Translations under genes and position numbers: made by a program
Source: an uncultured Methanosarcinales archaeon
GTDB taxonomy: Archaea > Halobacteriota > Methanosarcinia > Methanotrichales > Methanotrichaceae
DNA: 64,000 bases
Assembly (NCBI GenBank): GCA_963798205.1
Contig: CAWCSK010000003.1
Coordinates: forward strand, 10,360-74,359
Direction: 5' to 3'
Notes under the pieces: model-generated
Database searches by the model: none
What the model was told of the DNA's origin: nothing
What the model saw: the letters and a program-made list of their open reading frames with translations, nothing else
Part shown: positions 1-64,000 of the stretch, piece after piece
Layout: every line of letters starts with the position of its first letter
How positions within the stretch are numbered: position 1 is the first letter of the stretch

Positions 1-22
1 TCACCCTGACTCGGATGTCTCC

Positions 23-574
23 TTATTTCACTCTGGCCTTTTTGAGGTCAGAGACGAACTCTTCCATCAAATTTCTATTCCTCAAAACCGCAGCGGGATG
101 ATAAGTGATAAGAAAGCGGCCCTGTTGGATCTGTCCGCGCAAATTTGTTACGCCCTGCATACCCAGAACGGCCTGAGTTGCAGTGTTTCCCATCAGGCAG
201 ACAATTCTGGGATTTACCAGATCCATCTGGGCCTGCAAATAGGGGTGACATAGATTGATCTCTTCTTTCTTTGGCTTTCTGTTTTCCGGGGGGCGGCATT
301 TAACGACGCTGGTTATGAATATCTCTGACTTCTCCAGACCTGCCTGCAATAGGGCCTTATCCAGCAGCTTTCCCGCTCGCCCAACGAATGGCAATCCTTT
401 AAGATCTTCCTCCCGGCCAGGGGCTTCGCCCACCAGCATGATCTGTGCCGGAGACGGACCACTGCCGGGGACTGCGCATTTTCGGCCTAGCGATAAGGGA
501 CAGAGCTGGCATGTGCAGATCTTATCATGAAGAGTAGGGAGGTCTATTAAGCTCATGATAGTATGATCAATCAT
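23..574 (-). CDS. udg: Uracil-DNA glycosylase family 4
   Basis: CxxCxL Fe-S motif, GEAPG, PFVGRAG, VVKCRPPENRKP, TYHPAA. Confidence 0.93.
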   Translation of the reverse strand: MIDHTIMSLIDLPTLHDKICTCQLCPLSLGRKCAVPGSGPSPAQIMLVGEAPGREEDLKGLPFVGRAGKLLDKALLQAGLEKSEIFITSVVKCRPPENRKPKKEEINLCHPYLQAQMDLVNPRIVCLMGNTATQAVLGMQGVTNLRGQIQQGRFLITYHPAAVLRNRNLMEEFVSDLKKARVK

Positions 575-698
575 TTCGTCATTGATAATCTTTCTCCAAA
601 ATCAAAAAGCTGCTGGAAAATTTCCCGGAACCAATTTCTCGCTCGAGAACGAAAGGTTCTTATTTGCTCAAATCCTGTAGCGAAAGAGGAGGGTACTG

Positions 699-935
699 AT
701 GCAGTTTGCAGAGTGGACATATCCCCTGAGGAAGTTCGACGACATATATTATACAATTGAGAGGATTGTTTATGGCAAGGGCGAGCTGAAGGGCTTTACC
801 ACGGAAGATATATACAACAACCTGCGGGATAAACGATTTTTCCGGGACGTGCAGGATCTGAATCGATACTTACTGGAAAATGGAAGAAAATACAAGATCA
901 ATAAGATAGAAGCCGGCTGGGAGCGCTACTACTAG
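699..935 (+). CDS. Small hypothetical protein
   Basis: 78-aa ORF with a GAGGAGG RBS just upstream of the ATG; no family recognised. Confidence 0.55.
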   Translation: MQFAEWTYPLRKFDDIYYTIERIVYGKGELKGFTTEDIYNNLRDKRFFRDVQDLNRYLLENGRKYKINKIEAGWERYY

Positions 936-2208
936 CGCTTCATCGAGCCTTTTTCTGTGAAGTAGATATTCCGGTCATCGGTTCCGAGTTCCACGAATCT
1001 GCCCGTGGCCAGAATGCCGTGGCTATGCTTGAGCGGGGCCACCCTTACACCTGCAGCCACTACTGATTCAGGCGGCAATACGACATTCTCGCCAATTACG
1101 GCGACGCTTTTTCCTCCAAAACCATTTGATGACCCCAAAATGCTGTGCTCTTCCAGGGTGGAGTGGCGACCTACGATGGTACGGTTGATATTGACCCTGT
1201 GATGGATGTGGGCGAAGCTCATGATCATGCTCTCTCTGATCTCAACATTGCGATCGATGAGGCTGGTGTGGCCTATGTGGGAGTTCTCGATTACCACGCC
1301 CTTTTCGATGCTGCAGTTCCGGCCTATAGAGACGTTACCTTTCAGCAATATATCGCCCGCTTCAAGCATCGGCCCGATCTTGGCCAGCGTACTGGGATGA
1401 ATCCACTGATTGGGCTTATAGTGGTACTTGCGGTCAAAGTGTCTGACCCGGCCAGATAGACAGTCCATAGCCGCCTGATGCAGCCTTTCCGGCGTGCCTA
1501 TATCAATCCAATAACCAGATACAGGAAAACCGTAGACCGGATATCCATTCTCAGTCAGATAAGGGATCAGGTCGCCGCCTATATCCCGGGCTCTGTCGCC
1601 CATCTTGCCAGAACCTCGCGGATCTGGGGGGAGAAGAGATAGAAGGCCGTGTTTATCATGCGGCTCGGCTCACTTCCCGATTTTGGCTTTTCCACGAAGC
1701 CCCGAATGCGCATATCCTCGTCCATGCGCGCGACGCCGTAGGAAGAGATATTCTCGTCCGGCCCCAGCTCTTTCAGTGCTACTGTGAGCAGAGGCTTATG
1801 CTTCCGATGGAACTCGACGATGCTCTTCAAGTCGATGTCGATGAGGTTATCGCCCGAGACTACGAGCAGGTCGTCATTGATATCGAAATAGCTCATGCAG
1901 TAGCGCAGGGAATCGGCGTTGCCTTTATCGTCATAGAGCGGCTGGTAGCTGAAATCCTGGTGGTCGGTGATTCCCAGGCGTTTGAAGAAGCCCTCACCGG
2001 CTTTAAAATAGTTGCTCAGGTTGAGGGTGTTGCTGGCACCCTTGCTGCCCAGGATGAACCTGCGACAGCCTTGACTGGCCAAGACCCGGAAAAGATTGGC
2101 AATGATAGCCGTGTCACATAGTTCTACCAGGGGCTTGGGCTGGTCAAGCGTTAGGGGATATAGACGCGTTCCTGAGCCGCCAACGGTTGCGAGAACCTGG
2201 GGAAACAT
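932..2208 (-). CDS. NDP-sugar synthase / sugar-phosphate nucleotidyltransferase with hexapeptide C-terminus (frameshifted near 1600)
   Basis: GGSGTRLYPLT, PKPL, GFVEKP in 1579..2208; YWIDIGTPE and left-handed beta-helix repeats in 932..1603. Confidence 0.88.
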
Positions 2209-2268
2209 GGCTCACTATAGGTGCACAATGAATATTAAGACTATCCCTTCATTCAGCTTTTAGCTTCT

Positions 2269-2361
2269 TCAGTAGCCGCGCATGATCTTCATGATGATGC
2301 GGGCAATCATGAACGCGAGCACGAACAGAATTATGTAGAAAGCAATCGTTACTATATCCAT
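2269..2361 (-). CDS. 30-aa single-TM small protein
   Basis: Manual translation MDIVTIAFYIILFVLAFMIARIIMKIMRGY*; below the ORF-track cutoff; an in-frame upstream ATG at 2373 is possible. Confidence 0.55.
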   Translation of the reverse strand: MDIVTIAFYIILFVLAFMIARIIMKIMRGY

Positions 2362-2465
2362 AGCAGGGAGCATAGAGCTTTCTGGTTTATATCTTTGATT
2401 GAAGCAAAATGATCGGATTGCCTAAAATTTGTCAATTCAATATGATAATTCTTGAAATTATCATT

Positions 2466-2960
2466 TCAATCCTTTTTTGCCTTCTCCCCGTGGATCTCAC
2501 ATTCCTGGTTTCCCATCTCGCAGACCCGGCATATCTCTCGCTCTTCATCCAGATGACGGGTGGCTGTTGCCAGCACACTGGCATTCACGAGGTTCCCGGC
2601 CAGGAAGATGGCTGCAGCAATCTGTTCATCGGATACGCCCAGATTGGAGGCTACGTGGATATGCAGCTTCAGACAATGGCTGCACCTCATCGCGGCACTG
2701 ACAGCGACGGAGATGAGCTCGATGGTCTTCGCATCCAGGTTTGAGCTTCTCAGTATGGCGTTGTTGTGAAGAATCTTGGTTATAAGAAGCTCAGGATGGT
2801 CCTTCATGAAACCAAAAACATAAGGAACCTCTCCATAGGCGTTATCCACGGCCTTGATCATATCTTCCGCTGAATCATCCACGCCCCTTTCGATGATTCG
2901 TTCCAGGTCATCAACGAAACTCATATTTGCACCCCGGGTCCTACCCACGCGATTTACCAA
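2466..2960 (-). CDS. Carboxymuconolactone decarboxylase / AhpD-like protein (probable start MSFVDD at ~2924)
   Basis: ELISVAVSAAMRCSHCLKLH CxxC motif; C-terminal CxxC...CxxH. Confidence 0.85.
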   Translation of the reverse strand: MVNRVGRTRGANMSFVDDLERIIERGVDDSAEDMIKAVDNAYGEVPYVFGFMKDHPELLITKILHNNAILRSSNLDAKTIELISVAVSAAMRCSHCLKLHIHVASNLGVSDEQIAAAIFLAGNLVNASVLATATRHLDEEREICRVCEMGNQECEIHGEKAKKD

Positions 2961-2975
2961 ATAAGCTCCGGGTTC

Positions 2976-3901
2976 CTAAAAGACGAACCCGGTCTCGGAA
3001 CTGGGTAATATCCTTACCAGTATATAGTCTTTCATTCGCGACGGCCTGATGGTAGCAATCTCGCCGAGCTTCACTCCTTCGTCGAAGGTTACTGCCGCCA
3101 CCTTATCCTTGTAGCCTTCGTAGGGAAGCTTCACCCGGCATCCGGTGAGATTCAGGGCAATTGGCAGCGGCGAATAAGAGAACTCCACCTCCGGCACCTG
3201 CTCACGCACGGCATCCATGACTCGTGGCGGAGAGGTCGTGAGCGGGATCCTTAGCTATTGCGGTCCTGGTCTTATCAAGAGCCCTGCCGACAACCTCGAC
3301 GATCTTGTCCAGGGTTCCGATCTCCGTGGCCTTACGGGCTCTGTGAGCAACGCGGCCAATGGACGGAACATACTCGAAGGCATAGGGAAGGTCGCCCGCC
3401 ATGCATTTGCGGCCCGCCTGTGACGACGACAGGCACGCTGATGTTCCTGTAGAGGCACTCTTTCTTCTTAATGCACTCCTGGAAGTTGCCGAAGATGAAC
3501 ACGGCTGCATCATGTTCGTTTATTAATGCCGTCTCGTATTCATTTATCTGGGCGATCTCCCGGCCCACTCCTCTGGCCAGACCGAGCATGTTCGTCTTGG
3601 AGCCATGCCGGCGCAGGTATTCGGCAATATCGCAGGCTGTGTGAGGCAGATGGTGGATGGCCAGCGTCGGCGTCACAACCGCTACCTCTGTTCCTGCTAG
3701 AGGCGCTCTCACCAGCTCTCCTCTCAGCTCACGGCTCAGGGCTTCCAGCGCCGCCATGTCTTCCGAAGGAATCAAGATTAGCAGGATGATCTCGGTCTGT
3801 GTCACATTCTTCTGCAGTACATAGCCGCCCAGGTCCTCCACCAGCTCTACAACCAGGTCGTGCTTGTACAATCCTCCGGTGAACATCACAGGCTCAAGCA
3901 T
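2976..3901 (-). CDS. Methanogenesis marker protein 7 (frameshifted)
   Basis: TGGLYKHDLVVELVEDLGGY, HHLPHTACDIAEYLRR, GLARGVG; split over three frames; position in the marker operon. Confidence 0.9.
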
Positions 3902-4468
3902 TCTCCATCTCCCCGATCTTCTCCTTTATCTCCGAGATCATTTCCGGCTTAAGGCTCTCCTCAGCCGCTATGAAGAAGAAACTGTCTTTGGTCATAACGT
4001 TTCGACGATTGCGAAAGCCTTCCGGTGCTATTCTGACCAGGGCATCGGTCAGATCCTGCAGGAACTCTGCCTCCAGGTCCGCTACCATTAGATCGGCAGG
4101 CGACGCATCTGAGGCTATGATTACAATGTCTCTTGCCGGCTGTTCTACCCGCTCTCGGCCATAGTGGTTCCCCAGGACACGGAGCATGTCCGCCATATGC
4201 TCTTCATCATTGATCTTGACCTGATAGCCGCCCTGAACCTTCAGCACATCACCCACATCCTTGACGGTGAGTGGCGGAATGCCGGAACGAAGGAGCCCGT
4301 AGACGGCGAAAGACCGGCTTCATTGATGTCGACATAAACATACAGCTTGCCGATAGACCTGATGAGGCCGAGGTCCTGCAGAATGTCCATGATGAGTTCC
4401 CGGTACTTCTTAGCTCCGAACTCCTCCTGCCCCGTGACCTCTATCTTGAAGACCTCCATGGGGTCCAT
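3894..4468 (-). CDS. Methanogenesis marker protein 17 (frameshifted)
   Basis: YRELIMDILQDLGL...RIAPEGFRNR; lies between markers 15 and 7. Confidence 0.85.
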
Positions 4469-4469
4469 C

Positions 4470-5696
4470 TCAGCCCTCCAGCAGCCCCGAGACCAGGAGC
4501 GCGGCACCTACGGCGCCAATGTACTGGGCATACGGGGGAACCGTCACCTTGACCTGAAGAAGCTGCTCCATGGCCTTTGGCAGGCCCTCAATGAGCGAGG
4601 TTCCGCCTACCATGATCACGGGCTCCTTCACCTCGACTTCCTGCAGCTGCTGCTCGTAGACCTGCTCGGCTACAGAATGGCAGGCAGCCATGGCCACATC
4701 CTCCGGTTTTTTGCCCATGGATAGGCTATTGACCAGGCTTTGCGTGCCGAAGACTATGCAGTAGCTGTTCATGGCCACATTCTTGTAGTCTCCCTTCAGT
4801 GCCAGCTTTCCTAGCTCCGTGATGTCGACGCCAAGACGCCTGGCGGTCAGCTCCAGGAACCTTCCTGAGGCTCCGGCGCATATTCCTCCCATGGTGAAGC
4901 CGCCCGGAATTCCGTCCTGCACGGAAATGGCTTTGTTGTCCATGCCGCCAATATCGATAACTGTGGCAGGCCCCTTCTGAGTATCGGCCAAAAATACTGC
5001 GCCTTTGGAGTTGACGGTGATCTCCTCCTGGATGAGCTTGGCGTTGATGTCTTTGCCGACAAGAAAACGCCCGTATCCCGTTACACCCACCGCGGAAACC
5101 TCTTCCTTCTTGACGCCTGCCATCTTGAGAGCTGCCTGGTAGGCATCCTCGGCGCTCTTCAGGACCTCGGTAGTAGGAACCCAGCCGGTGCCTATCACCT
5201 TATTATCTCTCATTACTACGGACTTCGTCGTCGTGGAACCTGAGTCGATTCCTGCAGTGAGGCCGGTCTGTTTCTCGCGGGCCAGGAGACCTCTGTACTT
5301 GACAGTCGTGACCAGGGCTTCCATCCTGGTGAGCAGGGTCTCTGCCGTCGTCCTCTCTGTGAAGGAGTAGCTCAGGACGGGAATCTTGGAATGCTCGTGA
5401 ATGAACTTTCGAATCTCCGATCGAATGATGGCAGCCTCTGCGCAGCGGAAGCATGTCATAACAACAACGGCATCGGCCAGATCCGGGTTTTCTACGATCC
5501 GAACGGCCCGGGCCATAGCCAGGTTCAGGTCTCCGGAGGCAACACTGACGCCAAAAGTCTTCTCTACGCCGAGGATATCATCGAGAGTTACCTCAGGATA
5601 GACGATTTTCGCTCCCACTGTTTCTGCGGCTCGCTCAATCTCTTTTTGAATGCCGCTGTACTCCGAGCCGCAAGAGAGCTGGGCTATACGTATCAC
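4470..5696 (-). CDS. Methanogenesis marker protein 15 (BadF/BadG/BcrA/BcrD-like ATPase)
   Basis: [45 protein letters not shown]. Confidence 0.95.
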
Positions 5697-6130
5697 TTCA
5701 AACCCTCCAAAAAGGCGCGAATCTTCTTCACGAAGTCCCTGGCCTCGGCATCATTTGTAGGATATGATAGATCCAGGATAGGAACTCCTTTCGTCCTGAT
5801 GAGCAGCCTGACCAGCTCATTGGTTCTGGAGCATCCTGCGCAACCTGTCAGGCATCCGGGGTCCTGCACGATAATGGCCGCCTCTGCCTCTTCGATGAGG
5901 GGGCCAATCAGAGCCATGCGGCCCCGCACGCCGGAAGGAACATCCACTGCCGCATAGCGGAGACCCTTCTTCGGCTCCTCGGGAGTGACGTTCAAAGGCG
6001 GCGAATCGATCCCAATTTCAGTGACAAGCTTTCTCACAGCTTCAGGAACCACAAGCGCTTTGTGGCCCATCCTCTCCACGAGATCAGAGAGTATCATGCT
6101 GGTGGGAGGATAAACGATAACTTTTGCCAT
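5693..6130 (-). CDS. Methanogenesis marker protein 5
   Basis: [50 protein letters not shown]. Confidence 0.93.
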
Positions 6131-6145
6131 TGATTTACCTCAAGA

Positions 6146-6559
6146 TCATCCATCTTTAATTATCTCATCCAGCCTCTTGATCGAGAGTGGTTTCTTCTTT
6201 TCCGGAATGGTTTCTGTCTCCTCGCCTTCTGAGGCCAGCGCCCGGGAGATCATGGGCAGCATCTTAGACTCAGACTCGATCATGTAAAAGCCGGGTCTCG
6301 CTCCGCCGCCTCTTCGGCCGCGGCAGCGTCTGGGGTCGCCTGGCGGAAAGCCCCGGTCCTTGATGAATATGCCTGCCGGGTCCAGACTGCGGATCTCTTT
6401 TATCAGAGCATTTACTACATCCTCTTCGCCATTCACGATGACCCCAAAGCACGTCTCTTTTACAAGAACATCGTATTTCGAGCCATAAATCTTCATGGCA
6501 ATATCTGAGGGTAGAATATTCGACTCTGAGGAGGTTATCACATACTTTGTGACCAGCAT
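6146..6559 (-). CDS. Methanogenesis marker protein 6
   Basis: KETCFG, IFIKDRGFPPGDPRRCR, GGARPGF. Confidence 0.93.
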   Translation of the reverse strand: MLVTKYVITSSESNILPSDIAMKIYGSKYDVLVKETCFGVIVNGEEDVVNALIKEIRSLDPAGIFIKDRGFPPGDPRRCRGRRGGGARPGFYMIESESKMLPMISRALASEGEETETIPEKKKPLSIKRLDEIIKDG

Positions 6560-8082
6560 TATCGCTCCTCCAGAATGTAAATCGTCTCCCCTTCCAGGAC
6601 GCCCTTAAGCTTCTCCGGTTCCAGAACCCGGCCGATGATGTTTGTTGCCTCGAATTTCTCTCCTGACGGGCCGTAGCGTTTATCCTCTGTCAGCCTCACT
6701 CCCACGAGGCCTATCTTCTTTGACACCTGATTGGAAACGCCGATGGTGCCCGCAGGCACAATGCCGGATGGCTTATTCTCGGGCATCAAATCCTTGTAGC
6801 TGACCGCATCTATTTCCGGCTTGAAGAGCAGAGTATTTTCATAGACAAAATAGACAGGCAGTGGACCCACAGGCCTTTCTTTGAGGCCTGTGACATGCCG
6901 GAAATAGTCCAGAGTCTTGGGGGCTTGATCATCATAGAGCTGGATGGCTACGAGGCGGCTGGCAGGGATGGAAAAGAGCGTTACCTTCTTCTCTTTCAAA
7001 ATCGCCATCGTCGCTCCGGGCTCCTGCCTCACGACTACCGCATCCTCGCCAGCATAGCCTTCTACCTCTGCCTCAATGCCTCGCTCTTTCATCTGCTTCA
7101 AGGCTTCTTTCAGGCTCGTGCCCATGAGCATGATGCGTTCCGGCTTCACCTGTACAGTTATCAGCTGCCCGGGTTCTGCCAGCTTCACCATATCCATTCC
7201 GAGAGTGACGCGCGCCACAACGGAGTGGCTGGGGTTGCTGGTTCGATCTTGCTTATAGACGAATAGGCGGCCTAAGCCCCGTCCGCCGGTTCTTACGGTC
7301 ACCACTCCTTCCAGGCGCGGCTCACGGTGCTCAAAGGCTATGGGCTCCGTCAACAACTGATCACTGGAGATGTAAGAGCTGGAGACGGAATCGACCTTTA
7401 AGGTGCCTTCTCGGGTTAAGGCCAGGAAGAATTCCGCGCCCAGTGGGGCATCCTCAATGAGCTCCGCCTGGATCCGGGTGTAGATCTCCATGCCTTCTTC
7501 CAAAAGAAGAGTCAAGTCCCGGGTGGCCAGCTTTTCGGTCAGGTCCTGCCATTCCACGATGGGCTCGATTCCCTGGATCCTGTCGCCCGCCTCCAGCCGG
7601 TCCAGAGTATTCTTGCCGCCTACAACGTGGGCGAGCACACCACCATCTGGCGGGGTACCATAGGCTGCCGTATGCCTCCTCTGCACGAAGATGAGCTGAG
7701 TATTTTCCGCATCAAAACCTGCGGCACCAAGGACAATTTCCCAGCGGTTGTACTCGTGGGCATCACGGCCGAAAGAGAGATTGGATTTAAACGGCCCGAA
7801 GGCGATGGCGTCTGCCGAGGACCACCTTACACGAGACCCCTGGATCTTGTCCAGGTTCTCATGCCAGATCCCTGCAGACTCGCTTTCCAGAAGCTCGATT
7901 CTGAGTTTGCCTTTGGTGGTGTTGAGCCAGTAGGAGTTGGTCTGGCGCGACTTTTCCCCTCTGCCTTTGACCACCCCCACAATTGCGCCAGCGGCCGGAC
8001 TGGTGCCGGCCTCTTTCAGGGCATCAACCAGCCGTGCGCCAGCCACTAGCTCGATCTCTCTCTCATCGACGAAGACTTTCAA
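6559..8082 (-). CDS. Methanogenesis marker protein 3 (cyclophilin-like folds)
   Basis: AFGPF, APKTLDYFR, GPSGEKFEATNIIG; probable TTG start at 8082, coupled to atwA. Confidence 0.92.
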   Translation of the reverse strand: MKVFVDEREIELVAGARLVDALKEAGTSPAAGAIVGVVKGRGEKSRQTNSYWLNTTKGKLRIELLESESAGIWHENLDKIQGSRVRWSSADAIAFGPFKSNLSFGRDAHEYNRWEIVLGAAGFDAENTQLIFVQRRHTAAYGTPPDGGVLAHVVGGKNTLDRLEAGDRIQGIEPIVEWQDLTEKLATRDLTLLLEEGMEIYTRIQAELIEDAPLGAEFFLALTREGTLKVDSVSSSYISSDQLLTEPIAFEHREPRLEGVVTVRTGGRGLGRLFVYKQDRTSNPSHSVVARVTLGMDMVKLAEPGQLITVQVKPERIMLMGTSLKEALKQMKERGIEAEVEGYAGEDAVVVRQEPGATMAILKEKKVTLFSIPASRLVAIQLYDDQAPKTLDYFRHVTGLKERPVGPLPVYFVYENTLLFKPEIDAVSYKDLMPENKPSGIVPAGTIGVSNQVSKKIGLVGVRLTEDKRYGPSGEKFEATNIIGRVLEPEKLKGVLEGETIYILEER

Positions 8083-8083
8083 A

Positions 8084-9700
8084 TTAACTCCCCAGCATCT
8101 CCTTCTCTTCCTCTTCTGTAATCTTTGCCAGAACTTCATCGGGAAGGCCTGTGAAGATCGCCTTCCCATTGCGCATCAGCATGGCCCTGTCACAGACATT
8201 CTTAACAAAATCCATGTCGTGGCTCACAATTACGAACGTCTCGCCCAGCTCTTCCCGAGCATTGAGGATGGATTTTGTGACTTCTATCTTGGTTATGGCA
8301 TCCATGGTTCCCGTGGGCTCATCCAGGATGACTATTCGCGGCTCTTTTATCAATACCTGTGCCATAGCAACCCGGTGCCTCTCACCTTCAGATAGCTCAT
8401 CAGGCATCTTTTCAAGCACAGCCTCTGCCTGATCTTCACTAAATCCTACTGTCTCCAGAGTATGTATGGCTTTCCTCTCCGCCAGTTCAAAGGGCAGAGA
8501 TAGGCCAATGGCCTCGGTCAGGTTCTCGATAACGCTTCGGGAGGGATAAAGGGTGTACTCCTGGTGGAGAATGCCGATGTATTTGGTGGCGCGACCGCGA
8601 CCGTTAGGCCCTAAAACGGTCATGTCCACCCAATCGTCTCCTACCCGGACCGAGATGCTGCCGCCTGTGGGTGTGATAATCCCGCTCAACATCTTGGAGA
8701 GTGTAGTCTTGCCGCCTCCTGAGACGCCGACCAGGCCGAAGATCTCACCTTCATTTATTTCCAGGCTCGCATTATCCACAGCCTTCACCACACCCCGGTC
8801 GATGCTGATGTACCTCTTTGCCAGGCCGTTGGCCTTGATTATGGGCGCTCCTACCTCGACTTTTTCACGCAGCCCCAGCTCTCCTGCCATGGCCAGGAAT
8901 TGAGCCGCTACATCTTTTGGCTTGCCTTCCGCTTTGATCTCGCCCTGGTCCAGAAGGATCGCCCTTTGGGTCAGCTCAACCATGACATCTTCCCAGTGGC
9001 TGGTGATGATAAGGGTCATCTTGAAGTCACGAACGGCGCGCTTGATGGATTCGTGCACAACTTTGGCCGTAGCCGGATCGAGAGTTCCCGTGGGCTCATC
9101 TGCCAGGAGGACCATGGGCGACTTGGCGAGCTGGCGTGCCAGAACTACGCGCTGCTTTTCTCCGCCGGATAGCTCTCTGGCGACGTGCATCAGCCGGTGA
9201 GAGAGATTGACCTCATCCAGGAGGTCGGCGGCAACGTGAACGCTCATGGTGTCTCCTGTCTCCTCCACAGCCCGCATGACGTTCACTATCACTCTCTCAT
9301 CCCCGTAGAGAGCAAAGGTCCTTTGCAGCATTATGGCGATACGTCTTACAATATCGCGCCGCAGAGGATCGTTGATGTCCATGGCCACAAAATCGGCATC
9401 AATATGGTCCAGGACGCCTCCACACTTGCACTTCTCGCCGGTATGACTGGGCGGCTCCACATGGCGGCATTTATTGCACCTGGCCACATGGAAGATCACG
9501 CTTCCGCTCATGCCCGGGAATGACTCTACGCCACGCAAGACATGCATCAGTACGCTCTTGCCGGAGCCGCTCCTTCCCAAAATACCTACCGACTCGCCCT
9601 CCTCTATAACCAGATTTATATTGCGAAGAGCTACAACATCACCGAATCGAACTGTCAGATCCCGAATCTCGATAAAAGGTGCCAAACTATCATGCCCCAT
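8084..9700 (-). CDS. atwA: Methyl-coenzyme M reductase system component A2 (ABC-ATPase)
   Basis: Two ABC domains (GRSGSGKS, GVSGGGKT), Zn-finger insert, RIAIMLQRTFALY, LSEGERHRVA. Confidence 0.96.
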   Translation of the reverse strand: MGHDSLAPFIEIRDLTVRFGDVVALRNINLVIEEGESVGILGRSGSGKSVLMHVLRGVESFPGMSGSVIFHVARCNKCRHVEPPSHTGEKCKCGGVLDHIDADFVAMDINDPLRRDIVRRIAIMLQRTFALYGDERVIVNVMRAVEETGDTMSVHVAADLLDEVNLSHRLMHVARELSGGEKQRVVLARQLAKSPMVLLADEPTGTLDPATAKVVHESIKRAVRDFKMTLIITSHWEDVMVELTQRAILLDQGEIKAEGKPKDVAAQFLAMAGELGLREKVEVGAPIIKANGLAKRYISIDRGVVKAVDNASLEINEGEIFGLVGVSGGGKTTLSKMLSGIITPTGGSISVRVGDDWVDMTVLGPNGRGRATKYIGILHQEYTLYPSRSVIENLTEAIGLSLPFELAERKAIHTLETVGFSEDQAEAVLEKMPDELSEGERHRVAMAQVLIKEPRIVILDEPTGTMDAITKIEVTKSILNAREELGETFVIVSHDMDFVKNVCDRAMLMRNGKAIFTGLPDEVLAKITEEEEKEMLGS

Positions 9701-9902
9701 AAACTCATTGTAATGTAAGGTTCATCCGTGTACCAATTCATGGCACAATGCTACTTAAGTCTATCCGAAGCTTTAAATGTGCCCGGCTGATAACGATCGT
9801 TACAGCATTCGGTCCCGAAGATAACGGGATTCGGCGCCAGGGACAATTTCTTCATCTTGAAGGCTCACAATCAGGAGACTGGAGGGCCGGATCCTGGCAG
9901 AA

Positions 9903-10356
9903 TCAGTATCCACAAGCCTTTCCCGTTAGCTCCTCTATCTCGACTTTGATGATGACCGTGCTCTCCAGGGTCTCTTCGGAATAGGTGAAGGGTTCTTGGC
10001 GATAATGGCGCATTATCAGGTCCAGAGCCTCTGCCATATCATCTCGTTCCTCCACAATTCTTGCCAACCCGGATCCAATAACGCTCCTGTATCTCATGCT
10101 GCAGCGATCTATGGACCGGATCAGCTCTTGATCGATATCCATCTCAAAGCATAACCCGGCGATTATTGCGAATCATATCCAGCTTTCTTCCCTCCCTGGC
10201 AGAATGAAAGTAGACTGCCCCTCGCCGATACCCAAAGCAGAGCGGTACCACGTAAGGTTTGCCCCTGTCGCAAAATGCCAGCCTGCATATGTCTGCCCTC
10301 TGAATTATCGACTCAATTTCTCCGAGATCCGAGATCTCTCTATCCTTTCTTCTCAT
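9903..10356 (-). CDS. Pyridoxamine 5'-phosphate oxidase-like (NimA-type) flavin-binding protein (frameshifted)
   Basis: MRRKDREI, PYVVPLCFGY, YFHSAREGRKLD, YRSVIGSG, IEELTGK. Confidence 0.88.
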
Positions 10357-10587
10357 ATCATATCTCTACCTGCCGAATGTCTCTCTACCTTCTAAAACCT
10401 TGGCAAATTCCCATGCCCAAATGTGCCTTAAATGCGCCCTAACCTTAAGCCAAGAATAACCTTCGGAGAGATTAGACCAACCGAACTGAGGACATATTGA
10501 CCGGATCGTGATCAGAACTCGCGAGTCAGCATATAGATTTATACAAACAAGATCAATGTCTATCATATTCAATTGAAGGTATTAGCA

Positions 10588-11099
10588 ATGGAAACTCTGG
10601 ATGCTATCAAGACTCGCCGGAGCATCAGGAAATTTAAGCCTCAGCTTATCTCCCGCGAGACAATAAAAGAGCTGCTGGAGGCGGCAATGTTTGCGCCCTC
10701 CGCAGGAAACGAGCAGCCATGGCAGTTTGTGGTATTGGATGATCGTACGATTCTGGATGAAGTGCCGAGGATCTGCTCTACAGCCTCCATGTGCAGGCAG
10801 TCGACAACAGCAGTTCTGGTTTGTGGAGACGCGACACTGGAGAAGTATCCAGGATTTTGGGCGTTGGATTGTTCTGCTGCGGTGGAGAATCTTCTTGCTT
10901 GCCGCCCATGCCTTGGGTTTGGGGGCGGTTTGGGTTGGCGTCTATCCTCTGAGCGATCGGGTAGAGGCTTTCCGGAGGCTGCTCGCTTTGCCCCAGGGAG
11001 ATCACCCCATTTGCCCTGGTGGCGCTGGGATATCCGGATGAAGCGCCAGCTCAGCCCGAGAGGTACAAAGAAGAAAGGGTGCACTACAATGGATGGTAG
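10588..11099 (+). CDS. Nitroreductase family protein (frameshifted)
   Basis: AIKTRRSIRKF, APSAGNEQPWQF, LLAAHALGLGAVWVG. Confidence 0.9.
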
Positions 11100-11183
11100 A
11101 CGCCTATGGATCGATATGAATAACGCCCATTCAATTGTGTGGGGCAAGAAATTGAAGTATGAATTACGTGGGATGAGTTGTCA

Positions 11184-11750
11184 ATGAAAAAATCTCTGGG
11201 AGCGAAGACCCTACTATACCCCACGCCTGTTTGCGTGGTTGGAACCTATGACCCAGCGGGAAAGCCTAATGTAATGACTGCAGCCTGGGTGGGCATCTGT
11301 TGTTCCAGTCCGCCCTGCATCGCGGTCTCTCTTCGCAAGGCCACTTACACATACGGCAATATCATGGAGCGAAAAGCCTTCACGGTTAGCCTTCCAACTG
11401 AAGATCACGTCAAACAGGCGGACTATTTCGGCATGGCCTCCGGGAGGGATGAGGACAAATTTTCCAGGTCCGGCCTCACTCCGATGAAGGGCAAACTGGT
11501 GGATGCGCCATTTGTGAAAGAGTTTCCATTGGTTCTGGAATGCAAATTGCTTCATTCGATCGAGATAGGTCTGCATACAGAGTTCATCGGGGAGATCCTG
11601 GATGTAATGGCGGATGAGGAGTGTCTGGGACCGGACGGTCTCCCGGATATCGAGAAGATCAGACCGATTCTCTTCTCTCCGGATGGACGAGTGTACCACG
11701 GTGTGGGAAGACTTCTGGGCAAAGCCTTCTCCGTGGGAAGGGAGGTTTGA
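11184..11750 (+). CDS. Flavin reductase-like protein (flavoredoxin)
   Basis: [48 protein letters not shown]. Confidence 0.92.
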
Positions 11751-11788
11751 AATCGCTCCACTTCCATTCTTCCCATATTACTCCCTGT

Positions 11789-12410
11789 TCATAATGGTCT
11801 TATTGCCCTCCCCGGATCATTTTCTCTTCTTCTTTTTGCGACAATAATGGCCTTCTTCCTTCTGGTGTAGGTTACAAAGGTGATGACGGCCGCAATCGCG
11901 ATTGAGCCGAAAAGGAGCAGCATGGCCGCGATTACTAAAAGAATGATGCCTTCAACGACACCTTTTCCCACTGCCAGAACAACCTCGGGACCGGGCGCTT
12001 TGGGATAAGATGCGTTGATCCAATAGATGCCAGGCCTCTCCACTCTTAAAGGCCGTGATAGACTGGCCGGAGCGGCTGCCAATGGAATAGGTGGTGCCCG
12101 TAGCCGTATTGGTGGCCAGAGTCTGGCCTGACGCCTTCTCAGATACACTGATCTTGAGGCCCGGTATCTGCCCACCTGTATCGTAGACCCTGCCATTGAA
12201 ATAGCTCTGGCTTTCGTAATAGATGGTGTAGTCGCCCGGCTCCTTGAGATCCATTTCTGCATTTCCGGGTGCCGCAATCTGCATTAAGCCGCTTTCCAGA
12301 CTCGAGATACCTGTGAATATATACCCGGCAAATGCGACAAATCCGATGATTATTATCAGCACGGCCAGGCCGTAATACCAGATGCTTGGCTGAACATTGC
12401 TATTATTCAT
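11789..12410 (-). CDS. Hypothetical two-TM membrane protein (frameshifted)
   Basis: N-terminal TM, extracellular beta-rich domain and C-terminal TM split over two frames. Confidence 0.65.
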
Positions 12411-12560
12411 GAAAACCTTCTCCCGCCTCAATCCGGCCGAAAAGATGAACGGCCTTTTTTAATGCAGTTATTCCCAGATATATTTAGATATTTAGATCTA
12501 TATGGTTGTTCTTCGGGTTCGACGGATTCTTCACCATTGTTTCCGGCTTGTTTTCTCAGA

Positions 12561-13903
12561 CTATTGGAGTGCATCGTGTTTCCAGGTATCGATATAAGCC
12601 TGCACATCGAATTTTCTCTTCGAGCCGCTGTAGCTCATGTAGCGCACCTTGCCATAGATCGGCCTTTCCTTCCAGGCGCGATCATGAACTCCGCCAATGC
12701 TCCAGGCCGCTCCCACATAACCATTGGGATCTCTGCCATCCAATTCGTACCGGTCATTGAGATAAATGACAGTGCGGAGCGCCTCAGCTGGAGACTCCGT
12801 CCACTCCAGGATCTTTTTGGCCCAGTACATCCTCATGTAGCCATGCATCTTACCACGCCGGACCATCTCCAGTTGGGCCGCATTCCAGAGATCATCGTGA
12901 GTCTTGCCCATCTCCAGCTCTTCTATTCCGTAGAGGTACTCTCGTCTGTCTCTGGCATGCTCTTCCAGGGTCAACTTCGCCCAGGCCGGGAAACCCTGCA
13001 TGTCGTCGTAGTTTTGATTGTAATAGCAGAAGTTGTCCGAGAGTTCCCTGCGCACTACCAGCTCTTCCAGGAATGCCCCTGCGTCTTTCAGGCTCTTTAT
13101 GGCCTCCAGGGCCACTCTCGAGGCTCCTATCTGGCCGAAGTGCAGATAGGGAGAGAGATCTGACTGGCCATCCCGGTTGGGATCATTTCTATCCGTATCA
13201 TAACGGGAGAGCTTCGTCTCTAAAAAGTTCTGCAGATGCTTTGAGGCGCTGCTCTCTCCGGGCTTAATCCAGCTCAAATCAGGGGAGCTGTCGGCTTTGA
13301 TATTCCTTGCCAGGGCGTCCCAATCGTTTCCAACCACCCCCTGCGACGAAGGATTCTGGTGCGTCGCCGGGAACTCTTCCAGGAACTCGAAGAGCAGCCG
13401 GTGGACCTTAGGCCGGAAGCTGTAGGCGGCCCACTCCTGTTTGGGTGAGGCAGACCAGCAAGGGATGATGTTATGGGCATCAACCTCGTAAAAGGGAAGA
13501 CGGATATCGTTTGCCACAGCACTCTTCCATTCCCGGCTCTGCCTCAGAGGAGAAAAGTCGGATACCAGCGCACCTGCCTCGATCTCGCTCAGGAGATCCG
13601 GAATCTCGTGCCCGGGATCGCCCTGCATCAGGAAAAAGGGAATATACAGATCCTGCAGTCTCTTTTCTACCTTTTGAGCCCTTGCAGCATGAAGTGGTAG
13701 TGCCTGCTTGTCGCACCCAGGAATTTCGGGGTTAGGCAGAAGGCGACAGCCAGGGCAGAGTCGTGCTCGTCGGCCAGCTCCTGGGCGTAAGTGAGTGCCC
13801 AATTGTCGCTGACCCGCTGGTCACGGCTCATCCAGTAGACCACCGGGCCTTTCTCTTCTTCCGCCTGATGGAGGGTTCTGATCCTCCTGGGATTCACGGG
13901 CAT
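12561..13903 (-). CDS. phr: Class II CPD deoxyribodipyrimidine photolyase (frameshifted)
   Basis: VVYWMSRDQRVSDNWAL, LSPYLHFGQ, RRELSDNFC, GKMHGYMRMYWAKKILEW, DGRDPNGY. Confidence 0.95.
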
Positions 13904-14076
13904 GGACAACACCACAGAACTACAATTTTCCAGTACATTAATGCATAAGGCGATTTGGCGATTGTCAATTCTGTGATTGTCTCCTGAAGGTTTTTCAGAG
14001 ATGAAGCAAAGAAGAAAGGAGAGGAAAAAGGAAAGAAGAGAAAAGGAAGAAGAACGAGAATGGATTGAGGTAAATC

Positions 14077-14523
14077 ATGCAATATTCAGAAGGAAATCTG
14101 GGGCGGATTTTTGTCCTGAGGATGGACCACGGTGAAGACCTGATCGCATCGCTGCAAAAGTTCTTGCGGGAGAAGAAGATCGAGTCCTGCATGGCTCTTT
14201 TCATGGGAGCTCTCCGCGACGGCCGGGCTGTAACGGGGCCGGAAGAGCCCGTAATTCCGCCCGTCCCGCATTACGAAAGCTTTGAGAGCGCCTGGGAGGT
14301 CTTCGGCATGGCTACAGTTTACCCATCAAGCGAAGGACCGATGCTGCACATTCATTCCGGGATGGGACGGGGCACTAAAACGATCGTGGGCTGCATCAGG
14401 GAAAAGGCCGAGGTCTACCTGATTGTGGAAGTGGTCCTGCTGGAGTTCTCCGGGCTGAAGGCAGAACGAGTCTGGGACGAGAAGATGGGGCTGAATCTGC
14501 TCTCTCTGGAGAACCGGCTGTGA
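14077..14523 (+). CDS. PPC/DUF296 domain protein
   Basis: GRIFVLRMDHGEDL, LHIHSGMGR, EVVLLE. Confidence 0.88.
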   Translation: MQYSEGNLGRIFVLRMDHGEDLIASLQKFLREKKIESCMALFMGALRDGRAVTGPEEPVIPPVPHYESFESAWEVFGMATVYPSSEGPMLHIHSGMGRGTKTIVGCIREKAEVYLIVEVVLLEFSGLKAERVWDEKMGLNLLSLENRL

Positions 14524-14547
14524 AAGAGATTCGAATTGTTAGTTAGT

Positions 14548-14668
14548 CTCCGTGCGTACTCTGTGAAATCTGTGTCTCTGTGGTGAAAACGCCGTTAGAC
14601 GCTGGTTATAGACCAACGGTTACGAACGCCCACCACAGAGACACAGAGCGCACGGAGGACTCACAGAG
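14548..14668. repeat. Intergenic inverted repeat made of CAC(A/G)GAG units
   Basis: 17-bp perfect IR tctgtgtctctgtggtg (14569-14585) / caccacagagacacaga (14631-14647), plus shorter IR modules. Confidence 0.85.
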
Positions 14669-14746
14669 GACTCGATTATTCTTGTTCTCCACTCGATACA
14701 GCGAGGAGCCAAATTTATTCGGATTGAGACCAGGTTCACCGCTCGT

Positions 14747-15136
14747 TCATCCCGATGAGCTGAAATCGATGAAAACCCCCACCAATTTGTTGCCACTGAA
14801 GTATCCGTAAACCGGATATTTGCCCGGACCCGGCTTCAACTGAACGCTATTGCCGCCGTCGGCTGCAATAATCAAGCCAGTAGTCACGTCAAGGTATCCT
14901 ATGATCCGGTAAATGGGGGATGGATTCAGGAGACCATAAGTATGGCTGTAGTCTGTACCCTGGCTTGAGCCAAAAGGATCGCCGCCTACCCACGGTCCTC
15001 CGATGCCTTTATTGAAGAGATTCTCTGCAGCCTTTTCTGCAGGTCTGTATTCAACATTGCCGACTCCTGCAGCCAGTGCCGGCAAGAGTATTGCGGCTAC
15101 CAATATGATTAATATCGACTTTCCAATTATCCTCAT
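14747..15136 (-). CDS. Secreted hypothetical protein
   Basis: Signal peptide MRIIGKSILIILVAAILLPALAA. Confidence 0.7.
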   Translation of the reverse strand: MRIIGKSILIILVAAILLPALAAGVGNVEYRPAEKAAENLFNKGIGGPWVGGDPFGSSQGTDYSHTYGLLNPSPIYRIIGYLDVTTGLIIAADGGNSVQLKPGPGKYPVYGYFSGNKLVGVFIDFSSSG

Positions 15137-15338
15137 TGATTGCACCACCGAAATGTCAACTTTCTTTAGGATGATAGTGCGCTCCACATTTATTTTGTTT
15201 TCCCTGAATGCGTACAAGGGCCACCGAAGAAGCACCCCGGAGAGCTAGTCGCCGGACGGAGGATGTGCAAATGCGGGCAACTTCTTTTAGCAATCCAATA
15301 GACTTATCTCTAAAACATTCAATCATGTTTCGATAGAA

Positions 15339-15465
15339 ATGGTACTAGATCCAGTCAGCCTAGCCGCTCTGGCCACTCCCTTTCTGGCTAAGGGCGCGGA
15401 AGCCTTCACGAAAACCGCCGGGGAAAAGCTTGGGGGAAAAGTCGTCGAGCTTTGCCAAGCTGTTG
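15339..15465 (+). pseudogene. Truncated N-terminus of a probable TPR/NTPase-type protein
   Basis: MVLDPVSLAALATPFLAKGAEAFTKTAGEKLG resembles N-terminal helices of such proteins; it runs abruptly into an inverted PIN fragment. Confidence 0.45.
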
Positions 15466-15530
15466 GTCATGGTGATCGCGGCGATCAGCTCATCGAAGTC
15501 GTTATATGGTTGGAGATTGCCCATTGCCTC
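15462..15530 (-). pseudogene. PIN/VapC gene fragment
   Basis: AMGNLQPYNDFDELIAAITMTN resembles the VapC D-x-LIAA motif region. Confidence 0.5.
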
Positions 15531-15564
15531 CTTGGACCAACACATAATGAGAAGACAGAATTTT

Positions 15565-15995
15565 TCAGCTAGGCTGATATGATTGGCGCCATTGGTCTGG
15601 CGAGATTGTCTTCACTGTCTGAGGACAGCGCTTCAGAATCTCTTGATCCCAGGAGATCAGTATTGCATCAAAAACTACCGCAACGGCAGCATAAACAGCG
15701 TCAGCACCTCTCAATCGATTCCTTAGTGCAATCTTTGCAGCCTTTCGGGCTAATGGAGGTCAAGAGATATGATATTGATGCCGGGAAGATCTTCAATTAT
15801 GCAAACAAGCTCTTCAGCCAGCGACGGATCATCAGTCTGCCTGGCAATAGCCGCAGCGCATTCTGCCAGGACGAGTGAGGGACAATAGATCTCATAAGCT
15901 TGTGCCTCTCGCAAGAACTCTCGGCTTATGAGGTAGCCAGGCTCATCGTACCGTGCAGAAGCGACAAAGACGCTGGCATCGATAGTGCACTTCAC
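15565..15995 (-). CDS. vapC: PIN-domain VapC toxin (frameshifted near 15750)
   Basis: TIDASVFV, PSLVLAE, then LRGADAVYAAVA...LISWDQE in the second frame. Confidence 0.85.
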
Positions 15996-16252
15996 CTTCG
16001 CATCTCCGAAAGGACATCCACAGCGCTTTGTTCTCCCTTCCAGGCACGGCTCACCTTTCGGGCCAGGTCATCCATCCTGGTATCCCAATCTACATCTGGC
16101 TTTTTCACGATATTTCCTGGATTGAGCGATACAAGCAGGGCTACAGGGCATCCTTCCGATCCTATCAGAGTAATGGATTCTCCAAGAGACAGCCCTTCGA
16201 GGAGCTTTTCCAAATTGCGTCCGGCACTCTTCAGGGCGATGGCTTCAGACAT
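15992..16252 (-). CDS. Phd/YefM-like antitoxin
   Basis: NLEKLLEGLSLGESITL...PVALLV, C-terminal SAVDVLSEMRR; 4-bp overlap with vapC. Confidence 0.75.
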   Translation of the reverse strand: MSEAIALKSAGRNLEKLLEGLSLGESITLIGSEGCPVALLVSLNPGNIVKKPDVDWDTRMDDLARKVSRAWKGEQSAVDVLSEMRR

Positions 16253-16559
16253 TTGTTCTTCCTTTTATCCAATTGTATTCTTCCATTCCATTTAATTCTT
16301 TTGAATTTCTTCTTTCCGGCCAAAGGTCGAGGATCTCAAGCAAGAACCATCGGCTGCTTCGAGCACAATAATTCAATCTATCAACCGTTCCCTGCAATGG
16401 TATCCAAGCCTGCCCGGCGTTGGGGGCGCCTGGCTCTTCTCTCCCGCGAGCAATACCCGCGCGCGGCGTCTATTGCAGGCAGATGCTGCGGATCCATAGA
16501 GTGAGTATCGCAAACGATGTTCAGGAAGCCACTTGATGAAACATCATTTCATCCATCTG

Positions 16560-16911
16560 GGCAAGCCTGTCAAGTCCGTCGAATATTACCCGCAGGCTCT
16601 GAAGATCGACCGCGAAATCGGCGACCTCAGGGGCGAAGGAGTGGGCTAGGCGACTTGGGCAGTGCCTACCCCGCCCTGGGAGAGCCGCGCAAAGCCATCG
16701 AATATTACGAGCAGGCACTGAAAATAGCTCGCGAGATCGGAGACCGACGGGGCGAAGGAAACTGACTTTTCAACATGAGCCGATCTTTAACAGGCTCGAC
16801 CAGCGGGCAAAAGCCATCCCATTGGCAAAATCTGCGTTAGAGATATTCGAGCAGATCGAGAGCCCCAATGCAGAAAAAGTGCGGCAACAGCTTGAGGAGT
16901 GGCAAAAATGA
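16560..16911 (+). pseudogene. TPR-repeat protein remnant
   Basis: AIEYYEQALKIAREIGDRRGEGN repeats with frameshifts and an in-frame TGA; C-terminus IFEQIESPNAEKVRQQLEEW. Confidence 0.8.
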
Positions 16912-17038
16912 AGGCGACGCCAACCAAAGCCATTCCCTATCCAGAATCCGAATCACTTTGCAGCTCCCAGAAATCTGCCCTCCCAAAAAATGCAAAATCC
17001 GGCAACCTTTTTATCCCCTCACACCGCTATCCCTCTCC

Positions 17039-17715
17039 ATGATACTTGTCTATTCTCTAGGCGGCTCCATCCTGGCAGGCCGCGACGCCGCAGAGCCTGC
17101 GTGAGTACGCCAATGCCCTCCGTCAGCTGGCCGCAGAGCACCAGATCTATCGTCGTCGTCGGCGGCGGCAGGATCGCCCGCGAGTACATCGAAAAGGCGC
17201 GCGCCCTCGGCGCCAGCGAGATGTTCTGCGATACCATCGGCATCGGCGCGACCAAGCTCAACTCCGCTCTGCTCGTGGCCGCCCTGGGCGCAGCCGCGCC
17301 GCAGGAGATCCCGGACTCCTATGCAGAGGCCGCCCGCCTGGCGCAACCGGGCAAGATCGTGGTCATGGGCGGAGTAGCCCCCGGCCAGACCACGGACGCC
17401 GTCGCTGCCCTCCTGGCGGAGTACGTTCACGCCGACAAGCTGATCGTCGCCACATCGGTGGACGGCGTCTATACTGCCGACCCGGAGAAGGACCCCACTG
17501 CCAAAAAGCTGGAGCGCATGACCCACTACGCGCTGGCGCGCCTGGCCATGGAGACCGAGATGAAAGCAGGCTCCCGCTCGCCCGTCGATCCGCTGGCTGC
17601 CAAGATCATCGAGAGGAGCTGCATCCCCACATCCATAGTCCTGGGCAGCAAGCTGGAAAACTTGAGAAAAGGTGCCCTGGGAGGGCACACTGGTACTGAG
17701 ATCAGGCCGGAGTAA
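17039..17715 (+). CDS. pyrH: Uridylate kinase (frameshifted near the 5' end)
   Basis: LVYSLGGSIL, VVVGGGRIAREYI, PGQTTDAVAA, TSVDGVYTADP, VDPLAAKII. Confidence 0.93.
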
Positions 17716-18568
17716 GCGACTTTACCAGGTCTCCGGGAGAGATGAATCCCCAGAGCACACCCTCTTCCGAGACGACCAACTGGCTGGCGCCGGTCTTGCC
17801 CAGCATCTTGATGGCTTCGTAGATGGGCTCCTCAGAGTCGATGGTGAGGAAGCCGCGTGTCATGATCTCTCTGGCTTCCTGACTTGTCTTGCCGTCCGCC
17901 ACAGCCCTTGTTATGTCGGCGAGGTTGATCAATCCGGGTGAGCTGTCGTCCACCAGGGCCTCCTGAACGCCGTTGTGCACCAGAATGCGCGCCGCCTCCT
18001 GAAGCGAGACGCTGGGCGGGATGCGCACGGCGCGGCGGGCGATCTTCTTGATGGCAACCTTTGGCACCGATATCATCTCATCAATGTGCAAGATGAGCCG
18101 GCTCATGGTGTCGTCCCTGCCCCGAACAGTACCTCTGATGTAGAGCTTGTTCACGGGAGTCGGCCCTACCTCTATCTCGTCTCCCACATTGAAGTCTCTG
18201 ATGTTGCCGATGACGCGAACCACGCCGTCGCACTGCTGCGAGTGCATGACCTTGTTGAAGACGATCTCGCTGGCAGTGGCGCCCTCCATCAGCACGCCGT
18301 TCCTGATTACGGGAACGGTTACAACGTCCCCGGTGGCTTCGATGTTGAGCGCCTCATAGGCGCCGCCTGTCGCCCGGTAGCCGCCTTTGGGCCCCGGCAC
18401 GCCTTCCACCAGGTTCAGGGCCTTGAGTGATTGCATCTGGTTTCGGATGGTACCTGGATTGCGGTCTATCAGCTCGGCAATCTCCTCGCCCTTTACTGCT
18501 CGTCCTTCAATGCGATGAATGTTGATCAGTGCGGTCAAGATGTCTCTTTGAACAGGTGTTAAATCCAT
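17702..18568 (-). CDS. HTH + CBS-domain putative regulator (DUF293-type)
   Basis: VKGEEIAELIDRNPGTIRNQMQSLKALNLVEGVPGPKGGY; C-terminal CBS pair. Confidence 0.88.
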   Translation of the reverse strand: MDLTPVQRDILTALINIHRIEGRAVKGEEIAELIDRNPGTIRNQMQSLKALNLVEGVPGPKGGYRATGGAYEALNIEATGDVVTVPVIRNGVLMEGATASEIVFNKVMHSQQCDGVVRVIGNIRDFNVGDEIEVGPTPVNKLYIRGTVRGRDDTMSRLILHIDEMISVPKVAIKKIARRAVRIPPSVSLQEAARILVHNGVQEALVDDSSPGLINLADITRAVADGKTSQEAREIMTRGFLTIDSEEPIYEAIKMLGKTGASQLVVSEEGVLWGFISPGDLVKSLTPA

Positions 18569-18711
18569 AGTTCGATCAAACATTGTTCATGATTAATGTC
18601 CTATATAGCCTTATTGATCATGATGTCTCTAAACAAATTCAGATTAATTCTGATCCGGCTTTCAGACCTTCATACTCGAGCAATTTTGCTTGAAACAGGA
18701 AAAATAACTTC

Positions 18712-19822
18712 TTATTTTCTCATGGGGCATATTTTGCTTCCCTGGTAGGGAAAACGCCCCATTCGTTGCCAGATCTTCTTCACCGGCTCCAACAGGATGT
18801 TGCCCCAGGACTCCGGGTAGCAGGAGCAGGGATAGACCTCTCCCGCCGGTGTCACATGCATCCAGCTGCGGGCCGCAAAGCAGCCAAAGCGCTTGTAGGC
18901 ATCGGGAACCGAGAATATCCTGGGCGCTCGCGCTCTTCTGCTCAGGACGAAGTCTGCCAGCAGGGCATGGTCGCCGGGGGTCATGGCCAAACCCTCTCGA
19001 TCGGACCAGCGCCCCGTTGAGACCACCTCGAAGAAGGTCAGCTCATGCGCGCCCACGCGTTCGAGCGAGGTCATGGAACGCTTGCAGATGAGAGATGTTC
19101 TCGCGGCGCAAGACGACGTATAGGTCGACCAGCAGGCCGGCTTGAAGAGCATTTTCCACAGCCTGCATGGCCTCCCGAAAGACTCCCGCCCTTCCGCGCA
19201 TGGCATCGTGCTCTTCTGCCACAGGGCTGTCCAGGCTCACATTGACGGCATAAAGGCCCGCCTCCTTCAGCCGCTTGGCGAGCGGGGCGGTGAATCCCGC
19301 GCCAGAGGTGAAGAGGGTGGAGATGGCCCGGTCGTCCACACACCGCACCAATTCCGGCAGCTCCGGATAAAGTGCTGGCTCCCCGCCGTCGAATATCACC
19401 AGCGTGGTGCCCATCTCCAGAATCTGGCGGATGAGGTCCCGGACCGTGGGCGGGGAAAGGCGAAGCTTGTTTCCGGAATTGGGCAGGGCGCAGTGGGCGC
19501 AGCGGTTGGGACACTCTTCCGTGATGGAGATGGTGACCTGGTCCGGGGTGCGCAGCCCCAGCATGGCCCGCATGCGGCTGTCCGCCAGCCGGTCGAAGGC
19601 CCGGCCGGGCAGGGGAGGAATCCAGGTGGAGAGAGAGAGCTGCTCCGGCCCGGCGTGAGCCGCAACCTGTCCCTCAAACATCTCCATGCTGGATTTGATC
19701 AGGGGCAGATGAGCCAGAGGCCCCGCAATATCGACCTTTACCCGGCCTTCCTGCACGCTGGCCTCTGCCTTGAGCAGAGGATTGCGGTAGAGGAGATAGG
19801 ACCTGGAACTACCTCCGGACAT
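18712..19822 (-). CDS. Radical SAM protein with SPASM/twitch domain (frameshifted)
   Basis: CPNRCAHC, DGGEP, CFAARSWMHVTPAGEVYPC. Confidence 0.9.
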
Positions 19823-19924
19823 ATCGCTACAGGGATCATCACTACAGGATCAAATCATGACAGGGAACATCATGACGGGACGCATCACCGGGAGGGGCAT
19901 CTTTTGCCCTCCTGCCCACGGACA

Positions 19925-20265
19925 TCAATAGACATCCTCGGGATCGAAGACCTTCTCGCCTACAACCTGTTCCGTCTATGGTGCGGTAGAAGCAGGATCT
20001 ATAACCGGTATGGCAAGCCCCGCCTTCCTGCTCGATCAATCAGCAGTATGGCATCTTCATCGCAATCGACTCGTATCTCCCTGACAAGTTGAAAGTGCCC
20101 TGAGGACTCGCCTTTCAGCCAGAGCTTCTTTCGCGAACGAGACCAGTAATGGGCCTTGCCCGTCTCTCTGGTCCTGGCCAGAGCCTCATCGTTCATATAG
20201 GCCAGCATCAGCACCTCGCCTGTCTTCCAGTCCTGGGCGATCGCCGGTATCAACCTGTCATTCAT
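19925..20265 (-). CDS. hisI: Phosphoribosyl-AMP cyclohydrolase (frameshifted)
   Basis: [45 protein letters not shown]. Confidence 0.95.
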
Positions 20266-20314
20266 GGCAAGAATGGTAGTGGATATATCCTATAAGGGTC
20301 TTGCTGAAAGTGCG

Positions 20315-21485
20315 ATGAAATGCATCACCTGCAAAGGCCGGGGAGACTGCGGCAGGCCGGTCTGCCCCATACTGCGGAGGTTGGAGGAGATCTCAGCCCT
20401 GCCCAAAATAGGCAATAGCATGGAAGGAATGTCTCCTCCCGAGGTATTCGTAGGCAGGTACGGCTACCCGCGGGTTCGAGCCGGGCCCGTCATCCCATTG
20501 GGCGAAGCTCGGACGCCGTCAATGCTGGGCATGGACATAGGGGAGATAATCGCCAGTGCGTTCGCAAATGGTACGCTCAGAGACGAAGATTGGTGTAAAG
20601 GATGCACAGGCACCGGGAAAGCTGCTGGAGGCCTGCCAGCAGATCGCCATGTCTTCTGAGCCGGTAGGAACAGAGGTCTCTTTCTTCAAGCCGCCCCAGG
20701 GACGTCTCCAGTTCGACGGCGTGCTCTCCCCCTCCGGCCCATCCGGAGAGCTGAAGAATATGGAGATCACTACCAATCCGCTCATTCCTCGCAAGGTGGA
20801 CGAGATCGTAGAGGACAGGGATGCGGTCGCTTCCGTTGCTTTGGGCGAGCTGTATTCCTCGGGCATCGGAATGGAGCACATCTCTCGCATGCTTTCTCTG
20901 GGCTTGCTTGGCAGGAAGAGAAAGCTGGTGCCGACGCGCTGGTCCATAACCGCCTCGGACGACATGATCGGCAAAGAGCTTAAGGAAGCCGTGTTGGACA
21001 AACCGCAGGTTAACGATTATTATCTCTTTTCCGGAGAGGATTTGGGAAACCACTTTGAGATCCTGCTCCTGCCCCGTCCCTTCAGCTTCGAGCTGATTGA
21101 GATCTGGCGGCCCCGCTCCGTCTGGGCCGAGGACGGATTCATAGGTGGGGACCGGGAGGATGCGCGGCCAAAGATTGGATATAGCCCTCTTGCCGGCGGC
21201 TACTATGCAGCGCGCCTGGCGGCGCTGGAGCATCTGGCCCTGGTAGGGCGCCAGGCTGCGGTGTTGGCGGTGCGGGAGATCTCGGAAGCTTACTATGCAC
21301 CATTGGGCGTCTGGGTAGTGAGAGAGGTCGCCCGTAAAGCAATGAGCTCGCCACCAATACGCATGGGGAGTCTGCCTGAGGCAATGGCGGAGATGCAACG
21401 AAGGATTAAAACCCCTGCCAGTCAGTGGCGTAAGTCCGTTCAGCTTTTGGAGAAGCCCGTACAAAAGAGTCTGACAGAGTTCTAA
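20315..21485 (+). CDS. nreA: Nre family DNA repair protein (frameshifted)
   Basis: CITCKGRGDCGRPVCP, VFVGRYGYPRV, LVPTRWSITASDD, C-terminal PIP box QKSLTEF. Confidence 0.92.
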
Positions 21486-21626
21486 CCGGGACTGCAAATT
21501 CCCGGAAAGTCCTAAACAATGTTTCTGATCAACATACAGAAGAACTATTAAGGACGCATGTGTATAATTTTCAGTAAGATCTAATCGTAATCGTCTATAT
21601 GATCACTTAAGCTATATCTTATTCAT

Positions 21627-21965
21627 ATGGGATGGGAAAAATATCTTAAGGCAATAATCGCAATTGGCCTAGTAACGACATCAATAGGCCTGGCATCACC
21701 GGTTGCCGATATCTCTGATGTGATGAACTTAATTTTATCCTCTGAAAAACCCGTCATGAGTTCTCAGGAAATGTCTGCCTTTCTTACGGCTCATGGGTTT
21801 GATGCCGCCGCCAAAAACGGCTACACAGAGCTGGCACTGACGGGCAAGATCTACAAGATCATTCCCAGTGCCGACAAGCCGGGATCGTACGACACGGAAC
21901 TCATAATACAACAATGTCCAAATACCAAAATGTACGAGGAAGACCAGATATATCTGAAATCCTAG
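21627..21965 (+). CDS. Secreted hypothetical protein
   Basis: Signal-peptide-like N-terminus, 112 aa. Confidence 0.65.
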   Translation: MGWEKYLKAIIAIGLVTTSIGLASPVADISDVMNLILSSEKPVMSSQEMSAFLTAHGFDAAAKNGYTELALTGKIYKIIPSADKPGSYDTELIIQQCPNTKMYEEDQIYLKS

Positions 21966-22371
21966 GGACATTTGGAAGTGGCGCTCCTAATTAAGCCCAA
22001 TATCCATGTTTTGCAGTAATTTTCGAATACAGATGGCAGGCCGTTATATCTCTAAACAGTGTGTTTTGGTCAGGATCTCCTTGCTCAACCTCGCCCTCTG
22101 GGAAGCAATGGGCTCAGACAACTCCACCTTTTACGGACATGAAATCAAGTGGGAGAACAATGTACGCTGAAAATTTTTTCGGATTGATACCAAGCAGACG
22201 GCAGCGGATGTTGCGCTTTTTGATAAATGACCCAGGAAATGGGCCGGGCCATCAAGCCCCGTCACTTCGTTTAACCTTCCATTTGGAGTTGTTGCACACT
22301 GGAATTTTCAGGTTGGCGGGTGATTATTGAGGGCCGAGCCCGACCAAAACGAGATGCTTCACTTAGAAATC

Positions 22372-22465
22372 ATGAATTAGGAGGGAGGCAAAAGTCATTT
22401 GGATGGGAAAGAAATGAGTTTCGACCTTTGCCATGTACTATATACGTCAATTGCCGAGATATAAG
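22372..22465. repeat. Dispersed degenerate repeat, copy 1 (copy 2 at 50620..50718)
   Basis: atgaa(t/a)aggagggaggcaaaagtc 24/25 identical, followed by a shared tcgac...tgtacta...acgtcaattgccga block. Confidence 0.7.
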
Positions 22466-22870
22466 CTTTTCGGCTATGGCATTTTCTTCAAGAAAATCGT
22501 CGAGGGGATAGAGGTCCAAGAGGGACCTATATCGCATTCATCGAACATTTGAAGTACCAATCACTCAAAAATAGAGGATTTAACATCGCACCAGGGCCCA
22601 TGATCTCGCGACAATCAGGCAAAAATGGCATAGCTTGAATATCTCGCTATGCCTCTCTCGGGACGAGAATCCATACGTTTACCATCAACGCCCCTCCATC
22701 TCGCTATCGGTATTGTTGCGCATCCTGGCCTGATTTGGACTGGATACGTCCTCAGAGACTCTGCCTAAATCAGGGCAGCCTGTCTTATGATCGATATTAT
22801 GCGTGGGCGGTTACGGTGTCAGGGTTCCTAGGGAGTAAAGCATTTAATCTCAAAAATGCGTTTTCTATTT

Positions 22871-23427
22871 ATGGAATTAGATGCGTGCATAATGGGAAGG
22901 AGAAGCATACGCAGCTATAAGGACAAAGCTGTGCCAAGAGACGTCGTCAACAAGATATTGTCTGCCGGATCTTGGGCGCCTTCGGGCATGAACGGCCAGC
23001 CATGGCGATTCACAATCGTTGAGAATAGAGAGATCATCAACAAGCTGTCCCGCAGGACAAAAGAGCTGGTGACCGTGAAAATGCCACTTCCTGAGAACCT
23101 CCAGGCGGCATTCAAATCGGATAAGGATGTGGTCTTCTACGGCGCGCCGTTCTTATTTTCATCAGTGTCCTGAAGAATGAGGAATGGAGAACAGTGAACC
23201 TGCTGGACTGCGGCCTGGCCGCACAGAACATGTTCCTGGCTGCCTACCAGGCAGGTTTGGGCAGCTGTTTCATCGGTTTTGCCGCCTTCCTGAACCAGGA
23301 TCCAAAGGCATTGGCGGAGATTGGGATACCTGAGGACCATGAACTGGTCGCACCGCTCATATTCGGCTATCCGAACGAGACGCCTGTTTCCAAATCCAGA
23401 GAAGCTAAGGTGCTGAAGTGGATTTAA
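22871..23427 (+). CDS. Nitroreductase family protein (frameshifted)
   Basis: GRRSIRSY, APSGMNGQPWRF, DCGLAAQNMFLAAYQAGLGSCFIG. Confidence 0.9.
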
Positions 23428-23671
23428 GGCGGAAGCTGGCTCATTTGTGCATGGTCATCTTCGCATCTTCCTTTTTTATATTTGCTCCTAAAATTCCAAG
23501 AAGTTCCCCCCAAAAAAGGAGAATGACGAATGAGCACGATTCTGGAAAATCGATCCAGAATTCTCACCGAAAACTGCTTTATAAGCTGTAGGTTAAAAAA
23601 AATTTGGTTAAGCATCGAACTTGGTTGAGAACTGAATCAACTTTGAAGGTCGAGTCGCAACAGTCAGAGAT

Positions 23672-23698
23672 GAAACCCGGAGAGTGCTCCTGGGTTTC
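23672..23698. terminator. Hairpin downstream of convergent genes
   Basis: gaaacccggag-agtg-ctcctgggtttc imperfect inverted repeat. Confidence 0.45.
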
Positions 23699-23739
23699 TA
23701 ATTGACTCATGCATCTCGATAGCTCTTAATGGCAGAATC

Positions 23740-23922
23740 TTATCCGAAGATCTTCTGGAGCTCTTTCAAGAAATCCAGCTTGGCCTGCACTTTCTTTATC
23801 TTAAAATCCAATTTGGCTTTTATGAACATCTTCTTCTTGTCTTCGCTCATATGTTCCCAAAAGCCCTTCATGCCTTCCATTTCGTGTTTATCGGATCCTT
23901 CAGACTCTTTTCCATACATCAT
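23740..23922 (-). CDS. Small coiled-coil hypothetical protein
   Basis: 60-aa ORF preceded by a GAGGTG RBS. Confidence 0.65.
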   Translation of the reverse strand: MMYGKESEGSDKHEMEGMKGFWEHMSEDKKKMFIKAKLDFKIKKVQAKLDFLKELQKIFG

Positions 23923-24448
23923 ATTTCACACCTCGCTTCGTATCCAATTTTTATCAGATACAATCCAATAAGTCGTCTATGAATTTATAACTTTTGGCAT
24001 CTGCATTTATAGATACTATAAGATGCCGTATCTGCCAGAAAAAGCCCTGTAATCTGAAAAACATCTGAAATTCGCACATTCATTCCCAGACAGATACAGG
24101 TCAACCGCTCCCTGCAGCATAGTGCGGTTGCTGCAACGATTCCCAGGCGAATACATAACCAAAACCAATCTTCAGGCAATAGCTCGGATATACGTCTATG
24201 TCGTTGATTATGTGATTGTTCAAAGGTACTTTATACTTTAAACGGATACATAATATGATTGTCAATACAAAAGAGCGCATAGTTCGCCAGCAATTACTGG
24301 TGACCGGCACAGCAAATCCGGGAAAGTCCCGGGACACTGCAGCCTGAATCGATTTCGTATACTGTAGTATTGAGATGCCCCTATGGCTTAAGCCATCCCG
24401 CAACGAGGAAGCATGCACAGGGTATTGCGAAATCAACCAACATTTTGA

Positions 24449-25861
<1,413 letters not shown>

Positions 25862-25865
<4 letters not shown>

Positions 25866-26248
25866 ACCTGCGAATCTTTCTTCCCACGGAAATCGTCATC
25901 GACCAGGAAGTGACGAAGGTAGTTGCCGAGGCCGAAGATGGTTCCTTTGGCATACTTCCGAAGCACATCGATTTTGTCGCAGCTCTGGCTCCCGGGATAT
26001 TTTCTTTTGAAGGCAGAGAAGGAGAGGTTTTTCTGGCCATCGACGAAGGCATTCTGGTAAAATGCGGCAATGACGTCTGGGTATCCACGAGGAAAGCGGT
26101 GCTGGGCAAGAGTCTGGGCGAGCTGAAAGAGACCGTGGAACACGAATTTCGCTTACTGGATGATCGGGAAAGGAAGACTCGTTCCATTCTGGCAAAATTA
26201 GAGGCGGATTTCACCAAGCGATTTATGAATATGCAAGAGACGGGATGA
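25862..26248 (+). CDS. atpC: N-ATPase epsilon subunit
   Basis: GSFGILPKHIDFVAAL; coupled to atpD. Confidence 0.92.
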
Positions 26249-26276
26249 ATTGGGAGACGGGAGATCGAGTAGAGAA

Positions 26277-26621
26277 ATGGCAAAGCTGAATGGAGCGGAC
26301 GAAGGCGAATTTGCAGAGAAGATCGGCTCGAGAGAAGAGCGCAAAATGTTAGCCCGCCGGAACAGGTCCAAAGGCGTCTGGTTTGGCCTGGGAATGATGG
26401 GCATGATCGGCTGGTCGGTGGCCGTTCCCACGCTGATTGGTGTTGCTATTGGAATCTGGCTGGATATCAGGTATCCCGGGCATATCTCCTGGACGATCAC
26501 CTTCCTGTTTGCGGGTCTTGCAGTTGGGTGTTTTAATGCCTGGTATTGGGTTGAGAAAGAGAGGAAGAAAATTGATGGATATTACGAAGAGAGCCGCGAG
26601 AACGGACCTGAGGGGAAGTGA
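26277..26621 (+). CDS. atpQ: N-ATPase AtpQ (AtpZ/AtpI family)
   Basis: VWFGLGMMGMIGWSVAVPTLIG...GCFNAWYWV. Confidence 0.88.
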   Translation: MAKLNGADEGEFAEKIGSREERKMLARRNRSKGVWFGLGMMGMIGWSVAVPTLIGVAIGIWLDIRYPGHISWTITFLFAGLAVGCFNAWYWVEKERKKIDGYYEESRENGPEGK

Positions 26622-26626
26622 AAGCG

Positions 26627-26917
26627 ATGAATGAATCCATAAATATGGCTCTCAGTCTGGCATCAGGCATCTTTTTAGGGATTTTCTATTTTGGCGGGCT
26701 CTGGCTGACACTGAAGCGTCTTTCGCAATCACGGCAGCCGGCCCTTTTGACTCTCGCCAGTTTTCTGATGCGATCATGATTATGCCTCTTTGGCTTTTAC
26801 CTCGTCGCAGGTCACGGCCTGGAAGCATTGGCCTTCTGCCTGGCAGGATTCATAGCATTGAAGTTTGCGTTGATTTATCGCATGAATTCACCCCATAGAG
26901 AGGTGGGTCGATGGTAG
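26627..26917 (+). pseudogene. atpR: N-ATPase AtpR with an in-frame TGA at codon 51
   Basis: Manual translation LGIFYFGGLWLTLKRL...SFLMRS*LCLFGFY...; the same frame continues to a TAG at 26915. Confidence 0.75.
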
Positions 26918-27611
26918 AGCTGAGTCCTGATGAGGTGGTATTCTGGCAATGGGATTTGTTACCATCAATGAGACCATAGTCTTCACATGGTTGGTAATGG
27001 CATTGCTCGTCATTTTCGGCTGGCTGGCTGCCCGACATCTGTCGATGGATCCGCCCCTTTCGCGCTCGCAAAACCTCTTCGAGACTCTCATAACCTACAT
27101 GCAAAGCCAGATAAGAGAAATTGCCCAGATGAGTCCAGATCGATATTTGCCCTTCTCTGGAACTCTATTTCTCTTTATTTCTGTCGCCAATTTGCTGGAC
27201 ATCATCCCTGGTTATCGTACTCCTACCAGCTCTCTTTCCACAACGGCAGCGCTGGCGATCTCTGTCTTCTTTGCCGTTCCTATTTACGGAATCGCTCAGT
27301 CGGGCTTTGTCGGCTATCTCAAACATTACATGGAGCCGACACCCTTGATGTTTCCGTTCCATGTTATCGGAGAGTTTTCCCGCACATTGGCCCTGGCCGT
27401 AAGGCTATTTGGGAATATGATGAGCGAGACCATGTTGATCGCGATCCTTCTCACCATTGCACCTCTATTTCTGCCTGTGCTTCTGGAATTGCTCGGGCTT
27501 CTTATCGGTCAGGTGCAGGCATACATCTTCGCGGTCCTGGCCACCGTGTACATCGTCTCGGCGAGCACAAATGAAGGAAAAATCGAAAAAAGTTCTGAGG
27601 GAGGAATTTGA
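26911..27611 (+). CDS. atpB: N-ATPase F0 subunit a (frameshift near the 5' end)
   Basis: MVELSPDEVVFWQ start; SRTLALAVRLFGNM; QVQAYIFAVLA. Confidence 0.93.
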
Positions 27612-27612
27612 T

Positions 27613-27891
27613 ATGGCTGTTGATATGACAAGTGTTGATACGGTCGCCATGGCGTCCATTATTGTAGCCGGTTTGACCATGGCCATCGGTTCGATCGGCC
27701 CGGCTATAGGTGAAGGCTGGGCCCTGTCCCGGGCTTTGAGCGCTATTGCTCAGCAGCCCGACGAGGCAAATAACATAACCCGAACTCTATTTGTCGGTCT
27801 GGCGATGGTAGAATCGATTGCGATCTACTGCTTTGTAATATCTATTATATTGATCTTCGCCAATCCCTTCTGGAGCTATGTAGCAAAATAG
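27613..27891 (+). CDS. atpE: N-ATPase F0 subunit c
   Basis: GSIGPAIGEG, AQQPDE, GLAMVESIAIY, FANPFW. Confidence 0.94.
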   Translation: MAVDMTSVDTVAMASIIVAGLTMAIGSIGPAIGEGWALSRALSAIAQQPDEANNITRTLFVGLAMVESIAIYCFVISIILIFANPFWSYVAK

Positions 27892-27900
27892 GAGGTCAAT

Positions 27901-28668
27901 GTGCAGATCGACTATTTCACAATATTCGCTCAAATCATTAACTTTCTAATACTGGTCTTCTTGCTCCGGCATTTCCTTTACGGGCCGGTAACTAAATTGA
28001 TGGAAGAGCGAGAGCAGAAAATAGTCTCTCGACTTCAGGAGGTCGAAAAAAAGAAGCGCGAAGCAGAGCAAGAGTTGGAATCTTACCGCAAAATGTCACA
28101 GGAGTTATCAAATAAACGCGAAGAAATGCTGGCCGAAGCCGCCAGAGAGGCACAGGTCTTAGAGGCCGATCTGATGAAAAAAGCGCGTGAGGAAGTTTCG
28201 GCGAGCAGCGCCAATTGGTATCGGGATTTGCAGGCCCAAGAGGGCAACACTGCTCGAAGATCTGAACCGGCGTGCTGGCATAGGAGATATTCGCTATCGT
28301 TCGCCGCGCTCTTCAAGATCTCGCCAATGAGGATCTGGAACGCCAGATCATAGATCTCTTCCTCAAACGTTTGCAGAATATTGATAAATCGGAAAGTGAG
28401 ATGATCTCAGGAATTTTATAAAAATATCGATCAAGAGATCACGGTGAGGAGCAGCTTTGCTATCAATGAGGAGATGCGCCGGAAGATCCAGGAGACTGTT
28501 CGCGATCAAACCGGCATCGACGCGATTATTCAGTATGAGATCGCTCCGGAGTTGATCTGCGGTGTGGAGATGGACTCCCATGGCACAAGAGTCGCCTGGA
28601 GCATTGCCGGTTATCTGAATACTCTGCAATCAGATCTGTCCGAAGTGCTAACGAAAAGAAATGACTGA
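27901..28668 (+). CDS. atpF: N-ATPase b subunit with delta-like C-terminal extension (frameshifted)
   Basis: IDYFTIFAQIINFLILVFLLRHFLYGP; C-terminal PELICGVE...VAWSIAGYL. Confidence 0.9.
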
Positions 28669-28691
28669 TAGTCGACGGAGGGCGCTGAGTA

Positions 28692-30248
28692 ATGGTGAAG
28701 GACGAAAATAAGAAACTTCAGGATACGAATGCCGGCAACTTTGCAGCTATCAGTCAAAGACTGGAAGGCTTTCAGCCTCAGCTCCGGTTTGAAGAGATCG
28801 GGACTGTATCCTTTGTTGGCAACGGCATAGCTCGCATAAAGGGTTTGTTGCATGTAAAGTCAGAGGAGCTCATCAGATTTCCCGGGGAGAAGTTCGCCAT
28901 AGCCTTCAACCTTGATCCTGAAGAGGTCGCAGTTGTCATGCTGGACAAAGGCGTTGAGATCAAAGCCGGACAGGAGGTGCGCCGGACCGGAAGGGTCATG
29001 GATGTGCCTGTGGGCGAAGAGCTTCTGGGAAGAGTGGTAGATGCTACCGGCTGGCCGCTTGACGGAGGAAAACCAATCATCGGTTCAGAAAGACGACCCA
29101 TAGAGCGTGTTGCACCCGGTATTATGGACAGAGCTCCTGTTGAGGTTCCTCTTCAGACCGGAATCCTGGCAGTAGATTCCATGATCCCTATTGGCCGAGG
29201 CCAGCGTGAATTGATACTGGGCGATCGTCAAATCGGCAAGACCGCCATTGCCCTTGATGCAATAATCAATCAGAAAGAAAAGGGGCTGGTTTGTGTCTAC
29301 TGCGCGATAGGGCAGCAAAAGTCTGCCGTCGCCAGAGTGATCGCACAGTTGCGTAAATATGAAGCCATGAATAATTGCATCGTGGTCGTTTCCACAGGAG
29401 AGGACACCCCCGGTTTGAATTTCATTGCACCATACTCCGCCACTACCATGGCCGAGTACTTCATGGAAAAAGGGCGCGACGTTCTGATTGTATATGATGA
29501 TTTAACCCATCATGCCAATTCCTATCGTGAACTTTCTCTGCTTTTGCGAAGGCCTCCGGGCAGAGAGGCCTTTCCCGGAGACATATTTTACATTCATTCT
29601 CGTCTCCTGGAAAGGTCCACACACCTTAAGAGCGGTGGGTCTCTCACGGCGTTGCCCATTATTGAGACTGAAGCGCAGGACATTTCCTCCTATATTCCTA
29701 CCAATCTTATCTCTATTACCGATGGCCAAATCTATCTCTCCCCAAAGCTGTTCGAAGATGGCGTTTTGCCTGCCGTTGATGTGGGCAAATCGGTCTCACG
29801 TGTGGGAGGAAAGAGCCAGCTTCCAGCGTACCGTGATGTCAGCGGCAATCTGCGCCTCTCTTACTCACAGTTTGAGGAGCTGGAGACATTTGCACGGTTC
29901 GGCACCAGGCTTGATGCGGAAACTCAAAAGACTCTCGAACATGGTCGGCATATTCGTGAGGTATTACTGCAGCCCCAGTTCGAACCAATTCAGGCGCCTG
30001 AGCAGGTCGCCATTCTTCTGGCGACGATCGCGGGCGTCCTGGACGGGGTCCCTCTGGATGAAGTTGCCTCTGTGAAAAAGAAAATAATAAAAACATTTTC
30101 CGAAAGGTTGCCTGAATTGCATAAGCGGATTCAATCCTCCGAGAAGCTCACGCCTGAGGATCGGGATATGCTCTTGAATATGTCTCGAAGCTTTCTAAAT
30201 GTGGAACGTAACCCTGGGAAAGATACCACGGAAATCTCGATGAAATGA
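28692..30248 (+). CDS. atpA: N-type F1 ATPase alpha subunit
   Basis: [42 protein letters not shown]. Confidence 0.96.
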
Positions 30249-30268
30249 CTGCAAGATAGAGGGAATGA

Positions 30269-31163
30269 ATGGAAGAGCTGGAAAGCCTGAAAAGAAAGAT
30301 CAAAAATGCCGAAGATTTGCAGTCGGTTGTAAAGATTATGAAGACGATATCGGCGTCCAACATTCGAGAGTACGAAAAGGCAGTCGAATCGCTCAATGAG
30401 TACAATAAAACCATTGAGATGGGGCTTCAAATCGTAATGATGAATAAGCCTGATGAATTTCAACTCACAAAATCCCAAACCGTAAGAACGGGTCTGGTTG
30501 CCGTGGTCTTTGGTTCCGACCAGGGGCTATGCGGCAGTTTCAATGATCAGATCGCGAATTATGTAATCGATAAACTTAAAGGGATCGAGAATGAAACGCG
30601 TTCGGTCCTTGCCGTTGGAGAGCGCGTTATCTCTCGTCTGGAAGAAGCAGGACTGCCTATTGATGCCCATTTTTCATTCTTTGGAACTCCTCAGGGCATA
30701 ACGCAGGTTATGCTGGATGTGCTGGTTGAATTAGAGGAATGGCGAATGAACAAAGGAGTGGATCAGATCGTCCTTTTCTACAATAAACCCGGTCCGGATG
30801 CCGCTTTTCGTCCTCATATGGTCTACTCTCTTCCCGCTGGATATGGGTTGGCTACGGGCCCTGGCTGAGAAGAAGTGGCCCTGTCGTACATTGCCTACAT
30901 TCTCCATGGACGCAGATAAGCTCTTCTCAACACTAGTGCGCCATTATCTATTTTTCTCACTCTACCGCGCTTTCGTCGAATCGCTTGCAAGCGAGAATGC
31001 CAGCAGATTGGCATCCATGCAGGCGGCAGAAAAAAATATAGAAGAACATCTGGAAGAGCTAAGTGCTCAATTTCATAGACGGCGTCAGGCGGCTATCACT
31101 TCAGAACTGCTCGATGTCGTAACGGGATTTGAGGCCATAACCGGCGAAGATCACCGGATTTAG
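30269..31163 (+). CDS. atpG: N-type F1 ATPase gamma subunit (frameshifted)
   Basis: LQSVVKIMK, GSDQGLCGSFN, SENASRLASMQAA, RQAAITSEL. Confidence 0.93.
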
Positions 31164-31294
31164 CATGAAAATGGCTCCTGACTCTCCACGGGTCTCGCAC
31201 TGAATCCGGTTCCTCCTCTCGGACGGGGGGCCCAATGGCGGCCTCTATAATTGGTCTTGTGGCATCAAACCCATCCGTTAGGAAGCATGGCGGC

Positions 31295-32029
31295 CTAATC
31301 GCCTCTCTCTGCCATTTTCTTCATCCAATCGTGTGCAAATATTTCAGCGTCTCCATTCTCGATGCCTTCCAGTATCTTTTGCGCTATATATTCTGCCGTA
31401 TCCGCTGGAGTTGGACTATCTCCTGGCAGCCAGTCTTCGCCTTGTGGATCTTTGATCGTGTTTTTTCCGAAATTGGTGAGAGTAATGAACGGATACACCA
31501 CACCGACAATAATATTATCCTCCTTCAGCTCTTCACGCGCGGTCAGGCTGAGACCTGCCAGCGCACGTTTCGAAGACGAATACACGCCGAGGTTCGGCAA
31601 ATGCATAAGAGCAGTCCCGGAGCTAATGTTGATAATTGCACCATGTCCTTGTCTTCTCATAATAGGAACGACCTGCTGCATGGCAATGAGTGGTCCCGTC
31701 AGGTTCAGATCGAAGATATGATGGAATATATCAAGATTGGTTTTTTCAAGGGAGGAATAATACCCTTGACCGGCGTTATTGACCAGGATATCGATCCGCC
31801 CAAAATGAGCCATCGTTTGTTCCACCATTCTCTTGATCTCATTGGGCTTTGTCATATCGGCAGGAATCGCTATTGATTCGGGAAGCTCTTTTGAGAGTGC
31901 CTCCAACTTCTCTTTTGATCGGGAAATAAGTGCGAGTTTTGCGCCTCGTTCTGTGAGAAGTTTTGCCGTGGCAAGGCCGATTCCTGATGAGGCTCCGGTT
32001 ACAACCACTATCTTATTCTTAACATCCAT
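31295..32029 (-). CDS. Short-chain dehydrogenase/reductase
   Basis: TGASSGIG, NNAG, YSSSK. Confidence 0.92.
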   Translation of the reverse strand: MDVKNKIVVVTGASSGIGLATAKLLTERGAKLALISRSKEKLEALSKELPESIAIPADMTKPNEIKRMVEQTMAHFGRIDILVNNAGQGYYSSLEKTNLDIFHHIFDLNLTGPLIAMQQVVPIMRRQGHGAIINISSGTALMHLPNLGVYSSSKRALAGLSLTAREELKEDNIIVGVVYPFITLTNFGKNTIKDPQGEDWLPGDSPTPADTAEYIAQKILEGIENGDAEIFAHDWMKKMAERGD

Positions 32030-32418
32030 AAAATTCACTTCTGTCCTTCAATAATACGTCATAATAATTCTTAAACTAAACGGTTTGTGGCTCTCGTTTG
32101 CCAAATGGCAGCCTGGGCCTAGCCGGAAACAACTTCTGCTCGTCAAGTCCTGGAGCCGCTGAGTTCAACATGGAACAAATGGTCAGGATCTTTCTTCAAC
32201 GTCGAGAGCCTATCTGGAGACTTTTTTTAGTGAAGAAATTTTGCAATGATCGCTGTCCTTGAAAGCCATATTATGTTTCTCACTTTGTACCATAATTCGC
32301 AATATGTGTCATAAAAGGCTTATATGTACATGCCAAACAGCCATGTACAGAACAAGTGTGACTTCATTCGATGCATAACCCTGCATTGGGTGAATGCGAA
32401 AAATCGGAGGTAAGGGCA

Positions 32419-32595
32419 ATGAGTGAAAGTGAGGCACTGATTCAAAGGCGTGAGCTGCTCTTAGAGAGAATCTCGAAGATGAACTATGAAATCGAAAAAA
32501 TTGACCAGCGCATGGCTTCTTTACAGGGGATCGCGGGGTCTGGGCTCGTCGATTTATTTCAGACACAGGAGCGGTTAGCAGAGGAGGTGTCCTGA
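32419..32595 (+). CDS. Small coiled-coil hypothetical protein
   Basis: GGAGG RBS, then MSESEALIQRRELLLERISK... Confidence 0.55.
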   Translation: MSESEALIQRRELLLERISKMNYEIEKIDQRMASLQGIAGSGLVDLFQTQERLAEEVS

Positions 32596-32931
32596 TTGAA
32601 TTCGTTGTCGATTAATGAGATAGATAAATTTGCATCTCGTCGAGGCGCACATAAAGCGGATGTGGAATATTTCTTGAATACGGTTGGACAGGCCGGCACA
32701 GAAGAAGGCGCTCTCATGAACCTCTACTACGATGCGCGTCTCTTCAGCTGGAATATTTCGACGATAAGGGCTATCGAGGCAGGCATTAAGTCAGCTTACG
32801 ATGAAGGCGCGGAAGTCGGAGCGCATGTAGTGGAAAAGGCAATTGAGACTCCTCTGCCCGGGGGAGCTTACTCGCTTTGGCCGCAAATGAGCTACAAGGC
32901 TCAGGCAGAAGTGTCTTCGCTCGTTAGTTGA
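32596..32931 (+). CDS. Hypothetical protein
   Basis: TTG start with a GAGGAGGTG RBS; 111 aa. Confidence 0.6.
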   Translation: MNSLSINEIDKFASRRGAHKADVEYFLNTVGQAGTEEGALMNLYYDARLFSWNISTIRAIEAGIKSAYDEGAEVGAHVVEKAIETPLPGGAYSLWPQMSYKAQAEVSSLVS

Positions 32932-33203
32932 CACAGGTCTGCCCTCTAACTTCCTTTATATTTTCGTGTCTTCGCTTTACTTCATTCAGTCCCGCTGAAG
33001 GCACCTTTCCGTTTCCATCCAGATGGGGTCCAATCACGTGTTTGATTGTTTGCCTTAAAAAATATTTGCAGTTCAGGGTCGGTCTGGAGGTCGAGGCCAT
33101 ATTATTATTGATTGGGGGCTCCGAATATGTCGCGGGCAGAGTCGTGGGAAATTGAATGAAATCGCAGGATGCCGCATGTGCATGCCCCTATCGCCAACGC
33201 CTG

Positions 33204-33626
33204 TCACTCGCCCGCCCCCACCTCGGCTGCCGCCTCTTCGTCCTCCTTTTCTTCCTCCAGCGGCTCTTCGAGGCCTTCGAATGCTTTCTTCAACAGGCCA
33301 ATCGCAAAATCGATGACAGCCCGGCCACGCTGGTCGGGACCTGCATCCTCATCGAGCAGATCTTCATAGAACTCTTTAGTCACTTCCTCGTAATCATCAT
33401 CTGTGTACTCCAGGTCGCTACTATCTTTTATCTCCTCCTGTAGCATGATCGTGGCATCTTCCAGGAGAGCGCGGTCTTCCTTGGTGGGAGTGCCCAACTC
33501 GAGTTTGGTAAAACAGCTGTCGAGCGCCTGCATGCGATCGTAATCATTGGCTCCCAGGATATCGTTAATATCTCTCTTCCTCGAAGCAACTTCGTCCTCA
33601 TTTTGTATTTCATCATTTTTCAGCAT
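33204..33626 (-). CDS. Highly acidic hypothetical protein
   Basis: 140-aa D/E-rich ORF. Confidence 0.65.
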   Translation of the reverse strand: MLKNDEIQNEDEVASRKRDINDILGANDYDRMQALDSCFTKLELGTPTKEDRALLEDATIMLQEEIKDSSDLEYTDDDYEEVTKEFYEDLLDEDAGPDQRGRAVIDFAIGLLKKAFEGLEEPLEEEKEDEEAAAEVGAGE

Positions 33627-34335
33627 CTTTCAATCACTTCCTTCTCTTTAGAGCCTCTATTGTCAATCGCACTTCGCCGGGATTGTTTTCCTCCAGGAGA
33701 ATCTCAATAGGATCACGTTGTTTCATACCTCATTATTATCTATCCATCTTGCTCAGCCTCGTGTGCCCGCAAGCGTATGTGAAGGCGAAAGCTAGCGATT
33801 CTTGTCACATTTGTACCCACATCAAGACTCACAATCGCCATCCGATTTCTGAAAGTCTCAAATCCTCAATTCTTGATTGTGGATTTTCGTTCCCATATAG
33901 GCCAATACGTCATAAGATGCTGGATACGGCTTCAGGCATTTGCAAGACCGCAAAGCTCCGATGAGACGACTTTATGTTCCTGGAGATCTCCGGTTGCGTA
34001 CCTTAACGATAGGCATTCATTTTATAAGAATATTATGAGATCACGATCCAGGATCACTACTCCAACCATAAGGAGAATTATCTCTTGCCAACGATTGTTT
34101 TCCTTCGACTGGTATTATGGGACTTTGTTGATGAGAGAATATGGGCGGCTTCATTGTGTTGCTAGCTGAACCGTAAAGTCATGAAAAAAATCCAAGCCTG
34201 AATAATTCTTTTTTCAGGGAACGAAGTGGATTCAAAAAATTCCACTAATTTTGCCTTATCTTGCACCTATCGATTCATTTTAATGAATGAAAATATATAA
34301 AAGCTAACTTCGGGAAAACCTCGCGACTACGGCCA

Positions 34336-37156
34336 TCATCCCCAAAACCTCTTCGTCCTGGCGTATTCTCTTTCCGCCTTCAGGATGTCCCTGTAGAACT
34401 CCAGCTCATCACTCTGCCGTTTTCCCACCACGCGTGCTGCCGTCTCCGGTCCCAGGCCCCGGCTTGCCAGCGCTATTGCGGCAGTTTTGCCGTAGCTCAA
34501 GACCAGATTGGCATTCCGGAATACTCTTTTTGTTCTGCGCTTCTCCTCGGCGGTCTTCTTCTTCTCCGGCTTCTTGACGACCTTGATCTCCTCCTCTTCC
34601 CAGGGCTTGAGTGCGGCCACCATACGAGATCCGCATATCGGGCACTCCGGCTGCTCCGGCACGCGTTCGACCTGGCGCATGGACTTCCACTTCTTGCAGT
34701 TCACGCAAAAAAGCAACACCCGGTCGTTCATGATCCTGTTCTTGAGAAGGTTGATGACGGCAGCATCGGCATGCTCCGGCGAGGTGACATCCCTTCCTCC
34801 ACCTCGACCACTGGTTCCTATAGGCGAGAGCCCGCTGGTCGTGATGGTGATCGTTCCATCCCGGATTTTCTCCAGCACCCATTTAGCCCGCTTTATATCC
34901 AGGCGGTCATGGTAGATCTCCCGCAACGCTTCGCGGTACATGGGTGTGCCCTCGAAGACGGCCAGAAGCTTCGCCATGCTCACCCTCTGGTAGTCCACGT
35001 CCCTGGAGAAGGCGCCGAACTTGCGGGCCACATGCACCATCTTCCAGCGCAGGAGGGTGGTGTTCTTCAGGGTCATCTCCAGGATGGGCTCGACGTATGT
35101 CGGGTCCAGATCAAGGATCATCTTCTCTATCTCCTCCGCCAGCAAGACCTTTGGCAGTGTCAGCTCGATTCGATAGGGATCAATCTGCAGGGCTACGCTG
35201 CTGCCAAAGCGAGCGGAAAGAATGGATGTGATGACCCTTCCCAGGGTATCATTGGTCTTGTGGCCAAAGCAAGCGTTGATGATGACACCTTCACCGCCGC
35301 TCTCCACAACTATGTTTGATTCATCAGGGACCGGCAGGTTCTTTTCCATCTGTTTTTTTATGAGGTCGACCAGCTCCTCTGCCGCTTCCTGGTCTACAGG
35401 ATACAACCCTTGCAGCTCTTCAATGGCAAGCGTGCTCCCGCCCTCACCCTTTTCCTACCTCGTCCTTTCTCCAGGGTCTCACGGATCCGCCGCCTGATCC
35501 GTCCGACCTCCTGCGCCACATCAAAGGGAACGGGAATCTCCTCGCCGGTCCAGCTGGGGATCTCGCCGCTGCGATGAATGGGCACGACCTTGATCTCGTT
35601 CTCTCCGATCTCAGTAATCTCCCAGATCTCACCCTTGGTGACGAAGGTGGCTCCGGGCTGGGCGAAGCTGATCACGAAAGCTTCATCCAGGGTTCCCACA
35701 GACCGCCGACCCACGATATCATAGACATTGAACCTCTTCTCATCCGGGATCATGGAGAGATTCTCAATGTAATACTCCCGCGCCTTGCGGGTTCTCTGCA
35801 AAATGCCGTTGTACTGTCGAACCAGCCTGTTCTCTTCCATCTGGTCGGCGACTCCTTGCATCTCATCGAGTGCCAGATCCCGGAAAGGGTAGGCTCTGCA
35901 TACAATCTGGTAGGCTCTTTTCCAGGCTGATATCTCCGAAATCCATCTCCAATCCCACAATCTGGTTGGCCAGGACGTCGGTGGGCTTCTCGTGGATCTG
36001 GATCGACTCTAACTCGGCTGCGCCTGCCCGCCGGGAGATAGCGCAGGCTTCTGCCACATCATCGGCGCAGGTGGCGATTATTGTCCCGGAAGAGATGAGG
36101 CCGATCTTGTGTCCTGAGCGGCCCACTCGTTGCAGCAACCTCGAAACCTCGCGCGGTGAACTGTACTGGATGACGTGATCCACATCGCCGATATCGATTC
36201 CGAGCTCCATGGACGATGTGCAGATGAGCCCCCGCAGGGCTCCGTCCTTGAAGGCTTCCTCCGCCTCCACCCGCGCTTCCACAGAGAGGCTGCCGTGATG
36301 GACGCCGATGGGCTCGCCCAGTTGCCTGAATCGTGAGCCCAAGAACCTCTGCCGCCTGGCGGGTGTTGACGAATATCAGGCACTTTCTGGTATGCACCAT
36401 TTCCCTGATCCAGCGAATCTGCGCCGCCAGGCGGGGATCGCACTCCAGATGGGCTTGCCATAGCATAATCCGGTCGTGTAGCCTGAGGGCTGACTACTCG
36501 AAAGTCGCTCGCCCTTTCCATCTCCGTCTGGACGATTTTGCAGGCACGACTTGATCCGACAAGCAATTTAGCCACGTCTTCTGGCGAGCCGACTGTGGCC
36601 GAGAGGCCGATACGCTGAAAGTCTCCTGCCAGCTCTGCCAGCCTCTCCAGGATCACGGCGAGCTGCGAGCCGCGCTTGGATGTGGCCATCTCGTGCACCT
36701 CATCAACTACTACGATCTTGGTGGTGGAAAGGTTTTGGCGAAGCGCTTGCCGGTCAGCATTATCTGCATCGTCTCTGGCGTCGTGATCAGCAAATCCGGG
36801 GGCTTGAGCGACTGCTTCCTCCGATCACTCTGGCTGGTGTCGCCGTGACGGACTGCTACGGTGATATGAAGCTGCTCTCCCCATTCATGAAAGCGGCGCA
36901 GCATATCCCTGTTCAGTGCGCGCAAGGGCGTGATGTATACTGCTTGGGTGCCCTTCCGCTCCCCTGCGAGAATCCGGTGGAAGATCGGCAAGCTCGCAGC
37001 CTCGGTCTTGCCGGTGCCGGTGGGCGCTATGAGTAGCACGTTTTCTCCAGCCAGAATTGCCGGTATGGCTTGCTCCTGCGGCAGCGTTGGCTCGGTAATA
37101 GACTACTCCACTAGCCTCGACCTGATCTGGCTATCAAGCTGATCAAAAGCGTTCAC
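34336..37156 (-). CDS. lhr: Lhr-type ATP-dependent DEAD/DEAH helicase (several frameshifts, in-frame TAG at codon 18)
   Basis: [54 protein letters not shown]-terminal CxxC...CPICGS. Confidence 0.93.
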
Positions 37157-37697
37157 AAATGGTTATTTCCTGGAATCGGGTATGAAAACCTTGCGGCAAA
37201 TTCGACAAATGATTACGTCGATAAACGATTGCGATAAGCCTTTGAGGAAAGGTGTTTCATATTTATGGAAGGGTTGTTTTATTCGGCTGTTTCATTCGTC
37301 TCGCTTGAAGAATGTCCATGAAATTCCCTTTCGAGCCGCTAAATACAAATTCGCGGCAGGTATCATATTTAATTTTTGTGAAGACTACTAAACCCGTCGC
37401 TATTGTGCTCTTAGCAGATGATTGCAACTACCTTACCATCGGAATAGGCGATTTTTTCATTTTAAGATGCGATTAAAGTCTTATTTATCTATCGAACCAA
37501 TATCAACAAATATTTTAAAAAACAGAACCATTAAATGCATATGGATGATCTTCTAAACCTTCCTTGACCTTTAATTTTGGAGTTGTTCGAAGTTCGTTGC
37601 ATGGTCGTTCGGTCCTATCTTTTTATATCGTTCAAAGAAAGATGCATGTACAGGAAACTTCTCAATGGAGAAATGATCCTGAGTGGAGGTATATTAA

Positions 37698-38323
37698 ATG
37701 AATTACGTTAAGTTCTTAGTGGCATTGGCCGCTATATGTGTTCTTATTATCCCGGCCTTTTCAATGCCGGACAATGGAATAGGAAAGGATGCCAACCAGA
37801 TGTGGCAGGGTCAAGATGGCAAGCAGATCCAGGGCCAGGATAATACTCAAAAGACCTGTGGCTGCCAGAATTCTATGATGGGCCAAGACAGCGCTCAGAA
37901 GACCTGCGGCTGCGAGAAGTCCATGACAGGCCAAGATGGCAAGCAGTTGCCCCAGGGCCAGGACAACACCCAGAAGACCTGCGGCTGCGAGAAGTCCATG
38001 ATGGGCCAGGATGGCAAGCAGATGCCCCCCATGATGGGCCAAGACGGCAAGAAGAAGACCTGCGGCTGCGAGAAGTCCATGATGGGCCAAGATGGCAAGC
38101 AGATGCCCCCCATGATGGGCCAGGATGGCAAGAGAAGACCTGCGGCTGCGAGAAGTCCATGATGGGCCAGGATGGCAAGCAGAAGGCATTCGGCTGCGAG
38201 AAGTCCATGATGGGCCAGGACGGCAAGAAGATGGACCATAAGAATGTGAAGTCCATGATGGGCGGCAGGGAAAAGGGCGAAAATGCTGGCGTCAAATTAG
38301 TTGTAATCAATATAAAGGTTTAG
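37698..38323 (+). CDS. Secreted Cys/Met-rich tandem-repeat protein (frameshift near 38130)
   Basis: Signal peptide; GGAGGT RBS; five KTCGC..SM(M/T)GQD repeats plus one AFGC variant. Confidence 0.8.
37850..38260 (+). repeat. Coding tandem repeats aagacctgcggctgcgagaagtccatgatgggcca(a/g)ga(t/c)ggcaag
   Basis: About six near-identical units visible directly in the DNA. Confidence 0.9.
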
Positions 38324-38335
38324 GTTTATTAGGAA

Positions 38336-38375
38336 AGATCAGTGAAAATATCACTGATCATCCACTTTTTTGGAT
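38336..38375 (+). terminator. Hairpin and T-tract after the repeat gene
   Basis: gatcagtga-aaata-tcactgatc followed by a T6 run. Confidence 0.55.
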
Positions 38376-38506
38376 GATGAATTTCATAGTGGTGGATAAA
38401 AAATAAAGTTGGTAATTCAACATCCAACATAAGAACGAGCAGCAGTTTAAAAAATAAGCAATAAATTGAACGAAATTGAAACTAATTGACTAAGGGGAAA
38501 ACTGAT

Positions 38507-39238
38507 ATGAAAAATGGTTATTGTTTAGCGGCATTGATGCTGTTAATGTGCAGCAGCACGCTGCTGGTCGCATCCGCCCAGGATCAGGTCGTTACTGACG
38601 GTCCATGTATACGAAGGGGACTTCAATGGGAGCCTGCTTTCGGGTGTCACGGTAATTGGACAGGACGCGGCGGGCAGCAGCTTTCAAACAGTTACAGATT
38701 CGAACGGAGCTGCGATGGTCTCAGGACAACCGGGTGCCTGGCAGTTTACATTTGCAAAGGACGGATATGACCCCTGACTCTAAATTATGATGTCACGGCG
38801 ACCGGTGATGGTTCTGTCTATCTCCAAAAAGCCACTCCTACGCCTACTCCTGCGCCTTCTGTGGATAATGTCGCTCTGACGATCTACGTTCATGAAGGGG
38901 ACCTTAACGGGACGATACTATCGGGAGTCCAGGTCACAGGACAGGATGCAGCAGGCAACAGTTTCCAAGGGTTTACGGACTCAAATGGATTGGTGGTCGT
39001 TAGCGGACAGCCTGGAACCTGGCAGTTCAATTTCACTAAAGAGGGTTATAGCCCCCTCAGCTTGAATTACGATGTCACTCAAACGGACGAAGGTGCAGTC
39101 TATCTGGTAAGTGCTGATCAGTCTCAAGGGTATCAAGAAGGGGCCGTCTCCTCCCAACCGGATCTACAGATTAATCCAGCAACATCCTGGACCCAATCCA
39201 GCCAGGCTGGCGATGCTAAGAGAACGTATCAGAATTGA
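38507..39238 (+). CDS. Secreted protein with two carboxypeptidase-regulatory-like beta-sandwich repeats (frameshifted)
   Basis: Signal peptide; duplicated V(H/Y)EGD.NG..LSGV.V.GQDAAG.SF...TDSNG...SGQPG.WQF module. Confidence 0.7.
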
Positions 39239-39526
39239 TGTCGATCGAGGATCTTGGAAGCATTCTGATCGATTAACAATTTTTTTTAGATTTGGTTTTC
39301 TTTTTGATTCTTGCTCAACTCTACCGGATCCAGCCTTGCGTCTTAGTCTTGCTCTTACGGGATTCAGCCCGCCGCCGGAGGGCAGGGTGCGCTTCTTATG
39401 GCCCAAGGCCGTCGACCGTTCTCCGCTACAATGGAATCGCGGCTGTTTGCCGTCTAGGCTTCTCAAACACGTTCAAGGAAAAGGCAAAGCTTCATAGATT
39501 GTTCCCCGCGGACGCGGGGTCAGGGG

Positions 39527-39767
39527 GGCCGCCACGGCCTTGAGTGGGCCCCGTCACCCAAGCGCGTAACACCCGCGCGGAACCCCGGAAGAAGTGGTGG
39601 GATCAATTTTTGCGGCTTAGATGAAAGATACGCCAATGTCATTCAACTGCAGACTGGACAGAGTAGATGCAGACGAGGACAGCATCTCCTTCTTCCGGGG
39701 TTCCGCGAGTCGGCCCTGCGGGCCTCCCGCGCTATGGTGGGGGCGCCGCTCAAGGCCGCGGCCGGCC
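39527..39767. repeat. Long GC-rich imperfect inverted repeat
   Basis: 19-bp perfect IR at 39576-39594 / 39689-39707, extended by ~30-bp similar outer arms. Confidence 0.85.
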
Positions 39768-39855
39768 GAGCGACGGTGGTTAAGCTGCAGACTATTAGTA
39801 TGCATCCAATGTCTTGTCGAAAATCTGCAAAAAAAAGTTGACTCTCCTATCCCAC

Positions 39856-40560
39856 TCATCCTCTCATGAACTTATCCCAGACCTGGTAGTGCTCTTTCAG
39901 CACCGTGCAGATTTCCTCCATCATCGCGAAAGGTATGCCTATCACGACGTCCTCATCCTCCAGCCCGGCGTTCTTCGCAGATCCGTCGCAGCCCAGAGAG
40001 AAGTTCACCTCGCCTTTGAGGTAAGGGGAAGCGGTGGCATCCACGCAGAAGGACTGAATTCCGGCTGTGTTGAAGGTGGAACGACCTCCCTTTTTGTACT
40101 CGACCGCCTGGACGATTCTCCTGGCAGTAAGTGGATTCCCCACAAATATCACTACATCCGGGTTCATCACCATCTTGTCCAGCGGGGCGACGTAAGTGGC
40201 GACTGTGCTGCCGGGAAGAAGGCGGGGCATGGATGCTGCGATGTTGGAGCCCACATCGCGGGTCTCGCACTTGTGCAATTTATCGAAGTACAGAGATCCG
40301 GATTTGATGTTCTCGGGACATGCCTCCAGACCGAGGCCGGATGAGCCTCCCTTGCATTCGTGGTAGTCCGCGTGCGCCAGGAAGCTGGTTCCCTGGAGCC
40401 TTGCGGCCTGGACCATGGAGCAATACCGGAAGGGCCTCTCAATCTGGTCGAGATCTTTGGGGATCTCCTCCTCGCTCTTGAACAATCGCACGCCTACGAT
40501 ATTGTCATGGATTCCTAAGGAGGACTTCAATACATCCGACATCTCTTCAAGATTCATCAT
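39856..40560 (-). CDS. DUF169 domain protein
   Basis: VGVRLF, RYCSMVQAAR, PDVVIF, GIQSFCVDA, SLGCDGS, VIGIP. Confidence 0.85.
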   Translation of the reverse strand: MMNLEEMSDVLKSSLGIHDNIVGVRLFKSEEEIPKDLDQIERPFRYCSMVQAARLQGTSFLAHADYHECKGGSSGLGLEACPENIKSGSLYFDKLHKCETRDVGSNIAASMPRLLPGSTVATYVAPLDKMVMNPDVVIFVGNPLTARRIVQAVEYKKGGRSTFNTAGIQSFCVDATASPYLKGEVNFSLGCDGSAKNAGLEDEDVVIGIPFAMMEEICTVLKEHYQVWDKFMRG

Positions 40561-40723
40561 AATACACCGGAGAATAAGTGGTTAAGATGGCATTTCTCAC
40601 TTGCGCTCTGGCGCGGGCATTTAAGGGTGATGGAGATGGCGCTTTGAATGATTTCAGGCTTTGCCAAAAGTGGGATTATAAGGAGACTGTGATCCGATCG
40701 TTATGAGGGAAAAATTGGGGTTT

Positions 40724-41161
40724 TCAGGCCCCTTGTGATTCTTTGGGATAGCGGGAGACGATATTGCCCGCGGCATCCATCAAAGTTGCCACGTCCCCTG
40801 AGTTGTTCCAGATAGGTGTTTTCTTGTTCCAGAAGAGGTCTGCAGAGGTATCATTTCCAAAACCGGTTCGGATCTTGGCTTTGGCACCTGCTTTGAGACT
40901 GAAATCCGGGATGGTAAATGTGTGGTTCTGTGCATCCTCAAGAGTCCAACCGGTAAGATTCTCATCCGAAGTACCGTTATTGGAGATTTCCACCCATTCC
41001 TCATTCAGGTTTTCCTTCTCCGGGCTGGGAGCTATGAAATTAGCATTGCTTATGGCGATCTGGCGATCTATGCTGCTGTTCTCTTCCTGACCTAGTGCCG
41101 TCCCAATGAACAGGACGACGAGGGAGAAGATAAGCGTCCCTGTAAATATTCGGTTATTCAT
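40724..41161 (-). CDS. Secreted lamin-tail-domain protein
   Basis: EEWVEISN...LTGWTLED...IWNNSGDVATL. Confidence 0.88.
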   Translation of the reverse strand: MNNRIFTGTLIFSLVVLFIGTALGQEENSSIDRQIAISNANFIAPSPEKENLNEEWVEISNNGTSDENLTGWTLEDAQNHTFTIPDFSLKAGAKAKIRTGFGNDTSADLFWNKKTPIWNNSGDVATLMDAAGNIVSRYPKESQGA

Positions 41162-41771
41162 CTCTATTTCACCTATACACATCTTATTTAATTTTAGTAT
41201 GTTCTGTACTGAGCAAACTTCTGTATATAAATTTTTCTAAAGAGTAGTGTCACTTTGGAGCTTACTATATTTTTATCACTTCTATATGATATCTCAAAAA
41301 GTGGCATCCGTAGCTATTGGGCGTAGCATCAATGTACAATCGTGGATTTATTTACTGAAGAATTGGCCGATGGTTTGCCAACAAATTATTTCAGTTTCTG
41401 CTGTAAACCTGCGCGAAATAGTGACCGCATGTCAATAGCCTACCAGCCCCCAGGTGCCCGCAATCGGCTCCGCGACCGCTGACCCCGGGGCCACGCACGC
41501 GCGCGAGCGAGCCCGGGGCCGCGTGGGAGGGCCAGGCAGTTGGATGGACTGCGCCAGCATCAAACTGGGTCAAAGTCCACAGAGTACCCACATTGAGAAT
41601 AACTACAAACTGGAAAGCCATAGTAATCAGAGCTTTGCCACTGGAAATATTGACGCGCTTAATAGTTCTTTATTCGTTGGATGGCCAAGTCTTGGGCAAA
41701 GGGAAGTGGCAGCCACGTATGCGCCTCTTGTGCGCCACACGAATATATCAGTTGCAACAAAATAGTTGGTC

Positions 41772-42322
41772 ATGAGCGATGATATAATTTGCGAAAAGGC
41801 TATCGAAATTCTCAATCCCGGGCGGCTCTATTTTGCCATCAAAGCCATGAGGAAAACGCCCGTCAAGATATCGTTTGACATGGGCGACTTGAATATATCA
41901 TCGGGAGCCGTCTCTTCCCTCATAAGTATTGAGGGCAAACTGCCGGAAGAAGTGCGCACCATGGAGTGGCAAGTCTCGCTGGAGGACCTGAAGATCCTGG
42001 AGGATTTGATCCCGCAGGATACATATTATTGGGAGAACAGGGCACTGGTCTGGAGTGGCAGTGCGATCTGATTGTTAGCAGCACAATCGATGAAATAAGC
42101 CCTCTGGACTCCATCGAGCAGGAAGAGGAGTACAAAGATCAGCTCCTGATCACCAACAAAGAGTATCGTGAACTGCAAATGGCACTGGATGACTGCAACT
42201 CGCACATACCTCAGGTCCTCTTTTCGATCTATCCCGACCGGCTCAATTTTGCCGTCAATTGCTCTGAGCACGATGAAATCGTAGGAACGATGATCCAGTT
42301 GAAGAGCCAGAAAGAGGAGTGA
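41772..42322 (+). CDS. Hypothetical protein, possibly a divergent sliding-clamp-like fold (frameshift near 42060)
   Basis: Two ORF pieces join to ~180 aa; acidic; pattern loosely PCNA-like. Confidence 0.55.
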
Positions 42323-42447
42323 CAAAATTCATAAAATTTTTTTGTTCGCATCATTTTGATTAATTTTGATTGATGAACCAAAAATATGGGATGTGCTGCC
42401 ACTGAATGCAGCACAGGGTCGTGTACAGAATTTCCTGATTCTAGTAT

Positions 42448-43151
42448 CTAGTACTGAATTTGTCTTGCCAGCGGGTCGACATATCCGGTTGATACTGGTT
42501 GCGGCGGAGATGTCGTATGAGGATATCACACTGCCCGTAGCATCCTGGAGAGCGACAACATTGTCGATCCATAGAGGCGCTGTGCTGTTGGTGTACATAT
42601 CGGTAGCAGTGCCGGAGCCGTTGCCCTCATGCACTTTGACCGACATGCCGTTGTCCAGCGAGAACGCCGGGAAGGTATAGGTTGCATTTCCTGCCGAGAC
42701 CAGCTTCCATCCTGTCAGGTCCCAGGCGCCTACGGCCAGGTTGGCTATCTGGACATACTTGTCGCCCACTGTATTTACTTTGGTGATGTTGACCTTCACG
42801 GAAGGAGCGGGAACGCCTGCCTCACGGCTGAATACTACATTCGTGTCTGCGGCTTTTGTCACATCTGAGTATCCGCTCTGTATTTTCTCACCCAGGACGG
42901 CGTTAGCTCCACTGGTATAGTTGGAGAGCTGCTTGAATCTTGTTGCTGGCTCTTGAGTTGGGACAGCGGGTGCCGTCTCCGTAACATTTTGTGGAGCGGC
43001 ATATGCTTGTGGCCTCAGTAGCATTCAAAGTGTCAATGGCGTTTGTTGCATTTGTGGCATTCGTGACATTGAGTGCATCCAGCGACAGGACCTGACCTGC
43101 CGAGAAAGTCATCAATATCGCTAATAGTATGAACATACTTGTACTTCTCAT
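42448..43151 (-). CDS. Secreted lamin-tail-domain protein with N-glycosylation sequons (frameshifted)
   Basis: Signal peptide, NVTNATNAT, YVQIAN...DLTGWKL...YTFP. Confidence 0.8.
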
Positions 43152-43335
43152 ATCCTTACCTCTATCAAATCGTAATCTCAGAAAAATATAAGCCTTTCTA
43201 AAAATTGCTTTGTATTCATCAATTATGCTGACTGATTAATGCCCGCGCTTCAGGATAAAAATGTTGACTGGCAGGGGAAACCCAACTCAGAATTCGCCCA
43301 AAGGACGGTTTCAAAGTTCCTGCCCGGGTACAATA

Positions 43336-43565
43336 CTAAGCCTTGACAGGCTCAGTCATATTGATTGTTGCGTTCTCGGCGATGATGGTCACGTTTCCAG
43401 TCGCGTTGATGGTTACGTTCCCAGTCGCATTCATAGTTGCGTTCTCGGTGGCGTTCTCTGTTGCGTTCTCTGTCATCATGCAGCCTTAACCTCACTGAAG
43501 GCAACTCCCACAGAGAGAGCCATCAGGAGAGCGAAGAGCATGAATCCATTTGATATTTTGCTCAT
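43336..43565 (-). CDS. Small secreted N-x-T repeat glycopeptide (frameshift near 43480)
   Basis: Signal peptide MSKISNGFMLFALLMALSVGVAFS joined to MMTENATENATENATMNATGNVTINATGNVTIIAENATINMTEPVKA*. Confidence 0.7.
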
Positions 43566-43856
43566 TGCAAACACTCCATTTACTTTATGGTGCGTATTAG
43601 GACGTAGATCTGAATTTAAACTTTTCTCCAGGATGGATCTATATAATATATAGTGCGATGACCATTTGTCAATCGGGACTGTGTTTTCCCCATAGAAATA
43701 TGGATTAACACAAAAAATATAGCTGATATTTCTTTCAACATTTAGAGATATGCCAAGAATGAAATTATCCACTGTGGATGGCACAGGGCACTATCCTTGA
43801 AAACGAAATTCGTGGAGCAGAAGCCAGCATTCGATTCCATGTCCTATTTCATTTCA

Positions 43857-45205
43857 TCAATCAACTTCTCGGTAGAGCTTGCAGCTCTCGATGAATCGAT
43901 CTGTCGAAAAGGAATAAAAGTGTGCATGCAGGTACCCGCCAAGGGTATTGTGTTCCACCAGGCCATCCCGGCCGTCAACGATTCCTTTGCCCCTGCATAA
44001 GCCTGTATGCATAGGATGCGTCTCTATCGCAAACACAGCGCGAGTAATGAAACTCGTGCCCGCGAATGGTTTGACCCATCTTCGCTATGGGATTTTGCCC
44101 TGTTACCTCTGCTTTCACATACCCCAGCGCCACAAGCCGCTTCTCCATTATAGTCGTGCAGGGCAGGGCGCCCACCATTCTAAAGGAGCCCGTCTCCGAC
44201 TCTATGCCTTGACCCAGATACATCAGGCCGCCGCACTCTCCATAGATAGGCATGCCGTCTTCAGAGGCTGACTTTATCTGCCTGAGGGCGGGAGCCGTTT
44301 CCAGCCTGGAGGCATGGAGTTCAGGATAGCCTCCACCAATGTACAGGCCATCCACATCCGGCAGACTGTCCCGCAGAGGGCTGAAAGAGACCAGCTCTGC
44401 GCCTCGTCTCTCCAGCTCGCGCAGGTTCTCATAATAATAAAAACAGAAGGCTTCATCCTCCGCAATGCCTATGCGCACCGATTTTTCTCTCCGTGCTGTC
44501 TCCCTCTGAAGCCGGAACGGGTTTGGCGGAGAGCAACAGGATCTCATCAATGGACGCATTCTCTTCCAGAAATGAGGCCAGAGAGTCCGAATCGTGCTCC
44601 TTCTCAAAACCCATCACCAGGCCCAGGTGACGGCTTTTCATCTCCATCTCCTTTTCTCGGGGCAAAGCTCCATAGACTGGCTTTTTCAGGCAGCTTTTGA
44701 GCATGGCAAGATGGCGGTCGCTTCCTACTCGATTCAGTATCGTTCCCACCAGACGCACTTTTGGGTCAAAGCCGGCAAAGCCCATCTCCATGGCAGCGGC
44801 GCTGCGCGACATGCCGTGCACATTAATGACCAGGAGAGTCGGAATGTCCAGGATCTTGGCCACCTGTGCAGTGCTGCCCATGTCAGTCCCATCCATGCCG
44901 TCGTAGAGCCCCATTACACCCTCAACCACAGCCACGTCTGCTCCTTTAAGGGCAGAGCTGAAGGAGCGACGCACGCCATCCTCGCCCATCATAAAGGGGT
45001 CAAGATTGAGAGAAGGGCGACCGCAAATGGCCGTATGGTGGGATGGGTCGATGAAGTCCGGACCGACCTTGAAGGGCTGGACCTTCAGGCCACGCTTTCG
45101 CAGAGCGGCCATGAGGCCCAGGGTAACGGTGGTCTTGCCGACGCCGCTGTGGGTGCCCGCGATGAGCACAGCCGGGATCTTCGACAACGTATCTGACGGG
45201 CTCAT
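43857..45205 (-). CDS. cbiA: Cobyrinate (or Ni-sirohydrochlorin) a,c-diamide synthase (frameshifted)
   Basis: SGVGKTT, FKVGPDFIDP, VEGVMGLYDG, SRHLGL, GGGYPEL, YGECGGLMYL, GHEFHYS; CbiA vs CfbB not resolved. Confidence 0.85.
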
Positions 45206-45246
45206 AAAATGTCCTTCCTCCGGCAAGGATATTAACACGCTGGAAG

Positions 45247-45993
45247 ATGTTTTTCGACATGCTGGTTGGCGTAATTAAGAGAGGAAAATATGGCGAACGC
45301 TTGCTGGAGACCATAAAGACCAGGACGGACTTCCAGACGGTCTCAGTTGACGTGCCCGAGGTGCTGCCGGGCTTCATCGAGGACCCGGAAGAGTTTATCA
45401 GGGAACTAAACCTCGACCCCAAGATCTTCCAGGCGGATCTGCTCATCCTCTACACCTTTCACCCAGACCTGACTCCGGAGATCGTGCGCCTGGCAGGCCG
45501 GGGTGGGGTTAAAGCGGTCATAATTCCCGGCGGCATCGGCCGGGCCGGCTCCATTGGAGAGCTGGAAAAGATCGCCGAAGAGTACAACATCCATATCGAG
45601 GTGGATGAGATCTGTTGCACTCTGGAGGAATGCGGAAATCCGACCATCGACGAGTTCGCGAAGCAACTCGGCAAGCCCGAACTGGAGGTGGAGACAAAGG
45701 ATGGACGCATCAGCAATGTCCGGGTTTTGCGCGGCTCGCCCTGCGGTGCGACCTGGCATGCTGCGCTGGGCGTTGTAGGCAAAACAGTGGACGAGGCGCC
45801 TTCCATGACCGGCCTGTTCTGCCAGCAGTACCCCTGTCGCGCCGTGCGAGGGGGCCCTGGCGGCATCCACACCTCCGGAGACCTGCATAAAGATGCCATG
45901 GAGAGGGCTCTGGGTAAGATCACACAGCTAAGACTGCCGGAACAGTCCAAGCCCATCAAGATCGAGCCGGGAAAGAGTGGAGAGAAGGCATGA
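45247..45993 (+). CDS. DUF166 domain protein
   Basis: HPDLT, ICCTLE, VLRGSPCGAT, QYPCRA, IHTSG. Confidence 0.8.
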   Translation: MFFDMLVGVIKRGKYGERLLETIKTRTDFQTVSVDVPEVLPGFIEDPEEFIRELNLDPKIFQADLLILYTFHPDLTPEIVRLAGRGGVKAVIIPGGIGRAGSIGELEKIAEEYNIHIEVDEICCTLEECGNPTIDEFAKQLGKPELEVETKDGRISNVRVLRGSPCGATWHAALGVVGKTVDEAPSMTGLFCQQYPCRAVRGGPGGIHTSGDLHKDAMERALGKITQLRLPEQSKPIKIEPGKSGEKA

Positions 45994-46796
45994 GAACGAG
46001 GGTAATAGAGGCTACTGTGCGTGCTTTGACGCAGGCTGAAACCCGTCTGCCATCCTGGGTCATGCAAAGGATCGAGGAGGCGGAAAGCCTGGAGACAAAT
46101 CCCGTGGCGCGTTCTCACCTGCAGTTCATGCTGGAAAATGTGAGGCTTGCCAAAGATCGGAGCCTCCCCATCTGCCAGGATACAGGCCTCCCTATCTTCC
46201 ATGTGCAAATGGGCCGCGACCGGGTTTTGGACTTCAGCCTGCACGACGCCATAGCCGAGGGCGTAAGGATCGCTACATCGACGATCCCTCTTCGACCTAA
46301 TACCGTCGATCCAATAACCCGCAAAAACAGCGGGGACAACACCGGTCCGGGGATGCCGGACATAATTCTGGATTACGTAGACGGCCAGGGCCTGAAGATA
46401 ACGGCTTACCCCAAAGGAGCAGGATCCGAGAACATGAGCCTGGTGGGCATGCTGAATCCGGCAGACGATCCATATGATTTCATTCTCAAGACCGTGTCCG
46501 AGCGAGCAGCCAATGCCTGTCCGCCCCTTTTCTTGGGAATCGGAATCGGTGGAAGCTTTGATCTGGCGGCACGCCTGGCAAAACGCGCTCTGTTCAATAT
46601 GCCAGGGAGTTCGCCCCAGGAGCTGCAATTGTTGGAACGGTTGAACCATCTCGGCATCGGCCCCATGGGTCTGGGCGGGGACACAACCGTCCTCGGCCTG
46701 AAGATCGAGACTGCCTTCTGCCACACGGCCTCATTGCCCGTGGCCATAAATTTCCAGTGCTGGGCAAATCGAAGCGCAACCGAGGTGATCATATGA
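45990..46796 (+). CDS. fumA: Class I fumarate hydratase alpha subunit
   Basis: PICQDTG, LRPN, KGAGSEN, ACPP, CHTASLP, CWANR. Confidence 0.92.
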   Translation: MRTRVIEATVRALTQAETRLPSWVMQRIEEAESLETNPVARSHLQFMLENVRLAKDRSLPICQDTGLPIFHVQMGRDRVLDFSLHDAIAEGVRIATSTIPLRPNTVDPITRKNSGDNTGPGMPDIILDYVDGQGLKITAYPKGAGSENMSLVGMLNPADDPYDFILKTVSERAANACPPLFLGIGIGGSFDLAARLAKRALFNMPGSSPQELQLLERLNHLGIGPMGLGGDTTVLGLKIETAFCHTASLPVAINFQCWANRSATEVII

Positions 46797-47327
46797 CTGA
46801 GTTTCACCTCAGGACGCCGTTGAAGCGCAGCGGATGTGCAAAAGCTCAACGCCGGGGACGTTGTATTCCTGAGCGGAACGATTCTTTCGGCTCGCGACAA
46901 AGCTCACGCCCTCATGCGCGAGAAAGGTGCTCCGATCTCTTTAGAGGGGGCTGCCCTCTACCACTGCGGTCCGCTTATCCGTGGAAATACTGTTCTCTCA
47001 GCCGGGCCGACCACCAGCGGCCGCATGGCACGCTACACAGAAGAGATCCTGGCGCGGGGGGTGCGGGCCATCATAGGCAAAGGCGGTCTGCCGGGTGTTC
47101 CTTTTTTGAACAGGGCCGTCTATCTGGCCTATCCTGGAGGCTGCGGCGCAGCTGCAGCTCTGCAGCTCCGGGTTATGGGTGTGCATTGCCCGGAATTGGG
47201 CATGGCCGAGTCTCTCTGGGAGTTCGAGGCTCTGGAGTTCGGCCCCATGATTGTGGCTGTGGATTCCCATGGCAAGGATCTTTACCGGGATGTGAGACGG
47301 TCGGCAGAGAAGCAGATGACGAGATGA
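46793..47327 (+). CDS. fumB: Class I fumarate hydratase beta subunit (frameshift near the 5' end)
   Basis: ARDKAH, YHCGP, AGPTTSGRM, IIGKGG, ELGMAE, DSHG. Confidence 0.9.
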
Positions 47328-47959
47328 GGCGAGCGGCAGACGAGGCAAGGTATCTTGTGAATCGAGGATACCCCAAGGACTCAGCCATTCGCTTTGTCTG
47401 CGATCACCACCGCCTGCCACAGGCGCAAAGGTTTGTGCTCACAAGAATAGTCGTTGCCGCGACTCTTGCATACTCCAGACGGGCAAAGGCTCAAAGCCTG
47501 GAATCGTTGCGTTTAAAAGGGGTGTTCGTGGACGGCTACAATGTTCTCATCACCACAGAGAGCCTTCTGGCAGGATATCCTGTCTATTCATGCGACGACG
47601 GCTTTCTGCGCGACACGCGAGGTATCTTCAGCAGCTATAAAATCTCCCATCACACGGCTCCTGCCCTTTCCGGTATCCTTGATCTTCTGGCGGAGGCAGA
47701 GCCTGCCCATGTAGAGGTGCTGCTGGACCAGCAGATGAGCCGCAGCGGAGAGCTGGCGGAATTGGTGCGAGGCATGATGGCAGGGCGGGGCCTGCCGGGA
47801 ACGGCAAGGACTGCCGGGAATGTCGACCACCTTCTCAAAGTCTCTGAAGCCGTGGTTGCAACCAGCGACGGAAATGTGATTGACGCGGCAAAAAGGATCT
47901 ATGACCTTCCCGCGGAGATTGCGAAAAGGCGAGGAATAGTTCCTCTATTTGTTTGCTAG
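47324..47959 (+). CDS. DUF434 domain (PIN-like) protein
   Basis: YLVNRGYP, VDGYNVLIT, DDGFLRD, SRSGEL, VATSD. Confidence 0.85.
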   Translation: MRRAADEARYLVNRGYPKDSAIRFVCDHHRLPQAQRFVLTRIVVAATLAYSRRAKAQSLESLRLKGVFVDGYNVLITTESLLAGYPVYSCDDGFLRDTRGIFSSYKISHHTAPALSGILDLLAEAEPAHVEVLLDQQMSRSGELAELVRGMMAGRGLPGTARTAGNVDHLLKVSEAVVATSDGNVIDAAKRIYDLPAEIAKRRGIVPLFVC

Positions 47960-48220
47960 TCTGCAGAAGAAATAGACAATTTCGAGACCCGCGCATGAGG
48001 TCGCGGAGTTGGGCTACCACATGGCATTCATTTGTGTTAGCGTGTGCGTCAAGAGACCTTCCTGGAGCGTTCATGTCGCTATGAACGATTCCTTCTCTGG
48101 GTAGAACCGCCAAAGAGCCTCGCAAGCGGACTATCCTGTCCATATCAATCGTCATCTTTTTATGGTATTGTTAATTATTATACTATCAGGGACGCAATAA
48201 ACTTCCAAAGTAATGGGTGA

Positions 48221-48673
48221 GTGGCAATGAGATTGAGAGTTGTAGCTTTAATTGTACTGGTATTGTTGTTCATGGGCGGGCTTGGGGCATCCAATCCCTT
48301 GTTTTTTCCGCTCAGCGAGCACACCATAGCCAAAGAGATTAGCCCGAGCGGAATGCCGCTCTACAGGACGAATACGTTTTCTTCCGACGACGAGCAAGTC
48401 GCCTCCTGGCTGCTGATCTGGCGAGACGCCAAACCGCACACCGTGGAATGGAGATGGTACTGGCCGGAGGGCAGGACATATGCCCGGTCTTTCAGCAATG
48501 TGCCTCCCATCGATGGATTCACCGGAATGTGGGCGGCGCCCGTCTGGAGCAATCTCAAGATCAAGGGAACCGATGTTGCTCGAATGCCGGGAACGTGGAA
48601 GGTGGATGTAATAGTGGACTTCAGAAAGATCCTCACAGAATACTTCACCATTAATAGTCCTGAGGCTTACTGA
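48221..48673 (+). CDS. Secreted Ig-like hypothetical protein
   Basis: Signal peptide; WRWYWPEG, PGTWKVDV. Confidence 0.75.
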   Translation: MAMRLRVVALIVLVLLFMGGLGASNPLFFPLSEHTIAKEISPSGMPLYRTNTFSSDDEQVASWLLIWRDAKPHTVEWRWYWPEGRTYARSFSNVPPIDGFTGMWAAPVWSNLKIKGTDVARMPGTWKVDVIVDFRKILTEYFTINSPEAY

Positions 48674-48845
48674 GGCCGCATTCAAGGGTCCGGCTCGGGG
48701 CACAATAGATTGAGGCCATCCTAATTTGGCTCGATCTTAGCTTTGCCTTCAATTTTTCTATTCTCATCTGTTTGTATGAACGAACCGCCACGAGAGGACA
48801 ATCATATTAAATCTTGGAGATACACATTGGTATGGGATTAAGAAT

Positions 48846-49566
48846 ATGGAACTGGAGTTTGGCGGCAAGAGGCGAGAGCCGGATATTCGCCGGCTCAATG
48901 ATATGCGCGAAGTGATCTTCGATCAGGGCTGGCTGGCAGGGGCAAAAGACTTTGAGCTCTATTTCATGTACCGCGACCTTTTCCTGAGCAGGGGAGACGG
49001 GGAAAAGCTGCAGGAGCAGGGCCTCAGATACGATATTACCGTCATTCCGCCAAACATGCTCGGTCGAGAATATATCAAGACGGCCGGACATTACCACCCG
49101 CTCGTGCCTGAAGGCAGCGTTACCTATCCTGAGCTTTACGAAGTCCTGGAGGGTGAAGCGCTATATCTCCTGCAAAGCCAGGATCTTGGCGATGTTGTGG
49201 TGGTACACGCCTCTGCCGGGGACAAGGTTCTCGTGCCGCCGAATTACGGCCACATAACCATAAACCGCTCCAATAAAACCCTAAAGATGGCCAACTACGT
49301 GGCCAGGAATTTCTCTTCACTTTATGATCCTATCAAGGAAAAGGCCGGTGGTGCATACTTTTTCACAAAAGATGGCTGGATAAAGAACGAACGCTGTCCG
49401 GAGGCCTGCGGAGCTTCGGCGCGTCGAGGCGCCCGACAACAAAAAATTGGCGAAACTCGGCTTGACTAAAGGCCGGGAGATGTATCCGCTGCTAAAAGTG
49501 CGAGGCCAGCTGGAGTTCCTGACCGATCCCGGGAATCATCTGGAGCTCTTTGAGGGAATGATCTGA
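48846..49566 (+). CDS. pgiA: Cupin-type glucose-6-phosphate isomerase (frameshifted near the 3' end)
   Basis: LYFMYRD, LRYDITVIPP, KTAGHYH, YPELYEVLEG, VPPNYGHITIN. Confidence 0.9.
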
Positions 49567-49639
49567 TGCATGATTCCTGAACCTGATTCCATGAAGCACT
49601 CGAAAACCGGATTAATGCCTGTTCCAAAAGCTTTCACCA

Positions 49640-50627
49640 ATGCAATCTCCAATGCATCCAAGCCTCTCCCGATTTAGGGCGCATATTGAGCTGCTCCGTC
49701 CGCCCTTAGCCGCGATGGACCTGGCCATGCCTGCCGCCTCGGCTCTATTGGCGGTGTATGCAGTGGAGGGAAGGCTTCCGCCCTTTTTGCCTTTTCTTGC
49801 GGCCGTTGTAGGTGCCTACTGTGCCATCACGAGCTCTTATGTCTATAATGACTGCTGCGACATCGATGTGGATAAGATTGCCATGCCCAATCGACCGCTC
49901 CCATCCGCCAAACTTGGCAAGAGGGAGGCTCAAGCCTGGTCGCTCTTTCTTTTTCTTGTGGCCGCAGCGGTTGCACTTCAGCCTCAATCCTGAAAGCCTT
50001 GTGGCCCTCATTGCCGCCACGCTCTTGATCACCATCTATTCTGCCTGGGCCAAGAGAAATACGCCCTTCTCCTGGATCTTCGTGGGCTTATCCTTTGGGA
50101 TGGTGCCTTTGGGTGTTTGGCTGGCCATGGAGCCGGCCGGGTTGCTTAGAGCGGGCCCCGGCCTTCATCCCGGCTCCCTGATCCTGGCGGCGATGATAGG
50201 CATCACCGATTGGGGCTTTACCAACTGTGATGCCTCGCGCGACGTGGCTGGTGACAGAGAAGAAGGAATTCCGACCATGCCCGCCACTTACGGCATTCCT
50301 GCGACCGCCAAGATGGTCGCCCTATTTTGGCTGATCGGCGTCCTTCTTTCTCTTTTGCTGGGACTCTCGGCCGGACTGGGATGGCTCTACCTCTTCATAG
50401 CCGTCATTGCAGGTGGCTGGCAGATCCGGCAGACTCTGGACTTCGTGCGCCATCCAACGGCAAAAAGGGGTGATATGCTATTTTACCAGTCTGCCAACTA
50501 TCGCGCCGTGCTCTTCATGGCCATAATCGTCGATGTGCTGCTGAAGACGATCCTACCAATATCAGAGTGGGCTCTGATCCACCGCAAAGCCCATGAGTTC
50601 GGTGTTTCCAGAAATATCAATGAATAA
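49640..50627 (+). CDS. UbiA prenyltransferase family protein (frameshifted)
   Basis: YNDCCDIDVDKIAMPNRPLPS, RDVAGDREEGIPTMP; multiple TMs. Confidence 0.88.
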
Positions 50628-50718
50628 GGAGGGAGGCAAAAGTCTTCAGCACATAGGAGGGATCGAGATTGGCCATCGACTTTCGCCTATGTACTAACGT
50701 CAATTGCCGATACTTAAG
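50620..50718. repeat. Dispersed degenerate repeat, copy 2
   Basis: Matches 22372..22465. Confidence 0.7.
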
Positions 50719-51026
50719 GATTTCGGTGAGAGAAAATATGAGGACTGGAAACTTCCCAAAAAAGAGAGAACAGAAAATGGGATAATCGATCTCTGCGGTG
50801 CCCCTGTGCTGCTGCTCGATGATAACCCGAAGCTTGGCAAGGACGACGAAAGCTTTCCGAAAGGATTCCCCATGGCAGACGGAGCATTATAAATCAAAAA
50901 TAATCAAAATCATCGGCAGTTACTCTTCCCTGGATCTTGCAATGCACACATGAAGACCTTTAATGAAGTAACTGCCTTCCGTCATAGTTCATCCTTCGGT
51001 CGTACTCTTTGTCATGATGGTTCTCT

Positions 51027-51650
51027 TTATGCTTCCTTTTTCGCGGGCCGGTAGCAGAGCAGAACGTTCCCAGAACCAAATGTCTTCGTTTCTAGGAGCC
51101 TGAGATTTAGCTTATCTTTTAAGCCTTTGAACAAAGGTTTGCCATTGCCAAGTATCACAGGATTCACTATAATCCGGTACTCATCGATCAGGCCCAGATT
51201 CATAAGAGCAGATACGATGCTGCCACTGCCGTATACCACCATGTTCTTACCTGGCTGCTGTTTCATCTTCACTATTTCTTCCGGAATAATTTCTTTAAGC
51301 AGCCTGGCATTTTTCCATTCAACACTTTCCAGAGTACTTGAAAAAACAATTTTAGTTATATTATTTATATCATGAGCAATTTCAAGATCGCTCTTTGAGG
51401 TGAGGGGTTTGTAGCGCGCAGGCCAGTAACCCTCAAAAAGCTGATAGGTCTTGCGTCCGAATAGAATAGTATCGACCGTATTCAGTAGATCGATGGCATA
51501 CTGGTTAAATTCTTCATCCACGATATGCCAATCTATTTCTCCGTTTGGTCCGGCAAAGAAGCCATCAAGAGTTACCATCTCGGATACGATTATTTTTCTC
51601 GTCACGATCTCCTGCTCTCCTGGTTCAGCCATAAGGTTCGTTTTTGTCAT
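51027..51650 (-). CDS. Dihydrofolate reductase-like (RibD C-terminal) protein
   Basis: RKIIVSEMVTLDGFFAGP, LFGRKTY, GSGSIV, PVILGNGKPLF. Confidence 0.9.
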   Translation of the reverse strand: MTKTNLMAEPGEQEIVTRKIIVSEMVTLDGFFAGPNGEIDWHIVDEEFNQYAIDLLNTVDTILFGRKTYQLFEGYWPARYKPLTSKSDLEIAHDINNITKIVFSSTLESVEWKNARLLKEIIPEEIVKMKQQPGKNMVVYGSGSIVSALMNLGLIDEYRIIVNPVILGNGKPLFKGLKDKLNLRLLETKTFGSGNVLLCYRPAKKEA

Positions 51651-51800
51651 GTATTTGTCTTAGCTTTCAGCTACAATTATTTTTGTATTATTCTTAATTT
51701 GTCTCCCGAACTGTTTGACGCATGCTTTCCTCAGCTATCCGACTGTTTGGTAACCACTCCCTATTGACCCTGCAAATGATGATCGTCTTCGCCCATCAAT

Positions 51801-52781
51801 TCACGCCAGCAACAGCTTCATCCCCAAACCCGTATCTAGAGCTTTTTTATAAACGGCATTTCCCGCTGCCACATCCTGGATGCCGAGGCCCGTGGAGTCG
51901 AAGATTGTGATCTCTTCGTCACTGATGCGTCCCGGTTTTTTGCCGGTCAGGATTTCGCCTATCTGGGCGTAGATATCCTGGGGCGCCAGCAGTCCCTCTG
52001 AAATGGGAACATTCACTTCGCCGGAATGTACTGCCTGGGTCAAATCGTCTACAACAACTTTGGCCCTCTTTGTCAAAGACGACTCCAGCTCTTGCTTACC
52101 TCTGGCATCCGCACCAATGGCATTGATATGAGTCCCAGCCCTGATCCATTTATCCTGGACCACGGGACGGCGCGAGGGGGTGGTAGTAACCAGAATATCG
52201 CACTGGCAGGCATCCTCTGGACTGGAGGTGGTCAGACAGTCGCAATTAAGGTATGGTCTGACATCGTCTCTAAAGGATTGCGCTCTTTCCAGGGAGCTGT
52301 CGGAAACGATCACCTGCTCAATCCGGAAGTGTCTGGACAGGCCCAAAAGCTGTGTTCGCGCTTGCACTCCTGCCCCAATAATACCCACCACATGAGAATT
52401 TTGACGGGCGAGAGTTCTGGCGGCCACAGCGCCTGCAGCTCCCGTGCGCATGCTGGTGAGATAGGTCGCGCCCATGATGGCAAGAGGTGCGCCTGTCCTG
52501 GAAGAGTTCAACACCAGAAGGGCCATAACTGTAGGAAGCCCTATTTCCTGATTCCTGGTATGAACATTGACGATCTTCACCCCAGCCAGGTCTTGCCCCT
52601 CCAGATAGGCGGGCATGGTTCTCAGGTCTCCGTCATATCTGGAGAAGTAAAGATAGGACTTGGGCGGCATCTGGGTTTGGCCCATTCCGTGATCATAGAA
52701 GGCCTTCTCTACGGCAATAATTGTATCATCCATGGTCAAAAGCGACCTTACTTCCTCCTCCGTGAGCCAGAGTACTTCCAT
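51801..52781 (-). CDS. ala: Archaeal alanine dehydrogenase (ornithine cyclodeaminase/mu-crystallin family)
   Basis: MPPKSYL, GDLRTMPAY, KIVNVH, RTGAAG, GAGVQA, HINAIGAD, FDSTGLGIQD. Confidence 0.9.
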   Translation of the reverse strand: MEVLWLTEEEVRSLLTMDDTIIAVEKAFYDHGMGQTQMPPKSYLYFSRYDGDLRTMPAYLEGQDLAGVKIVNVHTRNQEIGLPTVMALLVLNSSRTGAPLAIMGATYLTSMRTGAAGAVAARTLARQNSHVVGIIGAGVQARTQLLGLSRHFRIEQVIVSDSSLERAQSFRDDVRPYLNCDCLTTSSPEDACQCDILVTTTPSRRPVVQDKWIRAGTHINAIGADARGKQELESSLTKRAKVVVDDLTQAVHSGEVNVPISEGLLAPQDIYAQIGEILTGKKPGRISDEEITIFDSTGLGIQDVAAGNAVYKKALDTGLGMKLLLA

Positions 52782-52867
52782 TAAAACACCCGGGTTTCAT
52801 GGAGGCAGTGGAGGAGAAATAAGCTTTGGCTGCCAAAGAGGAAATTTGTTGAGACGATTTGTGGACG

Positions 52868-52940
52868 AAAAGAAGATTCGAAGAAGTAATGGGGGCTTGA
52901 GCCTTCGAGATGTAAGGGATAGCAACTCATCGGAGGCTCC
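52868..52940 (-). ncRNA. Candidate sRNA or 5' leader, copy 1
   Basis: TTAAATAG box at 52970-52963 places +1 at the G of GGAGCCTCC; hairpin, then a pyrimidine-rich tail. Confidence 0.45.
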
Positions 52941-52962
52941 AATAGATTACTAGTATTTTTAA

Positions 52963-52998
52963 CTATTTAAGTTTAATTAAATGTGCGGCGGGCACATT
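52963..52998 (-). promoter_or_regulatory. TATA box plus AATGTGC-N5-GCACATT palindrome, copy 1
   Basis: Read directly from the sequence. Confidence 0.55.
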
Positions 52999-53243
52999 CT
53001 TCCTCCGGAATAGTCGTCATAGTAATATCGGTATTATCGATATTGTTGATAGTAATCAATCTTAATCATGGGGCCTGTAGAATAGGACTGAAACTCCCAT
53101 GAGCCTCCGAGGGACTCATACGCGGCAATAAAAATCGAAATGTTTTGACAACCATGAAATTCGATTTTACCTGGGAAACACTCTGGATTCATAGATTCAG
53201 TTGAGGCGAAATCGGCTGTGGCTGCCAAGAGGAAATTTGTTGA

Positions 53244-53312
53244 GAAGATTAGAAGAAGTAATGGGGGCGTGAGCCTTCGAGATGTAAGGGATGGCAACTC
53301 ATCGGAGGCTCC
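53244..53312 (-). ncRNA. Candidate sRNA, copy 2
   Basis: TTAAATAG at 53342-53335; +1 at 53312; same hairpin. Confidence 0.45.
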
Positions 53313-53334
53313 AATAGATTACTAGTATTTTTAA

Positions 53335-53370
53335 CTATTTAAGTTTAATTAAATGTGCAGCGGGCACATT
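53335..53370 (-). promoter_or_regulatory. TATA box plus AATGTGC-N5-GCACATT palindrome, copy 2
   Basis: Read directly; the difference from copy 1 lies in the N5 spacer. Confidence 0.55.
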
Positions 53371-53683
53371 CTTCCTCCGGAATAGTCGTCGTAGTAATAT
53401 CGGTATTATCGATATTGTTGATAGTAATCATTCTTAATCATGAGGGCTGGAAAATACGATTGACGAGCGAGATTTGCAGTGCAGAGAGATCCTCTGTCCA
53501 GTACTTTGCTCAAGTGGCCAGGGGTTATGAACCAGAAGGCATGGCTTCCCGTGGCTCCCGGAGAGTTGAGAGAATAAGTTATTTTACAAATCCAACCGCG
53601 AAAAGAGAAGTGACAAGGAAATTTATCTCGAAAGGCTCACGCCTTGCGAGTCCTCGCCACTCTTTAAGAAAAAAAGATAGGCT

Positions 53684-53956
53684 CTAAAGCTCTTCCAGCT
53701 TCTCAACACCGGTTTTTTTCACTCTCGGCTTCCAGATCTCATCCGGCATCCAGGCTGGCGCCCCTTTGGGCTTCTTTACCTGAACTCTCTCGCCTACGAA
53801 TATGTGCACCTTCTTTGTGCCGCGCTCTCTAAGCCGTATGTCTGTGTGACCTCTATTGGCTGCCTTCAATGCTGCCTGTCTCGGCTGCTTTCCCGTAAAG
53901 ACACCAATCTCATTGCCCTTTTTGTCTCTAAGTGCGAAATTCCTTGTCTCAGCCAT
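53684..53956 (-). CDS. Non-histone chromosomal protein MC1
   Basis: RNFALRD..GNEIGVFTGKQPRQAALKAANRG, IRLRERGTKKVH, PAWMP..IWKP. Confidence 0.95.
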   Translation of the reverse strand: MAETRNFALRDKKGNEIGVFTGKQPRQAALKAANRGHTDIRLRERGTKKVHIFVGERVQVKKPKGAPAWMPDEIWKPRVKKTGVEKLEEL

Positions 53957-54318
53957 TAAATCCCTCCGTGCTTCCCGACTGCACAACTCTATTTGGTTAT
54001 ATTGTTATTCCGAATACCATTATATTAATTTTATCTAGATGACGAGGAAAACAGTTGGATTTTTATCTCCAGTGGAGCAAAGGAGTCCAAAATAGGGCTC
54101 CAATTCACCGAGTGGCCTGGCAATGCGCAGAATCCGATTCAGACTTGAGAGCCAAAGACATAGTCATGAATCCATGCGTTGCGAGCACTTCAAACTCGAT
54201 AATTCGTTGCGGATGAATGCTGTCATCACCATATGTTCGTGATGAAAATGCAAAGATGCCGATAAGGTCACAAAATCAGGAACAGGATCGAAAAAAAGGG
54301 CGACTATGAAAGGCTCGG

Positions 54319-54690
54319 TCACTCCTCTTCCAGCCGGCAGAACTGGCAGCTATGATGCCATATCGGCTCTGCCTCTATCTGGACATGATTCTCGCTGCTG
54401 TAGTGGCCTGCATTCATCTCCTGGATGAACTTATGCGCCTCTTCTGGTGACATGCCCTTGGGCTTGATCCTCCCCACCTCGCGGCCATGAACCCCATGAT
54501 GGCCTTCCGTCTTGTCGATAGTCATGACTGCGTATTCGGGATAGTCCTCGCTCTCGCCATCGCCCAGGTAGAGCAGATTTCCGTAATAGAAGCCGTAGCA
54601 GACAGGCCACTTGTGGTTGATCATAGCCTCTACCAGATCTTCCTCACTTTCGAGCTCCTTGAAGGAGAATACGCGGTCGGGATGGATCAT
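54319..54690 (-). CDS. Hypothetical protein with a C-terminal HHSCxxC motif
   Basis: 123-aa ORF; AGGTGA RBS. Confidence 0.7.
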   Translation of the reverse strand: MIHPDRVFSFKELESEEDLVEAMINHKWPVCYGFYYGNLLYLGDGESEDYPEYAVMTIDKTEGHHGVHGREVGRIKPKGMSPEEAHKFIQEMNAGHYSSENHVQIEAEPIWHHSCQFCRLEEE

Positions 54691-54836
54691 AATCTTCACC
54701 TTTCTTAAGGATATCAGTAGTCCTTCCGCCATTAAATAGTTTCGTGAAAAAACAGAGAGGAAGATCTATTGATGATGGACTCAATCCGACAATAGAGGAC
54801 AAAAGATACGAAAGAAAGGTCTGCAAGGAGTAACCT

Positions 54837-55625
54837 ATGAGCAAACATCAAATAGCAACGGTATTCGTCTCTCATGGCGCGCCGACATTGCTGCTGGAAG
54901 ACATCCCGGCCAGAAGGTTTCTGGCGGATCTGGGCGAGAAATACCGCAATATTGAGGCGGTGTTGTGCATATCAGCCCACTGGGCGACAGAGGAGGCGGC
55001 CGTCACCGCCGCAAAAGATCTGGAGACCATCCACGACTTCTCTGGATTTCCCTCCCAATTGTACCAGATAAAATATCCTGCCCATGGCGATCCCAACCTT
55101 GCCGGGCGAGTGGCAGGATTGCTCAATGATGCGGGGATTGCTTGTGATATGGACCGCAAACGCGGCCTCGATCATGGTGCCTGGGTGCCCATGCGGCTCA
55201 TGTTTCCAGAGGCGGATATGCCTGTAATTCAGCTCTCCATCCAAAAGGGGCTGAACCCGGAACGGCATTACTCCCTCGGTCAGGCCCTGGCTGCTCTGCG
55301 AGAGGATGGCGTCTTAATTTTGGGTAGTGGAGGCGCTGTTCACCCTCTGGGTTATGCAGAGCTGTCCCCGGGGGCGGTCACGGACGGCTGGGCGCTGGAG
55401 TTTGACGACTGGCTCACAAAAGCAGTAAGCCAGGGTGACAAAGTTGGCCTTCTGAATTATCGAGCGGCTGCGCCCTTTCCAGAGCGGGCTCATCCATACC
55501 CGGATCATTTCATGCCTCTCTTGACCGCGTTCGGAGCTGCTGGAGCCGGGGCTAGAGGCAAGGTTCTCCACCGCAGCTGGCAGTGGGGAGATCTGGGTAT
55601 GGGAGCTTACGAGTTCGAGATCTGA
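54837..55625 (+). CDS. DODA-type extradiol ring-cleavage dioxygenase (LigB/YgiD family)
   Basis: FVSHGAP, ISAHW, TIHDFSGFP, RGLDHGAWVP, GSGGAVH, AHPYPDHFMPL. Confidence 0.92.
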   Translation: MSKHQIATVFVSHGAPTLLLEDIPARRFLADLGEKYRNIEAVLCISAHWATEEAAVTAAKDLETIHDFSGFPSQLYQIKYPAHGDPNLAGRVAGLLNDAGIACDMDRKRGLDHGAWVPMRLMFPEADMPVIQLSIQKGLNPERHYSLGQALAALREDGVLILGSGGAVHPLGYAELSPGAVTDGWALEFDDWLTKAVSQGDKVGLLNYRAAAPFPERAHPYPDHFMPLLTAFGAAGAGARGKVLHRSWQWGDLGMGAYEFEI

Positions 55626-55938
55626 TCGAGTCACTATTTCAATGGACTGTTATGCGCCCTTCCATAAGGCCGATAACCTTAAACAAAAAGGAGGACACTA
55701 ATATGCGAACAATATGAACAATAAGAACAAAATGATGATCGATGAAATTATTGATATCCAAATATAAAGTTCACTCAGAAAGCGTCACGAATCCCGAAAT
55801 CAGGATCCGAGACCATGCACTCCGCAGGAAGAACACCTACCCGAGCTCATCAGGATGTCTTTCTGATTCCTCGATCGTATATCGAAACCCAATTTTCCTT
55901 TTCGTAGACGCACAATATTCTTTTTGCACTCTACGAAA

Positions 55939-56295
55939 TCACTCTCGAAGCCAAGCCCAAGCCTTATCCATATCGGCATGGTGGAAGAATTTGGCATCAT
56001 GAGCATAGAAGGGTTTAGCCAGATGTGTTATCCACTTCTCCCAGGTCAAATCGCCGACTATGGCCATTTTTTGGATCTCATGGCGAAATTCAGAGCCGAA
56101 TTTGAGATCTGGTAGCCAGGCCTCCATCTTTTCCCATTTGAACTCGCACAGATCAATCAACATGCGTATGCTGCCTTCCTTTTCCACCAGCGCCTTGACT
56201 TCAGATTCTAGCTGCAGGTAATCGGAAGCTGTTATCGTTCCAATTGCTTTGTAGCCAACGACGTTTCCTGAACTTTCCACTATTTTCTCAATCAT
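55939..56295 (-). CDS. SpoIIAA-like (STAS/SEC14) protein
   Basis: GTITASDY, AWLPDLKFG, KMAIVGD..WEKW, AWAWL. Confidence 0.88.
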   Translation of the reverse strand: MIEKIVESSGNVVGYKAIGTITASDYLQLESEVKALVEKEGSIRMLIDLCEFKWEKMEAWLPDLKFGSEFRHEIQKMAIVGDLTWEKWITHLAKPFYAHDAKFFHHADMDKAWAWLRE

Positions 56296-56640
56296 TTGGA
56301 ATTCCTCTAACTCTAAATTTATGAGCATTCAAACTACTTATTGCTGTCGCAAGTCCAGGTTCAATAATTTGATTACGATTCTATTGCCTTTCATCTTGCT
56401 GCTTTGATGCCAGGTACCTAAAATCTTCAATATATATTACAAAAAGAATAATATATTTTCTGGGTGTTTGGGTGTGGATTCTATACTCTTTCCTGATGAA
56501 GCCAGAAATTAACGGTTGCTAATTCAAATTCTGTTAAAATTTTCACGGTGTTGGGTGTTGATACACTTTTCCTCAGCGTTAACATTTTCTGCCATAAAGT
56601 TTATTACTAAATATCATCGGTATATTAATCGCGATTATAT

Positions 56641-57063
56641 ATGGAACAAGAATTGATGCGAATTGGCGTTTCTCTGCCTGAGAAGCTGCTTTCCAGGTTT
56701 GACGAAATAATCTTGAAGCGTGGCTACTCTTCGCGCTCTGAAGGGATAAGAGATGCCATTAGGAACTATATTGTCCATTATGAGTGGATGAGCGACGTCC
56801 AGGGCGAGAGGGTGGGCGTCATAACCCTGGTCTATGCCCATTCTCAGAGGGGCCTGGTAGACAATCTGACGGAGATTCAGCACGAATCAGGAAGCATCAT
56901 CCAGTCCAGCCTGCATGTCCACCTGGACCACGAAAACTGCCTGGAGGTGATCGTCCTGCGGGGCGAAGGCCAGGATGTAAGAAAGGCCGCAGAGAAGATG
57001 ATGTCTCTGAAGGGCGTAAAACATGTCAAACTCAGCACAACCTCTCTCGGCAAAGAGCTCTGA
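56641..57063 (+). CDS. nikR: Nickel-responsive regulator
   Basis: [33 protein letters not shown]. Confidence 0.95.
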
Positions 57064-57082
57064 AGAGCAAAATCTGGGAAAT

Positions 57083-57757
57083 ATGAACGTGACCGATTCC
57101 GTATCCGCTCAGGAGATAGTACCTGGCGTCTTTATCCTGGAAGTGGGAGGGCAGACCAGACTCGCCACCAGATCGACTGATCCGGCGCCCGTTTACGGGG
57201 AACGCATCCTGGGTGGCTACAGGTTATGGGACCCATTCCGCTCCAAGCTCGCAGCCCTCCTGCTCAAGAGCAAAGGCCAGGGCCTCCGACTGAAACGTGA
57301 GGCTAAGGTCCTATACCTGGGCGCAGCCACGGGAACCACGGTCAGCCATGTCAGCGATATTGTTGCCGACGGACTGGTTTATGCCGTGGAGTTCTCGCCT
57401 CGCTCCATGCGCGACCTCATCCGCCTGTGCGAGCGGCGCAAGAACATCATTCCCATCCTTGCCGATGCGGCACGGCCTGAGACATATGCCGCTCTTGTTG
57501 AGCCTGTGGATCTGGTCTACCAGGATATAGCTCAGCGAAATCAGGCCGAAATTGCTTCCCTGAACTGTGCGCGGTACCTGCTTTCCGATGGCGAGCTCCT
57601 CCTTATGCTAAAGACGCGATCCGTGGACACAATAGCCTCGCCTGAGGCCGTTCTCCAGAGAGAGAAGAAAAATCTGTCAGGGCTCGATCTAATTGATGTC
57701 ATAGATCTTCTGCCCTTCCATCAGGATCATTGGGCGATGCAGGCCAGAAAGCCTTAA
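57083..57757 (+). CDS. flpA: Fibrillarin-like rRNA/tRNA 2'-O-methyltransferase
   Basis: VYGE, WDPFRSKLAA, VLYLGAATGTTVSHVSD, YQDIAQRNQ. Confidence 0.95.
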   Translation: MNVTDSVSAQEIVPGVFILEVGGQTRLATRSTDPAPVYGERILGGYRLWDPFRSKLAALLLKSKGQGLRLKREAKVLYLGAATGTTVSHVSDIVADGLVYAVEFSPRSMRDLIRLCERRKNIIPILADAARPETYAALVEPVDLVYQDIAQRNQAEIASLNCARYLLSDGELLLMLKTRSVDTIASPEAVLQREKKNLSGLDLIDVIDLLPFHQDHWAMQARKP

Positions 57758-57775
57758 CCCAGGATTTTGTGGATC

Positions 57776-58519
57776 TCAGTCGGAGATGATGTTCGGCAGC
57801 AGTCTGACGTAGCCCACCAGCGGGATTTTCGCCCTTGCGACTCCAATGACCCACTCCTGTTTTACAGGCGTAAGGTAGCTTATCCCATCTCCCACAAATG
57901 TCCCATTTTCTGTCTTGTAAAGGATCGCGCCTGTCTCCTTATCCAAGGATATGTTGCTCCCCACATCAATGATATCATCGCGGTGCGATTCGATATAGGA
58001 CGTTTTGGCCAGGCCGAACATTTGCCCCGCCATCTGGTCGATCACGTCATTATGATCTCCTTTGGTGATGTATCCTGAGAAGGGCGCACGGGGGCCATCC
58101 TTCCACATGGGCTCACCCGTTTTCACATATCTCAGTGCGCGGTGTATGATGGGTGTGGCCTTCTCCTGGCCCGGTGATATTCCTATAACCATTTTGAACT
58201 GATCCAGGAGGTTCATGCTCTCTTTGCCATAAGGCCTGTAGAGGATGACATCCCCCGGATGATTGAAAGCCGTATAGTTGACCTTCTCTGCTTCATCCCA
58301 GGGAATCACAGTGGTGCGGGATATTCCCTGAACCAGAATTATATCCCCTATGTTCAGATTCGGCACCATGCTCCCTGACTCCACAGCTACCATGGGCGTC
58401 CAGAGGCCCAATGTCAGTTGAGAGAGGAGGGATATGGCTCCCACTACCACGATTACGAAAATTATGTCCTTGATCAGGCCCGGAAGAGGCAAATTGTCAA
58501 ACCATTCTCCGATCTTCAT
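57776..58519 (-). CDS. Archaeal signal peptidase I (S26)
   Basis: VESGSMVP, GDVILY, IIHRA, ITKGDHN. Confidence 0.92.
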   Translation of the reverse strand: MKIGEWFDNLPLPGLIKDIIFVIVVVGAISLLSQLTLGLWTPMVAVESGSMVPNLNIGDIILVQGISRTTVIPWDEAEKVNYTAFNHPGDVILYRPYGKESMNLLDQFKMVIGISPGQEKATPIIHRALRYVKTGEPMWKDGPRAPFSGYITKGDHNDVIDQMAGQMFGLAKTSYIESHRDDIIDVGSNISLDKETGAILYKTENGTFVGDGISYLTPVKQEWVIGVARAKIPLVGYVRLLPNIISD

Positions 58520-58560
58520 CAGCTATATTTATCAGTTGGTACATTCTTATACTCCTTTCG

Positions 58561-60123
58561 ATGCTACAGATATCGCGCCATGGCTTCCCGAAGAGCCTCA
58601 AAGTCAGCCGAGATGTAGTGCAGAGATTTGCAGAGCTGGGCTATCAATTGGAGCCGGAAGCCCTTGATATCATCTGCAGCTATCCGGGAAGCCAGGACGA
58701 TCTTTTCCGGCGTATCATCAGCAGCACCGATCGATCCGTGGCAGTGATCAGGAGCTCTCAGGTCTCATGCCTTCTCAATTCGGTTGATTCAAAGGAGACG
58801 AACACAAACGCTGTAGCCCTGAAAAGGCATGCAGTTTCTTCTAAGCTCCATGATTCTGTCTCGCCGCTCGCGCCATCCATGCCGTTGCCGTCGCTCACTA
58901 TTTCGCCTCCACAAGATTCGTATGCCGAATTGAAATGCGATATAACCGGCCGGTCGACTTGCGTCGGCGATTACGACGACTTTGTGTGCTATTTTCGCGA
59001 CAGATACTCGAAGATCAGGGAAATCCTCTCCCGTCGCCTGAACTCCCGGCCCATAGAGTCCCTGGGAAAGAGCACATCGGGGCGTGAGGTATCCCTTATC
59101 GGTATGGTTATGGACGTCAGAAATACCGCCAAAGGCAATCGCGTAATTGAGCTGGAAGACCCTACTGGAATGATCGTTGCCGTCATCCAGAAGGACGCAG
59201 AGGTGTATGAGCAGTCAAGCCTCATCATACCGGATGAGGTAATAGGCGTCACAGGCGTCTCTGACGGCAATGGAAGGCTCTTTGTCAAGTCTTTGCTCTG
59301 GCCGGATATGCCCAACCAGACCGCACCCCTGGAGAAGGGAAGCGGTTATGCTCTATTGATCTCTGATCTCCATGTTGGAAGCAAATATTTCATGGATGAT
59401 GCCTGGCAGAGATTTGCGCAGTGGCTCAACGGGGAGGTCGATGATCCTTCCGGCCTGGCCTCGCAGGTAGAATACATGGTGATTGCCGGAGACCTGGTAG
59501 ACGGCATAGGCATCTATCCCGGTCAACAGAATGATCTGGCCATAATGGACATATATGATCAGTACAAAGCTGCCGCGGAAAGGCTCAATGCCATAAGAAA
59601 AGGCATAAAAATCATTATTGCTCCCGGCAACCACGATATTGTGCGCCAGGCGGAGCCTCAGCCGTCGCTACCTGATGACGTGCAGAAGTACTTTCAGGGA
59701 GACATGCTCTTTGTTGGCAATCCTGCCTGGGTCACCCTGAGCGGGGTATCGGTACTGATTTACCATGGTCGAAGCATAGACGACCTGGTTCTGCGGCTGC
59801 CTGGCATCTCCTACGCTGCGCCTGAGAAGGCCATGATCGAGATGCTGAGGAGGAGACATCTCTCTCCAATTTACGGCAGCCGCGTATCCATTGCACCAGA
59901 GCATGAAGACCATTATGTCATCTCCCGGCCGCCTGCCATCCTGCATTGCGGACATGTGCACACGGTGGGGATCGCCAGGTACAAGGGCGTGGCAGTGATA
60001 AATAGTGGGACCTGGCAGTCTCAGACCGATTTTCAGAAGAAGATGAACATCCAGCCCATACCTGCGGTGGTTCCCATTGTCGATCTGGCAACCATGAAGG
60101 TCCGCAAGTTGATCTTTGCATAG
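58561..60123 (+). CDS. polB: DNA polymerase D small (exonuclease) subunit DP1
   Basis: YFRDRY, OB fold, ISDLHVGS, AGDLVDGIGIYPGQ, PGNHD, YHGRS, RRHLSP, GHVH. Confidence 0.96.
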   Translation: MLQISRHGFPKSLKVSRDVVQRFAELGYQLEPEALDIICSYPGSQDDLFRRIISSTDRSVAVIRSSQVSCLLNSVDSKETNTNAVALKRHAVSSKLHDSVSPLAPSMPLPSLTISPPQDSYAELKCDITGRSTCVGDYDDFVCYFRDRYSKIREILSRRLNSRPIESLGKSTSGREVSLIGMVMDVRNTAKGNRVIELEDPTGMIVAVIQKDAEVYEQSSLIIPDEVIGVTGVSDGNGRLFVKSLLWPDMPNQTAPLEKGSGYALLISDLHVGSKYFMDDAWQRFAQWLNGEVDDPSGLASQVEYMVIAGDLVDGIGIYPGQQNDLAIMDIYDQYKAAAERLNAIRKGIKIIIAPGNHDIVRQAEPQPSLPDDVQKYFQGDMLFVGNPAWVTLSGVSVLIYHGRSIDDLVLRLPGISYAAPEKAMIEMLRRRHLSPIYGSRVSIAPEHEDHYVISRPPAILHCGHVHTVGIARYKGVAVINSGTWQSQTDFQKKMNIQPIPAVVPIVDLATMKVRKLIFA

Positions 60124-60530
60124 GGTCTGTTCTATAAAAATTGAGGCGCATAAGGCAAGCGCCTTTAACTGTAGATGTTTTTATGGATCGTTAATCATTA
60201 TATAATGGTATGAAGATTTTTATTTCCTCGATCCTTTGCTGCAAGTATGTCTAGCCATGATTCGTTCTCATATCAATGCACTTTTGAGCTGTATTGAAAC
60301 TGGAATGGAAAACGGCGTGCATCGATCGATTAGCAGTCGAAAGATCCGGATCTTTTCTCTTCGGTCACTAAGTCAGAGGTGTTAACCATGAGATAATTTA
60401 ACGGCAAGATCTCTCCCGGCCATGCCGTTAGTTTGTGTCTCTTACCAAAAAAGATAAATATTATCGAAGCAAACAGTTGTCGATATAACACAATGAATGG
60501 GGTGAAACTATCAAACAAATAGGAGTTCTA

Positions 60531-60951
60531 TTGGTGCTGGCTATAGCTATGCTGTCAGTTCCTGTGATGGCGCAGCAGGGCATAGCCGGCAATGGCGGCG
60601 TAGATATCCTTGGACAAAATGGTGGAATCTTTGAGACAGAAGGGTCTGCTTTCAGGTTCCCCGAATTTCAGGATACGAACGTCGGCTCGGTAACCGTTGG
60701 AAATGATAAGGCTTTGGCCTTTGGAAATGCCTGGCAACAGGTCTCCTCTGACCCTTGCTACAAATAACTTGGAGATCAAGAAGAATCAGGATTCCGGGGA
60801 ATGCAATTGCTGCAGCAGTGGCAATGCTTCCTGCCAGGACTGTTGCATCAAGGTCAATATCGACCAGATCAAGATCGCCAACAGGGACGCCATGGCATTC
60901 GGATTCGCTTCCGCTACCAATAACGACAAGATTGTGACCAATCAGCAGTAG
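60531..60951 (+). CDS. Secreted Cys-cluster hypothetical protein (frameshifted)
   Basis: Signal peptide; ECNCC...CQDCC; duplicated I.N..A.AFG...ATNN module. Confidence 0.7.
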
Positions 60952-61170
60952 TTTGGGTCCTTGATCCGATAAGGTCTTAAATGAATACTAAAGCCGAAAT
61001 CCACTAGCGCATTGTTAGTGGGTTTCCTATTAATTTTTTTCTTCCTGGTCTGGTCTGCAGCTCGGTCACGGAACGGCTCGATGCATTGAAAGGATCTCTT
61101 CTGATCTATCAGCATAAATAGTTATAGGCAGCTCAAAATTGGCAACGAAACGATCATTTTTCCCTGGGCT

Positions 61171-61699
61171 ATGCGATATATTCCGGACATATACAGTCCT
61201 CATTCCAGTTCTATATCTCTCTCACTGCCTAAAAAAGATGATATTATAATGAATAGTACCAATTCAACTGCAATAGTGCAGGATCTGTCGGCGGTAAACT
61301 CTGCGAAAGTGAGAGATCTTCTCTATAATGATTCCCAGAATGGCGATCCAAATTATCAAGGCGTGTTTAACACTGTGGGCATAAGTGTGAGTGGAAATGG
61401 TAAAGATGCAGTGGATGGCTGGGCTTCTGAAGGGCCAAAAAAATAAATATCTCGAACAGCTCACAGATAAAGCCAGCCGCCTTGGGGTCCCGCAAAGGAA
61501 TGCTACTGATGGAGATCAGAAAACCAGCCGCGAGAAGAGGGACCTTTACGGAAATTATCTGGGAATCGACGTTCGCGGCATATCTGTCAGCGCCATAAAC
61601 ACCATTGACGGGGGAAGTGCTGTGGCCACCTCCAATATTATCATAAATCCGGTGCAAATCATCGACCTCGCTCCGGAGGTTGAAGAAAAGCTGAGATAA
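61171..61699 (+). CDS. Hypothetical protein (frameshifted; the true start may lie upstream)
   Basis: Two abutting ORFs broken at an A-run near 61440. Confidence 0.5.
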
Positions 61700-62126
61700 T
61701 ATGGGGTGAAGTGTCTTGCACAAACAGGAATTCTAGAATTTAGAATTCTATTTTATATTGCACCATTTCTCCCGGAGCGAAAAAGAAGGACCCGAAAACC
61801 GTTTTCCCGTCGTACCATATCTTCCAGATGCTTTACTACAACTTTCCATAATTGCGTGATCATATAAGTTCGAGACGATATCTGTGACGCTCATCCGCAG
61901 TGCATCTCGACGAAAATCCCCAAAAATGGAAGTTCTATCCTCCAGGCCTTTTCACTCTAACCGAGAGTCGGGTCAGAATCGGGCCGCAATGGTGGCTGTC
62001 CCATACCAAATTTCGCGACTTTCAAATCTGATGGTTGCATTGCTTAGATAATTGAGGATGATTGTAATAGTAGTAAGCAAAACATTATATCCATAGCGAT
62101 AAATATTACTGGCAAAGGGGGATCTA

Positions 62127-62369
62127 ATGGTACAAGTAAATTTAGCTGTCGTCATGGGTGTGCTCATAATCCTGACCGGCATTGCTCTGGTCGGGATACA
62201 GGTTATGGATAGCAAGAGTGGTGAGATGCAAAACCAGAGCTTCAAGCTCATCGGGGCGGAGGCCGGGGCTACAAAGTTCCAGGTAGAGACTGCATTTCCG
62301 GGTGTGCCCATGATCGCACTGGGAATGATACTGCTGATCGCGGGCGCAGCACTGTCGGGCAGGACTTGA
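62127..62369 (+). CDS. Small two-TM membrane protein
   Basis: Two hydrophobic segments, 80 aa. Confidence 0.65.
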   Translation: MVQVNLAVVMGVLIILTGIALVGIQVMDSKSGEMQNQSFKLIGAEAGATKFQVETAFPGVPMIALGMILLIAGAALSGRT

Positions 62370-62437
62370 GTGCCATTCCCTGGGTATACCTCAGGCCTTA
62401 GCAAAAGCTAAAAATCCAGGAGATCTAATTTTAGAGC

Positions 62438-62866
62438 ATGAAGCCCAGGGAATTATCCAAGGACGAATGCTCAATTCTTCTTTCCTCTGCCAGGTATGGA
62501 CGGCTGGGATTGGCCGGGAATGGCTTGCCTTATGTCGTTCCAATGTCTTATGTTTATCACGGCAATGTGATCTACCTTCACTCTCGGGGAAATGGAAAGA
62601 AGGTCGAGTGCGTGACTGAGAACCCTAATGTGTGCTTCCAGATAGATGTTATCCAGAAAGACCGCTGGTCAAGCGTTGCCGTATTTGGCACCGCGAGCCT
62701 ATCGGATAGTGTTGTTGCCAAGCAGAAGATGTTCGATGCGTTCACGGAAAAAGGCCAGGGCGGCCACGGCGGCAAAAAGTTCTCTCGCGAGGAGCTGGAG
62801 AAGATGGATATGACCATCTGGGAGATAAATATCAAAGAGATTACGGGCAGAGAGGGCGTCTGGTAG
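62438..62866 (+). CDS. Pyridoxamine 5'-phosphate oxidase family protein
   Basis: YGRLGL, PYVVPMSY, GKKVE..ENPNVCFQID, WSSV. Confidence 0.88.
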   Translation: MKPRELSKDECSILLSSARYGRLGLAGNGLPYVVPMSYVYHGNVIYLHSRGNGKKVECVTENPNVCFQIDVIQKDRWSSVAVFGTASLSDSVVAKQKMFDAFTEKGQGGHGGKKFSREELEKMDMTIWEINIKEITGREGVW

Positions 62867-62867
62867 A

Positions 62868-64000
62868 ATGCCTATTGCCACGAAGTGGACTGAGAAGTAC
62901 CGGCCGGAGTCCCTTAAACGGGTTTTGGGCAACGGCAAGGCCATAGAGGAGCTGCGGGGATGGGCTCAGTCCTGGGAGAGGGGCGAGCCCATCACCGGTG
63001 CTGCTATTCTGTATGGGCCGGCAGGGACGGGCAAGACCTCAGCCGCTCTCGCGCTTGCCAGCGAGTTTGACTGGGACTACATTGAGATGAACGCCTCGGA
63101 TGCTCGCACGGCAGGCATGATTCAGAAGATTGCGGGTCCCGCCTCGCAGAGCCGGACCTTCTCAGGAAAGCCCCGGCTCGTTATTCTGGATGAGGCGGAT
63201 AATCTGCATGGCACTGCTGACAGGGGTGGAGCTGCGGCCATGTTGAAGCTGGTACGGAACGCTTCGCAGCCCGTCCTGCTCATCGCCAATGAGTACTATG
63301 AGATCGAGAAGCCTCTGCGGGACGCAATGAAGGGCATACAGTTCCGGTCGGTTCGTTCCACTACCATTGCACAGGCGTTGCGGGAGATCTGCAGACTGGA
63401 AGAGGTCGAATGCGATCCTGATGCTCTGATGCTGATTGCCGAGAGGGCAGGAGGCGACATGCGCTCAGGGATCAATGATCTGCAGGCGGCTGCCCAGGGC
63501 CAGACGGAGCTGAAGCTGGAAGATGTGGCCACTGCCGAGCGGGATGTCAAGTCATCCATCTTCAAGGTTTTAGAGGTTATTTTCAAGGGCAATAATGCCC
63601 ACGAGGCGTTGCAAGCCTCTTACGCCCTGGATGAGAGCCCGGAAGACCTGATCAACTGGGTGGACGAGAACCTGCCCCTGGCGTACAAGGGTTTGGACCT
63701 GTTTTGGGGGTACGATCGCCTGGCGCGGGCGGACATCTTTCTGGGCCGGGTGCGACGGAGGCAGGTCTACGGTCTGTGGCGCTATGCCAGCTTTCTCATG
63801 ACGGGTGGTGTGCAGGCTGCCAAGACCACGCGTAGCCACGGCTATGTTGCCTTCCGGCCGCCCAGCCTCTGGCGCAGGATGGGACAGACGCGCAAGGCGC
63901 GCAGCATTCGAGATAGCGCTGCCCAAAAGATCGGCCGGCGCTGCCATGTCTCAGCAGGCTTTGCCCGCTCGGAGCTGATGGGCTTCGTGGGGCTGCTGCT
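62868..64000 (+). CDS. rfcL: Replication factor C large subunit (runs off the window end)
   Basis: Manual translation MPIATKWTEKYRP, LYGPAGTGKTS, IEMNASD, ILDEADN, GGDMRSGINDLQ. Confidence 0.95.
   Translation, partial: MPIATKWTEKYRPESLKRVLGNGKAIEELRGWAQSWERGEPITGAAILYGPAGTGKTSAALALASEFDWDYIEMNASDARTAGMIQKIAGPASQSRTFSGKPRLVILDEADNLHGTADRGGAAAMLKLVRNASQPVLLIANEYYEIEKPLRDAMKGIQFRSVRSTTIAQALREICRLEEVECDPDALMLIAERAGGDMRSGINDLQAAAQGQTELKLEDVATAERDVKSSIFKVLEVIFKGNNAHEALQASYALDESPEDLINWVDENLPLAYKGLDLFWGYDRLARADIFLGRVRRRQVYGLWRYASFLMTGGVQAAKTTRSHGYVAFRPPSLWRRMGQTRKARSIRDSAAQKIGRRCHVSAGFARSELMGFVGLL

What the first reader, a model, noticed from the sequence alone, without database searches (positions are those of the whole stretch)
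52827..53442. Duplicated non-coding cassette resembling twin sRNA genes with their own promoter and operators
Seen in sequence: two ~225-245-bp near-identical copies, ~150 bp apart, between ala and MC1. Read on the minus strand, each has an AATATCG-N7-CGATATT palindrome, then an AATGTGC-N5-GCACATT palindrome, an A-rich BRE-like stretch and TTAAATAG. Exactly 30 nt after the first T of that box begins GGAGCCTCCGATGAGTTGC(T/C)ATCCCTTACATCTCGAAGGCTC, a stem-loop followed by a pyrimidine-rich tail. Most differences between copies fall in the loop, the N5 spacer or the tail, and the stem and palindrome arms are unchanged. Inference: a regulated, duplicated ~70-nt sRNA whose exposed AUCCCUUAC loop could pair with purine-rich RBS regions. 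Copy 1 could instead be the ala 5' leader. Caveats: the stem pairs slightly better on the plus strand (G-U instead of C-A), and a short uORF (MSC(Y/H)PLHLEGS...) overlaps the hairpin.
Basis: partly seen in the sequence, partly recalled or inferred. Interest (0 to 1): 0.75.

Follow-up and report, generated by a model that had tools for sequence, protein, structure and literature searches.

The report
Methanothrix multicopy small RNA, twin copies
This is a real tandem duplicate of a short promoter-plus-hairpin cassette that recurs in several copies per genome in Methanothrix and sister genera, and it likely makes a small RNA of about 60 bases that is predicted to block ribosome-binding sites, possibly including that of a putative cell-division gene.

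Summary
Observation confirmed and extended. The twin copies are real: another species has the same pair 372 bp apart. The cassette belongs to a family with no Rfam match: 100 units in 52 genomes, up to 8 per genome, some in 178-181 bp arrays, not found outside the family except one chance-level hit. Conserved parts are an archaeal BRE/TATA at a fixed distance from a G start, a near-invariant GAGCCU/AGGCUC stem, and CCCU motifs in a variable loop and 3' tail. It is not an ala leader: 46 of 92 downstream genes are convergent, and ala has its own promoter-like motif. A dispersed 97-bp repeat, related to IS1634 ends, separates the copies. Best model: sibling trans-acting sRNAs, like Listeria LhrC, that mask G-rich ribosome-binding sites. 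The top predicted target is the cdc48-linked PRC-barrel (CdpB-like) gene, ranked 1 of 2335. It stays in the top 0.7% in 5 of 5 relatives, against 0 of 23 control windows in the top 1%. Expression is not shown, the stem has no covariation, and sRNA and target do not co-vary.

The parts
52878..52940 (-). Predicted small RNA, copy 1. Start G at 52940; stem arms 52939-52934 and 52904-52899; loop seed 52925-52912; CCC tail 52896-52889. The 3' end near 52878 is inferred.
   Evidence: (model E 2.4e-13). End inferred from the fall of conservation and 178-181 bp array spacing in relatives.
53250..53312 (-). Predicted small RNA, copy 2. Start G at 53312; stem arms 53311-53306 and 53276-53271; loop seed 53297-53284; CCC tail 53268-53261.
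   Evidence: (model E 2.5e-14).
52941..52982 (-). Core promoter of copy 1: BRE-like ATTTAATTAAA (52982-52972), TATA CTTAAATA (52971-52964), A-rich stretch, pyrimidine-G start.
   Evidence: Positions 85-100% conserved over 98 units; TATA core also at the same distance in 14 of 19 hits found by the RNA-only model.
53313..53354 (-). Core promoter of copy 2, identical to copy 1.
52983..53060 (-). Upstream conserved array of copy 1 (ATTACTA repeats, TATT, AAT at about 14-bp steps); likely a regulator-binding region.
   Evidence: YTATT-N9-11-AAT-N12-13-AWTTAA in 135 of 181; no similar site elsewhere in the 63%-complete own genome.
53355..53432 (-). Upstream conserved array of copy 2.
52816..52830 (-). 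Separate promoter-like motif of ala (GCCAAAG then CTTATTTC), about 40 nt before the ATG; promoter role inferred.
   Evidence: Present before ala in 11 of 11 loci read.
53176..53228 (-). Decayed duplicate of the ala upstream region carried with copy 2.
   Evidence: 11 differences in 53 nt versus 7 in 202 for the cassette, Fisher p 1.2e-4.
53083..53179 (+). Dispersed two-hairpin repeat at the duplication junction; related to the inverted ends of an IS1634 element elsewhere in the genome.
   Evidence: 18 profile hits at E<0.05 in the own genome, 9 at E<1e-10; flanked transposase is NF033559; also at the junction in G097.
51801..52781 (-). Alanine dehydrogenase gene (neighbour, not part of the RNA).
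   Evidence: TIGR02371 458 bits, above cut-off.
53684..53956 (-). MC1 chromatin protein gene (neighbour; weak candidate target).
   Evidence: PF05854 E 4e-39.

Best explanation
The region holds two tandem copies of a conserved promoter-plus-hairpin cassette that likely makes a standalone small RNA of about 55-70 bases, which is predicted to repress translation by pairing its C-rich loop and tail with G-rich ribosome-binding regions of other mRNAs. Shown: the duplication, the multicopy family, the fixed TATA-to-G geometry, the near-invariant stem, the two CCCU motifs and the independence from neighbouring genes. Inferred: transcription from 52940 and 53312 under a dedicated regulator binding the upstream array; a 6-9 bp closing stem that displays an unpaired 16-45 nt loop; pairing with targets. 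Best single target (about 0.3): the cdc48-linked PRC-barrel (CdpB-like) gene at G000:C21:32909-33163, where the loop would pair 14 bp over -8 to +7, covering the Shine-Dalgarno region and AUG. The tandem pair arose by duplication of cassette plus ala upstream region, with a mobile repeat at the junction, and has been kept in two species, likely for dosage.
For: Family: 56 of 105 family genomes hit; 100 units in 52 genomes, 1-7 anchored per genome; RNA model hits 24 of 30 genus and 33 of 65 family genomes. Geometry: TATA core 28-30 nt before the stem G in 97 of 98 units; 14 of 19 units found without the promoter in the query also have it. Standalone: downstream gene convergent in 46 of 92 units, neighbours unrelated. 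Structure: stem pairs 1-6 Watson-Crick in 91-96 of 98 units; CCCU in 75 of 98 loops and 67 of 98 tails; seed and tail predicted unpaired. Selection: cassette 7/202 versus remnant 11/53 differences. Target: PRC-barrel gene rank 1 of 2335 with the 14-nt seed and rank 1 after opening costs; orthologue with own-genome loops in the top 1% in 7 of 13 and top 10% in 12 of 13 other genus genomes; 5 of 5 within 0.7% versus 0 of 23 control-gene windows within 1%; an extra AAGGGA upstream of the SD in several orthologues. Precedent: LhrC UCCC motifs (PMC4132741, passages); anti-RBS action of M. mazei sRNA154 and sRNA41 (PMC5867862, passages).
Against: No expression evidence: the runs found were contigs only, with flat depth. 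No covariation in the stem (1 cell with a two-sided change; covariation score below all 500 shuffles; 0 of 9 pairs). Stem position 7 is C.A in 45 of 98 units, which would be a G-U pair on the other strand, and mean folding energy is lower on the other strand. Cognate sRNA-target pairs are no better than permuted ones (PRC p 0.50; MC1 p 0.10 and 0.90). With 24 diverse family loops the PRC gene ranks 11 in the own genome, not 1. PRC support weakens outside the genus (3.7-19th percentile) and in G023 (22nd). Percentiles take the best of up to 5 loops per genome, use the own genome as background, rest on my simple gene caller, and come from related genomes. Part of the site is the coding start. 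Canonical anti-SD CCUCC is in only 7 of 98 loops. One subfamily lacks CCCU in its loop.
Confidence: 0.55

Rival explanations
1. The cassette makes the same small RNA, but it works as a protein-binding decoy or scaffold: the sequence-invariant stem and C-rich strands are recognised by an RNA-binding protein rather than by mRNAs.
For: The stem is conserved in sequence, not just pairing, while loop length ranges 16-45 nt. No sRNA-target co-variation. Multicopy decoy RNAs exist (CsrB siblings, PMC6262261, abstract start only).
Against: No partner identified. Ro/TROVE absent in 5 of 5 genomes. The conserved single-stranded motif is the complement of G-rich RBS variants and picks a target whose site persists in relatives.
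Confidence: 0.2
2. The hairpin is a cis-acting 5' leader or attenuator of the downstream gene (here ala).
For: One subfamily sits 121-158 nt before ala on the same strand in several genomes; there is no strong terminator hairpin after the stem.
Against: 46 of 92 units face a convergent gene; same-strand neighbours are unrelated; tandem arrays of bare units exist; ala has its own conserved promoter-like motif in 11 of 11 loci; copy 2 was preserved while its ala-side remnant decayed.
Confidence: 0.07
3. The functional RNA is the plus strand (G-rich loop and GGA/AGGGA motifs), and the AT-rich block is its terminator.
For: Plus strand folds better; position 7 is G-U on that strand in 45 of 98 units.
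Against: No conservation beyond about 12 nt on the side where its promoter would lie; the AT-rich block has BRE/TATA form at a fixed distance; G-U wobbles valid only on the minus strand occur at four other pairs (14 cells) and at pair 11-35 (4 of 16).
Confidence: 0.07
4. It is a DNA element (protein-binding site or small mobile repeat) with no RNA function.
For: Variable copy number and position; the promoter block is better conserved than the loop; a mobile repeat lies at the junction.
Against: No terminal repeats or shared transposase neighbours; none in viral contigs; orthologous positions persist across species; conservation is patterned as promoter, stem and CCCU motifs.
Confidence: 0.06
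5. The unit encodes a small peptide (MSC(Y/H)PLHLEGS...).
For: An ATG lies in the hairpin of both window copies.
Against: ATG within the first 45 nt in only 51 of 184 units; loop lengths vary by non-multiples of three.
Confidence: 0.03
6. The twin arrangement is an assembly artefact.
For: The assembly looks indel-prone (the ACDS operon is broken into pieces).
Against: Another species (G097) has both copies 372 bp apart with the same junction repeat and the same decayed remnant; the copies differ at 7 sites.
Confidence: 0.01

Closest known systems
Listeria monocytogenes LhrC1-5 (multicopy UCCC-motif sRNAs)
   Same: Several near-identical copies per genome, each with its own promoter; UCCC-type motifs in a hairpin loop and a single-stranded stretch that pair with a G-rich SD region (PMC4132741, passages read).
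   Different: No sequence match (no Rfam hit); archaeal BRE/TATA promoter; one hairpin and two motifs instead of two hairpins and three; about 60 nt; regulator and inducing signal unknown.
Methanosarcina mazei sRNA154, sRNA41, sRNA162
   Same: Methanogen intergenic sRNAs; sRNA154 loop 2 masks an RBS and sRNA41 represses ACDS translation (review PMC5867862, passages).
   Different: The model of this family finds 1 chance-level hit in 76 genomes of the neighbouring family f3; no Rfam match; this family is multicopy with tandem arrays. The primary papers were not read (PMC5785227 not held).
Archaeal box C/D and H/ACA guide RNAs
   Same: Size, terminal stem; weak SNORD60 hits at E 1.2-3.9.
   Different: Boxes not conserved: box C-like in 19, box D in 8, ACA after the stem in 1 of 184 units.
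Y RNA / Ro60 system
   Same: Paired 5' and 3' ends, pyrimidine-rich loop (resemblance recalled, no call).
   Different: No TROVE protein in 5 of 5 genomes searched, while controls ring.

Membership tests
Any Rfam 15 family | Score above the family's gathering threshold | tested here: not met
   6 hits, E 1.2-6.1, 14-21 bits versus thresholds 36-75; 0 hits at E<=1 in 10 loci (7 family units, 3 junction-repeat loci).
Trans-acting anti-RBS sRNA (functional class) | Own promoter, independent of neighbouring genes | tested here: met
   Sequence evidence only.
Trans-acting anti-RBS sRNA (functional class) | Expressed as a discrete short RNA | tested here: inconclusive
   only contigs, one 4-10 kb contig per run with flat depth; tested on a relative's locus (L005), not the window.
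Trans-acting anti-RBS sRNA (functional class) | Accessible seed with conserved complementarity to a target RBS | tested here: inconclusive
   PRC-barrel site conserved within the genus but no cognate co-variation.
Trans-acting anti-RBS sRNA (functional class) | Changes translation or stability of the target | not testable with these tools
   Needs reporter or in vitro translation assays.
LhrC family | Multicopy with UCCC motifs in loop and single strand | tested here: met
   UCCC in 73 of 98 loops and 63 of 98 tails; arrays.
LhrC family | Sequence and structure homology (two hairpins, three motifs) | tested here: not met
   No Rfam match; one hairpin.
Box C/D guide RNA | Conserved boxes C (RUGAUGA) and D (CUGA) | tested here: not met
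   19 and 8 of 184.
H/ACA guide RNA | ACA triplet after the hairpin | tested here: not met
   1 of 184.
Y RNA | Ro60/TROVE partner in the genome | tested here: not met
   0 of 5 genomes.
M. mazei sRNA154/sRNA41/sRNA162 | Homologue present in the neighbouring methanogen family | tested here: not met
   1 of 76 at E 0.04, lacking the promoter at the family distance; 0 of 150 in the phylum draw. The sequences of those sRNAs were not compared directly.

The most novel reading that the evidence does not exclude
An archaeal family of sibling small RNAs, confined to one clade of filament-forming acetoclastic methanogens, that shuts down translation of a CdpB-like division protein (and perhaps the clade's extra MC1 chromatin proteins), giving RNA-level control of cell division in archaea.
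Probability: 0.2. Interest if true: 0.85.

Novelty: new variant of a known kind. Interest (0 to 1): 0.6.

Why it matters
Few methanogen sRNAs have known targets, and those come from Methanosarcina mazei (review PMC5867862). My searches found no described sRNA for Methanothrix and no multicopy C-rich sibling family in archaea; subscription journals and supplements were not covered. Methanothrix are acetate-using methane producers of digesters and wetlands (own knowledge). A compact family with a fixed promoter, a defined seed and a ranked target gives a direct handle on their regulation. It would also show that the bacterial design of sibling sRNAs with C-rich seeds arose in archaea.

Tried and rejected
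Rfam: no match. RNA runs for a relative's locus: 24 runs, all contigs; 4 laid, uninformative. First two collection scans used too short a gap and found nothing; corrected. First pair count used a mis-set structure string; redone. Regulon search with the upstream motif: nothing beyond the two copies in the own genome (score 70 versus next 18) or clearly in relatives. MC1 as target: MC1 is expanded (2-9 matches) in the sRNA-bearing genera and mostly single in those without; GAGGGA precedes 37 of 70 paralogue-type and 0 of 38 ancestral-type starts (at least one row misclassed). But own-genome ranks are only 241-404 of 2335 for the loops, cognate pairing is not significant, and this is one clade; kept as a weak lead. 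Acetate permease satP: GGAGGGA also in 3 of 3 readable sRNA-less genomes, so not specific. SepF, FtsY (4 of 12 in the top 1%, site overlaps the upstream gene) and ACDS epsilon (1 of 8 other genomes in the top 1%; the best-scoring window is in an sRNA-less genome): not specific. Control genes PGM and C43:54129 probably had internal ATGs called as starts and one thymidylate synthase window was off, which weakens the control. TIGR01765 was a wrongly recalled accession; IS1634 was then shown. The sigma-70 scan is not applicable to archaea; its one terminator-like hit at 52838-52824 overlaps the ala promoter-like motif, and its stem is not kept in relatives. Earlier scan findings: none.

Full report
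Observation. The two copies, their palindromes, the TATA-like box and the 30-nt distance to GGAGCC are as described. The copies differ at 7 of 202 positions, none in the stem. The duplicated unit is longer than reported, 52784-53091 versus 53176-53463. It carries a second copy of the ala upstream region that has decayed (11 of 53 differences; Fisher p 1.2e-4 against the cassette). The gap holds a 97-bp repeat with 18 profile hits in the own genome; two weak hits flank an IS1634 transposase in inverted orientation. Another species, G097, has the same twin arrangement, junction repeat and remnant. So the duplication is real and older than the split of the two species, and the cassette has been kept by selection or gene conversion.

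Family. The unit hit 56 of 105 family genomes (42 of 58 in the genus, 0 of 16 and 0 of 7 in two other genera). I fetched 60 regions around further hits and anchored 100 units in 52 genomes. A pattern scan added 87 distinct units (only part of the capped metagenome list was shown, all stored loci were read). Of 73 genome-collection hits, 71 are labelled Methanothrix, Methanosaeta, Methanotrichaceae or Methanosarcinales, one uncultured archaeon, and one a 2.5-kb contig in a bacterial bin, probably misbinned. Viral contigs gave none. A covariance model hit 33 of 65 family genomes and 1 of 85 other genomes of the class at E 0.04, and 0 of 150 in a phylum-wide draw. Copy number reaches 7-8; some genomes have arrays with starts 178-181 bp apart. 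Rfam has no match.

Anatomy. The best-conserved block is ATTTAATTAAA(C/T)TTAAATAGTT(A/T)AAAAT. The TATA core lies 28-30 nt before the stem's first G in 97 of 98 units, and the start context is T-(T)-G; this fits archaeal promoter geometry (own knowledge). That set was found with promoter-containing queries, so I checked 19 hits found only by the RNA model: 14 have the TATA core at the same distance, one has a variant, one has lost it by deletion, and the three weakest hits (E 0.015-0.04) lack it. It was not found before any other gene in the own genome, which is 63% complete. The RNA has a stem whose first six pairs are Watson-Crick in 91-96 of 98 units, a 16-45 nt loop with CCCU in 75, and a tail with CCCU in 67. 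Conservation fades about 12 nt after the stem. The stem barely varies, so there is no covariation support. Position 7 is C.A in 45 of 98 and the opposite strand folds better on average, which is the main argument for the other strand. Against that, 14 wobble cells at four other pairs work only on the promoter-facing strand, and the other side has no conserved promoter.

Not a leader, guide or peptide. Of 92 units with a called downstream gene, 46 face a convergent gene, and the 76 neighbour proteins scanned are unrelated to each other. A promoter-like motif precedes ala in 11 of 11 loci. Boxes C, D, ACA and a start codon are not conserved. No Ro protein was found in 5 genomes.

Expression. I searched runs with a relative's locus (L005). 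All 24 were contigs; four laid gave single 4-10 kb contigs with flat depth. This says nothing for or against a short RNA.

Targets. I called 2335 genes with a simple hexamer model and scored loop pairing at their starts. The top hit is a PRC-barrel gene (PF05239) downstream of a Cdc48-like gene (identified by eye from its translation): 14 bp over -8 to +7, rank 1 with the seed and after opening costs. Orthologues were found in 25 of 28 genomes. With each genome's own loops (best of up to 5) against a 900-window sample of the own genome, they rank in the top 1% in 7 of 13 other genus genomes, top 10% in 12 of 13, and 22nd percentile in G023. Five other genera gave 3.7-19%. Six sRNA-less orthologues had medians of 12-44% (best-of versus median is not symmetric). 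Five other genes that ranked high in the own genome gave 0 of 23 windows in the top 1% in the same five relatives where the PRC gene was within 0.7% in 5 of 5 (two controls had doubtful starts). Against this: no cognate advantage over permuted pairs (p 0.50), rank 11 with diverse family loops, and all strong cases share one genus. PRC-barrel proteins act in FtsZ-based division in haloarchaea, many lie next to cdc48, and not all are division proteins (bioRxiv 10.1101/2023.03.28.534520, passages), so the division link is inferred. MC1, satP, SepF, FtsY and ACDS epsilon were tested and are weak or non-specific.

Comparison. It works most like LhrC, a multicopy sRNA whose UCCC motifs in loop and single strand bind a G-rich SD (PMC4132741, passages), and like the anti-RBS action of M. 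mazei sRNA154 and sRNA41 (PMC5867862, passages). It is a member of neither. Paper searches (listings only) found nothing on a Methanothrix sRNA; no supplements were read, and transcriptome supplements could list it.

Verdict. A real, apparently undescribed multicopy small-RNA gene family of one Methanotrichaceae clade, here as a retained tandem pair. My estimates: about 0.85 that it is a transcribed standalone RNA, 0.55 that it acts by masking ribosome-binding sites, 0.3 that the PRC-barrel mRNA is a target. Interest 0.6.

Noticed in passing
window 53083-53179; G000:C24:1719-1769 and 3486-3558; other hits: A dispersed two-hairpin repeat of about 97 bp, 18 profile hits in the own genome, often at gene 3' ends, with no Rfam match; related sequence forms the inverted ends around an IS1634 transposase. 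Possibly a non-autonomous element derived from IS1634.
   Followed up: partly
window 53684-53956; MC1 is present in 2-9 matches per genome in the sRNA-bearing genera but mostly single in the others. The extra paralogues have different promoters and often a GGAGGGA SD, while the ancestral copy has GAGGUAUAAAA.
   Followed up: partly
window 53627-53645: The region after MC1 is complementary to the 3' arm of copy 2 (12 nt exact, about 18 with one bulge). It is part of a local hairpin, present in G097 but not in G017 or G014, so probably chance.
   Followed up: partly
L022:1562, L076:1565, L090:1529, L092:1560 and similar: A subfamily with the same promoter and stem has a longer loop without CCCU and a CCCAUACAUUC tail, suggesting a different target set.
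   Followed up: no
L593 (G011:C171:722-809): A copy that has lost the TATA block by deletion but keeps the hairpin; possibly a silent copy.
   Followed up: no
L610 (G148:C7:89097-89169): The only hit outside the family (E 0.04) has both stem arms and AUCCCU but no TATA at the family distance; chance or a distant relative.
   Followed up: partly
G000:C17:120095-127553: The ACDS operon is split into many short frames, suggesting indel errors in this assembly; single-base indels in the window should be treated with caution.
   Followed up: no
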